Below, in pieces: positions 1 through 64,000 of a DNA stretch of 64,000 nt (the first letter of the stretch is position 1; every line of letters begins with the position of its first letter). The stretch is from Bdellovibrionota bacterium FG-1 (GTDB taxonomy: Bacteria > Bdellovibrionota > UBA1018). Below the pieces are notes generated by a model. It saw only the letters and a program-made list of their open reading frames with translations. It ran no database searches and had not been told where the DNA came from. A program made the translations under genes and the position numbers. The stretch lies in the NCBI GenBank assembly GCA_051382295.1, contig JBBCAW010000003.1:1-64000 (forward strand), written 5' to 3'.

Positions 1-103
1 GTATCATTTCGAACTTTACTGGGACTTGGAACTCTCCGGCCTGGATTAACCTATCGAGAAGTCTACAGCGTTGCGCGCAGCGCGAAATCTTCAAAAACAT
101 CAA

Positions 104-421
104 TTAAGTGACAACCGGATAAGCAGGAAAAAAACTCTGCGTCTTGGCTGCAACGCAAAGAGAGAGGCTGCCATCCTCGATCTTACTCTCCATTTCTGGC
201 AAAATTTTGAGTAGCCGCATGGACTGAATGCGGCGATGAGCGGAGCCAGAAGAGTATCCCAAGGCTTGTGTCGCAAACTCGAATAAGGATGGATAGCCCA
301 TCTCAAGATAATGTCCGTCGCGCTCCACTTCGCGGAGCAGATGCAGCACCTTGAGCTGACACTTCCGTTCTTCTGCGACTTCGTTTTTGATCTCAGCTAA
401 GACGATTTGGTGATTTCTCAT
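104..421 (-). pseudogene. Truncated N-terminal part of a DUF222-like/HNH endonuclease-type protein of the kind common in Bdellovibrionota
   Basis: Translation ...VLHLLREVERDGHYLEMGYPSLFEFATQALGYSSGSAHRRIQSMRLLKILPEMESKIEDGSLSL resembles that family's N-terminus; it stops after ~105 aa with no HNH domain. Confidence 0.6.
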
Positions 422-599
422 AGATGAGATGTCTGTAGCATAGGTTTTTTTAGAGCCATTTTTGCGAGGTCGACTGAGCACCAAAAAGATCGCCCCATAA
501 AGCATTAAAAGCCCATTATTGGGCAAGTGGGTGGGGTTTTCGTCAAGGACAAAATCAGGGCATCTGTTTTAAAAGGATGGACCTCAGTGTTCACAAAAA

Positions 600-915
600 T
601 GGAATGCACCTTACCCCTTGCAGGGGCAGAGATCGTCGTTTACAGGGCATTTAATGAGGAGTTTTTTTGGAGAACATCGACAAACAGCGCTGTGACTCGC
701 TCGTGCACGCAAGCTCCGACGGCCGTCTCCGGTACGTGCTGCAAGAGCCCCAAACTCCGGCGTTACTGGAGAGAAAAAAAGAAGCTCATGACCGGGATCG
801 GCTCGGTCCCACACGAGTGCAGCCAGGAGTTTCAAAAGCTCGCGTCCGAGACTGTCGTCCAGCAAAGCTTCAGACGAAGTTGCAAGCATCTTACGCAGAT
901 CGGTGGCATTCAAAT
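600..915 (+). pseudogene. Possible transposase remnant (ISLre2/ISKra4-like)
   Basis: Frame 527..1087 contains RYWREKKKLMTGIGSV and FQKLASETVVQQSFRRSCKHLTQIGGIQI, loosely reminiscent of such transposases; no catalytic motif seen. Confidence 0.25.
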
Positions 916-3900
916 CAAACGCACGAAGCTTTTTTTACGTCCGTTTGCGCGAGGTGGCCCCTCAAAATGCCTAGAATTTCGGATCCGTATTGGGCAACCA
1001 CCTTTCGGCTTAGGCCTGACACCTCAAATAGATCATTCTCAGTACGAGGCTCTCGCTCGCAGAGAGCGTACAAAACTCGATCAGTGAGGATGCGAAAAGC
1101 GGGGATCCCTTTGCGCCTAGCCTGCTCAAGACGCCAGGCCCGTAGCTTTTCAAAGCCACCTGAGCTTGCCGAGGTTTTTCTGCCTGTCTTTTTTCGGTCG
1201 ACGGGGATTTTCTTTCTTGTTCTCGGTTTGGCTGACTTGGGCGAGGCTCCGCCGTACCCGCTCATTTTAAGCGACGAAAGCTCCTGATGAGAGGCTCTTC
1301 TTCCGGCATCTTTCAACGAGAGCTTGCGGTACTGAATGGATTTCCCATCCTTCTCGAAGGACTCCTCGCGGCTTTCAATCCAACCCGCTCGTTCAAGAAT
1401 CGTTACCAGCTTCTCAAAGAAGCTCCGATCGAGCGGAGGCTTGGATTGAGAAAATTCTTGAAAGAGCCTCCCTGCGGCTTGATGATTTTGGCCTTCGAGG
1501 CTTGCCATCATGCGAGCCACCCACTGCTGTTCGATGGTGGACAGGGTCCGGGTGGTTTGTAGCGCTCCACCTGAGCCGGGCTTGCACACGTCGCAGATCC
1601 CGCAGCTCTTCCCGTCGTCTTTACGATCTCCGAAGTGGGTAACGAGATCGACCATCCGACATCGAGATGAAGTCGTGAGCCGCATCATTTGGGTGATCTG
1701 CTTTTGCCGCTGCTCGCGCTGAGCGACGTAAGCCTTCTCCCAGTCTAAATCACCTTTCGTCATATTTTCTTCAGGATCAACGAGTACGCCGCGATTGATC
1801 CATAATTTCTCAAGTGATCGCTCAAAGGTCGCAAGATCCAAGGAGCGAAGCTTTCTTCGGACGATCTCCTTGGCTTTGGGTTCGGGGCCCAGTTCTTGAA
1901 AAATCGACCGGAGCTTGGCTACATCCGGGTAGTTCATTTCCAAAAAGAACTCGTGGGTTTTGAGATCCGCATAAGAGTGGAAAAGGTACGCTTCCGAGGG
2001 CAGCCCATCACGACCGGCGCGCCCAATCTCCTGGTAGTATCCTTCGATGCTGCCGGGGACCGCCGCGTGAATCACGGTGCGGACGTTGGATTTATCAATC
2101 CCCATGCCAAAGGCCACGGTTGCGACAATGACATCCAGCTTTCCGTCCAGGTATTTGGACTGCACGCTGTCGCGGGCCTTGGGCGACATTCCCGCATGGT
2201 AACGGTCTGCCTTAAACTCACTTGAAAGCGACTCTTGGATCTCTTCCGCCTTTTTTCGAGTAGGCGCGTAAACGATTGCGGGCAATCGATCAGCCCCTTT
2301 GAGTAGCGTTGCGATTGCGTGAATCCTCTCCCCGGGGGGAAGCTCGATGATGCAAATCCCGATATTGTGGCGCCTAAAACCCTGAATGAACCTTTCTTCG
2401 TTTCTGAGCCCAAGTTGCCGACAAATGTCCTCTTGAACGATGGGAGTCGCCGTCGCGGTCAGCGCCACCACCGGGGCGGGCCGAAGTTCTTTCAGGCGCT
2501 CCCCCAAGAGTCGATAGTCGGGCCTAAAGTCATGGCCCCACTGCGAGATGCAGTGCGCTTCGTCGATGGCAACCAAAGTCGGCGGCCTACGTTTAAGAAG
2601 CGCCGGAAACCCGGGCACACCGAGTCTTTCGGGAGCAATGAAGAGAAAATCCAATCCTCCTGCAAGATAGCTTTGGCAGACGCGCCGGGAGTCCTCGCGC
2701 TTACAACCCGAATGGATCCGCTCCGCCGAAAAGCCCAACTTCTTGAGCTTAGCCACCTGGTCCTCGATGAGGGCAAGGAGCGGACTAACAACGAGCGTCG
2801 TCCCGCCTCGTGCAATGCCCGGGATCTGATAGCAAATCGACTTTCCGGCGCCCGTGGGCATGACCAGCAATACGTCGCGGCCTTCGGTAACGGATCGGCA
2901 CACGCTTTCCTGGGCCTCCCTGAATGCCTCAAAACCAAAGTGTTTTTTGAGCAGAGCCGGGAGCTGATTCGGTGGAGTGGCCTTTCGGGGTGAAGGTGGA
3001 GAGGGGGCAGAGAGTGGGGACGCGCACTTGATCTCAACTACACGGGCCGATAGTTCGGCTTCGAGTTCCGCTAAGAACTCGCGCAGCGTACGCTTTCCAG
3101 CTTGGATCTCCGCTAACTTCATCTCCCAGCGGGCCGTCAGCTCTGGACTTTTGAGTGCGGGATGAACCGTCTCGATCAATCGATGGCCAAGTGGAGTGGC
3201 CAAAAGCGACTTTCCCTCACGCTCCAAATAGCCGCGGGTCAAGAGCGCTTCGATGATTCCCGCGCGAGTCGCTGCTGTTCCCAGGCCTGAATCACTCATC
3301 GCCAACGCCAGTTCGCGCTCCTCCAAGGTTCGGCCTGCCGTCTCCATGCCTGTCAGAAGGGTGGCGTCGGTGAGTCTTGCGGGCGGCTCGGTGCTCTTGG
3401 GGAGGGCCTCGACTGAAACCACCTTCACGCTCACCCCGGTATTTAGGCCGCTGGGGAGAACAGGCTCAAGGGCTTGTTCTTTGCCCTTCAGATCAAGCGT
3501 CTTCCATCCCAAGGTTTGGATAGTGGTCCCCTGTGTTTTGAAGAGATCCCGGCTGCCTACTTCAGTGATCACGGTCGTGACCCGAGTGACGTAATCCGGC
3601 TGCCAAGCCGACAGAAGCCTCCGGCAAATCAGGTCATAGATCTTGCGCTCTCCATCCGGGAGGCTCGACGGTGAACACCGATGCGAGGTCGGAATCAAAG
3701 CATGGTGCTCGGTCACCTGGGCGTCGTCCACAAAACGTCGGTTGAGCTGCGCTCGTCCCGTCGCTTCGACAAGGAATGGATCATAAGGCGCACGAATGGC
3801 ATCCACGACTTCGGGCAAAGTTTGGGCAACGCTGCTTGAAAGATATCGGCTCTCCGTCCGGGGATAGCTGATCAGCTTGTGCTTTTCGTAAAGACTTTGA

Positions 3901-4832
3901 GCGATTTCCAGGGTGCGAGCCGCAGAGAAACCAAAAATGCGATTAGCATGCCGTTGGAGTTCAGTTAGATTGTACAAAAGCGGGGGCGGTTGCTGAACCG
4001 TTTTGCCCTCATGCGCGGCGACGCGAGCCAAGCCCCGGCGAATGCGCTCCAGGACCGGCTCCACCTTCTCTGGGCTCTGAGAAAGGCGCTTAGGTTGAGC
4101 TGACTGGGGTTGATCCACTTCGCTGACTTCGCCCAGATAGCCACCTGAGTAGGGCCCGCCTGGGCTCTCAAACCGACCCTCGATCACGAGATAGTGCTCG
4201 GACTTAAATTCCAGGATTTGGCGGTCCCTCAATACCACCATCGCTAGCGTGGGGGTTTGAACCCGGCCTACGAAAAGGGGCTCTTGGGTGGTCAAGGCAT
4301 ACGCGCGCGAGTAATTCATCCCGACCAACCAATCAGCTTGGCATCTTCCACGAGCCGCATCCGCGAGCGCGTCAAGCTCCCGCGACGGACGCAGTGAACG
4401 CAGTCCGGCTTGGATCGCGTCCTGGGTGAGCGACGAGATCCAAAGACGTCTCACTGGCTTTTTGCAGTTCACGACCTCATAAATGTAGCGAAAAATCAGC
4501 TCCCCTTCGCGGCCCGCATCGGTTGCGCAGATGATGTCTTGGCACTCTTGGATGAGTTTGCGAACGATTTGAAACTGCGGCTCTGTTTGTGGGATCACCG
4601 CTAGGGGCCAGTGCGTGGGCAGCAAAGGCAGGTCTTGAAGGTTCCATGTCTTCCATTGTGATTGGATTTGATGGGGCTCGGGAAGTGTGACCAGATGACC
4701 AATCGCCCAGCTCACCGTGTAGCCGTTTCCATGAAAGAAGCCATTGCCCCGCTGGGTGGCCTTTACGGCTAGAGCCAGATCCCGACCAACTGAGGGTTTT
4801 TCGGCAAGTATGAGGGTGTTGCGAGGTGCCAT
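915..4832 (-). CDS. DNA topoisomerase III (type IA) - RecQ helicase fusion with C-terminal Zn/RQC and HRDC domains
   Basis: One ORF. Toprim AEKPS and ATDAGREGE, catalytic LISYPRTES; Pro-rich linker; RecQ motifs MPTGAGKS, DEAHCISQWGHDFRP, TATA, QEIGRAGRDG; CR..CGICDVC; HRDC-like LRAWRLEQARRKGIPAFRIL. Start placed at ATG 4832. Confidence 0.93.
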   Translation of the reverse strand: MAPRNTLILAEKPSVGRDLALAVKATQRGNGFFHGNGYTVSWAIGHLVTLPEPHQIQSQWKTWNLQDLPLLPTHWPLAVIPQTEPQFQIVRKLIQECQDIICATDAGREGELIFRYIYEVVNCKKPVRRLWISSLTQDAIQAGLRSLRPSRELDALADAARGRCQADWLVGMNYSRAYALTTQEPLFVGRVQTPTLAMVVLRDRQILEFKSEHYLVIEGRFESPGGPYSGGYLGEVSEVDQPQSAQPKRLSQSPEKVEPVLERIRRGLARVAAHEGKTVQQPPPLLYNLTELQRHANRIFGFSAARTLEIAQSLYEKHKLISYPRTESRYLSSSVAQTLPEVVDAIRAPYDPFLVEATGRAQLNRRFVDDAQVTEHHALIPTSHRCSPSSLPDGERKIYDLICRRLLSAWQPDYVTRVTTVITEVGSRDLFKTQGTTIQTLGWKTLDLKGKEQALEPVLPSGLNTGVSVKVVSVEALPKSTEPPARLTDATLLTGMETAGRTLEERELALAMSDSGLGTAATRAGIIEALLTRGYLEREGKSLLATPLGHRLIETVHPALKSPELTARWEMKLAEIQAGKRTLREFLAELEAELSARVVEIKCASPLSAPSPPSPRKATPPNQLPALLKKHFGFEAFREAQESVCRSVTEGRDVLLVMPTGAGKSICYQIPGIARGGTTLVVSPLLALIEDQVAKLKKLGFSAERIHSGCKREDSRRVCQSYLAGGLDFLFIAPERLGVPGFPALLKRRPPTLVAIDEAHCISQWGHDFRPDYRLLGERLKELRPAPVVALTATATPIVQEDICRQLGLRNEERFIQGFRRHNIGICIIELPPGERIHAIATLLKGADRLPAIVYAPTRKKAEEIQESLSSEFKADRYHAGMSPKARDSVQSKYLDGKLDVIVATVAFGMGIDKSNVRTVIHAAVPGSIEGYYQEIGRAGRDGLPSEAYLFHSYADLKTHEFFLEMNYPDVAKLRSIFQELGPEPKAKEIVRRKLRSLDLATFERSLEKLWINRGVLVDPEENMTKGDLDWEKAYVAQREQRQKQITQMMRLTTSSRCRMVDLVTHFGDRKDDGKSCGICDVCKPGSGGALQTTRTLSTIEQQWVARMMASLEGQNHQAAGRLFQEFSQSKPPLDRSFFEKLVTILERAGWIESREESFEKDGKSIQYRKLSLKDAGRRASHQELSSLKMSGYGGASPKSAKPRTRKKIPVDRKKTGRKTSASSGGFEKLRAWRLEQARRKGIPAFRILTDRVLYALCEREPRTENDLFEVSGLSRKVVAQYGSEILGILRGHLAQTDVKKASCV

Positions 4833-5018
4833 GGAGTGCGTGAAATTCCCTCGACTTGAGCGCAAATGCAAGGCTGAAACCGCCGTAGAGAACGCGTAAT
4901 TAAGTACTAACGCCGATTATCAGGAAGTTCGGACGTTTTTCTTCGCGGTCGCGGGTATACGCCACGATTTTCCTACGGCTGAAATAGGTGGAAAGACCAA
5001 CTTCGGCTCCAATCAGAT

Positions 5019-5129
5019 CTACTCGTCGGCGATCACGTTGAGGCCATTTACCTGGAGAAAAACCGACGCGGTCAAAGCAGCGATCCGCTTATTGATGTCA
5101 CCAGCCTGCGCGTTAACTTGAAATCCCAT
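5019..5129 (-). pseudogene. Fragment of a Fic/Doc (death-on-curing) toxin
   Basis: Hand translation MGFQVNAQAGDINKRIAALTASVFLQVNGLNVIADE* matches the post-motif helix of Doc (HPFxDGNKRTA...FL..NG) but lacks HPF. Confidence 0.55.
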
Positions 5130-5220
5130 CCTTAATGGTCACGGGCCTCGACCGTCATTTTTTGTCTACGCCTGTCAACGATGATCAAGAAGCTCACAAA
5201 TTCAGCCGGTTAGATGCCCT

Positions 5221-5249
5221 TTGACACCACAACCTTTAGGTTGTATCCT
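5221..5249 (+). promoter_or_regulatory. Sigma-70 promoter of hicAB with an overlapping palindromic operator
   Basis: TTGACA (5221-26), 17 bp, TATCCT (5244-49); the inverted repeat ACAACCT-tt-AGGTTGT (5229-5244) lies in the spacer. Confidence 0.75.
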
Positions 5250-5257
5250 CTTTGTGT

Positions 5258-5449
5258 ATGCCCCTAAGTGGAAAACAGCTTGTACGGCTTCTTGAGGAAA
5301 ACGGCTGGGTATTGGTGCGAATCAATGGGAGCCACCACATTCTCGTAAAAGGGCCAGACTCAGTGTCAGTCCCAGTTCATGGCAACCACTCGCTTGGTAC
5401 AGGATTGGAACGTAAGATATTGAAGAAAGCAGGGTTAAAGAAATTATGA
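5258..5449 (+). CDS. hicA: HicA family mRNA interferase toxin
   Basis: 63 aa, LEENGWVLVRINGSHHILVK..VSVPVHG..LGTGL..ILK, the typical HicA pattern. Confidence 0.9.
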   Translation: MPLSGKQLVRLLEENGWVLVRINGSHHILVKGPDSVSVPVHGNHSLGTGLERKILKKAGLKKL

Positions 5450-5874
5450 TGCGTTATTGGGCGAAGATCAAACAGCAGAAAGATAAATCATACCTCGTGG
5501 AGTTTCCGGAACTGAGTGGCTGCCTAACTGAGGGCGCCTCCCTTGATGAGGCGTTGGATTGCGCCAAGGAGGCACTGGACGGATGGCTTGCCGCGCGTTG
5601 TGATCGGGAACTAAATATACCCAAGGCAGTGAAGCGCAAAGGCCGTGGTTACTATGGCATTGAAGTCAGCTTGACGGTTGCCTTTGTCATCCGGCTTCGT
5701 CGGCTTCGCAAGAAATGTGGCTTGTCGCAAACAGAGGTGGCAAAACGGCTCGATATCAGCCAGCAGGCCTATGCGAAGATTGAAACGCCACTTAAAACAA
5801 ATCCATCCCTTCAGACGATCCAGCGTATTTCGGTAGCACTTGACGCTGACGTTGATTCCCTTCTCGTGGCTTGA
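5446..5874 (+). CDS. hicB: HicB family antitoxin with C-terminal XRE HTH
   Basis: YLVEFPELSGCLTEGASLDEALDCAKEAL plus HTH LSQTEVAKRLDISQQAYAKIE; overlaps the hicA stop. Confidence 0.9.
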   Translation: MMRYWAKIKQQKDKSYLVEFPELSGCLTEGASLDEALDCAKEALDGWLAARCDRELNIPKAVKRKGRGYYGIEVSLTVAFVIRLRRLRKKCGLSQTEVAKRLDISQQAYAKIETPLKTNPSLQTIQRISVALDADVDSLLVA

Positions 5875-5879
5875 AAGGC

Positions 5880-6533
5880 TCACCTTTTCGTCCGCAATTT
5901 TTTCGGATTTTCCGCGATCATGTGGTCGCGTAGATTGTCGGTCGGGCGCTCAAGACCCTTGTGTTCTTTGTATTGGGCTGGGGTCATTCCAAAAGTGGCT
6001 TTGCTGATTTCAGCGGTGAGGATGGAGTACTCAGTCTGCTCTTTGACCCCGCGCCTCTTCCATTCTTTGGTGAGTTCGTCGCGGATGGCGATTCCACGCA
6101 CACGTTTTTCGATCCATTCGTCGCTGTAACCCTTTGCTTTGTAGATCTCACGCATCCGCTTCCCGGCAAGTTCTGGGTTTTCGATTTCCTCGAGGCGCTC
6201 ATATCCGACTTTTGCTAACCAGCGTTTGAAGGGTTCGGCTTTGGGAGATGGAATGGATTGAATGATTCGAAGTATGCTCTCCGTTGAGGCACAGTCGGTT
6301 TCGTACTTTTTTCCGTCAGACGACTTTAGTTTCAGTTGTACGATTTTCTCGTACAACTCAGAAAATCCCTCGGTTGTTGAAAGCTGAATTTTGAGATCGG
6401 ACCAATAGCGGCGAGGGTTGGTACTTTCGGTTAACACGGCGATTGTGTCGACAACCGAAAAATACCATTGCTTTTCGTCCTCGTTCCAAAGAGCCCGAAC
6501 CTGCTTCGATTCGAATAGTTTGATATTGCTCAT
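5880..6533 (-). CDS. Bro-N domain / phage antirepressor-like protein, probably C-terminally shortened
   Basis: VRALWNEDEKQWYFSVVD..NPRRYWSDLK..IQSIPSPKAEPFKRWLAKVG; ends soon after NLRDHM, where homologues usually continue. Confidence 0.8.
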   Translation of the reverse strand: MSNIKLFESKQVRALWNEDEKQWYFSVVDTIAVLTESTNPRRYWSDLKIQLSTTEGFSELYEKIVQLKLKSSDGKKYETDCASTESILRIIQSIPSPKAEPFKRWLAKVGYERLEEIENPELAGKRMREIYKAKGYSDEWIEKRVRGIAIRDELTKEWKRRGVKEQTEYSILTAEISKATFGMTPAQYKEHKGLERPTDNLRDHMIAENPKKLRTKR

Positions 6534-6825
6534 CTGGAATAATCTTCTATCTGAAGCTCGTGGATATGCAATAATATAATTAAAACAATGGGTTGGAGTC
6601 CGACTTCCGGACTCTGTGCTTCATGTTTTCGTGGTTCGATCCGGTCAGGGACGATGCATAAAGCGCCACCAGCGCCGCTGCTAAATGGTGAATTTCATTA
6701 GATCGGCAATTTCCATATTAGTAGATTATTGGGTGGAGCCTCGCATCCGCTTATCGACTTTTTTTCGTTGATAACCCCGTTAAGTTCCCTAACGGGCTGG
6801 CCTCGCTTTCTTACGCCAGAATCTG

Positions 6826-6836
6826 TGGTGGACCCG
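6826..6836 (-). repeat. 11-bp direct copy of the tRNA-Ala 3' end (att-like)
   Basis: TGGTGGACCCG at 6826-6836 is identical to 7642-7652. Confidence 0.6.
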
Positions 6837-7032
6837 CGCAGCCATACTTTCAAGCAATGGCCCGATCACCTCGGTTGGTAGCCTGCCCAATAGATGGCGC
6901 CTGAGCAGCAGACCGCAACCAATCTCCGCGCCTTAGGCATAAGGACAGGATCCGGACCGCTATCCGTAACAAGAATAGCTGCGGCCTCAACGGCGGATGG
7001 CCGCGAACCTACCGAATCGGGGTTCCCGATCT

Positions 7033-7344
7033 CTAGGCGGCCCAGTCCTCGTCAGAGGCAGACCTGAAAACGAGCTGTAGTTTCCCGCCGCAAGCTTCCG
7101 TGATTTTGCGCAGTGTGCGGACTTCGTAACGATCGTATTCCGCATTTTCGTACCGGCAGATTGCCGACGCGGTGGTTCCGACCTTCTTGGCGACATCGGC
7201 TTGCGTAAGCTGAGCGGCAAGCCTCATGCGGACAAGTTGCTCGCCAATCGAGAGCCTTTCGCTCTCTTCTTCAACGGTCTTCTTGAATGACGGATTTTCG
7301 AGCTTCTTATCAACCCAACTCTTAAATTTTTTCGCGTTTTTCAT
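7033..7344 (-). CDS. XRE-family HTH antitoxin (HigA-like)
   Basis: LTQADVAKKVGTTASAICRYE..TLRKITEACG; ATGA overlap with the upstream toxin remnant. Confidence 0.85.
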   Translation of the reverse strand: MKNAKKFKSWVDKKLENPSFKKTVEEESERLSIGEQLVRMRLAAQLTQADVAKKVGTTASAICRYENAEYDRYEVRTLRKITEACGGKLQLVFRSASDEDWAA

Positions 7345-7475
7345 CGTCCACTCCTCGATTCGAATTCTTTTTTGAGCGTCTCGGCTAGCGCCTCCCCGGA
7401 GTTCTTGACATAGAATTCGATCGCAAAAATCGATCCTTGGTAAGCAATCCTTGTAGTCTCAGGTGTTTTTGCCAT
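7341..7475 (-). pseudogene. RelE/HigB (Gp49-like) toxin with an in-frame internal deletion
   Basis: Hand translation MAKTPETTRIAYQGSIFAIEFYVKNSGEALAETLKKEFESRSGR* (44 aa): toxin-like N- and C-termini with the core missing. Confidence 0.6.
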
Positions 7476-7493
7476 GTTGCCGCCTAGGAAGAG

Positions 7494-7521
7494 ATATTAG
7501 CATATACGCTAATACGGTCAA
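7494..7521 (-). promoter_or_regulatory. Promoter/operator of the toxin-antitoxin remnant
   Basis: Minus strand TTGACC-16bp-TAATAT, overlapped by the palindrome TATTAGC-N6-GCTAATA (7495-7514). Confidence 0.6.
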
Positions 7522-7641
7522 GTGCCACTCGAAATTGGTTCTTTGCCTCGACGCTTAAGAAAAGTTGACCCATGCGCGGGGTCCGGCAATGGATGAAGGG
7601 GTGTTGATCTTCTGTGTAACCTGTTGATATTATAGAGATTT

Positions 7642-7717
7642 TGGTGGACCCGAACGGAGTCGAACCGATGACATCGTGCTTGCAAAGCACGCGCTCTACC
7701 AGCTGAGCTACGGGCCC
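7642..7717 (-). tRNA. tRNA-Ala (TGC)
   Basis: GGGCCCGTAGCTCAGCTGGTAGAGCG..TTTGCAA..GGTTCGACTCC..GGGTCCACCA; 76 nt, G3:U70, encoded CCA. Confidence 0.97.
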
Positions 7718-7775
7718 ACCTACTTGAAGAGGTTCTTACTTAAGGGATAATCGTCCAGGGATCAAGTAGATCTTT

Positions 7776-9500
7776 TTACTTGTGGGCAGAGTTCAGCTTT
7801 TTCTCTAGCTCCGTTCTCAGGCAGAGCAATTTTTTGCTGAGTCTGGAGGCGCTTGCCGACCCATAAAGAGAAGGCGGGGCCGCTGGATTAACCTCCTCAT
7901 CGACCGCACGAATAGCACCTTTTAGGTCACCCAGTGCTTCAAGTGCCTTGACCTGAGTCCAAACACATTTGAGGCGTTGGGGGCCATAGGCATATTGAAG
8001 GGCCCGTTTTGCCTCTTGAGCGGCGTTTTGTGGATTTTTGCCTTCATTGAGCCAAAGTCGTGCCAGCCCCGAATAAAAGGTAAATTCCGTCGGAAAAAGT
8101 TGAATACCTTTTCGGTAAATCGCTGCACTTTCCTTGACTTGCCCGGCTTTTCCGAGACAATAGGCCCGCTCTAAATGGGGCCCGCGAGCAAAGGAGCCCC
8201 CTTCTGCCTGCGCTTCGAGTTCATAAGCTTTGGCGCACTCTAAATAGGCCGTTTTGGCTTTTTGCAAATCTCCGAGGCGTTCTAGATAATCCGCGCGGGT
8301 TTGGGCTAGGTCAGCCCGGGTGTACTCACTGCCCGCAAGAAGATTTGGGTTTGCGGTTAAACGTTCAATGAGTGCCAATCCCTTGAGTAAGGTTTTATGG
8401 CTGGCATCGGCAGGGCCGGCCTCCTTGAGGAGATCGGCTAAAGTCTCGTAATTTTCAATCTGATCGACCGAATTTGGAAGTTTTTGGGTCCACTTTTCAA
8501 TCGTCTCGCGTTGTTTGGCCGAGTTGTCCTGTTTTTGCGCTAGTCCTAGTTCGGCCCTAAAAATTTCACTGAGACGTGCATCGCCCTTCTTGATCAAGCT
8601 CGGCTCAAGGGGGTTGAGCCATCGAAGAGCCTTTTCAAACTCTCCTCGATTCATAGCAATGGCGGCCGCAGGGAAAACAGCCTCTTCGGTGCCGGCATCC
8701 GCCTTTTTTGAAAGAGCTTCGTAGCCTTCGGTGGGATGAGACGAAACGAGCTTCATCTTTCCTAAAACCTCACTCAGAGGCTGAAAGCCCACGAGTCTCA
8801 AAATTTCATCACCCGATGGAGTTGTAAAAATCAACGTGGGCAACCCGAGCACGTGGTAACGTTCTTTGATGGGCGAAAAAGTCGCAGAGTCCGAGTCGAG
8901 CTTCAGTCGCACAAAGCGAGGCTGAGCCGCAGTCACAAAGGGTTCAGACTTAAATACCATCGCATCCAAATGGTTACAGGGGGGGCACCAGATTCCGAAA
9001 AAATCGATCATCAAAGGAAGGTTTCGGGTTTTGGCCTCGGCAAAGGCACTTTCGGGATCATTGACCCAAAAGCCAGTTTGTTTTTCAAAATGCGGTTGGG
9101 CTGGTTTTGCGGTCGAGGTGTTCTGAGTTGAAATCGAATTTTCATGTGTGGACAATGGCACCTGGGCCGAACCTCGAGAGGGAATGACAATTTTCTGCTG
9201 TTTTCTCAAGCAGTAGCTACGGCCCTCGTCACAAATGAAGACCACCACATCAACGGTTTTTCCTTCCGATTGCAGGGGGATTTGTACTTTCAGCGTCGAG
9301 GGGCTGAGTTTGAATTTGAGAGGGGTTTGCCCTTCCTTGATCTCGCAAGGGGCTTGAAGATTAAAGTGGTGAGCGGGGGGCGGCGAAATTTCCAGGGATT
9401 GCTTTTTGAAGGTAAACTTTAGATCGGGAAGAGTTTGAGCTTGAAGAGCCGCCGAAAGCAAAAAGGCGAGCAAAGAAAAAACACCTGAAAAAATTCGCAT
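7776..9500 (-). CDS. Exported thioredoxin-family protein with C-terminal TPR-like repeats
   Basis: Signal peptide, WCPPC active site, helical TPR-like tail. Confidence 0.8.
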   Translation of the reverse strand: MRIFSGVFSLLAFLLSAALQAQTLPDLKFTFKKQSLEISPPPAHHFNLQAPCEIKEGQTPLKFKLSPSTLKVQIPLQSEGKTVDVVVFICDEGRSYCLRKQQKIVIPSRGSAQVPLSTHENSISTQNTSTAKPAQPHFEKQTGFWVNDPESAFAEAKTRNLPLMIDFFGIWCPPCNHLDAMVFKSEPFVTAAQPRFVRLKLDSDSATFSPIKERYHVLGLPTLIFTTPSGDEILRLVGFQPLSEVLGKMKLVSSHPTEGYEALSKKADAGTEEAVFPAAAIAMNRGEFEKALRWLNPLEPSLIKKGDARLSEIFRAELGLAQKQDNSAKQRETIEKWTQKLPNSVDQIENYETLADLLKEAGPADASHKTLLKGLALIERLTANPNLLAGSEYTRADLAQTRADYLERLGDLQKAKTAYLECAKAYELEAQAEGGSFARGPHLERAYCLGKAGQVKESAAIYRKGIQLFPTEFTFYSGLARLWLNEGKNPQNAAQEAKRALQYAYGPQRLKCVWTQVKALEALGDLKGAIRAVDEEVNPAAPPSLYGSASASRLSKKLLCLRTELEKKLNSAHK

Positions 9501-9559
9501 AGTCACTCCTGGGCTCAAGGCCATCTGAGTTTGCTTGTATCATTGAAAAGAGGCTCGGA

Positions 9560-10978
9560 TTAGTTGTTTTTTGGCGGCCTATTCGTATGAATGCCGTATT
9601 CCTTGAGCTTCGTATAAAGGTGCGAGCGATCCATTCCGAGCGACAATGCCATTTTGCTCACATTGCCGCGGTAGTGGTCATAATCTTTTTGAAGAAGGGT
9701 GCTTTCAAATGCCGCGACTTGTTCATAGAAGCCAAGGCCTTCTTTTGATGTAGCGTCGGATGATTGCGCTGCGTTACCCGTGGTTTTGGTGGCTGCGCGC
9801 GCGGCATCTCGAAGTTTGGGAGGAAGATCCGCTACTTCGAGCTCAGGCGAATCAGTCATGGCAATGACGTAAGCGACCAAATTGCCCAACTCTCGGACAT
9901 TTCCAGGCCATGAATAGGCCTTAAGAATGTCAAGGGCCTCGGAAGAAAAGTGAATATCCCCGCGTTCGTGTCGGTTTTTGCGCAAAAAATATTCCGTTAA
10001 GAGTGGAATGTCTTCTGCGCGCTCCCGCAGCGGAACGAGCTCAATCGGCAAGACGTTCAGGCGTTGAAGAAGGTCATCTTTGAATTGACCCTGTTTGGCC
10101 ATTTCTTCGAGATTTTTGTTGGTGGCGCAAACCACGCGAAACTCGAGCTGCAAGGTTTTTGCAGAACCGAGGCGCGTGACTTCCTTTTCCTGTAAAACTC
10201 GGAGCAGCTTGGCTTGGATTTCAAGCGGCATGTTGGCGATTTCATCAAAATACACAATTCCACCATGGGCCTCTTCGAAAATCCCCTTGGTGCTTTTTTC
10301 GGCGCCAGTAAATGCCCCTTTTTCATGACCAAAAAGGATGCTTTCAGCCATGGTGCTTTGAATGGTGGATGAGTCCACCGCGACGAACGGAGCCAAGGAG
10401 CCATCAGGAAGTGCGCCTCTGAGCTGGCGGGCGACGACTTCTTTTCCGGTACCCGTTTCGCCGGTAATGACAACATTCGCCGCGTTGTTGCGTAAACGAT
10501 CAATCGTTTTACGGAGCTGGAGCAGGGCTGGGCTCTGTCCGATTAAAATATTTTGTTTTTGAACCGCCAGCGCTTCAAAGTTCTGCTGGCCCTTACGTCG
10601 AAGGAGCTGCCGTTTTTCTAGCAGATTTCGGATTCGATGAATGAGTGCATCTGAATTAAGTTCTTTTCCGATGTAATCGGAAGCGCCCAGTATCATCGCA
10701 TCTCTCACGGTTGTGTAATCCGTGATTCCACTACTCATGGCGATTGAAAGTTCGGGATCTATTTCCAGAAATTTTCGAATCGATTGCATGCCTTCGGCGG
10801 GTGACCGCATTTGAATGTCTAAAAGCAAAACATCGATGGGGTGTTTGCGAACGATGGCCAAAGCCTCGTCTGTATTATAGGCACTTTTGCATTCAAAATG
10901 CCCACGAACAGCCTGTTTGATCGCCAGGTGAAACACGGAGTCGTCATCACAGATGAGAATCAGCGGAAGTCGTTGCAT
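9560..10978 (-). CDS. Sigma-54-dependent response regulator (NtrC family)
   Basis: Receiver domain (ICDDD, LLLDIQM), GETGTGKE, GAFTGA, YFDEI, WPGNVREL, Fis HTH. Confidence 0.93.
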   Translation of the reverse strand: MQRLPLILICDDDSVFHLAIKQAVRGHFECKSAYNTDEALAIVRKHPIDVLLLDIQMRSPAEGMQSIRKFLEIDPELSIAMSSGITDYTTVRDAMILGASDYIGKELNSDALIHRIRNLLEKRQLLRRKGQQNFEALAVQKQNILIGQSPALLQLRKTIDRLRNNAANVVITGETGTGKEVVARQLRGALPDGSLAPFVAVDSSTIQSTMAESILFGHEKGAFTGAEKSTKGIFEEAHGGIVYFDEIANMPLEIQAKLLRVLQEKEVTRLGSAKTLQLEFRVVCATNKNLEEMAKQGQFKDDLLQRLNVLPIELVPLRERAEDIPLLTEYFLRKNRHERGDIHFSSEALDILKAYSWPGNVRELGNLVAYVIAMTDSPELEVADLPPKLRDAARAATKTTGNAAQSSDATSKEGLGFYEQVAAFESTLLQKDYDHYRGNVSKMALSLGMDRSHLYTKLKEYGIHTNRPPKNN

Positions 10979-11192
10979 ATGTGCTTTCAGGATAGGGTGA
11001 TTTTTATATAAACCCAAGCGCAAAGGGCGATAAACTGTCGGTGTTTACCGTCAAAAAGTCGACACTGTGGGTTTTTATCTACAATGGATTAAATAAAGCC
11101 TGAAAAAATAAGTCATCAATAGTGGTCCAGATTTTGCTCTAGGGCAAACCCATTAAAATTGAAAAATTCGATTTTATGGGGGAGGTACGACT

Positions 11193-12179
11193 ATGTTTTC
11201 AGGCGAAATGAGGCTTGCTCTGCGGAGTGATGCCACGGTGTTGATTATGGGACCGACCGGAACGGGCAAAACGCACCTTGCCCGAGAAATTCATCAAGGG
11301 GGAGGACGTCAGGGGCAGCCTTTTGTGACCGTGAATCTCGCATCGCTCCACGAAGGAACCTTTGAATCTGAGCTTTTTGGTCACGAAAAAGGGGCGTTTA
11401 CTGGGGCTCATGAGCGCAGACTGGGGCGCCTGGCGACCGCACAGGGCGGGACGGTTTTTTTGGATGAAATCGGAGAGTTGAGCCCCAGGTTGCAAAGTCG
11501 ACTCTTAGAATTTTTGCAGACGCGAACCATTACGCCGGTCGGCGGAAGTCGTGCGGTTCGTTTGGATGTTCGGGTTATTGTAGCGACTCATCGAAACCTA
11601 TGGAAAGCGGTGAGCTCCGGTGAATTTCGAGAGGACCTCTTTCATCGTTTGAGGGTTATTTCGATCTCTCTTCAGAGCTTGGCAGCGCGACCTGATGAAT
11701 TTGACGGGATCATGCATAGTTGTTTGAGTCAGGTTTGCGCGGAGACCGGACGAACTATTCTTAAAATCTCTTCTGAGGTCGCTGAGCGCTTCGAAGGTTA
11801 TTCGTGGCCTGGAAATATTCGAGAACTTCGAAATGTCCTCGAATACGCGGTTCTCTCTGCAGATGGTGTAGAAATTACGGGGCGCGACCTTCCGGCTTGG
11901 TTTGGTGATCATCCTCGCCCGGTGGGTGGAATGCCGCCCGAGCATTTGCCGATTTCTGGGGACTCCGGGCAAGGGAACCGTCTTTTGGCGGTGGCTGAGG
12001 TGCCAATGACATTAGATTTTTACGCCACTTTGGCGGGATTTGAACGAGATTACCTCGTATTTATGCTGAAACATTTTAAGGGACGGGTCAATGAAACGGC
12101 TCGTGAGGTCGGTTTACATAAAACGACCTTGATTCGACGAATGCGGATTCACGGGATCCGACCTGGTGGACGAGTGTGA
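11193..12179 (+). CDS. Sigma-54 enhancer-binding protein lacking an N-terminal sensory domain
   Basis: Begins just before GPTGTGKT; GAFTGA, FLDEI, WPGNIREL, C-terminal HTH; GGAGG SD before the ATG. Confidence 0.88.
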   Translation: MFSGEMRLALRSDATVLIMGPTGTGKTHLAREIHQGGGRQGQPFVTVNLASLHEGTFESELFGHEKGAFTGAHERRLGRLATAQGGTVFLDEIGELSPRLQSRLLEFLQTRTITPVGGSRAVRLDVRVIVATHRNLWKAVSSGEFREDLFHRLRVISISLQSLAARPDEFDGIMHSCLSQVCAETGRTILKISSEVAERFEGYSWPGNIRELRNVLEYAVLSADGVEITGRDLPAWFGDHPRPVGGMPPEHLPISGDSGQGNRLLAVAEVPMTLDFYATLAGFERDYLVFMLKHFKGRVNETAREVGLHKTTLIRRMRIHGIRPGGRV

Positions 12180-12249
12180 ATTCCGTCGATTGAATATTAT
12201 CTTTAAAATCATCAACTTAGATCGGTAAGTTTTCCTGATTTTTGAGTTT

Positions 12250-12311
12250 TAAAAAAAAAATGAAAAAAAATGAAAAAACCTATTGCGCGCACTACTAGTT
12301 TTCTGTAGTTA
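12250..12311 (+). promoter_or_regulatory. Probable rRNA operon promoter with A-rich UP element
   Basis: A-tracts 12250-12278, TTGCGC (12283)-17bp-TAGTTA (12306); boxA-like TGTTCTTTGAAA at 12381. Confidence 0.55.
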
Positions 12312-12753
12312 ACGTCCTCACCGCCGATTGCGAAAATAAATCGCCCGCTTAGGGGTTCGAAGTAAGAACCAGTCGCGGTCTGTTCTTTGAAAATTTGGGA
12401 TGAATTTTTTGAAAGAGAAAGTGGGGGTATGCTTTTTGGCAGCCCGCCGCCGAGTCCAAGTGTGAGTAAAATCGCAGTTGGAGGAGATGGCAGGGTGATG
12501 TCGGAAAGAGCCTCGAACAATTCTCTTTGGATAAAGTCTAAAGACATAAATAAGAAGTAGTTCCGCAAGGAATTACAGTAAAATGATGACGACAGCAAGA
12601 TCGAGGGTTTCGGCCCGAGATCAAGTATCGTGAATTGAGCGAAGGTTCAAATGGCTTGTTTAGGATTGAGTCTCAGATAGGGCGCAAGCTCGATTTGAGC
12701 GCCCAAGCGGACTTCAGGAAACTGGGGGCCGGCTTGAGGGCAAACTAAAAGCT

Positions 12754-14315
<1,562 letters not shown>

Positions 14316-14492
14316 ATATCGGATAGGTAACTATCTGACAGGACTAGGTCTAGTCGTCTTAAGTGAGCTTCGCAAGAGGAGCACTTGAGATTGGAAATAT
14401 ATATCAGGCACGCTTCCGCTTTCTCTCTCAAGGGGTTCATCCCAGACAAAAGAAACCTTAGCAGGGATCTGTCCGCGCGAAATTTAGCGAGC

Positions 14493-14569
<77 letters not shown>

Positions 14570-15101
14570 TGAATGGGTGCCGTCGACAGAGTGACAAGAG
14601 TGAGTGAAGTAAAGCAAGGTTTCTGGTCTCCAAACAGAAAAAAGTTTAGGCCTGAGGTTTTAGGACCTTAGGGGCTTTGAGTCAGGGTGTGAATAGCGCT
14701 TTGGATTTGAGGCTTGGGAGATCTTTGACAAGTAAATAGTGTTTAAGAAAATCATATGATCGAAAGATCATTAATGGTTTTCTCATGCAAATGAGATTAA
14801 GAAAAAACATCTAATCAAAAGAAAGTAAATGGGTGAATTGGTCGTTTAATTTATTAAACGAGTGATTCCACCGATTTTGCTGAAATGAGAGATACAATCC
14901 AAAGAAAAATAGAGGTGAGTCAGTAAAATGATTCATCTCATTGACTAAAAGGTTCGTAAGAGTCTGAATAATCCCGGGAGGGATGGTTCAGAGATCTGCG
15001 AATAGGCGAAGAGTTGAAGAGCTTTTTTAAGATTGAGTATGGACCAGGAGTTGAGATCTTCGGAAATCAAGGCCTGCATAAGTATAAGAGATTAGAATAG
15101 G

Positions 15102-18090
<2,989 letters not shown>

Positions 18091-18244
18091 TCATTCTTTT
18101 TAATTCTTCCCTATTCTCAGATTTCTGAAATCTGTCGAATCTGGAAGCCAATTCAAGAAAGATTGCAAATCCCTCATTTCAGTTTATGTGAAAAGTTAAA
18201 CACTATTTATCCTGCGATCTCTCCCTAAAATATTTTAATAAGTT

Positions 18245-18362
18245 TGGGGGTGTCTATAGCGGCGGGGCTACACCTGATCCCATCTCGAACTCAGAAGTTA
18301 AGCCCGCCCACGGCAAAATTAGTACCGGGGAAGCCCGGCGCAAAGCTAGCTCGATGCCCCCA
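18245..18362 (+). rRNA. rrf: 5S ribosomal RNA
   Basis: CACCTGATCCCATCTCGAACTCAGAAGTTAAG core; terminal stem GGGGGTGTC/GATGCCCCC. Confidence 0.95.
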
Positions 18363-18370
18363 TTTAATTC

Positions 18371-18411
18371 AAAAGCCCCGCTCACGCAATCAAGGTGAGC
18401 GGGGCTTTTTT
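18371..18411 (+). terminator. Rho-independent terminator of the rRNA operon (probably bidirectional)
   Basis: AAAAGCCCCGCTCAC..GTGAGCGGGGCTTTTTT. Confidence 0.9.
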
Positions 18412-18451
18412 GCTTTATCTTTCACTAAAAGATACGAATGCCAGAAATGCT

Positions 18452-18997
18452 TTAATGGTTAGGCAGGAGTTTTTGCCTCATTCCGCGGGCAATACGATCT
18501 TCAATATTCCGGGCGGCCTCGCCGGTTGCTTCATGAAGTTCGCGAATCAATAATTTACTGACCGTTTCGTACATTCGAGCGACCTCAGGGGTGGCAACGA
18601 TCTGCTTGCGTTTGAGCACATGAAGATAGCTCAATGCTTTGGCCAAGCCGAAGCAGCCTTCGGTACGAAGACTGCTTTCGATTTTGGGCTGCAGGGCACT
18701 CCATTGGGCATCAAGAGGGAAATAGTATTCGCGACTATTCAGGATTGCATACACGGCATCTGCGTCCTCTGCAGTCATCGGGGGGCGTAAACCCCGTTCT
18801 CGGGCTGAATTGACCGGAACCCAGATAGCAGGTTCCTGCCGAAGGGATCGGGAAAGCGGCGATTTTTGCATTTCCAACTTATAATAGGAGATGGATTCTC
18901 CCCCAGTCTGTCTAGTTTCGATACTGACTACTGCACATTTGCCATGCATGGCATAGATGACAGGGGTCCCGGGCTGAAACGGATTTCGCGTATCCAT
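18452..18997 (-). CDS. CarD/CdnL family transcriptional regulator
   Basis: FQPGTPVIYAMHGKCAVVSIE..YYKL..IWVPV..GLRP CarD-like N-terminal domain. Confidence 0.8.
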   Translation of the reverse strand: MDTRNPFQPGTPVIYAMHGKCAVVSIETRQTGGESISYYKLEMQKSPLSRSLRQEPAIWVPVNSARERGLRPPMTAEDADAVYAILNSREYYFPLDAQWSALQPKIESSLRTEGCFGLAKALSYLHVLKRKQIVATPEVARMYETVSKLLIRELHEATGEAARNIEDRIARGMRQKLLPNH

Positions 18998-19181
18998 GCT
19001 CTCTCCCTTTGGCACCAATCCTATGGCGCCGTTAGTTCTTGAAATACATATCTAGAAGGCTTGAAGCCGCTTTGGGTTTCAAGTTGGTGAGATGAGTTTA
19101 GCGCGCCTCGGGCTCAGCTTTCAATGCTTAAGGCAAGTTTTGCTTGCATAATTAGTCAAATCATCAGAGATACAGGCAACT

Positions 19182-19298
19182 ATGGGACGTGGACGTAAAA
19201 ATAAAATTCAAAAAATGAAAAACCGCAAACGCCAAACGGCTAAGAAAGCGCGATCAAAAAAGCGCAGCGAAGCCGTTCGAAAAGCGCGTCTTTCTTAA
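19182..19298 (+). CDS. Small very basic protein (38 aa), not in the ORF track
   Basis: MGRGRKNKIQKMKNRKRQTAKKARSKKRSEAVRKARLS*; followed by a hairpin. Confidence 0.7.
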   Translation: MGRGRKNKIQKMKNRKRQTAKKARSKKRSEAVRKARLS

Positions 19299-19593
19299 TT
19301 TTATCAGACACTTATAATTCTTCCTGCAGGGGGTTTACCCCGTCTGTGGAGAGTTGTGTCTATAATTTGACGGCAATTTACTTTGTTGTTCTCTGCTCTT
19401 GTGTGCCCTAAACTATTTAGGGAGCGTAAGAGGAGGGAGATCTTCCTCGCAAATTAGGATGATTTGTGGCGGGTTGCTTTGGCTTTTTTTGAGATTTGCA
19501 GCTTTTCTAGAAATTATTCTTAATTTTCGCTCTGAATCTACCGATCTATCTGATGGAGAGGCGTATCCGCGCGCTTCTGAAGAGAGGAATAGT

Positions 19594-21543
19594 ATGAGCG
19601 TGATGAATAAATTTCGATTTTTGAGTGCTGCGATGGTGTTACCGTTGCTCTTTTCGCTGGCGTATCCGCTGGGGGGATTTGCAAAACAACGGGACAAGGA
19701 TGTGGGGTCAGACGATGACGTATCTGACATCAAAGACCAGTTGAAGCAGCTGCGCAAAGAGCAAAATGACGACCGAATAGCGCTTGCAAAGGTGAGGGCT
19801 GATCTCGCCTTTTATGATAGCCGCGAGTATGAAGACAGCATCAAGCATGATCCCACGCACGCCTGTTCGTGCGCTCCGGGGAGTTCGGCGAACTGTAGTA
19901 TGAAGGATTACGAAGCGAGTGGGGTTAAGGGCGGCGATGTGGGAGAAGCCCAGATTATAGAAATAGTGAAAACGAATGATGGCTGCACCGCTCTTTTTAG
20001 TAAGGATCCAAGATTTGAAAAAGTGAGTGCGGCTTGCCAAGATGCCGTTACTAAATGTGCGCCGATTGCAAAAATTCAGGCAAAACTCTATCTCGCCAAA
20101 CGGGCTAGAGATCTTGAGCTGAAATTAAAGACTTATTACGACGAGCAACGAAAGCAGCTCGAGAGCGATCTGAAAGAAGCCAAACGCGAAGCCAGAAAAA
20201 ATGGTTCGTGCGCGAACTGCGGATTTCAGGCCCAATCGCAGATGATGGGCGCTCGGGAGCCGGGAGTCGGTGATTACATTGTTGCCGGACTGGGTACTCT
20301 CGCCCCTGTTGCCATGCAGGGGATGAATATGTGGATGTATAACAAGGGCTTGGACGCCCAAGTTGGAATGTACGGCAGTTGTTTGAGCACTGTGCAAGCC
20401 GTGGGTGTTCCGCCGGGTGGAAACTGTGGCATGGGCGGCGTGGGCATGGGTGGCTATGGTTACGGTGGCGGTTACGGTGGTGGCGGTTACGGTGGTGGAA
20501 TGATGGGCGGTTATGGTGGCGGCGGTTACGGCGGCGGAATGCCCGGCATTGGGTTTTCAGCCGGCATTGGACTCGGCGGCATGGGCGGCGGTTACGGCGG
20601 TGGAATGCCGATGGGTATGTACGGTGGTGGCGGCATGGGAATGCCTGGAATGGGTTATGGAATGCCGATGGGCGGCATGGGATTCTCTGCTGGTCTCGGC
20701 GGTGGCATGGGCGGTGGTCTTTATCCATCTAGCCCGATGTTTACTGGAGGTTATGGAATGCCCTCGTATCCATATGGTACGGGATTTGGTGGTTCAATGT
20801 TCCCCATGGGTGCTTATGGCGGAATGGGCGGAATGCCGATGGGCGGTGGTCTGGGATTCTCTGCCGGTCTAGGCGGCGGTTACGGTGGGGGCGGAATGCC
20901 CGGCGGCTACGGTGGTTACGGTGGTGGGATGCCCGGCGGCTACGGTGGAATGCCAATGGGCGGTGGTCTGGGATTTTCTGCCGGTCTAGGCGGCGGTTAC
21001 GGTGGTGGGATGCCCGGCGGTTACGGTGGTTACGGCGGAATGCCTGGCGGCTACGGCGGAATGCCCGGTGGTTACGGCGGAATGCCCGGTGGTTACGGTG
21101 GAATGCCCGGTGGTTACGGTGGAATGCCCGGTGGTTACGGTGGAATGCCCGGTGGTTACGGTGGAATGCCCGGCGGTTACGGTGGCTATGGCGGCGGAAT
21201 GCCTGGTGGTTACGGGGGAATGCCCGGTGGTTATGGTGGAATGCCCGGTGGTTACGGCGGGATGCCCGGGGGTTACGGTGGGATGCCCGGCGGTTACGGT
21301 GGGGGGGGGGTGTCCCCGGGGTTTGACCCAAGCGCAGGCGGCGGTGCTTATTACCAAGCGATGATGCAAGCTTCGCAGCAATCTCAGTTGATGAAAGCCC
21401 AGAGTGCAGCTCAATCTCAACAAGATTTGATGATTGCTCAACAACAGATTATGGAAGCCCAGCAGCGTTACTCTCAGGTTCAGAGCGGCGGCTATTCTTA
21501 CGGTGGTGGCGGCTTGGGCTATGGTGGTGCAAAGCCATTTTGA
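19594..21543 (+). CDS. Secreted protein: Cys-containing coiled-coil N-region plus a long Gly/Met/Tyr low-complexity repeat tail
   Basis: Signal peptide after MSVMNKFRF, SD GAGAGG, GGMPGGY repeats, Q-rich helix, C-terminal Phe. Confidence 0.85.
   Translation: MSVMNKFRFLSAAMVLPLLFSLAYPLGGFAKQRDKDVGSDDDVSDIKDQLKQLRKEQNDDRIALAKVRADLAFYDSREYEDSIKHDPTHACSCAPGSSANCSMKDYEASGVKGGDVGEAQIIEIVKTNDGCTALFSKDPRFEKVSAACQDAVTKCAPIAKIQAKLYLAKRARDLELKLKTYYDEQRKQLESDLKEAKREARKNGSCANCGFQAQSQMMGAREPGVGDYIVAGLGTLAPVAMQGMNMWMYNKGLDAQVGMYGSCLSTVQAVGVPPGGNCGMGGVGMGGYGYGGGYGGGGYGGGMMGGYGGGGYGGGMPGIGFSAGIGLGGMGGGYGGGMPMGMYGGGGMGMPGMGYGMPMGGMGFSAGLGGGMGGGLYPSSPMFTGGYGMPSYPYGTGFGGSMFPMGAYGGMGGMPMGGGLGFSAGLGGGYGGGGMPGGYGGYGGGMPGGYGGMPMGGGLGFSAGLGGGYGGGMPGGYGGYGGMPGGYGGMPGGYGGMPGGYGGMPGGYGGMPGGYGGMPGGYGGMPGGYGGYGGGMPGGYGGMPGGYGGMPGGYGGMPGGYGGMPGGYGGGGVSPGFDPSAGGGAYYQAMMQASQQSQLMKAQSAAQSQQDLMIAQQQIMEAQQRYSQVQSGGYSYGGGGLGYGGAKPF
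21007..21300 (+). repeat. Coding tandem repeat, 21-bp unit GGYGGAATGCCCGGTGGTTAC (GGMPGGY)
   Basis: About 13 units with synonymous variation and occasional GGY insertions. Confidence 0.95.
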
Positions 21544-21631
21544 GGGGTAATTCGCCCTCAGTATGAACTAAAATTTCTGCCGTTATACGGCAGCGTGAAT
21601 TCTCGTACCCCAGGGGGCCAGCGTCGACTCT

Positions 21632-23098
21632 TTATTGACGAGGAAGAACGATCTGGATATCGGCTCCAAGAATGCGATGGGCAGCGTCCTCATGATTGCG
21701 GGCAACGACGCCACCACGATGGATTTCGGTAATGGTCTTCATAATGACTGAGCCCAAACCTACGGAGAGGCGGTTGCCTTTTTCTCGTGCCATGTTTCGG
21801 GTCACGCGCCGCTCGCCGAAGCCTTTGAGGGCCTCTGCCGACATTCCTGGACCGTCGTCTTGAATGCGAATCCGAAGCTCCTTGGAGTGGGAGATGTCAA
21901 AGGACACCTTAACTTCGGAAAGCGCGAATGAGTAGGCGTTTTCCAGCGCATTTCGGAAGAGCCGCCGAAGAAGATGGGCATCACCCGAGATTTCACACGC
22001 CTCTGGCGAGATCGAATCGTCCACGTCAATCGTTTTTTGAGGCGCTCCTGCTGTCTTCGAACGGACGGAAACACTTTCAGCCTCCTCTTGAATGATCTCG
22101 AGGACAGACACACTACGGCGATCGGCCTGGTAGCGTGGTTCTCTGATCTGAGCCAGGACCAGGAGATCTTCGACCAGGCGCTCGAAGTAGTCGACCTCTC
22201 TTTCCGCTAGCTCGATCAGTTCCTCCCGGACTTGCTCATTCACTGTCGGGCTCTTTTTTCCGAGGGTTGCTAGAAGATTCTTGAGCGAGGCTACCGGCGT
22301 TCGCAAGTCATGCGTCAGGTCTTGGAGAAGAGACACCCTGGACTTCTCGACATTTCTCATCTGCTCGACCAAGCGCTCGATTTCATCGGCCATGAGGTTG
22401 AAGCGGGTCATCGCCTGTCCGAGCTCGTCCATTCGACGCACGGGGAACCTTGCCTTGAGATTGCCGCTCTGAAGTTCGGAGATCACCTCATCCGCGAGCC
22501 GCATTCGCTCTGTCATCGAGCGAAACAGGAGGAGCAGAGCGAAAGCAACCCCGATCAAGACGGAAAGAAGTAATGAACCGAATGTGATGAAGAAGAGCAA
22601 GACGGGAGGACGACCGCCCTCAAAATGCTCCGGCCAGGACATAGTCACGTAAAGATATTGAGCGGGATTGCCTGGAAACCGAACCAGCTCGTTTCCGATC
22701 GGTGGTCCGGGCGGTCCTGCGAACCCGCCGCTAGAATTATTAGGGCCTACGACCGCCGATTGGAAGGGTTCTTGGGGTTTCTGCACCTTTTCCCATGGAA
22801 TCGAAACGGGCTGGCCTGTAGAAATGTCCTTGCCGTCTTGATCGAGGATCGCAAGCCGAAACGGCTCCCGTTCCAACCCTAACCGCTCGATGCGGCGGAG
22901 CGCAGCCGACCTGTCTGTGGGGCTCAAGTCGTCGATGAGGTGAGCGTAGAAGACCTGCGGACCGTGCGGAAAACCTTGCTGTCGGCTGATCGCGAAGCGC
23001 ATCACTGCGTTGGTGATGAAAAGCCCGATCACCACGAAGAATATCGTCACGGCCGCCGTGATCGCGTAGTGTCGTCTGAAAAGTTTGGTCGTAATCAT
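21632..23098 (-). CDS. HAMP-domain sensor histidine kinase
   Basis: Two TM segments, HAMP (DELGQAMTRFNLMA), H-box LTHDLRTP, N box, DDGPG. Confidence 0.93.
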   Translation of the reverse strand: MITTKLFRRHYAITAAVTIFFVVIGLFITNAVMRFAISRQQGFPHGPQVFYAHLIDDLSPTDRSAALRRIERLGLEREPFRLAILDQDGKDISTGQPVSIPWEKVQKPQEPFQSAVVGPNNSSGGFAGPPGPPIGNELVRFPGNPAQYLYVTMSWPEHFEGGRPPVLLFFITFGSLLLSVLIGVAFALLLLFRSMTERMRLADEVISELQSGNLKARFPVRRMDELGQAMTRFNLMADEIERLVEQMRNVEKSRVSLLQDLTHDLRTPVASLKNLLATLGKKSPTVNEQVREELIELAEREVDYFERLVEDLLVLAQIREPRYQADRRSVSVLEIIQEEAESVSVRSKTAGAPQKTIDVDDSISPEACEISGDAHLLRRLFRNALENAYSFALSEVKVSFDISHSKELRIRIQDDGPGMSAEALKGFGERRVTRNMAREKGNRLSVGLGSVIMKTITEIHRGGVVARNHEDAAHRILGADIQIVLPRQ

Positions 23099-23766
23099 GT
23101 TTTCTCCAGCCTGTAACCGACGCCGTAGATGGAACTAATTTGGATCGACTTTATTCCTGCCTTCTTCAAGCGTGACCTGACATGGCTGATGTTGGAGTCG
23201 AGGGTGCGATCGAAAAGTTCCCCGTTTTTGTCCACGGCCTGAAGAAGCGCTTCGCGCGTGATGACGGATTCAGCGTTTTGTACGAAAAAGAAGAGAATGT
23301 CGAATTCTCTGGGGCTGAGTTCCAGTTCCTTTTCCCCAAACATGACGGCTCTCTTATCCAGTAAAATCAGAAGATCCTCGTACCGTATCTGTGCCGAGCG
23401 GCTTTGTGGTTCACGAATCGCGGTCTTGATGCGAGCTAATAGCTCGCGATCGCCGAACGGTTTTCGAACATAGTCGTTAGCGCCAAATTGAAGCGCCTCG
23501 ACAACGGAGTCCTCATCGGTTCTGGCGGTCAAAATGATGACGGGAATGCGGGAGCTTGCTTGGCGCAATTCCTTGAGAAACGTGAGGCCGCTTCCATCAG
23601 GAAGACCGAGATCCAGGAGGACTAAATCTAAGGTCTTCCGCTTGTTGGCGACGCGAGCGTCCATCAAATTCGAGACCCAGTGGGGTTTGTAGCCTTCGGC
23701 CTCCAAATTGAGGGATAAACCTCGACCAAGAACGGGATCGTCCTCAACCAGTAAAATCTCGATCAT
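23095..23766 (-). CDS. OmpR/PhoB family response regulator
   Basis: LLVEDD, LLDLGLPDGSG, GANDYVRKPF, IYGVGYR. Confidence 0.95.
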   Translation of the reverse strand: MIEILLVEDDPVLGRGLSLNLEAEGYKPHWVSNLMDARVANKRKTLDLVLLDLGLPDGSGLTFLKELRQASSRIPVIILTARTDEDSVVEALQFGANDYVRKPFGDRELLARIKTAIREPQSRSAQIRYEDLLILLDKRAVMFGEKELELSPREFDILFFFVQNAESVITREALLQAVDKNGELFDRTLDSNISHVRSRLKKAGIKSIQISSIYGVGYRLEKT

Positions 23767-23808
23767 AATAGAAAGCTCCGTTTTTTCTAGTCTATCATCT
23801 CTTCCGCT

Positions 23809-25050
23809 TTAGAAGGTTCTGATACCGCTGGAGCCATAGCCGCTGCCGTATCCGCTATAGCCGAATCCGGACATCGGCATGCCGCCATAGCCACCACGCA
23901 TCCCGCCGTAGCCACCCATCGCGGACATACCGCCCATGTTCATCGCGCCCGGAGTGTAGCCTAGTGAAGCGTTAATCGCGGCTAGGCCAATCAGAGGTTG
24001 AGAGTTGCCACCCATGCCACCGAAGTTCGGCATCCCGCCGCCCGTCATTTGCATTTGCCCCATAGCCATGCCGCCACGAGAGGCCATCTGCCGCTGGCAT
24101 TTATTCTTCCACCTTCGCATGGCTGTCTTGAAACGTGACTTGGCTCGGGTCTGATCCCGCTTGGCATCGTCGATTTGATTTTGGAGACTTTCGGGCAGAT
24201 CAAGCATCAGATCTTCTATGTCGAACCCCGGGGGGCCGGCCGGCATACCGGCGAAGTCTGCACCACCCGGCATTCCGCGAGGGCCTCCGCTCGGAGGACC
24301 ACCAAATCCTCCTCCAGGAGGACCTTCAAAGTCGTCGTCGCCGTCCGGGTCCGGCATGGGACAGTCTTGGTCCTTCAGGTCGTCGACCTGTTCCTTCATG
24401 GAGTCGGTTTGCTCTTTGGTCTTTCTCACCTGCTGGGCAACCAGCCGCCGTTGCATCGTGAATTTGGATTCTTCAGTTTGGGCGCCCGGGCCAAAACTCA
24501 CTTGCCCATAGCCTGGTGCTGGCAAGTGGTCGAGCCTCGCGGTGAGCCGTGTCACCTGTGCGATCAGGTCATTGAGTTGGCTTTGTATCGAATTTGCTTT
24601 GTCCGGTTGGCATTGCGAAACAGGAGCGCTAGCCGAGTTTTTAGCGGGGGCGCTTTGCTTTTCGGCGGGCGTTTGTTTTGTCGGTGTATCATTGGCTGCG
24701 GCGGCAACCTTCGGCGTGGCTTCGACGGCTTGCTTGAGCTTCTTGAGATCACTCGCATAGGACTTCATCCTGTCCATGTCCGGCGCTTGTCCCGGTGTCG
24801 GACGTGGAAGATCCCCATGGTCTTTATCGAAGGCTTGAATGCGCACGTCGTCTTGATGGTCGCGCTTCCAGCGCATGAGTTCCATCATGTCCTTCATCTC
24901 CGGGGGCATCTGTCCCTGCGGAGGCCGTCCGGAAAACGAACCACCCGCCGGGGGTGGTCCCTGAGGGAAATCCATTCCATCAGCATGAGCTACGCGGGCG
25001 GACCAAAGAAGCAGAAATCCGACAAAGGAAAGACATCGAAATGAATGCAT
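23809..25050 (-). CDS. Secreted low-complexity protein (Pro/Gly/Met-rich, coiled coils, GYG-rich tail)
   Basis: Signal peptide ..ARVAHA-DG; lies directly upstream of the RR-HK pair on the same strand; C-terminal Phe. Confidence 0.75.
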   Translation of the reverse strand: MHSFRCLSFVGFLLLWSARVAHADGMDFPQGPPPAGGSFSGRPPQGQMPPEMKDMMELMRWKRDHQDDVRIQAFDKDHGDLPRPTPGQAPDMDRMKSYASDLKKLKQAVEATPKVAAAANDTPTKQTPAEKQSAPAKNSASAPVSQCQPDKANSIQSQLNDLIAQVTRLTARLDHLPAPGYGQVSFGPGAQTEESKFTMQRRLVAQQVRKTKEQTDSMKEQVDDLKDQDCPMPDPDGDDDFEGPPGGGFGGPPSGGPRGMPGGADFAGMPAGPPGFDIEDLMLDLPESLQNQIDDAKRDQTRAKSRFKTAMRRWKNKCQRQMASRGGMAMGQMQMTGGGMPNFGGMGGNSQPLIGLAAINASLGYTPGAMNMGGMSAMGGYGGMRGGYGGMPMSGFGYSGYGSGYGSSGIRTF

Positions 25051-25572
25051 ACTATTCTCACTCTCTCTCGTAAGTTGGGAGCGTCTTTCCGAAACGCTCC
25101 TATTGCTACAGTCTCAGAATACGCCCAAATACTTGACAGATTATGGCGGTCTTTTCTTCGCAAGTAATGGAAAGGACGGGGCTAAATTGGGTGTTTTAAA
25201 AGAAGACGCGATTTTTACGTATTGTTCGACCGCTAAAAACGGCGCTTTTGGCACAGGGACTCCGGCAAAGTAATTGAACGACACCGACGTTGGTGTTCAT
25301 TCTTTGAGTGAGTGGGTTTTACTGCCTCAGGCCGGCAGAAAAACGTGTTCACCCCCCTCTCAATCCTGTTTACTGCCGCAGAACGGCAGTTGATGCCACT
25401 CATCGTCGCGACTTAGAAAACTCGCCTTCAACCGAAATGCCGAAAACCTAACATTCGGCCATTTGCCCTGTGTCACCCGTCATTATTTGGACTCGCCTCG
25501 AATTTTATTTTCAGTGCTTTTTGTATTTGTTTCAGTGAGTTATAAATATTTCATTTTTTTATATAGATTTTC

Positions 25573-25599
25573 TAAAGTTCCATCCCCGCCTTCCGATTA
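25573..25599 (+). promoter_or_regulatory. Sigma-28 (FliA)-like promoter
   Basis: TAAA-N15-TCCGATTA versus consensus TAAA-N15-GCCGATAA. Confidence 0.55.
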
Positions 25600-25614
25600 G
25601 AACATTGTCTGGCC

Positions 25615-25775
25615 TGGGGAACTTTGGTGGGTACTCGAGGCTAAGGCAACTTGACTGAGGACTGCCGTTCTTTGCTTAGTTCGTCTGAGGAGGCGAATTG
25701 GGGTACAGCACAAAGGATGGTGGTCCTCGGCTTCTTTTAGGGTCTCAGTCTCCCTCCATTTTCTTCTTCTTCCCA
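25615..25775 (+). ncRNA. Candidate rod-shaped structured RNA (6S-like geometry)
   Basis: 20-bp helix 25655-74/25711-30 and 12-bp helix 25675-86/25691-702; every non-WC pair is G-U on the + strand; outer stem and central bubble. Confidence 0.55.
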
Positions 25776-25803
25776 AAAACACTTCTTCTGCTAAAACACT
25801 CTC

Positions 25804-26226
25804 ATGGCTACCTTAAATCACGTTGGAATCGCGGTCGTGGACTTGCCCCGGGTGCGAAAACTTTTTTCGATCTTGGGCCTAGAAACGGCTCATTCGGAGG
25901 CGGTTCCGGAGCAGGGAGTGAACACCCACTTTATTCCCTTCTCAGCCGAAGCGTACGGCAGCAATTTGGAGCTTTTGGAAGTGATCCATGCAGGTAGCCC
26001 TGTGGCAAAATTTATCTCCAAGCGAGGGCCAGGGCTTCATCACCTTTCGTTTAGGGTGGAATCGGGCGAACTTGATGCGTTGAGTAGTCGTCTGACTGCA
26101 GAAGGCTACCGATTGGTCTTTGACGGTCCTCAAGCGGGCGCTCATGGAATGCGAGTCAATTTTATTCACCCAGCATCGGCGGACGGGCTGTTGATTGAGA
26201 TTATGGAAGCGGCACCTGGAAATTGA
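25804..26226 (+). CDS. mce: Methylmalonyl-CoA epimerase / VOC family protein
   Basis: LNHVGIAV, LELLE, RGPGLHHLSF, FIHP..GLLIEIME. Confidence 0.8.
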   Translation: MATLNHVGIAVVDLPRVRKLFSILGLETAHSEAVPEQGVNTHFIPFSAEAYGSNLELLEVIHAGSPVAKFISKRGPGLHHLSFRVESGELDALSSRLTAEGYRLVFDGPQAGAHGMRVNFIHPASADGLLIEIMEAAPGN

Positions 26227-26267
26227 TGATGACGCCCCATTAGGATCGCGATAACAATAATAGGATC

Positions 26268-27029
26268 ATGCCGATTCGTCTCACTCGGGCCGTAAAAATA
26301 TTGCTTATTTCTTGCCTGGCGCTTTTTGTGATCCAGCATACGGCTGATCAGTTCTTGGGGATGAATATCCTAGGCTGGTTAGCGCTGGTTCCTTCGGCGT
26401 TTGTTCTAGATCACCGAATTTGGCAGATCTTCACCTACTCTTTTCTCCATGCCGATGTGATGCACCTATTTTTGAATCTCATGATGCTGGCCTTCATGGG
26501 GGGGGAGCTAGAAGCAACCTGGGGTACCGCGCGGTTCGTAAAATTTTATTTCTTTTGTTCGGTTTCGGCCGGGCTCTCTTATTTGCTCTTGGGGGTGCTT
26601 TTTCCGAGCCAGGGGATCCACACGCCCATGGTGGGGGCTTCGGGTGCTATTTATGGACTCCTGATGGCATATGGGCTGATCTTCGGCGAGCGGGTTTTGC
26701 TTTTCATGATGCTGTTCCCGATGAAGGCCAAGTACTTCATCTGGATATTGGCCGGTCTGGAGCTGATGACGACAGTGTTTTCAGGAAATGGTGGATTGGC
26801 GAGCATTGCTCATCTGGGTGGCATGGCTGCGGGATTTGGTTACCTTTGGGGACAGGCCAGCTTTTTGGTGTGGAAGAAGCGCAAAGTTGCAAAAGACGGA
26901 AGATCGGGGCGCTTAAGCAAGAAGAGGCGCAGCCAGCCCCAGCACCTTAAATTGGTGATTAATAACGCAAATAAAGTTGAGCTTCAGAACTCGGATGACG
27001 GAAGCGATGAGCCGCCGACCTTTCATTAA
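26268..27029 (+). CDS. Rhomboid family intramembrane serine protease
   Basis: WQIFTYSFLH..HLFLNL, VGASGA, AHLGG. Confidence 0.93.
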   Translation: MPIRLTRAVKILLISCLALFVIQHTADQFLGMNILGWLALVPSAFVLDHRIWQIFTYSFLHADVMHLFLNLMMLAFMGGELEATWGTARFVKFYFFCSVSAGLSYLLLGVLFPSQGIHTPMVGASGAIYGLLMAYGLIFGERVLLFMMLFPMKAKYFIWILAGLELMTTVFSGNGGLASIAHLGGMAAGFGYLWGQASFLVWKKRKVAKDGRSGRLSKKRRSQPQHLKLVINNANKVELQNSDDGSDEPPTFH

Positions 27030-27068
27030 GGTTGACACTCATGCTCGATGCGATTTAATACCACGAGC

Positions 27069-27284
27069 ATGACTCTCCTTTATGAAGCAGTAGACCAAAA
27101 GAAATTTGATACCCGTCTTGTCGAGCGTAATCTTGCTCGCGGAGTGGTAACTCACGCTGAATCACAACAGAATATTCAATCTTTACCGGATGATGCAGCT
27201 AATGCTGAGTTCATTAGCGTAGAGTCCATCATGAATGACGGCGCTTTGGGTGCTGATAGTTCGTCCGACTCGGATCATCACTGA
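27069..27284 (+). CDS. Small hypothetical protein
   Basis: KKFDTRLVERNLARG..LPDDAANAE; own TTGACA promoter at 27032. Confidence 0.7.
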   Translation: MTLLYEAVDQKKFDTRLVERNLARGVVTHAESQQNIQSLPDDAANAEFISVESIMNDGALGADSSSDSDHH

Positions 27285-27355
27285 TTCGCTTAAGTAAGTA
27301 AAATCATCAGGCTAGGGTTTTTCTGCACTAGAAAAACTCAGCGCGGGGGTGCGTG

Positions 27356-28282
27356 ATGTCGATCGAGAATGTGACTATTTTGGGAACCGGGCCGGCTGGG
27401 CTGACGGCTGCTATCTACGCGGGCAGGGCAAATCTCTCCCCTTTGGTAGTGGCCGGAGATCAGCCGGGTGGGCAGCTCACGATCACGAGTGATGTTGAAA
27501 ACTTTCCTGGTTTTGCTGAGCCCATTGCGGGACCTGATTTGATGGCGACGTTTCGTAAGCAGGCCGAGCGTTTCAATACCCGTTTTTTAGAGGGCATGGT
27601 CGTGAAAGCCGACTTGTCCAAGCGTCCTTTTGTATTGGAAATGGCTGATGGAACAGAAATTCAGACTCAGACATTGATTGTGGCTACGGGAGCCTCTGCA
27701 AAATGGCTTGGAATCGCGGATGAGCGACGTTTGATGGGTAAAGGTGTATCCGCTTGTGCGACGTGTGATGGGTTTTTCTTCAGAAAAATGGACATTGCGG
27801 TCGCTGGAGGGGGTGATACGGCGTTGGAGGAGGCGAATTTTCTGACTCGTTTTGCTAGCTCGGTCACGGTGATCCATCGACGGGATAAGTTGCGGGCCAG
27901 CAAGGCGATGCAGGAAAGAGCATTTAAGAATCCAAAAATTAAATTCATTTGGAATGCCCAAATCGAAAACGTGCTGGGCGAAAACTCGGTTGAGGCGATT
28001 CGCTACCGTGATTTAATCACCCAGGAAGTGAAGGATTTGCCCACTCAGGGCCTGTTTATTGCGATCGGCCATCAGCCAAATACCCGTATTTTCAAGGGGC
28101 AGCTCAAACTGGACGGTGCAGAATACCTTTGGGTGGAGCCAGGGACGACCCGAACCAGTGTGCCAGGTGTTTTTGCTGCGGGCGATGTGGCTGATCACGC
28201 TTATCGGCAGGCCGTGACCGCCGCAGGTACTGGCTGCATGGCGGCGATCGATGTTGAAAGGTTTTTGGAAAACGAGGAGTGA
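27356..28282 (+). CDS. trxB: Thioredoxin-disulfide reductase
   Basis: GTGPAG, CATCDG, GGGDTALEEA, HRRDKLRA. Confidence 0.97.
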   Translation: MSIENVTILGTGPAGLTAAIYAGRANLSPLVVAGDQPGGQLTITSDVENFPGFAEPIAGPDLMATFRKQAERFNTRFLEGMVVKADLSKRPFVLEMADGTEIQTQTLIVATGASAKWLGIADERRLMGKGVSACATCDGFFFRKMDIAVAGGGDTALEEANFLTRFASSVTVIHRRDKLRASKAMQERAFKNPKIKFIWNAQIENVLGENSVEAIRYRDLITQEVKDLPTQGLFIAIGHQPNTRIFKGQLKLDGAEYLWVEPGTTRTSVPGVFAAGDVADHAYRQAVTAAGTGCMAAIDVERFLENEE

Positions 28283-28287
28283 AAAGT

Positions 28288-29859
28288 ATGAGCGATCAAA
28301 AGCACAAAGGGGAGGCTCATGGAGAGCCGACTGGCGAAACTCTTCAGGACTTATCCGAGCAGGTTCGGATTCGTTATGAAAAGCTCGGTCGGATTCGGGA
28401 TCGAAACGAAAATCCCTTCAAAAATGGCTTTTGTCCCTCTGCGCTCGCGGCAGAGCTTCATCGCTCTTATGGCGAAAAGTCAAAAGAGGACCTTGAGAAA
28501 TCCGCTATTCGGGTTTCGGTTGCGGGTCGGGTTATGGCGATCCGCGATTTCGGAAAAGCTTCTTTCGTACGAGTAAAAGACCGAAGTGGTCTCATTCAAC
28601 TTTTTGTGCAGAAAGCCCGTGTGGGCGATGCTTATGCCCAGTTTAAAGAATTGGATATCGGCGACATTGTGTTCAGTGAAGGCACGGTCTTTAAGACAAA
28701 AACCGGTGAACTTTCCGTGATGAGCGATCAGGTGGCGCTCGTGACTAAGTCCTTACGTCCTCTTCCTGAAAAATTTCATGGAATTGCCGATGTTGAGATC
28801 AAATACCGTCAACGGTATTTAGATCTGATTATGAGCGACGAAACCAAAGAGACGTTTCGAAAACGCTCCAGGATCATAGAAGAAGTCCGTCGGTTTTTTG
28901 TGGATCAGGACTTTATGGAAGTTGAAACTCCTATGATGCATCCCATCGCGGGAGGTGCCACGGCGCGTCCATTTGCCACTCACCATAACGCGTTGGACAT
29001 GGAACTCTATATGAGGATCGCGCCGGAGCTGTATTTGAAGCGGCTCGTGGTGGGTGGGATTGAGCGAGTTTTTGAGATTAATCGAAATTTTCGCAATGAG
29101 GGGATTTCGATCAAGCATAACCCTGAGTTTACGATGCTCGAGTTCTATATGTCCTATGCGACGTATCAAGACTTGATGGATCTCACCGAAAAGCTCTTCC
29201 AACAAGTAACTGATCGAGTTTTGGGTTCTCGTCAGCTCACCTATCAAGGGACGCAAATTAATCTAGATGGCCGGTGGGAGCGGATCAGCGTCGAGGACGC
29301 GATTATCAAGTATTCTGAGTTTAAGGACCGTTCTCAGCTAAGAGACCGAGCGACATTGTTGGCTTACGGTAAGGGCAAAGGCCTTCCGATGAAGCCAAGT
29401 GATTCGACTGGTGGATTGATGATGGTGATTTTTGATGAAGAAGTTGAAGCGCAGCTGATTCAACCGACTTTTGTAACGCATTATCCCCTCGATGTTTCGC
29501 CACTTTCAAGGAAGAATGAGCAAGATCCGTTTTTGGTGGATCGATTTGAAATGTATATTTATGGTCGTGAGATGGCTAATGCCTTTTCGGAGCTCAATGA
29601 CCCGGTCGACCAGAAAGAACGCTTTCAATCGCAGGTGGATGCCAAGAACGCGGGCAACGAAGAAGCTTGTGGCATGGACGAAGACTACGTCACGGCATTG
29701 GAATATGGAATGCCTCCGGCCGCGGGTCAAGGGATTGGGATTGATCGCATGGTGATGTTGTTTACGGATTCTGCCAGCATTCGCGATGTGATTTTGTTTC
29801 CTCTGATGAGGCCCCATCACCATCAGAATGAAAAAGCGCCTTCGGAGGCCTCAAGGTAA
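28288..29859 (+). CDS. lysS: Lysine--tRNA ligase (class II)
   Basis: RQRYLDL, RIAPELYLKRL, FRNEG, GIGIDR. Confidence 0.98.
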   Translation: MSDQKHKGEAHGEPTGETLQDLSEQVRIRYEKLGRIRDRNENPFKNGFCPSALAAELHRSYGEKSKEDLEKSAIRVSVAGRVMAIRDFGKASFVRVKDRSGLIQLFVQKARVGDAYAQFKELDIGDIVFSEGTVFKTKTGELSVMSDQVALVTKSLRPLPEKFHGIADVEIKYRQRYLDLIMSDETKETFRKRSRIIEEVRRFFVDQDFMEVETPMMHPIAGGATARPFATHHNALDMELYMRIAPELYLKRLVVGGIERVFEINRNFRNEGISIKHNPEFTMLEFYMSYATYQDLMDLTEKLFQQVTDRVLGSRQLTYQGTQINLDGRWERISVEDAIIKYSEFKDRSQLRDRATLLAYGKGKGLPMKPSDSTGGLMMVIFDEEVEAQLIQPTFVTHYPLDVSPLSRKNEQDPFLVDRFEMYIYGREMANAFSELNDPVDQKERFQSQVDAKNAGNEEACGMDEDYVTALEYGMPPAAGQGIGIDRMVMLFTDSASIRDVILFPLMRPHHHQNEKAPSEASR

Positions 29860-29865
29860 ACTCAA

Positions 29866-31122
29866 ATGAACGGCAAGACCCTGTCGGTGGTCCCTACTCT
29901 GGCGCGAAGGTTTTTGCTTTCAAGGGCATCCGACGGCTTTCTCTCTCTCATTGCATGGGTTTCGGTGGTGGGGGTGGCACTCGGGGTCTTGGCTCTCACA
30001 GTAGTGACGAGCGTGATTAATGGCTTTGAGGGGGAGTTGGCGCGCGTCATTACTGGTATGAATGGCGAGCTGGTTTTGTACTCCCGTGCCGAGCCGGTTT
30101 CGGATCCTGAGCTGATCGAGGCCAAGATCCGAAAAGTGGTTCCAGAAACTCAAGCTATCACCCGCTCTTTTGTGACGGAAGTGATGGCTGCCGGACCGAG
30201 TGGGGTTGCTGGCTCTGTGTTGGAAGGGGTAGACGGCGCGACTTTGGGAGAGGTGACTGCGGTACCTCGTCGGGTGGTTTCGGGACGTTTGCCCACGAGT
30301 GAGGGGGAAGTGGCCCTTTGTACCGCCTTGGCTGATCGGATTGGTGCGGTTGAGGGGAGTGAAATCCGTCTGATTGTGCCATTTTCTGGGGATGCCTTGG
30401 CAGCTCAGGGTTCCAAAGAGAGCGAAGGTTTAGGTGGGGCACCTCAAATTATTAAAGTTCAGGTGGTTGGACTGGTCAGAATGGGGATGTACGAATACGA
30501 CTCGCAGTTCATTTTTGCGGCGTTGCCTGCGGTGCAGTCCTTTTTGAAGCAGGGGAACAAGGTGACATCTTTCAAAATGCGGTTAGCCCCCGGGACCGAT
30601 AGCCAGGTGGCATCGGATCATTTGACGGATCACTTTGGTTATCCATTTAGGGCTAAAAACTGGGCTCAAATGAACAAAAATCTGTTCTATGCGATCAAGC
30701 TTGAAAAGGTCGTGATTGCGATCATCATGACTGTGATCGTGATTGTAGCGGCCTTTAACGTGGTGAGCACGTTGATGATGATGATCCATGATAAAAGCAA
30801 GGAAATCGCGATTCTCAAAGCGATGGGTTTCAGGCCTGCGCAAAGTTTTCAGCTTTTTTGCTTGATCGGCGTGGGGATGGGGGCGGTGGGCACCGCCGTC
30901 GGGGTCTTTACGGGGCTTGGGCTGAATTGGCTGCTGGAAAAAACGCACTGGATCGATCTTCCACCTGATATCTATTACATTGGTTTTTTGCCCGTGGTCG
31001 TTCGTTGGTCTGAGGTGGCTTTGATCGCGCTGTCGGCAATTCTCATTTCTTTTATGGCAACCCTCTATCCTGGGTGGCAGGTCTGTCGCCGCTCTCCTCT
31101 TGAAGGACTGCGCTATGAATAG
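29866..31122 (+). CDS. Lipoprotein-releasing ABC transporter permease (LolC/E)
   Basis: VVTSVINGFE, AAFNVVSTL, KEIAILKAMG, LRYE C-terminus. Confidence 0.92.
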   Translation: MNGKTLSVVPTLARRFLLSRASDGFLSLIAWVSVVGVALGVLALTVVTSVINGFEGELARVITGMNGELVLYSRAEPVSDPELIEAKIRKVVPETQAITRSFVTEVMAAGPSGVAGSVLEGVDGATLGEVTAVPRRVVSGRLPTSEGEVALCTALADRIGAVEGSEIRLIVPFSGDALAAQGSKESEGLGGAPQIIKVQVVGLVRMGMYEYDSQFIFAALPAVQSFLKQGNKVTSFKMRLAPGTDSQVASDHLTDHFGYPFRAKNWAQMNKNLFYAIKLEKVVIAIIMTVIVIVAAFNVVSTLMMMIHDKSKEIAILKAMGFRPAQSFQLFCLIGVGMGAVGTAVGVFTGLGLNWLLEKTHWIDLPPDIYYIGFLPVVVRWSEVALIALSAILISFMATLYPGWQVCRRSPLEGLRYE

Positions 31123-31828
31123 CTCATCAAATTCTGTTCCGGTTTCTCAAGCGCCTTTGATTCAGGCTCAGGGCATTCGTAAATCCTTTTTGAAGGGCAA
31201 AACTGAAATAGCGGTGATCCGAGGTGTGGACTTTTCGATGATGCCTGGCGAAATGGTTTCGATCATGGGGGCATCGGGGGTGGGGAAAAGCACCTTGCTC
31301 CATATTTTGGGAACCCTAGAGCCTCCGACTGCTGGAAAGGTCTACTTCGGAAACCCACCTCAGGATGTATTTGGGTTTTCGGAGCGTCAGCTTTCGTTTT
31401 TTCGGAATCGATCACTCGGGTTCGTATTTCAGTTTCATTATCTTTTGCCTGAATTTAGCGCATTGGAAAATGTGATGATGCCTGCGTTGATTGCGGGGCA
31501 TGCGCGTGCCGCGTCAATGAAGCAGGCGCAAGAACTTTTGAATTTTGTGGGGCTTGGGCATCGTTTGGAACATCGACCTAGCGAACTCTCGGGCGGCGAG
31601 CAGCAACGGGTGGCGATTGCGCGAGCGGTGATTATGAGGCCCAAATTGCTTTTAGCGGATGAGCTCACGGGAAATTTGGATTCGACGAACCGCAACATGG
31701 TTATGGACCTTTTGGCTCGTTTGAACGAGACGACTGGCGTTTCGGTTTTGCTGGTGACGCATGATTATGATTTGACCAAAAAGATGCATCGCGTTTTGAC
31801 CATGAAAGATGGCTTGTTTGTAAAATAA
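31115..31828 (+). CDS. lolD: Lipoprotein-releasing ABC transporter ATP-binding protein
   Basis: [27 protein letters not shown]. Confidence 0.92.
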
Positions 31829-31890
31829 GAAAACTTAACTTGCCTATAAAGATTGACATGCGGGCATGACCACCCTAGACATAGGGGCTT

Positions 31891-34248
31891 GTGACTGCAT
31901 TTTTCACCCGGATTTTTCATCTGAGATGGGCGTTGTTTTGGGGATGGCTTTTGCTTGGGGTCGCCGCTATGGGGGGACCTTTGTCCTTTTTTCAGCCTGC
32001 GTGCGCCGACGAGGTGGTTCCCTTTTTGGGAAGGGCCATAGGAGCGATCGAGGTTCGCGGCAATAAGCGCATCGAAAAAGATGCCATTATGGCCAAGGTT
32101 GTAACTCAGGTAGGGCAACCTCTTTCAAGTGAATCAGTTCGCACGGATATTCAGAATTTGTTCGGAATGGGATATTTCGATGACATCGAGGTATCCGGCG
32201 AATCACCTGACGCGAGCCACGTTAAGTTGATTTACACGGTGCGTGAGCGCCCTGTGATTTCAAAAATCGAGTTTGACGGTAACGAACGAATCGGAACCAG
32301 TGACCTTAAAGATGTCACGAAGGTCAAAGAATACTCTATTCTCGATATTAACAAGGTTCGGGAAGATGTCGCTCTTTTGCAGAAACATTACGAGGACAAA
32401 GGTTTTTATCTGGCCAAGGTGAGTTTTGAGGTCAAGCCCGGAAAGTCGGGGGAGGTTGACCTCACTTACAAAATTAATGACTATGATAAGGTTCAGATTA
32501 AAAAAATCACTTTTCTGAACAATAAATGGTTTTCGGATGATCAACTCAAATCTATTTTTCAGGAAACCAAGGAAGGCGGGCTGCTTTCCGTTTTAAGCAG
32601 TGGCGGCAATTTTAAAGAGTCTTCTTTTAAAATGGACTTGCAACGGTTGACCTATTGGTACCTCGATCACGGGTATATCAAATTTCGGTATGAAAATCCG
32701 GTGGTGACTATCAGCGATGATAAGCGCTTTTTATTTGTTTCGATCTACGTAGACGAAGGGCAGCAATACAAGATAGGTAATGTTGATTTTGGCGGAGATC
32801 TGCTCTTTAGTAAGGATGAGCTTCATGCTGAGTTGACTCTTAAGTCGGAGGATACCTTTAGTATTTCGCGGCGAAATGCAGACATTCAGCGGCTGACCGA
32901 AAAATATCAAGATTTAGGTTACGCTTTTGTCAATGTCATCCCAGATCCTAACCCAGCGTTGGTACATGATGATGTTCACACAATGGATCTGGTCTACAAC
33001 TTTGAAAAAGGTAGCCTCGTTCATTTTGGAGAAATCAACATCACGGGTAACAGTAAGACCCATGACAAAGTGATTCGTCGTGAACTGAAAATCCATGAAG
33101 GCGAACTGTTTCATGGTACCAATCTCAGGATTTCGAAGGAAAACGTCGAGCGGCTGGGTTATTTTGCACCGGGAGAGGTGATTTTTAACCAAATTACCCC
33201 CAAGGGCAAGAATGACGTCGTTAATATCGATATTAGTATTAAAGAGCGTTCGACCGGCACGATCACCTTGGGCGCTGGTTATGGCAGTCAAAGTGGTGTC
33301 TTTTTTACAGGAACCGTTTCTGAGATCAATTTTTTAGGTCGCGGACAAACGCTGAGCCTTTCAGCTCAATATTCGGCTAATACCACCCAGCGAAGCGTTA
33401 ATCTTGGGTTTACTGATCCCTATGCCTTTGACACACGCTGGTCGATGGGCGGGGATATCTTTCGAGTGATTTTCCCGATTCCGCAGACTTATTCGACTCG
33501 AAAAATGGGATTTGATTTTAGAGTCGGTTACCCGCTGGCTGAGTACGTTTATGGATATAGTACCTATAAGTTTGAAGGTCTACAGATGTTTGATGTCTAT
33601 CCAGATGTGCCGCAGGCGCGTGTGGATTCCGACTCGGGTATTTTATCAAGCGTCGTATGGAGTATGATTCGGGATAAGCGCAATAACCGATTTGAGACAA
33701 CGGGTGGTAATTACCAGAGCGTTTCCCTCGAAACAGCCGGCTTAGGGGGCGATAAGCACTTTTTGAAGTCGACGCTGAATAACCGTTTTTATACTCGAGT
33801 CGTCGGTGATTTGGTGTTTAGAACGAGTCAAGAAGTCGGTGGGATGACCTCCTTGTCGGATCGCCCTTTGGCTCCTTCTGAGAAATTTTACCTGGGTGGA
33901 CCCAATAACATGAAGGGCTATCAGCTTTTCATGCTTGGGCCCAAAGCCTTTAAACCCGATGGTCGGCCGACCCCTTTGGGGGGGACTTTTGACGCCTTTG
34001 CTTTGGCGGAGTTAGAGTACCCATTGATTCGCGAAGCGGGCCTCAAATGGGTCACTTTTTTCGATGTAGGAAACTGTTGGGATCGCTTTCCTACGGGCGA
34101 CGATCTTGCCCTTCGTACCGACGCGGGTTTCGGGATTCGTTGGTTTTCACCTATCGGCCCATTGCGGTTTGAGTGGGGATTCCCCTTTAATCGAAGGCCG
34201 GATGAAGACGCGATGGTGTTTTCGTTCTTTATCGGTCCGCCGTTTTGA
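31891..34248 (+). CDS. bamA: Outer membrane protein assembly factor BamA
   Basis: POTRA repeats, FYLGG..MKGY, WFSPIGPLRF, terminal Phe. Confidence 0.96.
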   Translation: MTAFFTRIFHLRWALFWGWLLLGVAAMGGPLSFFQPACADEVVPFLGRAIGAIEVRGNKRIEKDAIMAKVVTQVGQPLSSESVRTDIQNLFGMGYFDDIEVSGESPDASHVKLIYTVRERPVISKIEFDGNERIGTSDLKDVTKVKEYSILDINKVREDVALLQKHYEDKGFYLAKVSFEVKPGKSGEVDLTYKINDYDKVQIKKITFLNNKWFSDDQLKSIFQETKEGGLLSVLSSGGNFKESSFKMDLQRLTYWYLDHGYIKFRYENPVVTISDDKRFLFVSIYVDEGQQYKIGNVDFGGDLLFSKDELHAELTLKSEDTFSISRRNADIQRLTEKYQDLGYAFVNVIPDPNPALVHDDVHTMDLVYNFEKGSLVHFGEINITGNSKTHDKVIRRELKIHEGELFHGTNLRISKENVERLGYFAPGEVIFNQITPKGKNDVVNIDISIKERSTGTITLGAGYGSQSGVFFTGTVSEINFLGRGQTLSLSAQYSANTTQRSVNLGFTDPYAFDTRWSMGGDIFRVIFPIPQTYSTRKMGFDFRVGYPLAEYVYGYSTYKFEGLQMFDVYPDVPQARVDSDSGILSSVVWSMIRDKRNNRFETTGGNYQSVSLETAGLGGDKHFLKSTLNNRFYTRVVGDLVFRTSQEVGGMTSLSDRPLAPSEKFYLGGPNNMKGYQLFMLGPKAFKPDGRPTPLGGTFDAFALAELEYPLIREAGLKWVTFFDVGNCWDRFPTGDDLALRTDAGFGIRWFSPIGPLRFEWGFPFNRRPDEDAMVFSFFIGPPF

Positions 34249-34316
34249 TGGATTGTTTTTTTTAGTTTGAGTCATGATGTAAAATCGTTTTTTATTGAGT
34301 CAAGGGAGGCTTAAAA

Positions 34317-34886
34317 ATGGGAATTGGAATGAATCAATATAAGGTTTTGTCTGTGGTTGTTGTACTGCTTTTGGCCTCGCTTGGCGTGTCTGGGTTTCAC
34401 GCTCAGTTGGCCCGGGCGTCTGAAGAATCGGGAGTGAAGATCGCGACTGTCGACATGCAAAAAGCGTTGCAGTCTGTTGAAGCAGGCAAGAAAGCCAAAT
34501 CGCAGCTCGAAAAAGAGTTCAATACTAAGAAGAAGGCACTTCAGTCTGAGGAAGTTGCTATTAAAAAAATGGGCGAGGAATTCAAGAAGCAGGCTGCTGT
34601 GATGAACGAAGACGCTCGCGCCAAAAAGCAGGCTGAAATTCAAGAACGGATTATGCGTTTTCAGGAAACCACAGGTCGTTCGCAGGCTGAAATTCAGCAA
34701 AAAGAACGGGATCTGACGTCACCGATTATCGTCAAGATGCGTGCGATTATTTCAGAAATGGCAAAACAAAAGGGCTATTCAGTGGTTCTTGAGAAGAACG
34801 AAAATACTGTTTTGTTTTCGCTTGAAAAGGATGACCTCACCAGCGAAGTGGTTTCAATCTACAATAAAAAAGCGGATAAGAGCTGA
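34317..34886 (+). CDS. skp: Skp/OmpH periplasmic chaperone
   Basis: KIATVDMQKAL, coiled coil, position after bamA. Confidence 0.92.
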   Translation: MGIGMNQYKVLSVVVVLLLASLGVSGFHAQLARASEESGVKIATVDMQKALQSVEAGKKAKSQLEKEFNTKKKALQSEEVAIKKMGEEFKKQAAVMNEDARAKKQAEIQERIMRFQETTGRSQAEIQQKERDLTSPIIVKMRAIISEMAKQKGYSVVLEKNENTVLFSLEKDDLTSEVVSIYNKKADKS

Positions 34887-34888
34887 GG

Positions 34889-36022
34889 GTGGCTGTCGCC
34901 TCGTTTGGCGTTTCGGAAATTTGTCGGTGGATCGGGGGCCGAGTAGTCAACGGCGAGCTGCTTGAGGCGGCCCTTGATTCCATTCGTGTTGAATGTGCCG
35001 GTGCGTTAGGAAAATCACAGCCCAACGAGGTGGCTTTCTTTTTTTCGAAAAACTACCAGCAAGAGTTGCCTTCGGCGCGACCCGGAATTTTGGTTACGGG
35101 TGAGGCCTTTGTTGGGCCCTTGCTCGCTTCCGGCTTACCGTGTTTGAAAACTTCAGTCATTGTGGCCTGTCCTGATCCTTATCTTGGGATGGCGTTAATT
35201 TCTGAGAAGTTGGCACGAGGTCTTTCGACGGTCGCCCATCTGGTGGCGGATGCGCTTGATCGAAAGGGGCCACCCGAAGTTCATCCTAGTGCGGTGGTGG
35301 ACTCGAGCGCGGAGCTGGGGCTTGGTGTGAAGGTTGGCGCGCATTCGGTGATCGAAGCGGGGGCTCGCATTGGAGCCGGTTCAGTTATTTATCCAGGATG
35401 TTTTGTCGGGCCCAAGTGTTTGGTGGGTGAATGTTGTGTTTTTTTCCCGAACGTCGTTATTTACGAAGGGAGCCTGATCGGGAACCGGGTGCGAATTCAT
35501 GCGAATTCGACGGTCGGGTCCGATGGCTTTGGCTATGCCGTTCAGGTGGAAAAAACTGTCCAAGGCATTCGGCCGCTTAAGCATCACAAAATCTATCATC
35601 TCGGAAAAGTGGTCATCGGTGATGATGTCGAAATCGGAGCCAATTCCTGCATTGATCGTGGAACCCTATCGGACACGCGGATCGAGCGAGGGGCTAAGAT
35701 CGATAACCAGGTGCATCTGGGACATAATTCGTTTATCGACGAGGGGGCTATTTTGTGTGGAGCGGTCACCTTGGCCGGCCACGCAAGTGTGGGTAAGTTT
35801 GCCTACGTTGGCGGACTGACCGGGGTGACTAATCAGGTTCACATTGGGGATGGGGCCAAAGTAGCGGCGATGACGTTAGTTTCTAAGGATATAGCACCGG
35901 GCCAAACAGCGGTGGGAAATCCCCAGCGTGCTCATCGGGAGCATTTCAGAGTTCATGCCTGGTTGAATAAATTAGCGCTCAAGGGGACGCGTCGGTCCAA
36001 AGAGAGTGAAGACCAAAAATGA
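34889..36022 (+). CDS. lpxD: UDP-3-O-acyl-glucosamine N-acyltransferase
   Basis: Hexapeptide repeats, GSDGFGY, IDRG, KIDNQVHLGHN. Confidence 0.95.
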   Translation: MAVASFGVSEICRWIGGRVVNGELLEAALDSIRVECAGALGKSQPNEVAFFFSKNYQQELPSARPGILVTGEAFVGPLLASGLPCLKTSVIVACPDPYLGMALISEKLARGLSTVAHLVADALDRKGPPEVHPSAVVDSSAELGLGVKVGAHSVIEAGARIGAGSVIYPGCFVGPKCLVGECCVFFPNVVIYEGSLIGNRVRIHANSTVGSDGFGYAVQVEKTVQGIRPLKHHKIYHLGKVVIGDDVEIGANSCIDRGTLSDTRIERGAKIDNQVHLGHNSFIDEGAILCGAVTLAGHASVGKFAYVGGLTGVTNQVHIGDGAKVAAMTLVSKDIAPGQTAVGNPQRAHREHFRVHAWLNKLALKGTRRSKESEDQK

Positions 36023-36552
36023 CCGAAAATCCGTATTTTTTGACTATTGAGCAAATCCAGAGATTTCTTCCCCATCGGCCCCCTTTTTTATTGGTGGATC
36101 GAATTTTGGGCATTCATCCCACGGGCGATGTGTCAGATATGTCCTCTAAAGGTAAGGTGGGGACTCGGGTCGTGGGGCTCAAGGCGGTTTCTTTTAATGA
36201 ATCCTATTTTCAGGGGCATTTTCCTGGGCACGCTATTTTGCCTGGGGTTTTGCTCTTGGAGACCATGGCTCAAATTTCAAGTTTTTCGTTGTATCCCTAT
36301 CTGAGTAGGCAACCAGACGGGATTGAGACACTCGCCAAGAATTTTCAATGTGTTTTTGTGGGCGTGGATTCGGCGCGGTTTCGCCGTCCGGTCGTTCCGG
36401 GTGATCTTCTGAAGATTGAAACGACTGTGACAAAAACGCGTGGGCGCCTTTGGGTGTTCGAGTGCCATGCTACGGTGGATGGCCAAAGGGTGGCTGAGGC
36501 GGATATTATGGCCAATTTGATTGCCAATTCTGATTTGGAGGGTTCCAAGTGA
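36019..36552 (+). CDS. fabZ: 3-hydroxyacyl-ACP dehydratase
   Basis: LPHRPPFLLVDR, FQGHFPG..LPGVLLLETMAQ. Confidence 0.95.
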   Translation: MTENPYFLTIEQIQRFLPHRPPFLLVDRILGIHPTGDVSDMSSKGKVGTRVVGLKAVSFNESYFQGHFPGHAILPGVLLLETMAQISSFSLYPYLSRQPDGIETLAKNFQCVFVGVDSARFRRPVVPGDLLKIETTVTKTRGRLWVFECHATVDGQRVAEADIMANLIANSDLEGSK

Positions 36553-37322
36553 TTCATCCGACGGCGTTTGTGGACAAAAAGGCTGAGTTGGATTCATCCG
36601 TAGAGGTGGGACCTTTTTGTACCATTGGCCCTCATGTCCGGATCGGTAAAGGGACGCGGCTCGTAAGTCATGTGGTCTTGGATGGGTGGACTGAAATTGG
36701 GCCGGACAATACTATTTTCCCCTTTGCCGTTTTAGGGGCGGTTCCGCAAGATCTTAAATATCGAGGCGAACCCACTCAGTTGGTCATCGGAAGTCGCAAT
36801 GTCATTCGCGAATCCGTGACTATGAATTTGGGAACTGTCGGAGGTGGTGGTCTTACAAAATTGGGCGATGATAACTTGATCATGGCCTATACTCATTTTG
36901 GTCATGACTGCATCGTAGGTAATCATTGCATCGTCGCGAATTACGCAGGTTTAGCGGGTCATGTTATTTTGGGTGATTATGTCACGATTGCGGGCCAAGT
37001 CGGTATTTCGCCTTTTGTGAATATTGGCGATCACGCTTATGTGACCGGGCAAACCGGGGTCGAAAAAGATGTTACGCCTTTCACGATTGTGATGGGGCAG
37101 CGACCGGCCTCGGTTAAGGGGTGTAACATCGTCGGATTGCGCCGAAGGGGTTATTCGGCGGAGATTATTCAAAAGATTAACGAATCGATTAAGCTTTGGC
37201 AGCGTCCAGATGTTCAAAAAGAACAATGCTTACTCGAAATAGAGTCTCAGTACGGTGAGTACAAAGAAATTCATCAATTTGTCTCGTTTATTCGAAAAAG
37301 CGAGATTGGGGTGACTCGGTAA
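36549..37322 (+). CDS. lpxA: Acyl-ACP--UDP-GlcNAc O-acyltransferase
   Basis: IHPTA, PQDLKY, HFGHDC, LAGHV, GLRRRG. Confidence 0.96.
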   Translation: MIHPTAFVDKKAELDSSVEVGPFCTIGPHVRIGKGTRLVSHVVLDGWTEIGPDNTIFPFAVLGAVPQDLKYRGEPTQLVIGSRNVIRESVTMNLGTVGGGGLTKLGDDNLIMAYTHFGHDCIVGNHCIVANYAGLAGHVILGDYVTIAGQVGISPFVNIGDHAYVTGQTGVEKDVTPFTIVMGQRPASVKGCNIVGLRRRGYSAEIIQKINESIKLWQRPDVQKEQCLLEIESQYGEYKEIHQFVSFIRKSEIGVTR

Positions 37323-37330
37323 TCATCCAG

Positions 37331-38560
37331 GTGACGAAAGTTCTTATTTCAGCCGCAGAAACATCTTCAGACGCGCATGGGGCGGAGTTACTTCGGGCTC
37401 TTAAGATTCTGGATCCGACGGTCGAGGCCTTTGGAGTGGGGGGGCCTCGACTTCAAGGGGTGGGCTTGCGGACGTGGGTTGATGCACGTGAACTTTTGGC
37501 GATGGGGTTTTTTGAAATTTTTAGTCGATTGCCCCGTATTTTGCGGGCGCTAAAAAAAGTAGGAAAATTAGCCGCTATTGAAAAACCCGATGTTGCCGTG
37601 GTGATTGATTATCCTGATTTTCATTTTAGATTGGCGCGCCGACTGAGGACGCTTGGAATTCCCGTGGTCTACTATATTCCACCTAAGGTTTGGGTTTGGC
37701 GTAAAAACCGGATCAGGATTCTAAAGGAGCAGTTTGCTAAGGTCTTAAGTATTCTGCCTTTTGAGGTCGAATTTTATCAGCGCGAAAAGGTACCGGTTTG
37801 TTATGTGGGCAATCCTTTGGTGGATGAACTTCCGCTTGAAATGACGCGTGAGCAGGCGCGAAACCGTTTGGATCTTTCGTTACAGAAACAAGCTCTAGTC
37901 GTCATGCCCGGAAGTCGTCCCTCGGAAATTAGACGTCATCTGGGTTTGATGCTCGATGCGGCGAAGCAGGCGGCTGTTCAGCTTCGGGTTCGACAGAAAC
38001 TGAAGCCCGACGAACGCCTGGTGGTGTTGATGCCGTTTCCGGTGACCTCGGATATCGAAACGGTTCGAGCTCAAGCGGATGAATGGGTCAAGAAACAAAA
38101 GGACGCAGATCTTTTATTGGATTTGCGGGTTTCACAGGGAGACGCGCACGAGTGTTTAGTGGCTGCAGACGCGGGTTTAATTAAGTCGGGCACCTCAACG
38201 CTGGAAGCTGCACTTCTGAAGTGTCCTCATGTGATTGTTTACAAGCCCAACTGGGTGACTGAGTTCATTTATCGTCACTGGATTCGTTATCCCGGTCCGG
38301 TGGGGCTTTCTAACTTGATTGCGGGGTGGTCCCCTGAAAATCCTTTTCTCATCACCGAGCTGCTTTGTTCGGACGCCACGGTTGAAGCTTTGGCGGTTGA
38401 GGCTTTGGGTCTTTTGTTAGATCCAGAAAAAAAACAACGTCAGCTCGACGGGTTTTCGGCTATTCGGGAGAAAATTCTACCCGCTGGCGGCGAAAGTCCG
38501 AGTGCAATGGCGGCGCGTGAGGTGTTGGGGGTTGCGCGGGCCGGATCAAAGCCATGCTGA
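37331..38560 (+). CDS. lpxB: Lipid-A-disaccharide synthase
   Basis: ETSSDAHG, IDYPDF, ILPFE, VGNPL, PGSR, KSGTSTLE. Confidence 0.95.
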   Translation: MTKVLISAAETSSDAHGAELLRALKILDPTVEAFGVGGPRLQGVGLRTWVDARELLAMGFFEIFSRLPRILRALKKVGKLAAIEKPDVAVVIDYPDFHFRLARRLRTLGIPVVYYIPPKVWVWRKNRIRILKEQFAKVLSILPFEVEFYQREKVPVCYVGNPLVDELPLEMTREQARNRLDLSLQKQALVVMPGSRPSEIRRHLGLMLDAAKQAAVQLRVRQKLKPDERLVVLMPFPVTSDIETVRAQADEWVKKQKDADLLLDLRVSQGDAHECLVAADAGLIKSGTSTLEAALLKCPHVIVYKPNWVTEFIYRHWIRYPGPVGLSNLIAGWSPENPFLITELLCSDATVEALAVEALGLLLDPEKKQRQLDGFSAIREKILPAGGESPSAMAAREVLGVARAGSKPC

Positions 38561-39501
38561 AGGGGTTGGTTTCGGCCATTTGGTCCAGTGTGTCGGCTGG
38601 AATGAGGTGGGCTATTCGACATGGCTGGGTAAAACAAGCCCAGCTCCCAGTGAGGGTGATTAGCGTCGGAAATATTCAGGCCGGAGGCGCAGGGAAAACA
38701 CCGCTCGTGGCTGAAATCGCCCGGCAGGCCGAAGCGCGAGGCTTGAAGGTTTGTATTCTTTCGCGCGGATATGGCGGGGAGTGGGAGCGGTCGGGAGGGG
38801 TGATCTTGCCACGGGACGGTCAGGCCGATTTGCCGAGAGCCTCCCAGTGTGGAGATGAGCCAGCCTTGCTTCATGATCTTGTTCCAGGTGCCGTGATAGG
38901 TGTGGGCGCGGATCGGATTCGTCAGTTTGAGCAGGTTCAGGCGAAGTGGGGTCAACCTGATTTAGTACTTCTGGACGATGGGTTTCAGCACTGGAAAATA
39001 AAAAAAGATCTCGAAATCGTCGCGGTGACATCGGCAAAACGGACTGAGGTTTTTTTTCGCGACTGGAGCAGTGCGCTTCGGGATGCCGATTTATTGGTTT
39101 GGACGAAAGGTGAGACGCGTCCAAAGACGCGCCCTGAGGGGGGGGAGCAGGTGAGAGTGCGATACCGAATCGGTCCACCCTCTTCGCGCCAGGAGCAGTT
39201 TTGGTTGGTGACTGGGGTGGCCGATGGTCCATCAGTCGAAGTGTTGGTTCGAGCGGCTGGATTTAATTTGATTCGGCACATTTCGTTTCCGGATCATGCG
39301 CGCTACGCTAAGATAGAAGTCAAAGCCATCATAGACGCAGCAGAGAGAGCAGGGGCTCGCGTATTGGTTACGGGGAAGGATTGGGTCAAGTGGCGAGATC
39401 TTCTGGAGGCGCCAACGTCTTTGCGAGTCCAGGTCCTTGAACCCGAATTGGAATGGTTGGAGGGCAGGGACGCTTGGAATCACCAGTTGTGGGAACGTTA
39501 G
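38554..39501 (+). CDS. lpxK: Tetraacyldisaccharide 4'-kinase
   Basis: SVGNIQAGGAGKTP, SRGYG, GDEP, DDGFQH, FPDH. Confidence 0.93.
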   Translation: MLKGLVSAIWSSVSAGMRWAIRHGWVKQAQLPVRVISVGNIQAGGAGKTPLVAEIARQAEARGLKVCILSRGYGGEWERSGGVILPRDGQADLPRASQCGDEPALLHDLVPGAVIGVGADRIRQFEQVQAKWGQPDLVLLDDGFQHWKIKKDLEIVAVTSAKRTEVFFRDWSSALRDADLLVWTKGETRPKTRPEGGEQVRVRYRIGPPSSRQEQFWLVTGVADGPSVEVLVRAAGFNLIRHISFPDHARYAKIEVKAIIDAAERAGARVLVTGKDWVKWRDLLEAPTSLRVQVLEPELEWLEGRDAWNHQLWER

Positions 39502-40430
39502 TTTTATTCTTTTTACGGGCAATCGCGTGGTTTTACTATTTTCAGCCGCGCCAGCTCAAACGACTTTTTGGGCGAGCCTTGGGAAGTTTGCTGAGGCGAC
39601 TCTCCATTCGGGCAAAGATTGTTGAACAGAATCTCCTGTATGCTTTTCCAGACTCGGCACAAAAAAGGGAAGAGCTGTTTCGAGAGTCCTATGTTCATTT
39701 CGGAAATTTGATTTTTGAGGTCTTGCTGCTTTTGGGCCCGATGAAGCGGTTTATTCAAAAGAATGCCGATTTGAGCGGGATTGAGTATTGGCGCGACGCA
39801 AAAAAGCAGGGTAAGGGGGTCATTTTTTTGGCCAGTCACCTAGGTAATTGGGAGGTGATGGCAGCTGCGGGGGCTTTTTTGGGGGGAATAGACCTCTTGA
39901 TGGTGACCAAGCACCTCAAGCCCGAATGGCTTCATCAGGCGATCGAATCCGGCCGTCGAAAACTTGGCGTTGAGGCGACCTATGAGCCTCGGACGCTGAA
40001 GGATGTTCTGAGGCACCTGAAGCGCAACGGGACGATTGGGTTCGTGCTCGATCAATACGCGGGTCCGCCGGTTGGGGTACGCGTGCCGGTGTTTGGGATT
40101 CCCGTCGGTACTTCCACAGCCATAGCAGCACTGGCAAAGCGGACGGGCGCGGTCGTACTTTCGGTGGTCAACTATCGAAGTTTAGATGGACGTTGGAAGG
40201 TCGAGATTGGGCCACCCGTTGAGTGGCAACAGGTTGATCGCCCCCAGCAGGGGGGAATCGCTGAGAATTCGACCTACGAATTGGCGTTAAACACGGCTTC
40301 GTATTCGGCTCGTTTGGAAAAGGATATCTATACTCACCCCGGCCAGTGGCTTTGGACTCATCGGCGTTTTAAAGGGGATTTGCAGCCCCTTCGTCCGGGC
40401 GAATGGTATGAGGGGCGAGCTCGTGCGTGA
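39489..40430 (+). CDS. Lipid A late acyltransferase (LpxL/HtrB family)
   Basis: HLGNWE, LDQ, QWLWTHRRFK. Confidence 0.9.
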   Translation: MGTLVLFFLRAIAWFYYFQPRQLKRLFGRALGSLLRRLSIRAKIVEQNLLYAFPDSAQKREELFRESYVHFGNLIFEVLLLLGPMKRFIQKNADLSGIEYWRDAKKQGKGVIFLASHLGNWEVMAAAGAFLGGIDLLMVTKHLKPEWLHQAIESGRRKLGVEATYEPRTLKDVLRHLKRNGTIGFVLDQYAGPPVGVRVPVFGIPVGTSTAIAALAKRTGAVVLSVVNYRSLDGRWKVEIGPPVEWQQVDRPQQGGIAENSTYELALNTASYSARLEKDIYTHPGQWLWTHRRFKGDLQPLRPGEWYEGRARA

Positions 40431-40480
40431 TTTACTCTGAAAACCTTGCGCAGAGCTTCCTGATCTCATAATCTAAGTGA

Positions 40481-41533
40481 ATGATTCTTCAGTTCTTCCC
40501 AAGGGTGGGACGGCCTTTTGTGGTGGCGTGCATTTTGGCCGGCGTGGCTGCGGGTTGTGCGCAGGGTACTCTGGGACGGGTGTCTGAAACCGACGATCTT
40601 CCGAAGGATCTATCGAAGGATCTTCAGGACAAATTTCATGTTACCGAAATCGTGGGTGCGGCCACGCCTGGGCCGGTTCCATCTGCAACGCCTGAGGTTT
40701 ATCAAGAACCTAAGGTCGTCAAAAAAAAACACAAAACTTCAAAAAAAACACCGTTGGCCCATGTTTCGCCCGCTCCCTCCGTCGCGGTGACGGTGCCTTT
40801 TGCATTTCCGAACCGTCGTCCCCCCATTGATCCTCTCTGGGTGGGTGAAAAAGCGACCTATGATATTACTTATTTTGGGATGTCGGCGGGGGATTTCACG
40901 CTGGAGCTTTTGCCTTATAAGGCAATCGATGGAAGGAAAGTTTACCACGTCCGTGGCAATGCGGTGAGTTCGAAGGTTTTTAGCCTGCTTTATCGTCTGA
41001 ATGACATGGTGGAGACGTTTATTGATTTTGATGGCTTATTTTCCCATCGTTTTCATATTGTTTTAGATGAAACCAAACAGGCTCGTGATTCGTTAGAGCT
41101 TTATGATGCCCAAAAGAAGCAAACCTTTTATTGGAATCGTTGGAACCATAAAGCTCGAGGTTACTCCGAAACCAAAGAATTTTCGCCGATTGAGCCTTTT
41201 TCGCAGGATAGTCTTTCCGCCCTTTACTATCTGCGCACGCTCCCTTTGGTCGATGGAGGCGTCTATAGTGTTCCCGTTGTTTCCGAGGGAAAAAGTTGGG
41301 AAGCGGTGGTGACCGTAGTTCGTCGCGAAGAAATGCGGACGCCTATGGGACGAGTTCAGTGCATTGTATTAAAACCCGAGACTAAGTATCAAGGAATGCT
41401 CAAAAAACAGGGTGATAGCTATCTGTGGCTGACTGATGATGATCGCCGGGTGGCGGTTCGCTTGGAAGCTAAAGTGCGAATTGGGACTGTCGTATCTAAT
41501 CTGAGGAAATATGAGCCAGGGACGCCCCCGTGA
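40481..41533 (+). CDS. DUF3108-like lipoprotein
   Basis: Lipobox AAGC, GEKATYDITYFG, QDSLSALYYLR, WLTDDDRRV. Confidence 0.75.
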   Translation: MILQFFPRVGRPFVVACILAGVAAGCAQGTLGRVSETDDLPKDLSKDLQDKFHVTEIVGAATPGPVPSATPEVYQEPKVVKKKHKTSKKTPLAHVSPAPSVAVTVPFAFPNRRPPIDPLWVGEKATYDITYFGMSAGDFTLELLPYKAIDGRKVYHVRGNAVSSKVFSLLYRLNDMVETFIDFDGLFSHRFHIVLDETKQARDSLELYDAQKKQTFYWNRWNHKARGYSETKEFSPIEPFSQDSLSALYYLRTLPLVDGGVYSVPVVSEGKSWEAVVTVVRREEMRTPMGRVQCIVLKPETKYQGMLKKQGDSYLWLTDDDRRVAVRLEAKVRIGTVVSNLRKYEPGTPP

Positions 41534-42627
41534 AAAAGACGATCCTGGTTCGTGCCCCCAATTGGATTGGCGATCAGGTGCTGACGTATCCTTTTTTTTA
41601 TTATCTGCGAAAAGCCAATCCTCAGGCCCGCATTGTGGTCGCTTGTGTTGCTTGGGTGGAGGCGATTCAATTTCGTGATTTGGTCGATGACGTTTATGTG
41701 TTGCCACGGTCGATAGGAACGGGTCTCCGGGCACGTTTCGAGGCCGTTGCAGCTGCGGCACGGGAGCTTCGAGCGGAGGTTGCAGGACGAGGAGAGTGGG
41801 ACGAAGCTTATTGTCTTCCTCATTCGTTATCGGCGGCCTGGTTGGTTTTTCGGGCCGGTGCCAAGATCCGGCGCGGCTACGGGACTGACGCTCGAGGAGT
41901 GCTTTTGAAACCCGCAATATCTTGGGAGAAACGAAAATCCACTCATCGCGCCGAGGATTATGTGGGTTTGCTGCCCCCTGAGGCCCAGCCTACTGGGCTG
42001 CCGGTTCGGGGGTTTTGGGGTGTGCCGCCTGAGAATGAATTGGATCCCGGCAGTCGCGGCGAAATGGAGCGGTTCGATGCGCTGGTGGCTTGGCCGGGTG
42101 CGGAGCCGCTTGATCCGCCGTCTGGAGAGTATTGGATTATGGCACCCGGTAGTCAGGCGCCTAGCCGAAGGTGGCCGCTTTCACAATTTGCGGAATTGGC
42201 GAGGCAGGTTTTTTTTTCGACCGGATGGCGAGGCGTGATTGTAGGGGGGCCTGGTGAGGCACCTCTCGCTCGTGAATTGGTTTCAGATCGTTCGTTGGGG
42301 CTATTGGACATGACCGCGCTCGGCAGCGTTGCATCGAATTGGCGATTGTTTGCTGGGGCACGCTTTACGGTGACCAATGATTCGGGGCTCGCTCATGTGG
42401 CCGCCTTGTGCGGCTCTCCTACTCAGGTGGTTTGGGGGGCGGGCGATCCCAAGCGGACTGAACCTCTTGGACCCGGAAAAGTGCGCATTTTGTTTAATCC
42501 CGTGGAATGCTGGCCCTGCGAGCGAAATCAATGCGCGTTGTCTGCTGCCCGTCAGATCGAATGCCTACGAGGCATTCAAGCATCTCAAGTATGGAAGGAG
42601 ATCCAGAGTGGCCTTCGACCTCGGTGA
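41530..42627 (+). CDS. GT9 glycosyltransferase (heptosyltransferase II / WaaF-like)
   Basis: PNWIGD, RRWP, TNDSGLAHVAA. Confidence 0.88.
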   Translation: MKKTILVRAPNWIGDQVLTYPFFYYLRKANPQARIVVACVAWVEAIQFRDLVDDVYVLPRSIGTGLRARFEAVAAAARELRAEVAGRGEWDEAYCLPHSLSAAWLVFRAGAKIRRGYGTDARGVLLKPAISWEKRKSTHRAEDYVGLLPPEAQPTGLPVRGFWGVPPENELDPGSRGEMERFDALVAWPGAEPLDPPSGEYWIMAPGSQAPSRRWPLSQFAELARQVFFSTGWRGVIVGGPGEAPLARELVSDRSLGLLDMTALGSVASNWRLFAGARFTVTNDSGLAHVAALCGSPTQVVWGAGDPKRTEPLGPGKVRILFNPVECWPCERNQCALSAARQIECLRGIQASQVWKEIQSGLRPR

Positions 42628-43804
42628 TTCGTCGGTTTTATTGAATTCGCTTCGACCCAGGTTGAATCAGTTGGTCGTTTGCTTATCCCATTCCTGGGGA
42701 GGGTTGGAGCAGGTCGCGGCCAATGATGCGGTGGATGTCGGGGCTTTGGGGATCAAGGTCCATGTGATGGTCCTCGAGGGGAGCCCCATTCACGAAAATC
42801 TTGCACATCGAAAAGAAGTATCGTTAGTGCCGCTGAATTTTAGGCCGCGGAATTATTTTGATTTGCGGATGAGGACCGAGTTGGAACGGTGGTTTTCTCA
42901 AGGTGTTAATTTGATCCATAGTCATCAGACTTCTGTTTTGGGTTCGATTGTACCCTGGCTCTGGGGGCATCCTGAGGTGGCGATGCTTTGCACTCGACAC
43001 ATCATGAGCAATCACAATAAAAAGAATTTTTTCCATCGTGCTATTTATCGTCGGTTGGACGCACTCATGGTGATTAGTCGAAGCGTTAAGCTCAATGTCA
43101 TGGATACTCATCCGATTCGGGAGCGGTTTGTTAAGGTGGTTAATTTGGGGCTCGATTTTGATCGTTTTGATCCTGAAAAGGTCGATTCGGTCGGGGAGCG
43201 GGCCAAGTGGCACGCGGACGATGAAACGGTGGTGATTGGTTTAGTGGGGCGGATTGATCCTGCCAAGGGGCAGGCGACTTTCATCAAAGCTGCCGCGGGA
43301 TTGCTCAAAAGTTTACGGGCCGGTGAAAAGCTCAAATTTGTGATTGTCGGCGAAGAAACTCTCGGCTCCTCGGGTACCTATCTCGAAGAGTTGAAGCGGA
43401 TGCTCAAACAGTTTCGGATGGAAGAACATTTTGTGTTCGTGGGCTATCAAGAAAATATCCCTGAAATCATGAGAGCTTTTGATATTTTTGTGATGCCGTC
43501 GAGACAGGAGGCCTTTGGTCTTGTTGCGATCGAGGCTATGTCAATGGAGTGCCCGATCATTATTTCATCGGGAGGGAGTGCCGAAGAAATCGTGGGCGAG
43601 CGAGCGGATTTCGGACTGACGATACGTCCCGACGATGCCTTTGATTTGCAACGCCAGATTCGCTTTATGTTGGATAATCCGATGAAGCGCATTCAAATGG
43701 GGCAAAAAGCTCGTGAACACGTCAGGCGCAACTATGATCGGCGAGCGCGGCTCCAGCGAACACTCGAGATCTACGAGGCTGCCTTGCGTCGGCGTGGCAA
43801 CTGA
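42608..43804 (+). CDS. GT4 glycosyltransferase
   Basis: GGLEQ, GRIDPAKGQ, PSRQEAFGLVAIEAM; start placed at GTG 42608. Confidence 0.88.
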   Translation: MAFDLGDSSVLLNSLRPRLNQLVVCLSHSWGGLEQVAANDAVDVGALGIKVHVMVLEGSPIHENLAHRKEVSLVPLNFRPRNYFDLRMRTELERWFSQGVNLIHSHQTSVLGSIVPWLWGHPEVAMLCTRHIMSNHNKKNFFHRAIYRRLDALMVISRSVKLNVMDTHPIRERFVKVVNLGLDFDRFDPEKVDSVGERAKWHADDETVVIGLVGRIDPAKGQATFIKAAAGLLKSLRAGEKLKFVIVGEETLGSSGTYLEELKRMLKQFRMEEHFVFVGYQENIPEIMRAFDIFVMPSRQEAFGLVAIEAMSMECPIIISSGGSAEEIVGERADFGLTIRPDDAFDLQRQIRFMLDNPMKRIQMGQKAREHVRRNYDRRARLQRTLEIYEAALRRRGN

Positions 43805-44331
43805 GGCTTGAGCGCCCGATCAATCCGATTTTTCAAAAAATCGAGTGATCCACGAACTTGTCTGACGGTTTTTTGCATTTCGCCCTGAAGCTCCCTGGCT
43901 CGAAATACTGGATTTCGCAATCTCCAGGCGATTTGATCCGCACGGTTTCGGATCTGCGAATCCAGTTGCGTGGCAAAGCGGCCGAGTCGGGTCGAAGTGG
44001 GTTGTCCATAGGTCTGATCGAGGTATTCGACAATGGCTGCACTTTTATAGAGTTTAATGCCGTGGGTATGGTCGATCAAAAAGGGTACTTGATCCTTGCC
44101 TCCCGCACGGAGCAGTTGTTCGTGTTTGAGGGGAGCATCGTCCGAAACATTGTGGGCAACAAAGTCTAGTCCCAGTTGGGTGAGTCGATTGCGGACGGCA
44201 TGGCTGAATGGGCAGTCTTCTTTTTGATAGAGTTCCAGGGTGGGGGGTTGCCCCCGGGGAGCAGGGCTTTGTGGGGCTCCTGAGGCACTCCTTTGGGCAC
44301 GTCCGGGGCTAGAACTGGGTCTCTTATTCAT
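43771..44331 (-). CDS. Glutaredoxin / GST N-terminal domain protein (monothiol CPFS) with helical tail
   Basis: LELYQKEDCPFS..GGKDQVPFLID..SAAIVEYL. Confidence 0.8.
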   Translation of the reverse strand: MNKRPSSSPGRAQRSASGAPQSPAPRGQPPTLELYQKEDCPFSHAVRNRLTQLGLDFVAHNVSDDAPLKHEQLLRAGGKDQVPFLIDHTHGIKLYKSAAIVEYLDQTYGQPTSTRLGRFATQLDSQIRNRADQIAWRLRNPVFRARELQGEMQKTVRQVRGSLDFLKNRIDRALKPQLPRRRKAAS

Positions 44332-44475
44332 TTCCTGAGTTCTTTTAATGTAATTGGGACTGTTAGTGAAGGTTTTCATAAGTCATAACCCGTTGAAGTT
44401 AAATGGTTAAAGTGAAAAATCTGCCCCTGTTTTATGACTCCAAGCAAAATTCACGTGGAGCTTCTGCCGAATGAA

Positions 44476-44491
44476 AGCAAGGGGTGTGCCG
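44476..44491 (-). promoter_or_regulatory. Sigma-54 (-24/-12) promoter upstream of the glutaredoxin-like gene
   Basis: Minus strand CGGCACACCCCTTGCT, GG-N10-GC. Confidence 0.65.
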
Positions 44492-44677
44492 TAGTGGTCC
44501 TAGTGGATGATGGGTGCCGAGCGGCAAAAAAGTGATAAACCTCGTAACGAGGCTTTGACAAAGGGATTTGGGGTATTTATACGTGTACATCTCTTTCTGT
44601 TAAAAACGGTCAGAAACTCAAAATGCCGCATTGCAGCAAAAGTTTCGACCGAGCAGGAAAGTCTGAAAGGTAATTGA

Positions 44678-46489
44678 GTGCAAATGGTAGTCAAGCAAAC
44701 GGGGGAAGAAACCCTCAAAAAGGCTCCTAAGAATCAAAGCTGGATGGATGAATTCGCGTCCGATTTCGGTCCCGAAGAATCCTCCGTGCATGGAGACGAT
44801 CAAGAAGAAAGTTTTGCTGAATTGTTTGAAGCCTCGCAGGCTCAGCAAGAAATTAAAGAAGGCGAAGTGGTTGACGGCACTGTCGTCGCCATCGGGCCAG
44901 AGTACGCTACGATTGATATCGGTTATAAATGTGAAGGTCTCGTACCTCTGCAAGAATTTCGCGACGCTCAAGGCGTGGCTCACGTAGCAGTGGGCGACGT
45001 GGTGAGCGTGTATCTCGAGCGTATGGAGCTCGAAAATGGTTTCATGCTCCTCTCCAAGGACAAGGCAGAAATCATTCGGGCCTGGGACGAAATCTCCCAA
45101 GCCTGCGAAAAAGATCAACTGGTCGAAGGAACTGTCATCGCCAAGGTGAAGGGCGGTTTGTCGGTCGATATCGGTGTTAAGGCTTTCTTGCCTGGCAGCC
45201 AAATCGACACGAAGCCGGTTAAAAACCTGGATAAGTTCTTGGGTAAGAAGCTCAAGTTCAAGATCATCAAGTTCAATAAGAAGCGCGGCAATATCGTGCT
45301 TTCTCGTCGTGCGGTGGTGGCTCAGGAGCGCGAACTTCAACGTGCTGAAACCTTATCCAACCTGCAAGAAGGCATGATTGTCACCGGAACTGTGAAGAAC
45401 ATCACTGAGTACGGCGCTTTCATCGACTTGGGCGGTATGGATGGACTTCTGCATATCACGGACATGAGCTGGGGTCGCATCAAGCACCCAAGTGAATTGT
45501 TTGCGGTGGGCGACGAAGTTAAAGTTAAGGTTCTTAAGTACGATCGTGAAAAGGAACGCGTTTCACTGGGTCTCAAGCAGGCCCAAGCTAATCCTTGGGA
45601 TGATGTCGAGTACAAGTTCCCTGTGGGCGTTAAGGTGAAGGGCAAAGTGGTCAGTCTTAAAGACTACGGCGCTTTTGTGGAACTGGAAGATGGCATTGAA
45701 GGCCTCATCCATGTTTCAGAAATGTCCTGGACTGAACGCGTGAAGCATCCTTCCAAGATCATCAACGTCGGTGATGAAGTGGAATGCAAGGTTCTCGAAG
45801 TTGATCCGAAACAAAAGCGGATCTCTTTGGGACTCAAGCAACTCCAGCAGAATCCTTGGGATGAACTTGAAGTGAAGTTCCCAATCGGTTCCGTGATTGA
45901 AGAAGCTGAAGTCAAGTCGGTGACTGATTTCGGCGTTTTCGTCGACATCGGTATGGGCATTGACGGCTTGATTCATATTAGCGACATCGCTTGGACGAAG
46001 AAATTTGCGCATCCTTCTGAAAAATACAAGAAGGGCGACAAAGTTCGTTGCGTCGTTCTCGGTATCGACAAGCAGAGCGAGAAGTTCTCGCTCGGCGTGA
46101 AGCAGCTTGAGCGCGATCCTTGGGAAAGTATCAAGGCTCGTTATAAGCCTGGTACCGCGATCGAAGGACCTGTGACTAAGCTCACGGACTTCGGTGCATT
46201 TGTCGAAATTGAAGAAGGCGTCGAAGGCTTGGTCTACGTTTCCGAAATCGCAGACCATCGCATTGAGAAGCCAGCCGATGTGCTCAAGGTGGGAGATCAG
46301 GTTCGCGCCGAAATTCTCTCGATTGAGCCTAAGGAACGTCGTATCGGGTTGTCGATCAAGCAATTGGGTCGGACTGAAGAGCGCCAAAACTACGAATCTT
46401 TCGTAGGCGAGCGCGGCAAGAAGACCTCGATGGGCGACATCCTGGGTGAGAAGCTCAAAGCTGCCCTGAGCAAGGGCGAAAAAGAGTAA
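44678..46489 (+). CDS. rpsA: 30S ribosomal protein S1
   Basis: Six S1 repeats (YGAFIDLGGMDGLLHITD etc.); exact start uncertain. Confidence 0.98.
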   Translation: MQMVVKQTGEETLKKAPKNQSWMDEFASDFGPEESSVHGDDQEESFAELFEASQAQQEIKEGEVVDGTVVAIGPEYATIDIGYKCEGLVPLQEFRDAQGVAHVAVGDVVSVYLERMELENGFMLLSKDKAEIIRAWDEISQACEKDQLVEGTVIAKVKGGLSVDIGVKAFLPGSQIDTKPVKNLDKFLGKKLKFKIIKFNKKRGNIVLSRRAVVAQERELQRAETLSNLQEGMIVTGTVKNITEYGAFIDLGGMDGLLHITDMSWGRIKHPSELFAVGDEVKVKVLKYDREKERVSLGLKQAQANPWDDVEYKFPVGVKVKGKVVSLKDYGAFVELEDGIEGLIHVSEMSWTERVKHPSKIINVGDEVECKVLEVDPKQKRISLGLKQLQQNPWDELEVKFPIGSVIEEAEVKSVTDFGVFVDIGMGIDGLIHISDIAWTKKFAHPSEKYKKGDKVRCVVLGIDKQSEKFSLGVKQLERDPWESIKARYKPGTAIEGPVTKLTDFGAFVEIEEGVEGLVYVSEIADHRIEKPADVLKVGDQVRAEILSIEPKERRIGLSIKQLGRTEERQNYESFVGERGKKTSMGDILGEKLKAALSKGEKE

Positions 46490-46514
46490 CTCGGTCTTGA
46501 GTATTTGAATTGAT

Positions 46515-46551
46515 AACGCCGCACTCGGGGTTCCTGAGTGCGGCGTTTTTT
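46515..46551 (+). terminator. Rho-independent terminator after rpsA
   Basis: AACGCCGCACTCGGG..CCTGAGTGCGGCGTTTTTT. Confidence 0.9.
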
Positions 46552-46578
46552 ATGCGGTCAGGGGTTTTGCGTTAAATT

Positions 46579-46613
46579 GCCATATTGACTTATGGCGTTA
46601 ATTATGGCATTCT
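46579..46613 (+). promoter_or_regulatory. vapBC promoter and operator
   Basis: TTGACT-17bp-CATTCT, overlapped by GCCATA-N6-TATGGC and a further TATGGC. Confidence 0.65.
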
Positions 46614-46619
46614 GTAGAT

Positions 46620-46823
46620 ATGTCGCAGGCAAAAAAAATTACCGTTCATGTACCCGAAGAATTGCTCAAGAAAGCGCAGGCCTCAACTCGCCAAGGGATT
46701 ACTGAGACTATTCGGCGAGGCTTGCAACTCGTTGCCGCGAGCGAATCCTATGAGGCGTTGCGGAGCCTGCGTGGGCAGGTGAAATTTTCGATCGATCTGA
46801 ATCGAATCCGAGAGGATCGTTGA
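46620..46823 (+). CDS. VapB-like (RHH-type) antitoxin
   Basis: KKITVHVPEELLKKAQ..ITETIRRGL..IREDR; upstream of and overlapping the PIN gene. Confidence 0.8.
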   Translation: MSQAKKITVHVPEELLKKAQASTRQGITETIRRGLQLVAASESYEALRSLRGQVKFSIDLNRIREDR

Positions 46824-47200
46824 TGATCGCCGTGGATACTAGTTCTTTTATCGCCTATTTGGAGGGCGCCGCTGGAAAAGACCTCGAAATTTTGGATGAG
46901 GCGCTCGCAGCCAAGCAGGTGGTTCTTCCGCCCATGGTCTTAACAGAATTATTGAGTGATAGTAGTTTACCGAAAAAGGTCGTTGAATTGTTCAAGACGC
47001 TGCCCCTTCTTGAAATTTCCGAAGGATATTGGGAGCGGTGTGGGATCAGTCGAGCCGCTGTTTTGGCCAAAGGTCATAAAGCCCGAGTCGCGGATGCATT
47101 GATTGCTCAGTCTTGCCTGGATCATGAGGTCGGGCTGCTCACTCGTGACGGCGATTTTCGGGCCTTTGCAACTAGGTGTGGTCTGATTTTGGTTAGGTAG
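46823..47200 (+). CDS. VapC/PIN-domain toxin
   Basis: VDTSSFI, VLTELL, ADALIAQSC, LLTRDGDF. Confidence 0.9.
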   Translation: MIAVDTSSFIAYLEGAAGKDLEILDEALAAKQVVLPPMVLTELLSDSSLPKKVVELFKTLPLLEISEGYWERCGISRAAVLAKGHKARVADALIAQSCLDHEVGLLTRDGDFRAFATRCGLILVR

Positions 47201-47277
47201 TTTGCGGACGGTCCCTGTGTGCTGCTTTGCGTTGTTTTTTGATAGACACCCAGTCTCCTTTGGCATATTCCTCCGCC

Positions 47278-48168
47278 ATGCTCCGCTTTTTGCTTCTTCT
47301 CGTCTGCGCAATAAGTGCATCCCTCGCCTCGGCCTCTCTTTCTGACGCTGCGCCTTGGGTGATCGGCCATCGAGGCTTGGGGCAAGGGCATGCGCCCGAA
47401 CCCGAAAACAGCGTTTTGGCTCTGAGCGCAGCTTTGCAAATGGGGGCCACGGCGGTCGAGTTTGACGTCCAGCTCACTTCCGATGGTCAAGTGATCTTGG
47501 CTCATGATTCGCGGCTGGAGCGGATCACCGATGGTCAGGGTTGTGTGGCAGAGACTCCCTTTGCTGACATGAAGCAGCTGAGCCTCAAAGATGGCAAGGG
47601 CCGGGTTCATCCTGAGGTGGGCGTAGGGACGTTCACTGAGGCCCTCGAAGTCCTCAAAGCGCAAGACGTGTCGGGCCCCGTGGTTCGATCACGCCCCTTT
47701 ATCGCGGACATTCATATCAAGGTTTATGACTTTTTCCGGGGCGATTATGGGGGTTGGGATAACCATGGCTGCAGGCGTACCGCTTGGGCCGAGTTAACAG
47801 ACAGGGTGTTGGCTCAAACGGCTCAGGCCGGTTTGATGGATCGCGTGATTTTTACTTCCTTTGATCGACGGGTTTTGAATCGAATTCGGGCGGCCTATCC
47901 ACGAGCGAAAGTGGGGCTTTTGACCATGCTCGACTCAAAAGGCGCGATTGAGTTCGCTCACAAGCGCCGTTATAACTTTGTGGCGCTCAATGATTTTCGC
48001 TTTACGCCGGTGCAGGTGAGTCGTGCCCATGAGTCGGGGATTCAGGTGCTGAGCTGGTCCCCTAGTACATTGTCTCAACTCGATTGGGAGCGTGATGCCG
48101 GGGTAGACGGCTGGATCACGGATAATGTACCCGCCGCAATTGACAGGAATCGCTCGACTCAGCCATGA
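47278..48168 (+). CDS. Exported glycerophosphodiester phosphodiesterase family protein
   Basis: IGHRG, PENS, VEFDVQLTSDG..HD, GVDGWITD. Confidence 0.88.
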   Translation: MLRFLLLLVCAISASLASASLSDAAPWVIGHRGLGQGHAPEPENSVLALSAALQMGATAVEFDVQLTSDGQVILAHDSRLERITDGQGCVAETPFADMKQLSLKDGKGRVHPEVGVGTFTEALEVLKAQDVSGPVVRSRPFIADIHIKVYDFFRGDYGGWDNHGCRRTAWAELTDRVLAQTAQAGLMDRVIFTSFDRRVLNRIRAAYPRAKVGLLTMLDSKGAIEFAHKRRYNFVALNDFRFTPVQVSRAHESGIQVLSWSPSTLSQLDWERDAGVDGWITDNVPAAIDRNRSTQP

Positions 48169-48177
48169 TGGGGCCCT

Positions 48178-49200
48178 ATGACGGCTCCAGAAAATCGTAA
48201 GTTGCCAAAAAGGTTGAATCCCCTGACATGGGTTCTTGCTCTGTCCTCGGTGTTTTTTATGGTCTTTTTGATTATTTCCGGGGGTATTTACCTTTACCAT
48301 TCGCCGGGGCAGGCCAAAGAAAAACGAAGTTTCCTTTCGGGCGGCGGCGGTCAGGTCGGGATCATCGAGTTGAATGGCGTCATTATGGACTCCAAAAAAA
48401 TTCTCAAAAATCTCGAACATTTCGCGGATGACGACGAGATCAAAGCCGTGGTGCTCCGGTTGAACTCTCCTGGCGGGGCCGTGGCGCCTTCGCAAGAAAT
48501 TTATGAAGCGGTCAAAGCCTATAAAAAGCCGCTCGTGGTTTCTATGTCTTCGGTCGCCGCAAGCGGCGCTTACTACATCGCGATGGGCGCCAAGCGTGTT
48601 TATGCTAATCCCGGCACGATCACGGGCTCGATTGGCGTGATTATGGAGTTCGTCAATCTGCAAAAGCTTTATGAATGGGCCAAGGTTCAGCGCTACTCGA
48701 TCAAAACCGGAAAATTTAAAGATGCGGGCGCTGAATACCGCGAAATGACGACCGAGGAGCGCGAACTCTTGCAAACCATGGTCAACGACGTGCTTTTGCA
48801 ATTCAAAAAAGCCGTCGCGACCGGTCGAAAACTTTCGATGGAAAAGGTCGATGCTATTGCGGATGGTCGCATTTTTTCAGGCGCGCAGGCCAAGGCTCTT
48901 AATCTGGTCGATGAATTGGGCACTTTAGACATGGCGATCGCTGATGCTGCTCGGCAGGCAAAAATTACGGGCAAGCCTCATTCGGTGTATCCCGAGCGCC
49001 GGCGTTCGAGTCGTTTGCTCGAGTTGCTCATGGATGAAGGCGCTCATGATGAATCTGCGGCGGAGTCATCCGTGTCTCCGGTTCGTGGAGTAGTGGCGCA
49101 GCTTGCACGTGCGTTTCTCGGCGAACGTGCCGAACAAGTGACTCGCGAAGCTCTTCCGGAGCCGGGTGTTTATTGGCTTTGGAAAGGGGCCCGCTGGTAA
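48178..49200 (+). CDS. sppA: Signal peptide peptidase SppA (36K type)
   Basis: NSPGG, AASGAYYIA, TGSIGV, DGRIFSG. Confidence 0.93.
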   Translation: MTAPENRKLPKRLNPLTWVLALSSVFFMVFLIISGGIYLYHSPGQAKEKRSFLSGGGGQVGIIELNGVIMDSKKILKNLEHFADDDEIKAVVLRLNSPGGAVAPSQEIYEAVKAYKKPLVVSMSSVAASGAYYIAMGAKRVYANPGTITGSIGVIMEFVNLQKLYEWAKVQRYSIKTGKFKDAGAEYREMTTEERELLQTMVNDVLLQFKKAVATGRKLSMEKVDAIADGRIFSGAQAKALNLVDELGTLDMAIADAARQAKITGKPHSVYPERRRSSRLLELLMDEGAHDESAAESSVSPVRGVVAQLARAFLGERAEQVTREALPEPGVYWLWKGARW

Positions 49201-50456
49201 TGGGCTATCCAAGAGATCTAGCCGTGCGAGTGCTCACACGGGTTTTGAGCGACCACGAACCATTAGATGAGGCGCTGATTGCGTTAGCGAATGCGGTGCC
49301 TCCATCGGACCGGGCGTGGTTGCAAGAAGTTTGTTCGGGCACGTTGCGATGGCGCGGACGATTGGATCGAGCCGTCGATTCAACCGCCATCAAGAAAAAG
49401 CCTTCAGGCTGGCTGCGGAAGGTTTTGCTCATCGCGGCCTATCAATTGGTCGTGCAGGAGCGGACCTCTCCCGCCGCAGTGGTTAACGAAACGGTCAATG
49501 AAGTGAAACGCAAGGAAGGAGAAGCGCCTGCGAAGTTTGCCAATGCAGCTCTTCGTAAAATCGCCGAGCATGGAGTAGCGTGGCGTGAGCTCAAGTTGAA
49601 AGAAGGGGCCTCAACCCTTGATGGATCGGGTTGGGCAAGTTTGCCCGAATGGCTGTGGAAGCGCCTTTGCGCCACTCGGGGCGAAGAGTGGGCGCGGGCT
49701 TATGCTTTGGCGTCGCTGGATCGTCCAAAGTTGTGGGTTCGCGCAAAAAGTGCCGATTTTAAGGCGGATTGGGCAGTCGTCGGGCCAGTGGTCGGATCTT
49801 TTGAGGTGACTGAAGGCGGAGGGATTACCAGTAAAAGCGGCTTCGCCGAAGGTCATTTTTTTGTGCAGGATATTTCGAGTCAAAAATTGATAGCGGAAAT
49901 CACCGCTCGAATTCAGCAGCAGTGGCCGGAAGGTTTTGCTGAAGGCGCTGTTCGGCGCGCGCTCGATCTTTGCGCGGCTCCCGGTGGAAAAGCCGTCGGT
50001 TTGAGTTGGTCGGGATGGAGTGTGAGTGCGTCTGACCGGGATGCCGCGCGATACGCGCTTTTGCGAAACACGATTGAGCGGGTGGCTCCGGAGATTCAGG
50101 TGATCGAGCGCAATCAAGTGGGTGAGTTGCCTTTGCTGGATTTGGTTTGGGTCGATGCTCCGTGCTCGGGAACTGGGATTTTGCGCCGGCATCCAGATGT
50201 GCGCTGGTTGCGGCAGGAGCGCGAATTGGAAGGCCTCATGCGCGTGCAGCAGGAGCTCTTGGCAGAAGCATGGGACCGAGTGCGACCCGGCGGATTTTTG
50301 GTTTACTCGGTCTGCTCAGTGCTCAAAGAAGAAGGTGAGCAAGCTTTGAAGAAATTTATGGAAGGGCGTCAGGCGCAGAAGCTGGAACAGTGGTTTTTAG
50401 CACCTCAAGAGGCGCCTTATGGGGATGGGTTTTGGGCGGGCTTAATTCAAAAATAA
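49200..50456 (+). CDS. rsmB: RsmB/NOP family rRNA methyltransferase with NusB-like N-terminus
   Basis: DLCAAPGGK, VDAPCSGTG..RRHPD, YSVCS. Confidence 0.85.
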   Translation: MGYPRDLAVRVLTRVLSDHEPLDEALIALANAVPPSDRAWLQEVCSGTLRWRGRLDRAVDSTAIKKKPSGWLRKVLLIAAYQLVVQERTSPAAVVNETVNEVKRKEGEAPAKFANAALRKIAEHGVAWRELKLKEGASTLDGSGWASLPEWLWKRLCATRGEEWARAYALASLDRPKLWVRAKSADFKADWAVVGPVVGSFEVTEGGGITSKSGFAEGHFFVQDISSQKLIAEITARIQQQWPEGFAEGAVRRALDLCAAPGGKAVGLSWSGWSVSASDRDAARYALLRNTIERVAPEIQVIERNQVGELPLLDLVWVDAPCSGTGILRRHPDVRWLRQERELEGLMRVQQELLAEAWDRVRPGGFLVYSVCSVLKEEGEQALKKFMEGRQAQKLEQWFLAPQEAPYGDGFWAGLIQK

Positions 50457-50476
50457 TACGGAATCGGAATTATTTA

Positions 50477-50520
50477 AAATCAGTTATAAATCAAAATGTT
50501 GTATGGTTTATAACTGATTT
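50477..50520. repeat. Perfect 14-bp AT-rich inverted repeat
   Basis: AAATCAGTTATAAA-N16-TTTATAACTGATTT. Confidence 0.85.
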
Positions 50521-50588
50521 ATTCACTTTTATGTACGGTTTCGTGACAATGGATCGAAAAAGAGGTATAGTCATTCTTAGGAGGCTCT

Positions 50589-50996
50589 ATGCAGCTTGCT
50601 CGGAAAAGACCTGTGGTACCGATCCACGGTCCAGATGACGGTCTCAAAACCGCGCTCTGTCGGGTGCTTTTTGGCATTGAAGAGACTTGGGGGCTTGATC
50701 AGAATGATTTGGCTGGAATTCTCCATCGTCGTTCAAGCACGATTTCTGACTGGAAGACGAACCAGGCGGTCAGCGTTTCGCCTGTGAACCCATCGCCTAA
50801 CGATACGCAGATTTATGAGTTCATCGAGTTCTTCGATTCGGTGAGTTCTCTTTTTGTGCGGATTGAGGATCAGGTGGGGTGGTTGAAAACGGCTTCGCCT
50901 GATTTCGGCGGAAAGAGTCCGCTTGAGTTGTTGAAGCTCAATAATAAGAACCTATTTGCCCTTCGGGAATGGGTGGATCATCTGGCGCGGCCCTGA
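50589..50996 (+). CDS. Xre/MbcA/ParS-type antitoxin
   Basis: HTH (LDQNDLAGILHRRSSTISDWK) plus WLKTASPDFGGKSPLELL C-terminal motif. Confidence 0.8.
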   Translation: MQLARKRPVVPIHGPDDGLKTALCRVLFGIEETWGLDQNDLAGILHRRSSTISDWKTNQAVSVSPVNPSPNDTQIYEFIEFFDSVSSLFVRIEDQVGWLKTASPDFGGKSPLELLKLNNKNLFALREWVDHLARP

Positions 50997-51001
50997 TTTT
51001 T

Positions 51002-51613
51002 ATGATTTTGTATCGAACCTCAAACCCTAAGCGTCGTCATTCTCTTGCCTTTTTGGTCACGCAGAGACAGCAAACAGCACTTCTTGCCCAGCTTGAGAAG
51101 CAGAGCTGGATTGATGAAGTCTTCAATCGCACCCTCCCTATTCCTGCTCAATACCCAACGCGATTCGGGCCAGCAGGGTTTAATAGAAATGTTTTCTATG
51201 CTTCCGAGCGGCGCGAGACAACTTTTTTTGAGTTTGGGTACGGATTACTTAAGGCTCAATCAGTGATCGGCCGTGGAATTGCGGCGGTCTGTTTTGAGGT
51301 CATGTTTAGGGGGCGGCGAGATCCGGATGATGTGAGTAGTGCGGAAAATTTGGAAGCGATTCTCAACCCTAAAGGCTATCAGGGCGCTCATCAGTGGCTT
51401 CTTGCGTTGTCCGCGATTCCCGAATCGGTTCGGTATCCGTCAGTTCGAGAACCGGGGGGGGATGGGGTGAATCTCGCGATTTATGAGCCTGAGGTGATTG
51501 TGGGGACCAGGGCTCAAATTGAAGATCTGATCCTGACGCCGCAATCGACTGGTTCCGTGGATGTCGAAAGCCTGTCTCGAGGAAGGCTCTCGACGATTGA
51601 TCCGATTCGTTGA
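51002..51613 (+). CDS. RES-domain toxin
   Basis: TRFG..VFYAS..TTFFE..RYPSVR..NLAIY; follows an Xre-like gene. Confidence 0.8.
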   Translation: MILYRTSNPKRRHSLAFLVTQRQQTALLAQLEKQSWIDEVFNRTLPIPAQYPTRFGPAGFNRNVFYASERRETTFFEFGYGLLKAQSVIGRGIAAVCFEVMFRGRRDPDDVSSAENLEAILNPKGYQGAHQWLLALSAIPESVRYPSVREPGGDGVNLAIYEPEVIVGTRAQIEDLILTPQSTGSVDVESLSRGRLSTIDPIR

Positions 51614-51629
51614 GATTCGGGAAGTAAAT

Positions 51630-51768
51630 AAGAAAGAGATCCGGCTGGTCCCCTTGCGGAGACCAGCGGTCATTAGGTAGGTAAAATGAGGTATAATAGC
51701 AGAAAATTGTGATCAATCCCTGTCGCCCCAGAATATACGTACCGCAACACACGCACCAGAGATCGTGA
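51630..51768 (-). ncRNA. Candidate sigma-54-dependent small RNA
   Basis: Upstream -24/-12 motif, 5' stem-loop with G-U pairs, 3' hairpin with GCAA loop and U-rich tail; no convincing ORF. Confidence 0.5.
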
Positions 51769-51778
51769 CACAGTAGTA

Positions 51779-51794
51779 TGCACCGAGCGTGCCA
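51779..51794 (-). promoter_or_regulatory. Sigma-54 (-24/-12) promoter
   Basis: Minus strand TGGCACGCTCGGTGCA, GG-N10-GC. Confidence 0.65.
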
Positions 51795-52042
51795 TTCTGA
51801 TTTCAGAAAATACTTTGAAAGAAAAGCCCCTTAAATAGCCGAAAAAGAGCTGGTTTCTGGATTAAGTCCCTGGGTATTGCCTTCTGGAGCGGAAAGTCGG
51901 ACATGGGTCTGTTTTGCCCCATCTGTCTTTGATTCGGTATCATTATGCCTAGCGTCACAAATGAGTTTAAATAAGCCGTGAGAAAATCGCATATTGCACC
52001 GAGTGTCGTATTGCACTTTGAGAATGGTGCAACTTGATACTA

Positions 52043-53305
52043 TTACCGGGATCCCCTGACTTTCACTAAGTCACCACGCCAGAGTTGCTCACTCGGACGG
52101 AGGGGGTGACGGCCTGGATGCTCGGGCTCGCAAATCAGAACAGCCTTCGGGCCAGAATCTCTACCACCGCGGTCAGCGGCCATGGGGTCACTGATGACGC
52201 GTTTCAGGGATGCTTCGGGTTGAGGTGCAGGGTAATCCGGCGTGGCCAGCCAAAGGTAAGAGAATTTCACCCATTGGCGCTCCGAGCTCAATGCTTTGGA
52301 GAAATCTCGAAACCAGTTTCCCGGAATATTTGCGGGCACCGAAAAGTGGCACCAGTCGCGCCCACCCGCAAGGGGGCAGTGGCCTGCGTGTAGGCAGGGT
52401 CCCCAAATTGAGGTCGGGGAGGCGGTCACCACGTCGGTCGAAAAAAGCTGATCGCGGAGCGAGGATAAAAATTGTGAAGGGCGCTTGGCCGCGGGTTCGG
52501 CGAATAAAACACCGCCGCCTTGAGCCTTTTCGCGCAAAAGGGAGCCCCAGAGGTTGAGCCATTTTTCGCTGGCTTGTTGTTTGTGTGGTTCGCCCTCTTC
52601 ATAGGATGCACTGGTGGTGCGTGAAAAAACCGGACCGGCGGCCTCATTGAGAACATGGCCTAATAGAATCAAAGAAGTTGGCTTAGAAAGGTATCTTGAA
52701 GCTTCCCACCAGGGCGCGGTGTGAATTCGAATCGTGACTCGGTCTCGAAGTTTTGGAAATTGGCTTGAGATTTGTTCGGCGAGCGCTTTTCCGTCTTCCA
52801 GAATGGTTCCGTTGGTATCTAGCCAGTCCATTTCAATCGGTGGAAGGGTCTCGCCGGTGGCGAGCTTCGTATTGAGTAAAGTGAGTAATAAAGCAATCGA
52901 TGCTGTTCCGGGGCCGGCGCCTAGATCGGCCACTCGAAGAACCCCGGTTTTTCTCCCGTGTTCGAGGGCGGCCTGAATGGCTTTGGGGTGAAGATGGAAG
53001 ATGGTCAGAAATTTGGCGGCCTGAAGGGGGAGAAAATAAAGCAGATAGCTGGATCGAAATTTGGGGTGCCGAAAATAGGCTGGCAGATGTCGAGGGCGTT
53101 CTTCGGTAAAAAGCTCGGAAAGTTCTTCGATACCCTTGAAAAAGAAGTGCGCGTCTTCTTTGGAGAAAGGTTTGTTTTTCCAGCTTTCTCGGGGGCTGTA
53201 TTGTTTTTTGACGAACGCGGGGATCGCCTCGTCAACTAGCCATAGCCAAGCCGGCGGAAAGATCGGGGGAGGGGTGATGACGCTGGCAGGTTTGATTTTG
53301 ATCAT
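52043..53305 (-). CDS. Rsm22/METTL17-like SAM-dependent methyltransferase
   Basis: YLLYFLP, DLGAGPGT, HVLNE, EP, PCLHAGHCPL..WCHF. Confidence 0.8.
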   Translation of the reverse strand: MIKIKPASVITPPPIFPPAWLWLVDEAIPAFVKKQYSPRESWKNKPFSKEDAHFFFKGIEELSELFTEERPRHLPAYFRHPKFRSSYLLYFLPLQAAKFLTIFHLHPKAIQAALEHGRKTGVLRVADLGAGPGTASIALLLTLLNTKLATGETLPPIEMDWLDTNGTILEDGKALAEQISSQFPKLRDRVTIRIHTAPWWEASRYLSKPTSLILLGHVLNEAAGPVFSRTTSASYEEGEPHKQQASEKWLNLWGSLLREKAQGGGVLFAEPAAKRPSQFLSSLRDQLFSTDVVTASPTSIWGPCLHAGHCPLAGGRDWCHFSVPANIPGNWFRDFSKALSSERQWVKFSYLWLATPDYPAPQPEASLKRVISDPMAADRGGRDSGPKAVLICEPEHPGRHPLRPSEQLWRGDLVKVRGSR

Positions 53306-53415
53306 AGGTAAAACTTCGAAGTCTTTCGGGTTGGCCTTCTGTTATGCTATCCTATGAGCAAGGTCAATCGGAGTATTGCCCCCAGTGTCATTAAGAGGTT
53401 TGTTGGGAGATTCAT

Positions 53416-53916
53416 ATGGATGTGAGCGATCCCAAATCGTTTAAGAAGGCCAAGATTTTTTGGAAAGATAATAGTTCCAGCACATGGGCGTTTATCTGTC
53501 CTCTTTGCGCTACTCAACGCAAGATTCCGTGTCAGCCCCAGCCGACCGCGCGGCATTACGCTCAAATGGCGCTGACGGCGGCCTTTTTTACTCTTTTGAC
53601 TTGGTACTGGTTTTCGTGGAAGGGAATGGTTTCATTTATTCCGTTTTGGATTATTTTTGAGGCTATTTATCGAGGACGGGTGCGTGTGGCGATGCGCTGT
53701 CCTCATTGCGGATTCGACCCCTATCTTTATTTGGTTGATGTTAAGCTGGCGCGTCAAGAAGTCGAGTCGCATTGGCGCAAAAAATTTGCCGATAAAGGTG
53801 TTCCTTATCCTGAAAAACCTAAAGATTCCGGGCCACTGATCCCCCCTTCCCTGGGTAGGTTAGTTGCCTCAAATGTGAAAAAAAGGGATCCTTATAACCG
53901 TCACTTGACACAATGA
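53416..53916 (+). CDS. Hypothetical membrane protein with two CxxC motifs
   Basis: CPLC - two hydrophobic segments - CPHCGFDP. Confidence 0.7.
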
Positions 53917-53941
53917 CTTGTCCGAAGCTAAGCCTCTAGAC

Positions 53942-54454
53942 ATGTCAGTTAATAAAGTGATTTTGGTGGGGCGGTTGGGGCAGAACCCAGAAGTGAAATA
54001 TACGCCATCGGGCGCTGCCGTTGCTAATTTTAGTGTCGCGACTAACGAGGTCTGGACCGATAAGTCCGGCCAGAAGCAAGAGCGCACAGAATGGCATCGA
54101 GTGGTTGTTTGGGGCAAACTTGCCGAACTCTGTGGGCAGTATCTTGCTAAAGGTCGTCAGGCCTATGTGGAGGGGCGTCTTCAGACCCGCCAGTGGCAAG
54201 ATAAAGATGGGCAGACCAAGTACATGACGGAAGTTCAAGCGCAGACCGTTCAGTTCCTGGGAGCTGGCGCTGGAGTTCGAGATGGAGCTCAAGAAGGTAT
54301 GTCGATGGGTCAGGAGCAAGGCTTTGAAGCTCCTGCCAATGGCGGAGGGGCTTATTCGGCTCGTCCGGTTCCGACACCAGCAGCAAATCGCCCGATGACT
54401 GCGGGCAATCCTCCTGGAGAACCGTCTTTCACTGAAGACGATATTCCATTTTGA
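53942..54454 (+). CDS. ssb: Single-stranded DNA-binding protein
   Basis: [20 protein letters not shown]-terminal DDIPF. Confidence 0.97.
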
Positions 54455-55209
54455 TGCGTATTTTGATTGTTATCCCCACTTATAACGAGATTGATAACCT
54501 TGAGGCGTTGACTCAGGCTATCTTGGCAATCACCCCTGGAGATGTGGATATTCTGGTGGCGGATGATGGCTCGCCGGATGGAACCGGTCAGCTTGCTGAT
54601 GCGATTTCCAAGCAAAATACTCGGGTTCAGGTTCTTCATAGGCCCAAAAAAATGGGTTTAGGGACAGCCTACGTGAACGGATTTAGGTGGGGCATGGCCC
54701 GCAATTATGATGCGTTTATCGAAATGGACGCTGATTTTTCTCATGATCCAAAATACCTACCTAGGATGATCGATCTTCTTCAATCTCATGATGTTGTGAT
54801 TGGATCCCGCTATGTTCCCGGTGGTGGGACGATCAATTGGGGATTGGGACGCAAGTTGCTGAGCCGTGGGGGAAGTATTTATTCGCGTCTGATTTTGGGT
54901 GCATCCCTCCGTGATTTCACCGGGGGTTTTAATGGGTGGCGCCGACCGGTTCTTGAAGCTGTGAATTTAGATACCTTGCAGTCCGGTGGCTATTCCTTTC
55001 AAATTGAACTAAAATATCGCGCTTTCATGAGAAATTTTAGAATCATTGAGTTTCCGATTATTTTTGAGGATCGAAAAGTTGGAAAATCAAAGATGAACCG
55101 CCGCATTGTGCTTGAAGCTTTAGGCCGGGTTTGGGGTTTTCGTTGGCGTTCGATTCAGCAGGGCAACGGAGTCTTGGGCCGTTTGCTCACGAAAATGTCT
55201 GAACATTGA
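54454..55209 (+). CDS. Polyprenol-monophosphomannose synthase-like GT2
   Basis: IPTYNE, DDGSPDGT, MDADFSHDP, GYSFQIE. Confidence 0.9.
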   Translation: MRILIVIPTYNEIDNLEALTQAILAITPGDVDILVADDGSPDGTGQLADAISKQNTRVQVLHRPKKMGLGTAYVNGFRWGMARNYDAFIEMDADFSHDPKYLPRMIDLLQSHDVVIGSRYVPGGGTINWGLGRKLLSRGGSIYSRLILGASLRDFTGGFNGWRRPVLEAVNLDTLQSGGYSFQIELKYRAFMRNFRIIEFPIIFEDRKVGKSKMNRRIVLEALGRVWGFRWRSIQQGNGVLGRLLTKMSEH

Positions 55210-55256
55210 TCCAAAACCATTGCCAGTGTTTGGGGCCTACCCTACACTCAGGGTAA

Positions 55257-56162
55257 ATGGTAAACAGGTTTTGTTCATGGCTAGTGATCGGAGCGGTTTG
55301 TGCCTTAGGGAGTGGGCTCTCTTTGAGAGCCTTTGCCGATAAAACAGCCAAGGCAACCACTGCCATTTTGGTCGATAAAAAAACCAGTAACTTGCTTTTG
55401 ACCGAGTATGTTGATGGCGCCTACAAAATCATCAAAACATACCATGCGACTTTGGGGCAGGTGAAGGGCGACAAAGAAGACGAAGGCGACCTGAAAACGC
55501 CCGAAGGTATTTACACATTTAAAGCGCGAATGACGGCGCCTGCTTTGGCTAGAAAATTTGGTTCGTTAGCGTTTTATATGAATTTTCCGAACACGTTTGA
55601 TGAGCTAGCGGGGCACAAAGGTTCCAATATCATGCTTCACGCCACGGATACGCCGGGGCGGCTGAAAAATAATTACGATAGTCTTGGGTGCATCGTGGTG
55701 AATGATCAAGAAATTCACGAAATCGAGCCCCGTGTTCGTGTTGGGCTAACGCCGATTTTGATTTTTACCGAACTGACGGACGTTTATTTGAAGCCCGGAC
55801 AGGATACCGGGCTTAAAGATTTTTTTTATAGTTGGATCAAAAGCTGGGAAGCCAAGGATCTCGAACATTATATTGATCATTATCATTCGGATTTTTCAGC
55901 GAATGGCAAAAACAAGTCCCAATGGAAAGAGTATAAGGCCTCTTTGAATAGCCGTTATGCCACTATCGAAATCAATCCCGAGAGAGTACTCTTCTATCGA
56001 CATCCCAAGTATTCCATGATCACCTTTACTCAAAATTACCGTTCCAAACTGAAACGCGGCGGTTGGGGGCATCGCTCCACAGGCACCAAGATTCTCTATG
56101 TGGCTGAAGAGGCGGGGCATCCGAAGATTATCGCGGAGACTTATACTAATCTGATGTGGTGA
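55257..56162 (+). CDS. L,D-transpeptidase (YkuD) family protein with C-terminal NTF2-like domain
   Basis: GDLKTPEGIY, IMLH..SLGCI. Confidence 0.88.
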   Translation: MVNRFCSWLVIGAVCALGSGLSLRAFADKTAKATTAILVDKKTSNLLLTEYVDGAYKIIKTYHATLGQVKGDKEDEGDLKTPEGIYTFKARMTAPALARKFGSLAFYMNFPNTFDELAGHKGSNIMLHATDTPGRLKNNYDSLGCIVVNDQEIHEIEPRVRVGLTPILIFTELTDVYLKPGQDTGLKDFFYSWIKSWEAKDLEHYIDHYHSDFSANGKNKSQWKEYKASLNSRYATIEINPERVLFYRHPKYSMITFTQNYRSKLKRGGWGHRSTGTKILYVAEEAGHPKIIAETYTNLMW

Positions 56163-56164
56163 AT

Positions 56165-56842
56165 ATGCAATTGCATGATTACATCGCCAAATATGACAGC
56201 TTGGCTTCTGAAGAAGCGCTTTTCAATATTCCTCATCGCAAAGAGTATTTGCTTGAGCAGATCGGGCGGGGCAAGCGGGTGCTCGATATTGGTTGTTTGG
56301 GCGGCCAGCTCTCTCGGTTTATTCTCGAGCAAAATAACGAAGTTTGGGGGATTGAAATCAATCCCATCGCAGCCGCAGTGGCGCTGAAACGGGGAATTCG
56401 AGTCAAGGTCGCGGACGTGGAGGCGGGAATTCCTTTTGACGATGCCTCGTTTGATGTGGTTCATGCGGGCGAGATCTTGGAGCAGATTTACGATACTCGA
56501 CTTTTTTTTGATGAGTGTCACCGTGTTTTGAAGCCGATGGGGATTTTACTTTTTACTACGCCCAATCTCAATAGTCTTGAAAATCGGTTGCGTGTATTGA
56601 CCGGGGGCTATCTGTCGATGGTCGGTGCCTATCCTGAGGATCATTCTGGCAGTCATGTGCGGGTCTTTAATCGTGCCAAAATTGGAGAGCTTTGCCTTCA
56701 AACTGGTTTTGAGCTCACGGATGTCTCGGGCGTATTTGCTTTTGAAAAACGGGCGCGTTGGATTGATCGCTCTCTTAAAATCGCGGCCCGAGTGGCTCCC
56801 TCACTTTCAAAAATGTTGATTTTCAAGGCCCAAAAAAAGTAA
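56165..56842 (+). CDS. Class I SAM-dependent methyltransferase
   Basis: VLDIGCLGG, FDVV, RVLKPMG..TTPN. Confidence 0.88.
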   Translation: MQLHDYIAKYDSLASEEALFNIPHRKEYLLEQIGRGKRVLDIGCLGGQLSRFILEQNNEVWGIEINPIAAAVALKRGIRVKVADVEAGIPFDDASFDVVHAGEILEQIYDTRLFFDECHRVLKPMGILLFTTPNLNSLENRLRVLTGGYLSMVGAYPEDHSGSHVRVFNRAKIGELCLQTGFELTDVSGVFAFEKRARWIDRSLKIAARVAPSLSKMLIFKAQKK

Positions 56843-58002
56843 TGGACGAGGGTCGATTCAAAAGGACTTGGGAAGTTTTGCGAAGCGGTCTGATAGAAGG
56901 CGTCGCGCCGGGTTTTGTCGCGGGCCTTTGGGACGTGCGCCGGCCCGACGAAATTCAGGTGGCCGCATTGGGGCAACGACGAGTTTTCCCGAGTGAGCTT
57001 GAGGCTCTTCCGATGGAAACAAGCACGATTTTTGACTTGGCCTCTTTGACTAAAATTATGGGGACCGCTACTTTGGCGGCCGTTTTGGTGGATCGGGGCT
57101 GGATCAGTTGGAATACGCCGCTCGATGCGATTTTGGGGGGGCAGGGGGGCCCGTCCTATCGTTCATATCCTGGGGTGACCCTAGGCCATTTGTTGTCGCA
57201 TTCTGCGGGGTTTGTGGCATGGCGGCCGCTTTGGGAGGAATTGCGTGAGCATTTTGCACCGGCGCCCCTCTATGAAATTTCGGTAAAAGACCGTCAAAAG
57301 GCGATGCGCGAGCTGGTTTTTAGAATTCGGCCCGATAGGGGTCCTGGTGAGCAGGTTGTTTATTCGGATATTTCTTTTCTTCTTTTAGGGTTTGCGCTTG
57401 AGGAAGTGACGCAATTGCCGCTGGATGTGGCGATCAAACGATGGGTATGGCAAAGGATGGGGCTTTGCGAGGCTTTTTACAGGAGAGTCACCACCGACGC
57501 GTCAGGATCTCGGCTCGACCGTGTTGCTGCCACCGAGGACAGTGAATGGCGGGGGGGCGTCCTTCAGGGGCAAGTGCATGATGATAACTGTTGGGCCATG
57601 GGCGGTTATGCGGGTCATGCCGGTGCTTTTGGAACGGTTCGAGACGTCTTGCAGTTTGCCAGGGCGTTGTATCCTCGTCCGGGGGTGGCTGGATTTTTGA
57701 GTCCAGAAACGCTCAAGGCTGTTTGGACGCCGATTTCAGAACCTGTGGGGGCTTGCCGAACCTGGGGTTGGGACATGCCTGGTGGCATGCCTACTGGGTC
57801 GGATTCTTCGGTGGGAAAGCTGTTTTCTAGGCGATCTATTGGACATCTTGGGTTCACTGGAACCTCCCTTTGGATTGATCCTGATGCGGGTTTGGCGGTG
57901 ACGTTGCTTTCGAACCGCGTTCACCCCTCTCGGGACAATATTCGGATTAGACTTTTTAGACCGCGCTTTCATGATGCGATTCGAATGGATTTGGGACGCT
58001 AA
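56842..58002 (+). CDS. Serine hydrolase, beta-lactamase (class C-like) family
   Basis: FDLASLTK (SxxK), YSD, GQVHDDN, GHLGFTGTSLW. Confidence 0.9.
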   Translation: MDEGRFKRTWEVLRSGLIEGVAPGFVAGLWDVRRPDEIQVAALGQRRVFPSELEALPMETSTIFDLASLTKIMGTATLAAVLVDRGWISWNTPLDAILGGQGGPSYRSYPGVTLGHLLSHSAGFVAWRPLWEELREHFAPAPLYEISVKDRQKAMRELVFRIRPDRGPGEQVVYSDISFLLLGFALEEVTQLPLDVAIKRWVWQRMGLCEAFYRRVTTDASGSRLDRVAATEDSEWRGGVLQGQVHDDNCWAMGGYAGHAGAFGTVRDVLQFARALYPRPGVAGFLSPETLKAVWTPISEPVGACRTWGWDMPGGMPTGSDSSVGKLFSRRSIGHLGFTGTSLWIDPDAGLAVTLLSNRVHPSRDNIRIRLFRPRFHDAIRMDLGR

Positions 58003-58021
58003 ACTGTTTAAACTTGAACAG

Positions 58022-59509
58022 ATGCCGACTGCTAACACTTCTCTCCCACAGTTTAATCAGATTAAGCGGGTTCATATTATCGGTGCCTGCGGCACTTTGA
58101 TGGGTGCCTTTGCGGCACATTTAAAGAGGCGAGGAATCGAAGTCACGGGGAGTGATCAGAATGTTTATCCCCCGATGAGCGATGTGCTTCAGAGGGCTGG
58201 CGTTGTATTGAGCAGCGGCTATCGCGCCGAAAACCTCACTAGCGGCGGCGTGCGGCCGGATCTCGTGGTGATTGGAAATGTGATCCGCGCGGATAACCCT
58301 GAGGCTCGGGCTGCGATCGAGGGGGGATTTCCTTACACCTCCCTTCCGGAGGCGATGGAAAAACTCATGCTTGCGGAGACTCGTAATCTTGTGGTTGCCG
58401 GCACCCACGGAAAGACGACGACCTCGAGTATGTTGGCCCATGTTTTAGTCAAGTGTGGAAAAGAACCGAGTTATTTTATCGGCGGCGTTTCGCAGGATTT
58501 ACCGTTTAGTTTTCAGGTGAGTGACCTCAAAAAAGGCCATCCCTTTGTGCTGGAGGGGGATGAGTATGACACCGCATTTTGGGATAAGGTTCCAAAATTT
58601 AATCATTACTTGCCCGATGATGTGATTCTGACCTCCGTCGAGTTTGATCATGCCGATATTTACGCCGATTTACCGGCAGTCGTGCGGGCTTTTGAGGGTC
58701 TCGTGGATCGTATCCGTCCGGGGGGGCTTTTGATTGCTTGTTGCGATTACGCGGAAGTTCGTAATCTCGCTTTCAAGCGGGTGCCTCATACTGGAAACCC
58801 GCTGCGCGTGATTTCTTACGGGAGCGCGGATGCTAAAAATGCCCGTTTTCGTCCCGGCCGGATTTGGGTGGACGGAGAGTTGACTCATTTTGAGGTGATG
58901 GACTGTTCGGCTGGGAAGCCGCGGCTTTGTGATGAATTGATGATCCAGCTTTCCGGGCACCATAATGTGCTCAATGCGCTGTCGGTGTGGATCTTGTGTC
59001 GTGAACAGGGGATTCCGCCCGATGCTTTTAGGGCGGCGCTGGCTTCCTTTAGGGGAGTGAAGAGGCGGCAGGAAGTTCGGGGCGAGATGAATGGCGTGAT
59101 GGTAATGGATGATTTTGCTCATCATCCGACGGCTGTACGGGAAACCCTTCGTGCTCTCCGAATGCGCTATCCAAGTCGAAGATTAGTCGCGGTTTTTGAA
59201 CCGCGAAGCGCGACTTCACGGCGCAAGATTTTTCAGAAAGAATATGGCGTGGCCTTTGGGGAGGCGGATTCGATTTTTATCATGACTCCTTTTGATCAAA
59301 GCCGAATCGCGGCGGATGATCAGTTTTCAAGCGCTCAATTGGTGGATGATCTCAAGGCGGCTGGGAAAACCGCTCTGCTCATGGAATCGGTTGAGCAGGG
59401 GGTATTGGATGTCGCGCGTGACTCCAAAGCTGGGGATTTGGTCGCGGTTCTTTCTAATGGCGGTTTTGGCGGGTTTATTCCAAAGCTCTTGGAAAAATTG
59501 GCGACCTAG
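58022..59509 (+). CDS. mpl: Murein peptide ligase Mpl (MurC-like)
   Basis: GSDQNVYPPMS, GTHGKTTT, EGDEYDTAF, DDFAHHPT. Confidence 0.9.
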   Translation: MPTANTSLPQFNQIKRVHIIGACGTLMGAFAAHLKRRGIEVTGSDQNVYPPMSDVLQRAGVVLSSGYRAENLTSGGVRPDLVVIGNVIRADNPEARAAIEGGFPYTSLPEAMEKLMLAETRNLVVAGTHGKTTTSSMLAHVLVKCGKEPSYFIGGVSQDLPFSFQVSDLKKGHPFVLEGDEYDTAFWDKVPKFNHYLPDDVILTSVEFDHADIYADLPAVVRAFEGLVDRIRPGGLLIACCDYAEVRNLAFKRVPHTGNPLRVISYGSADAKNARFRPGRIWVDGELTHFEVMDCSAGKPRLCDELMIQLSGHHNVLNALSVWILCREQGIPPDAFRAALASFRGVKRRQEVRGEMNGVMVMDDFAHHPTAVRETLRALRMRYPSRRLVAVFEPRSATSRRKIFQKEYGVAFGEADSIFIMTPFDQSRIAADDQFSSAQLVDDLKAAGKTALLMESVEQGVLDVARDSKAGDLVAVLSNGGFGGFIPKLLEKLAT

Positions 59510-60204
59510 AGCCTTTTTGTGACAAACACCACGGCGGTATAGTGTTTTTTGAGCATTTGATCCAAAAATCCGGGTAAAAGCTCAACTGCGCTGGCATGAA
59601 TGTCGTGCGTGATGAGAATGCCCTTTTGCCGGGGTTGAGGAGCTTTTTCGTCTCGAAGCAGGGTGGTGAGCGAAATATCGGTCCACAAAAAGTGGGCCAC
59701 GCCCATGTCGAAGACGATTTTGTCGAGGGCGGGGTTATCGCTGAGAAACGGAAACCTAAAAAAGGGCAGGTTACGACCGCCGGTGGCCAATCCAACCGCA
59801 TGGATTCCCTTTTTGATTTCTTCTTCAGCGGCCTTGGGATCGAGGTGGGGCAACGAGGGATGGGAGTAGGTGTGGGTGCCGACGCTATGGCCGCGGTCGA
59901 CGACTTCTTTTGAAATCTTGGGGTGATAATCGGCCATTTCTCCCACTTCGAAGAAGGTCGCCCGAACGCCATAGCGGTCCAGAATATCGAGAATGGGCGG
60001 GGTAAATTGGGCGTTAGGACCGTCATCAAAAGTCAGGGCGATTTCGCCTGGCTTGAGATCTTCACCCGTGATGGCGGCGACGGTGTGGGGATCAATCTCA
60101 TGTTCAATACAGGGAATTTTTTGAGAGGGGGTGGCGTTTGACGGCAGAGAAAAAAGGAAAACCGAGACGCATAGCGTGAAAACCGTCGTGTGAGCTCGAA
60201 TCAT
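59506..60204 (-). CDS. Exported polysaccharide/peptidoglycan deacetylase (CE4)
   Basis: TFDDGP, HTYSH, FRFPF, ITHD. Confidence 0.88.
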   Translation of the reverse strand: MIRAHTTVFTLCVSVFLFSLPSNATPSQKIPCIEHEIDPHTVAAITGEDLKPGEIALTFDDGPNAQFTPPILDILDRYGVRATFFEVGEMADYHPKISKEVVDRGHSVGTHTYSHPSLPHLDPKAAEEEIKKGIHAVGLATGGRNLPFFRFPFLSDNPALDKIVFDMGVAHFLWTDISLTTLLRDEKAPQPRQKGILITHDIHASAVELLPGFLDQMLKKHYTAVVFVTKRL

Positions 60205-60435
60205 TCAGCAAAGACTCCCTAAGTTGATGAGTCAAAAAGATAAAGTGCTCAGGGGTGAAAGGCGAGGGGAAATTAAACTGGTCCCTCAGTCTAGGTTTTT
60301 TAGAAGGTAACTTTTTGAAATTTTAGGGAAATATCTGTTTCTGGTTAAAAACTTTGGCTGATTTTAATGATTTTGTTTAAATATCAGTTACTTACACCAT
60401 TTAAGACCTAGGCAAGGGGACCAGCTTTAAAAAGT

Positions 60436-60462
60436 TCAGAAACCCCGTCCATTCTCCGATGA
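60436..60462 (+). promoter_or_regulatory. Sigma-28-like promoter of the kinase gene
   Basis: TCAG-N15-TCCGATGA, ~20 nt before the ATG. Confidence 0.4.
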
Positions 60463-60483
60463 GTCTCCTGGAGAGTTTTAGTC

Positions 60484-62625
60484 ATGGGAGACGTGCTCAA
60501 AAAATTCGGTCGGTACTTTCTGCTCGACCATATTGCCCAAGGGGGCATGGCCGAGATTTATCGTGCGCGGCTGGCTGCGGTCGATGGTGCCGGACGTTTA
60601 ATGGTGATTAAGCGTATTCAGGCGGGATTTGGGGCCAATAATGAGTTTTTGCAAATGTTCAAATCCGAAATCAAAGTCACGATGGGCTTTAATCACCCCA
60701 ATATCGTGCAACTTTATGACTTTGGCGAAGAACAAAGTCAGCCGTTTATTGCGATGGAATGGGTGGATGGTCGCAACCTTCGACAAATGATGACTCGTTT
60801 TAGCGAGCTCAAACAGCCGTTTCCGGTAGAGTTAGCGGCCTATATTGCCGAGCAAGCGGCCGCAGGGTTGTATTATGCGCATGGGTTTAAAGACAAGGTA
60901 ACCGGCGCCTCTCTCAGCATTGTTCACCGGGATATTAGTCCGCAAAACATCATTGTGAGCTACGAGGGCGGCGTTAAGGTGATCGATTTCGGGATTGCCA
61001 AAGCAAACACGAATAGTGAAGCCACCCGAGCAGGAGTCATCAAGGGTAAGCCGAGCTACCTTTCACCTGAGCAAATCAGTGGCGATATACTCGATGGGCG
61101 TTGCGATATTTTTGCGTTAGGAATCGTGCTTTGGGAAATGCTTTGTGGGCGAAAACTGTTTCAAGGCGAAAGTGATCTTGCCGTCCTCAAGCAGATTGAG
61201 AGTTGTACCCAGCACGTAAAAGCACCTTCCACTCTTAATCCTAAGGTACCTAAAGAACTCGATTATATTGTTTTGCGTGCTTTGGCTAAGCAACGGGATA
61301 AGCGCTATCAGTCTGGCGAAGAAATGCAGCGCGCGCTTCATAAATTTCTGTACAGCTATTTACCCGAGTTCAATCCGACTGATCTAGCCTATTACGCAAA
61401 GGATTTATTCAAAAACGAGATTGTCGAAGATCGGAAAAAAATTCAGCGACTCAACGACAAGGTCGAGCAGCTTCTTGCTGATGAACTTCCTGACGTCCCG
61501 GCGATTACAAAACCGGCTGAAGAGAATACCACAACCGAAGTGGAGAATGGGGTTACGCGGGCGCAAATTAGAGTACCGACTCCTATCGTCAGTCATGGCA
61601 AGGAGTCAAAAGTTGAGCTCGATGTAGGCGTGGGGTCATCGGTTTATGCGAATTCTTCGCGATCCCAGCTTAATCCTACTCATCAACGCACACTGGGCTC
61701 GACGGGCGTGAGGGCTCCACAGCAGCGACTTTCGACCAAAAAGAATGCGGCCTCTGGCTTGCTTAAACCTCTTGCGGTGGCAGCCGCCGCAGTGGTGGCG
61801 CTGGCGATTTTTGGTCCTGATTTTGGTGTTCAAGTGCCAGTTCTATCGGAGATGTTGAGCCAGTGGATGGGGGCCTCCGAGGATGCTCGTCTCGAGTTAC
61901 AAGGACATGAGCAGGGAGTGGTGGTCGCCGTCAATGGAAAGACGGTGGCAAAGAGCCTTCCGGCTGTGATCAAAAAGGTTCCCGTAGGGACGCCTTTTCG
62001 AGTTACGGTGAGCGGGCCAAATGGGGGCTTTCAACAGGAAATTACACTCAGAAAAGGTGAAAAAAGGGTATTAGAAGTCGCTTTTGCGCCACCTGCCGTA
62101 GCTGCGGCTAGTGCTGTCGGGGTAGACCCCAATCAGGTGGTTCAGGGTAAAAGTATCTTGCTTCGGCTGAATGTGACCCCGGGCGGGGGGGGGGCTTCCG
62201 TGATGCTGAATGGCCGCCCGGTGGATACCTCAAATCCAGCCGTCATTGTGGCTTTGGATGCCCCGCTGGAGTTGGTGGCCGAACGGGGCGGGTACCGCTC
62301 ATTTAAGCGCGAGTTTGTGCTCGAGGCACGGCAAGTGAACGGTTTGAAAGAATGGCTGATGGATGTGCCGATGGAGCCGGTGAGCTTCGGATTCTTAACA
62401 GTGCACAGCACTCCGAGCGCGGATGCCACTATTTTGTTGGATGGCAAACCGTGGGTGCGAAAGACTCCGATTGAGAACGAAAAATTTCCGGTGGGAACTT
62501 ATAGTATTCGCTTGAACAATGATGTGCTCGGGATGGAAAAAACGATCACCGTTCAGATTCAAGAGGGAAAAGCCGTGAATCGCGATGAACATCTCGATCT
62601 CATGCGTGAGCCCGCATCACGCTAA
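60484..62625 (+). CDS. Membrane Ser/Thr protein kinase with PEGA-like extracytoplasmic domains
   Basis: GGMAEIY, HRDISPQN, DFGIAK, YLSPEQ; TM segment; beta-rich C-terminus. Confidence 0.93.
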   Translation: MGDVLKKFGRYFLLDHIAQGGMAEIYRARLAAVDGAGRLMVIKRIQAGFGANNEFLQMFKSEIKVTMGFNHPNIVQLYDFGEEQSQPFIAMEWVDGRNLRQMMTRFSELKQPFPVELAAYIAEQAAAGLYYAHGFKDKVTGASLSIVHRDISPQNIIVSYEGGVKVIDFGIAKANTNSEATRAGVIKGKPSYLSPEQISGDILDGRCDIFALGIVLWEMLCGRKLFQGESDLAVLKQIESCTQHVKAPSTLNPKVPKELDYIVLRALAKQRDKRYQSGEEMQRALHKFLYSYLPEFNPTDLAYYAKDLFKNEIVEDRKKIQRLNDKVEQLLADELPDVPAITKPAEENTTTEVENGVTRAQIRVPTPIVSHGKESKVELDVGVGSSVYANSSRSQLNPTHQRTLGSTGVRAPQQRLSTKKNAASGLLKPLAVAAAAVVALAIFGPDFGVQVPVLSEMLSQWMGASEDARLELQGHEQGVVVAVNGKTVAKSLPAVIKKVPVGTPFRVTVSGPNGGFQQEITLRKGEKRVLEVAFAPPAVAAASAVGVDPNQVVQGKSILLRLNVTPGGGGASVMLNGRPVDTSNPAVIVALDAPLELVAERGGYRSFKREFVLEARQVNGLKEWLMDVPMEPVSFGFLTVHSTPSADATILLDGKPWVRKTPIENEKFPVGTYSIRLNNDVLGMEKTITVQIQEGKAVNRDEHLDLMREPASR

Positions 62626-62628
62626 AGA

Positions 62629-63306
62629 CTATTTCTCGTACTTATATCCCACGCCATAAATCGAAATGACGTGTCTGGTGAGGGGCGGAATCTTTCGGCG
62701 TAAAGCACGAATGTGCACATCGATCGTGCGGTCGTTGGTTTGTCCGGAGTCTTCGTGCCAGACGTCCTTGAGGATTTCTTCGCGTGAAACCACGGATCCC
62801 GCCTTGGCGGCCAAACACCGAAGAATATCGAATTCAGTCAGCGTGAGTTGGGCTTTCTTTCCGGCAAAAAGGACTTCGCGGCTGGCTGGGTCGATTTTAA
62901 GGTCACCGATTTGAATGGGCTGTGAGACGGGCTCAGCATTTTTTCGGAGGCGGGCATGAATGCGCGCCTTGAGTTCTTTGAAGTCAAAGGGCTTAGGGAT
63001 ATAGTCGTCGGCCCCTTGCGTTAATCCTTGAGTGATGTCAGGGACGCTGTTTTTAGCCGAAAGGAAAATGATCGGAATCCGTTTGGTTTTATCGTCCTTC
63101 TTTAAAAGGCTACAAGCATCATAGCCGCTTAAGATCGGAAGCATGATATCCAATAAAATCAGATCCGGGGCTTTGTTTCGTGCGTATTCAATCCCGATGA
63201 CGGCGTTTTCAGCGGTGATGATCTCGAATTCTTTGTTGAGCATCGCTTCAAGAAACCGTCGGGTATCAGCATTATCTTCGATGACGAGGATGCGAGGTTT
63301 TTCCAT
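62629..63306 (-). CDS. OmpR/PhoB family response regulator
   Basis: ILVIEDN, LLDIMLP, GADDYIPKPF, RTIDVHI, YGVGY. Confidence 0.94.
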   Translation of the reverse strand: MEKPRILVIEDNADTRRFLEAMLNKEFEIITAENAVIGIEYARNKAPDLILLDIMLPILSGYDACSLLKKDDKTKRIPIIFLSAKNSVPDITQGLTQGADDYIPKPFDFKELKARIHARLRKNAEPVSQPIQIGDLKIDPASREVLFAGKKAQLTLTEFDILRCLAAKAGSVVSREEILKDVWHEDSGQTNDRTIDVHIRALRRKIPPLTRHVISIYGVGYKYEK

Positions 63307-63351
63307 AACTTTGTAAAAAAAGTATAACACAGCTAAATTCGGTCCTCAACA

Positions 63352-63522
63352 GGGGCTCCCGGTAAAAGGTATCGGGGTCGTCCTTCCCCCTTTGCAGCAC
63401 TTCCTATGCTGCAAGTGCCCTTTTGGGCACTCGGGCTTCTCGAACAATCCTGTTCTCGAAGGGACTCCGCGCGAAGAGCGCATCCTGCGCGCGCGGATCC
63501 CCTCACTTTTACCGGGAGCCCC
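63352..63522. ncRNA. Candidate multi-hairpin structured RNA closed by a perfect 17-bp stem; GGA loops on the minus strand
   Basis: GGGGCTCCCGGTAAAAG/CTTTTACCGGGAGCCCC enclosing four hairpins. Confidence 0.55.
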
Positions 63523-63662
63523 CATGTGGGTTCGGGACCAAGAAGTCTTGAATTGATGCGTCAAGTTTCTAGCGCCTTGTTCGGTTGCTTATCTTAATTT
63601 GGGTGGGGGTGGGGCGCTGGAACAGCGTCGATTGGGTGGGGTATCTAAAATAAATAGCCACT

Positions 63663-64000
63663 TCAGGTGAAGAGTCTTCTTGCTCCCGCGAGAGCTTCGT
63701 ACAATTTATCAGACGGCATTGCTCCCAATGGTGTGAGAGTCTGAAACTCCCTTTCCGGGAGCGCGAACAGTTGATGCGTCTCTAAGATGCTGTCGTGATG
63801 AAGCCATGGGCAATCTCGCTTGGCCAGCGGAATGGAGTGGCCAAGGACCAAGGAAACAGGCTTGCCATTCTGATGGTTGCGACTTCGAATGATTGCGACC
63901 ATGACAAATAGATCATTCGCCGCACCTTGGGGTGGGGCCGACAAGACTACGCAGCGATGCGTGTTTTGCGAATGGGGCGGAAGAATCGTTTTCGGAAAGT
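63663..64000 (-). CDS. PemK/MazF-like protein, 5' end outside the window
   Basis: Frame open to the window edge: FPKTILPPHSQNTHRCVVLS..LFVMVAIIRS..WLHHDSILETHQLFAL..LGAMPSDKL, PemK-like spacing. Confidence 0.55.
   Translation of the reverse strand, partial: FPKTILPPHSQNTHRCVVLSAPPQGAANDLFVMVAIIRSRNHQNGKPVSLVLGHSIPLAKRDCPWLHHDSILETHQLFALPEREFQTLTPLGAMPSDKLYEALAGARRLFT

What the first reader, a model, noticed from the sequence alone, without database searches (positions are those of the whole stretch)
63341..63540. Compact multi-hairpin RNA with GGA loops: CsrB/RsmZ-like sponge candidate
A perfect 17-bp stem (63352-68/63506-22) encloses four hairpins. Read on the minus strand, three display GGA in the loop (gcgCAGGAUGcgc, gaaCAGGAUUguuc, gcaUAGGAAGugc) and about five more GGA occur nearby. 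CAGGAUG hairpin loops are the established CsrA/RsmA-binding signature. A long closing stem is not typical of CsrB, and I know of no such RNA described for this lineage. It ends ~45 nt upstream of an OmpR regulator, so a CsrA-controlled leader is an alternative. Strand is uncertain: a TTGTAA-17-TAAATT promoter (63311-39) points into it on the + strand. A MITE is also possible.
Basis: partly seen in the sequence, partly recalled or inferred. Interest (0 to 1): 0.7.

Follow-up and report, generated by a model that had tools for sequence, protein, structure and literature searches.

The report
Dispersed GGA-hairpin repeat, expanded copy
The hairpin is real, but it is one enlarged copy of a repeat scattered about fifty times through this bacterium's genome; its loops look like docking sites for the regulator CsrA, as in the known but untested TwoAYGGAY RNA motif, so it is not a single new sponge gene.

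Summary
The structure is confirmed: 17-bp stem, z about -8, three GGA loops on the minus strand. It is not a single CsrB-type gene or a leader of the OmpR-type regulator. It is one of 41 intact copies of a dispersed intergenic repeat, with about 10 copies of a sister subfamily. The usual copy is a long stem carrying two A(N)GGAN hairpins. GGA is kept in 37 and 36 of 38 loops while the N positions vary. This copy carries a 74-nt cassette that adds two GGA hairpins. Relatives occur in 25 of 115 other genomes of the order; one scores 42 bits against Rfam TwoAYGGAY, cut-off 43. The host has csrA beside fliW, and 4 of 6 flagellin leaders carry the same hairpin against 2.9% of all genes. No target-site duplication, conserved terminal repeat or mobiliser was found. 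Transcription and binding are untested. Verdict: a new-lineage variant of the TwoAYGGAY-type repeat, probably CsrA-binding. The scan noted similar repeats in at least 14 other genomes.

The parts
63352..63530 (-). Whole repeat copy (long form of subfamily A), from the 5' CCCAC motif to the end of the basal stem
   Evidence: Model R1, built from 38 other short copies, hits 63348-63533 at 100.9 bits, the only hit in the window
63526..63539 (-). 5' CCCAC motif preceded by degenerate hexamers
   Evidence: CCCAC precedes the stem in 32 of 41 copies; upstream flanks printed
63506..63522 (-). Basal stem, 5' arm (17 nt)
   Evidence: an arm of this type (14 or more of 17 identical) in 19 of 41 copies
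63495..63504 (-). Conserved core, 5' side: GA of a possible tandem G.A pair, then the four-G helix
   Evidence: tandem GA is inferred from opposed conserved GA columns
63478..63490 (-). Hairpin H1, loop C-AGGAU-G (CsrB-repeat type)
   Evidence: GGA kept in 37 of 38 short copies
63389..63462 (-). 74-nt cassette in place of the two-base start of the H2 loop
   Evidence: A contig of the short form skips exactly these 74 nt with 2 letters between; alignment of 8 cassette-bearing copies
63442..63455 (-). Cassette hairpin 1, GGA loop
   Evidence: its GGA is invariant in 8 of 8 aligned copies
63415..63430 (-). Cassette hairpin 2, AAAA loop, no GGA
63394..63412 (-). Cassette hairpin 3, GGA loop
   Evidence: GGA in 5 of 7 copies that have this hairpin, ACGAN in the two subfamily-B copies
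63372..63388 (-). Remainder of hairpin H2 (its GGAN and 3' stem side) and conserved core, 3' side
63352..63368 (-). Basal stem, 3' arm (17 nt)
63321..63349 (-). Predicted sigma-70 promoter of the neighbouring regulator gene; starts 2 nt after the element; host feature
   Evidence: consensus match only
62629..63306 (-). OmpR/PhoB-type response regulator gene; neighbour, not part of the element
   Evidence: Pfam Response_reg + Trans_reg_C; orthologues in 5 relatives lack the element upstream

Best explanation
The stretch is an enlarged copy of a dispersed, TwoAYGGAY-type structured repeat of this Bdellovibrionota lineage. SHOWN: about 50 intergenic copies; a long basal stem with A(N)GGAN hairpins on one defined strand; patchy presence across the order; a cassette that raises the number of GGA hairpins from two to three in this copy. 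INFERRED: the GGA strand folds as single-stranded RNA when transcribed, mostly by read-through, and its hairpins bind the host CsrA dimer as the flagellin leaders probably do. The family would then act as a distributed CsrA sink beside the FliW protein antagonist, or would use CsrA to protect its own RNA. INFERRED, weaker: copies spread as non-autonomous elements by an unidentified enzyme, and the stem arms are perfected or extended by template switching. My odds: dispersed TwoAYGGAY-type repeat 0.9; loops bind CsrA 0.65; a real effect on host CsrA activity 0.3.
For: Copy number: 46 blastn loci, 41 intact A/C copies, 10 B copies plus 3 fragments. Loop pattern: GGA in 37 and 36 of 38 loops, with the base after GGA and the N before it free; this fits the CsrB repeat CAGGA(U/A/C)G and the SELEX consensus (PMC7652899, passages). 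The H2 stem swaps pairs while the loop stays (15 of 37 two-sided changes at one pair; 21 of 36 pairs covary). Strand: G.U 23 against A.C 5 in basal stems. In 28 loci from 25 relatives, 26 have at least one ANGGAN hairpin on the model strand and 2 on the other. Host: csrA-fliW operon; ANGGAN hairpins in 4 of 6 flagellin leaders against 90 of 3096 genes; the family holds 69 of the 146 such hairpins that lie in the family or outside ORFs. TwoAYGGAY link: the 4 weak RF01731 matches in this genome are all subfamily-B copies on the GGA strand; a relative's copy scores 42 of 43 bits. It shares the divergent doublets (3 here), 5'-side tandem repeats (11 of 41 against 0 of 41 on the 3' side, background 4.5%) and extra-hairpin variants reported for Pseudomonas (bioRxiv 10.64898/2026.09.22.753630, section 8).
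Against: No expression or binding data exist for it here. No promoter enrichment 5' of the copies (2 of 38 against 5%), and only 2 of 21 same-strand upstream genes end within 35 nt, so many copies may be silent. csrA is in 108 and fliW in 111 of 116 genomes while the model finds the element in 26, so co-occurrence says nothing and the host does not need the element. A loop variant ACGAN recurs in 2 copies here and 3 relatives. Stem covariation can arise by template switching without selection (PMC5941160, abstract). The relatives were found with a model trained on GGA loops, which biases that count. Copies are related, so the p-values overstate. With an over-permissive stem extension the G.U/A.C asymmetry vanished (71 against 75). 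The focal copy has no RF01731 match at E up to 10.
Confidence: 0.6

Rival explanations
1. A non-autonomous mobile element (REP/REPIN- or MITE-like) whose conserved core and GGA loops are the recognition marks of an unknown mobilising protein acting on single-stranded DNA or RNA. The match to CsrA sites is coincidence.
For: About 50 dispersed copies; present or absent at orthologous sites; divergent doublets; sharp polarity, with the 3' end within 14 nt of a convergent stop codon in 14 of 21 cases; the cassette sits in a GGA loop in two different subfamilies; 10 RAYT-like Y1 gene matches in the genome.
Against: No target-site duplication (mean longest direct repeat 3.46 against null 3.47). Arms vary (32 distinct of 41). 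The RAYT-like family does not track the element (17 of 25 carriers against 50 of 90 others; my tally), and by eye no copy flanks the 9 Y1 genes printed. Wobble falls where CsrA tolerates it, and flagellin leaders use the same hairpin.
Confidence: 0.2
2. A mostly neutral palindrome kept perfect by template switching, whose only job is on the other strand, as a terminator or 3'-end shield for the gene it follows.
For: 14 of 21 convergent copies start at the neighbour's stop codon; arms are copy-specific and in relatives extend into host sequence; template switching corrects inverted repeats (PMC5941160, abstract).
Against: Explains neither the conserved unpaired GGA with free N positions, nor its retention in stems of unrelated sequence across four families, nor G.U over A.C on the GGA strand. 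The focal copy follows no stop codon.
Confidence: 0.12
3. A dedicated CsrB/RsmZ-like sRNA gene at this locus, with its own promoter and terminator.
For: Three well-formed GGA loops, one of them the CsrB repeat type; csrA present.
Against: Multi-copy family; no Rfam match at E up to 10 apart from a chance lncRNA hit; no terminator-like site after it and no promoter before it; not found at the orthologous locus in 5 of 5 relatives; fliW present.
Confidence: 0.04
4. A CsrA-controlled 5' leader of the OmpR-type regulator.
For: Same strand, 45 nt from the ATG; read-through from further upstream cannot be excluded.
Against: The predicted -35 begins 2 nt after the stem, so the element is upstream of the promoter. 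The orthologous genes lack it. The other copies neighbour unrelated genes, 21 convergent and 19 same-strand.
Confidence: 0.04

Closest known systems
TwoAYGGAY RNA motif (Rfam RF01731, clan CL00106); Weinberg 2010 PMC2864571 (one table passage seen), Gardner and Eldai PMC4333381 (passages), bioRxiv 10.64898/2026.09.22.753630 (abstract, section 8, passages; supplements not seen)
   Same: Two GGA-loop hairpins on a long basal stem; possible tandem GA; tens of intergenic copies; divergent doublets; 5'-side short repeats; variants with extra GGA hairpins; Csr/Rsm binding proposed, untested.
   Different: Below the Rfam cut-off here (best 27 bits, focal copy none). Loops mostly 5-nt AGGAN or A[AG]GGAN, not AYGGAY. 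H1 sits on a longer arm with an internal loop. Bdellovibrionota is not mentioned in the preprint's main text. The host has fliW. The cassette is inserted in a loop. No pseudoknot was tested.
CsrB/CsrC, RsmX/Y/Z sponge sRNAs (PMC7652899, passages)
   Same: Several CAGGANG-type hairpin loops; could bind CsrA in the same way.
   Different: Those are few-copy sRNA genes of Gammaproteobacteria that depend on BarA-UvrY, with up to about 18 repeats. This is a dispersed repeat with 2-4 loops inside a long closing stem, in a fliW lineage.
REP/REPIN and MITE elements (definitions recalled, no call)
   Same: Short, palindromic, intergenic, dispersed, lineage-specific, often just behind stop codons.
   Different: No target-site duplication; ends variable and core conserved; no link to the genome's RAYT-like genes; strand-specific structure.

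Membership tests
TwoAYGGAY (RF01731) | Score at or above the gathering cut-off of 43 bits | tested here: not met
   Focal copy no hit; best in genome 27 bits, subfamily B; a model-R1 relative 42 bits; 2 of 116 genomes of the order have some match over the cut-off
TwoAYGGAY (RF01731) | Two hairpins from a common basal stem | tested here: met
   Structure counted on 38 short copies: 90.9% cells paired, 21 of 36 pairs covary; focal copy has extra hairpins
TwoAYGGAY (RF01731) | AYGGAY in both terminal loops | tested here: inconclusive
   Exact AUGGAU in H1 of 5 of 41 copies, in subfamily B and many relatives; most copies and the focal one have AGGAN or ANGGAN
TwoAYGGAY (RF01731) | Multi-copy, divergent doublets, 5' short repeats (Pseudomonas form) | tested here: met
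   41 copies, 3 divergent doublets; tandem arrays 11 of 41 on the 5' side, 0 of 41 on the 3' side
CsrB/RsmZ sponge sRNAs | Several GGA motifs in hairpin loops | tested here: met
   3 loops, unpaired probability 0.98-1.0
CsrB/RsmZ sponge sRNAs | Rfam match to a Csr/Rsm sRNA family | tested here: not met
CsrB/RsmZ sponge sRNAs | Independent gene with own promoter and intrinsic terminator | tested here: not met
   Consensus scans only: none at this copy, no enrichment over 38 copies
CsrB/RsmZ sponge sRNAs | Control by BarA-UvrY/GacS-GacA | not tested
   Not searched; fliW, anti-correlated with BarA-UvrY (PMC7652899), is present
CsrB/RsmZ sponge sRNAs | Expressed and binds CsrA | not testable with these tools
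   No RNA holder listed
MITE | Conserved terminal inverted repeats | tested here: not met
   32 distinct 5' arms among 41 copies
MITE | Target-site duplication | tested here: not met
   No excess of direct repeats; no close strain with an empty site was available
REP/REPIN with RAYT | Repeats flank and co-occur with a RAYT gene | tested here: not met
   Flanks of 9 Y1 genes read by eye; co-occurrence 17 of 25 against 50 of 90
CsrA-controlled 5' leader | Lies between the promoter and start codon and is kept with the gene | tested here: not met
   the start site is predicted, not mapped

The most novel reading that the evidence does not exclude
A mobile, modular CsrA sponge: the repeat spreads through a fliW-bearing predator lineage, builds its outer stem by copying neighbouring host DNA in reverse, raises its valency by inserting a GGA-hairpin cassette into its own GGA loops, and through copy number sets free CsrA. 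That would be a case of FliW and sponge RNAs working in one cell, which a review calls undetermined (PMC7652899, passage).
Probability: 0.22. Interest if true: 0.75.

Novelty: new variant of a known kind. Interest (0 to 1): 0.44.

Why it matters
TwoAYGGAY-type repeats are widespread and unexplained. This family extends them to Bdellovibrionota, where CsrA is paired with FliW; my searches found no CsrA sponge RNA or such repeat described there. It gives ready test material: natural two-loop and three-loop forms, loop-variant copies, and the host's own flagellin leaders as a positive control. If CsrA binding holds, it bears on whether FliW and RNA antagonists coexist and on whether mobile repeats can tune a global regulator by copy number. 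If it fails, the 3'-end polarity and the loop-targeted cassette still point to an unknown way of spreading. The single locus is ordinary within its family.

Tried and rejected
Rfam scan of 62500-64000: one chance hit. Sequencing runs: no RNA holder listed, which is no evidence on expression; laying three DNA runs gave only short pieces and no empty site. Exact 20-nt core pattern in metagenome contigs: 8 hits, all judged chance matches in GC-rich coding-like DNA; viral contigs 0; genome contigs 1. csrA and fliW co-occurrence: uninformative, nearly universal. RAYT-like Y1 family as mobiliser: no association. Two reverse-transcriptase genes exist; no link seen, not followed up. A first target-duplication test had wrong element ends for about a quarter of the copies and was redone. 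A first stem count over-extended into flanks. Downstream promoter consensus in 4 of 41 and 3 of 38 copies against about 3% background: too weak, so 'promoter-sized gap' is inference. Inverted copying of flanks beyond the stem in this genome: not found (14.1 against null 14.6). An apparent orthologous copy between G084 and C21 did not align. RNAalifold gave an alternative core pairing of invariant columns; I kept the per-sequence fold, supported by one compensatory change. Paper searches returned nothing relevant.

Full report
OBSERVATION. The sequence is as described. The arms 63352-63368 and 63506-63522 are a perfect 17-bp inverted repeat. The 200-nt stretch folds far better than shuffles on both strands (z -8.5 and -8.3), so energy does not choose the strand. 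Three hairpin loops on the minus strand display GGA with unpaired probability 0.98-1.0; a fourth has AAAA; six more GGA lie nearby, three of them buried. Rfam gives nothing at E up to 10 except a chance lncRNA hit.

IT IS A REPEAT. Blastn against the 4.44-Mb genome gave 46 loci. Anchored parsing gave 42 copies of subfamilies A and C; one with an internal deletion was dropped, leaving 41: 38 short and 3 long, the focal copy among the long. Two short copies at contig ends are identical and may be one locus (37 distinct rows of 38). A sister subfamily B has 10 recognisable copies (8 complete, 1 at a contig end, 1 half) and 3 fragments. A model built from the 38 short copies finds the focal copy at 100.9 bits and nothing else in the window. 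The only exact genome-collection match to the core motif was titled Bdellovibrionota; I use that for the phylum only.

ANATOMY. On the GGA strand a short copy reads: CCCAC (32 of 41), a basal stem of about 17-20 bp, opposed GA dinucleotides, a four-G helix, an arm ending in hairpin H1, hairpin H2, and the closing strands. In 38 copies GGA is kept in 37 H1 and 36 H2 loops; the base after GGA varies in both, and the N before GGA varies in H2. With my structure 90.9% of cells pair and 21 of 36 pairs have two-sided changes, above all 500 shuffles and all slid controls (related copies inflate this). The H2 stem changes pairs while the loop stays. Basal-stem mismatches are G.U 23 to A.C 5 on the GGA strand (23 to 4; no asymmetry when the stem was wrongly extended into flanks). 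This picks the minus strand for the focal copy. The focal copy differs by a 74-nt cassette (63389-63462) that replaces the first two bases of the H2 loop. The same cassette sits in the same kind of position, in an AUGGAU loop, in subfamily B, whose stem is otherwise unlike A. In the two full B-long copies the cassette's last loop reads ACGAN instead of AGGAN.

CONTEXT. With a crude ORF caller (ORFs of 390 nt or more; 40 of 41 copies had a 3' neighbour, 37 a 5' neighbour) there is no orientation bias (21 convergent, 19 same-strand) but a strong polarity. The 3' end lies within 14 nt of the convergent gene's stop in 14 of 21 cases, while only 2 of 21 upstream genes stop within 35 nt of the 5' end. 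It lies within 100 nt of a same-strand start in 12 of 19 cases against 1 of 16 on the 5' side. The 5' side carries tandem arrays in 11 of 41 copies, the 3' side in none (background 4.5%). Three A-C pairs form divergent doublets with a shared spacer. There is no excess of direct repeats or of promoters 5' of the copies. The focal copy ends 2 nt before the predicted -35 of the response regulator. None of 5 relatives has it before the orthologous gene, and in G005 that gene follows an HD-domain gene directly, where this genome has about 3.3 kb of extra DNA. So it is an insertion beside a promoter, not a leader.

RELATIVES. Model R1 hits 25 of 115 other genomes of the order, in four families; this is a lower bound, as only 32 candidates per genome were scored. 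In the 28 loci returned, stems are unrelated in sequence, but 26 keep at least one ANGGAN hairpin on the model strand against 2 on the other strand; the model was trained on such loops, so this is partly circular. One G022 copy sits in an intergenic gap that is empty in this genome. In relatives the arms are often copy-specific and long. In 3 loci (G036, G046, G026) the 5' side holds an inverted copy of the 3' end of the tRNA gene that abuts the 3' side, and a fourth (G105) reaches its last bases. Host DNA has therefore been copied in reverse around the element, which template switching could explain (PMC5941160, abstract only). In this genome no such copying beyond the stem was detected, and 0 of 41 copies are within 250 nt of a tRNA.

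THE HOST REGULATOR. csrA is single and lies in a flgL-csrA-fliW operon. By my count its protein has K7, S11, I25 and E45, among the residues named as predictive for flagellin-repressing CsrAs, but V at 47, not L; Bdellovibrio bacteriovorus CsrA represses a flagellin leader (PMC13443453, passages). Four of 6 flagellin leaders here have an ANGGAN hairpin, against 90 of 3096 genes, with loops like those of H2. The repeat family holds 69 such hairpins; 77 others lie outside ORFs. csrA and fliW are in 108 and 111 of 116 genomes, so presence alone proves nothing.

HOW IT MOST LIKELY WORKS. Shown: dispersed, strand-specific, loop-conserved, lineage-patchy. Inferred: when the GGA strand is transcribed, its hairpins bind CsrA. 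Whether that drains CsrA for the host or shields the element's RNA is open; I give binding 0.65 and a host-level effect 0.3. Spreading is inferred from copy number and empty orthologous sites. No mobiliser was identified: the RAYT-like Y1 family is in 17 of 25 carriers and 50 of 90 others (my tally). The 3' polarity is unexplained; it may reflect a precise junction, or loss of dispensable DNA on one side only.

COMPARISON. It works like TwoAYGGAY: two GGA hairpins on a basal stem (PMC2864571, table passage; PMC4333381, passages), multi-copy, with doublets, 5' repeats and extra-hairpin variants (bioRxiv 10.64898/2026.09.22.753630; supplements not seen, and they may list further lineages). It is not a member by score: focal copy no hit, subfamily B 24-27 bits, one relative 42 of 43, two other genomes of the order over the cut-off. 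It fails the defining tests for CsrB/RsmZ genes, MITEs and REPINs that I could run (definitions of the last two recalled). I reached the TwoAYGGAY reading before consulting earlier scan notes, which report similar repeats in at least 14 genomes; they are not independent evidence.

VERDICT. Real feature; new variant of a known kind; interest 0.44. The boldest reading left open, a mobile and modular CsrA sponge alongside FliW, has probability about 0.22.

Noticed in passing
G000:C3:64000-66600, just beyond the window end: About 3.3 kb between the HD-domain gene and the response regulator holds ORFs that look like two toxin-antitoxin pairs (one GNAT-type) and a broken HTH gene; in G005 the two host genes are adjacent. 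Labels are by eye, no family search.
   Followed up: partly
G000:C3:125068-125252, C13:14457-14664, C7, C10 and others: A second abundant repeat family: tandem palindromes with a period near 51 bp (REP/BIME-like), lying 5' of two of the GGA elements.
   Followed up: no
G000:C33:68623-69228 and 9 more matches: A divergent RAYT-like Y1 (HUH) family of about 200 aa, 10 matches here, found in 68 of 116 genomes of the order, up to 19 per genome; no flanking REP pairs seen by eye.
   Followed up: partly
G000:C75:8852, C52:79193, C143:6833 (minus strand): Three similar structured intergenic sequences, each with one long hairpin bearing an A(N)GGA loop; a separate family, not identified.
   Followed up: no
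G000:C22:72209-73403, C5:62241-63402, C30:16939-17236, C89, C12, C62 and others: A repeated unit of 300-450 nt with a strong ribosome-binding site and a short ORF start, tandem in places, containing ANGGAN hairpins; possibly a type I toxin-antitoxin-like or leader-peptide cassette.
   Followed up: no
L081 (G036), L082 (G046), L091 (G026), L076 (G105): The element faces a tRNA 3' end, and an inverted copy of that tRNA end lies on the element's other side.
   Followed up: partly
G000:C123:23575-26110: Three tandem flagellin genes whose leaders carry one or two clear ANGGAN hairpins each, likely CsrA target sites.
   Followed up: yes
G000:C141:167-847 and C122:41-364: Two reverse-transcriptase domains at contig ends; type not determined.
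   Followed up: no
G000:C89:1-5600: Four damaged copies of the repeat (two B with a shortened cassette, one A fragment, one A long) are interspersed with phage- or defence-like ORFs.
   Followed up: partly
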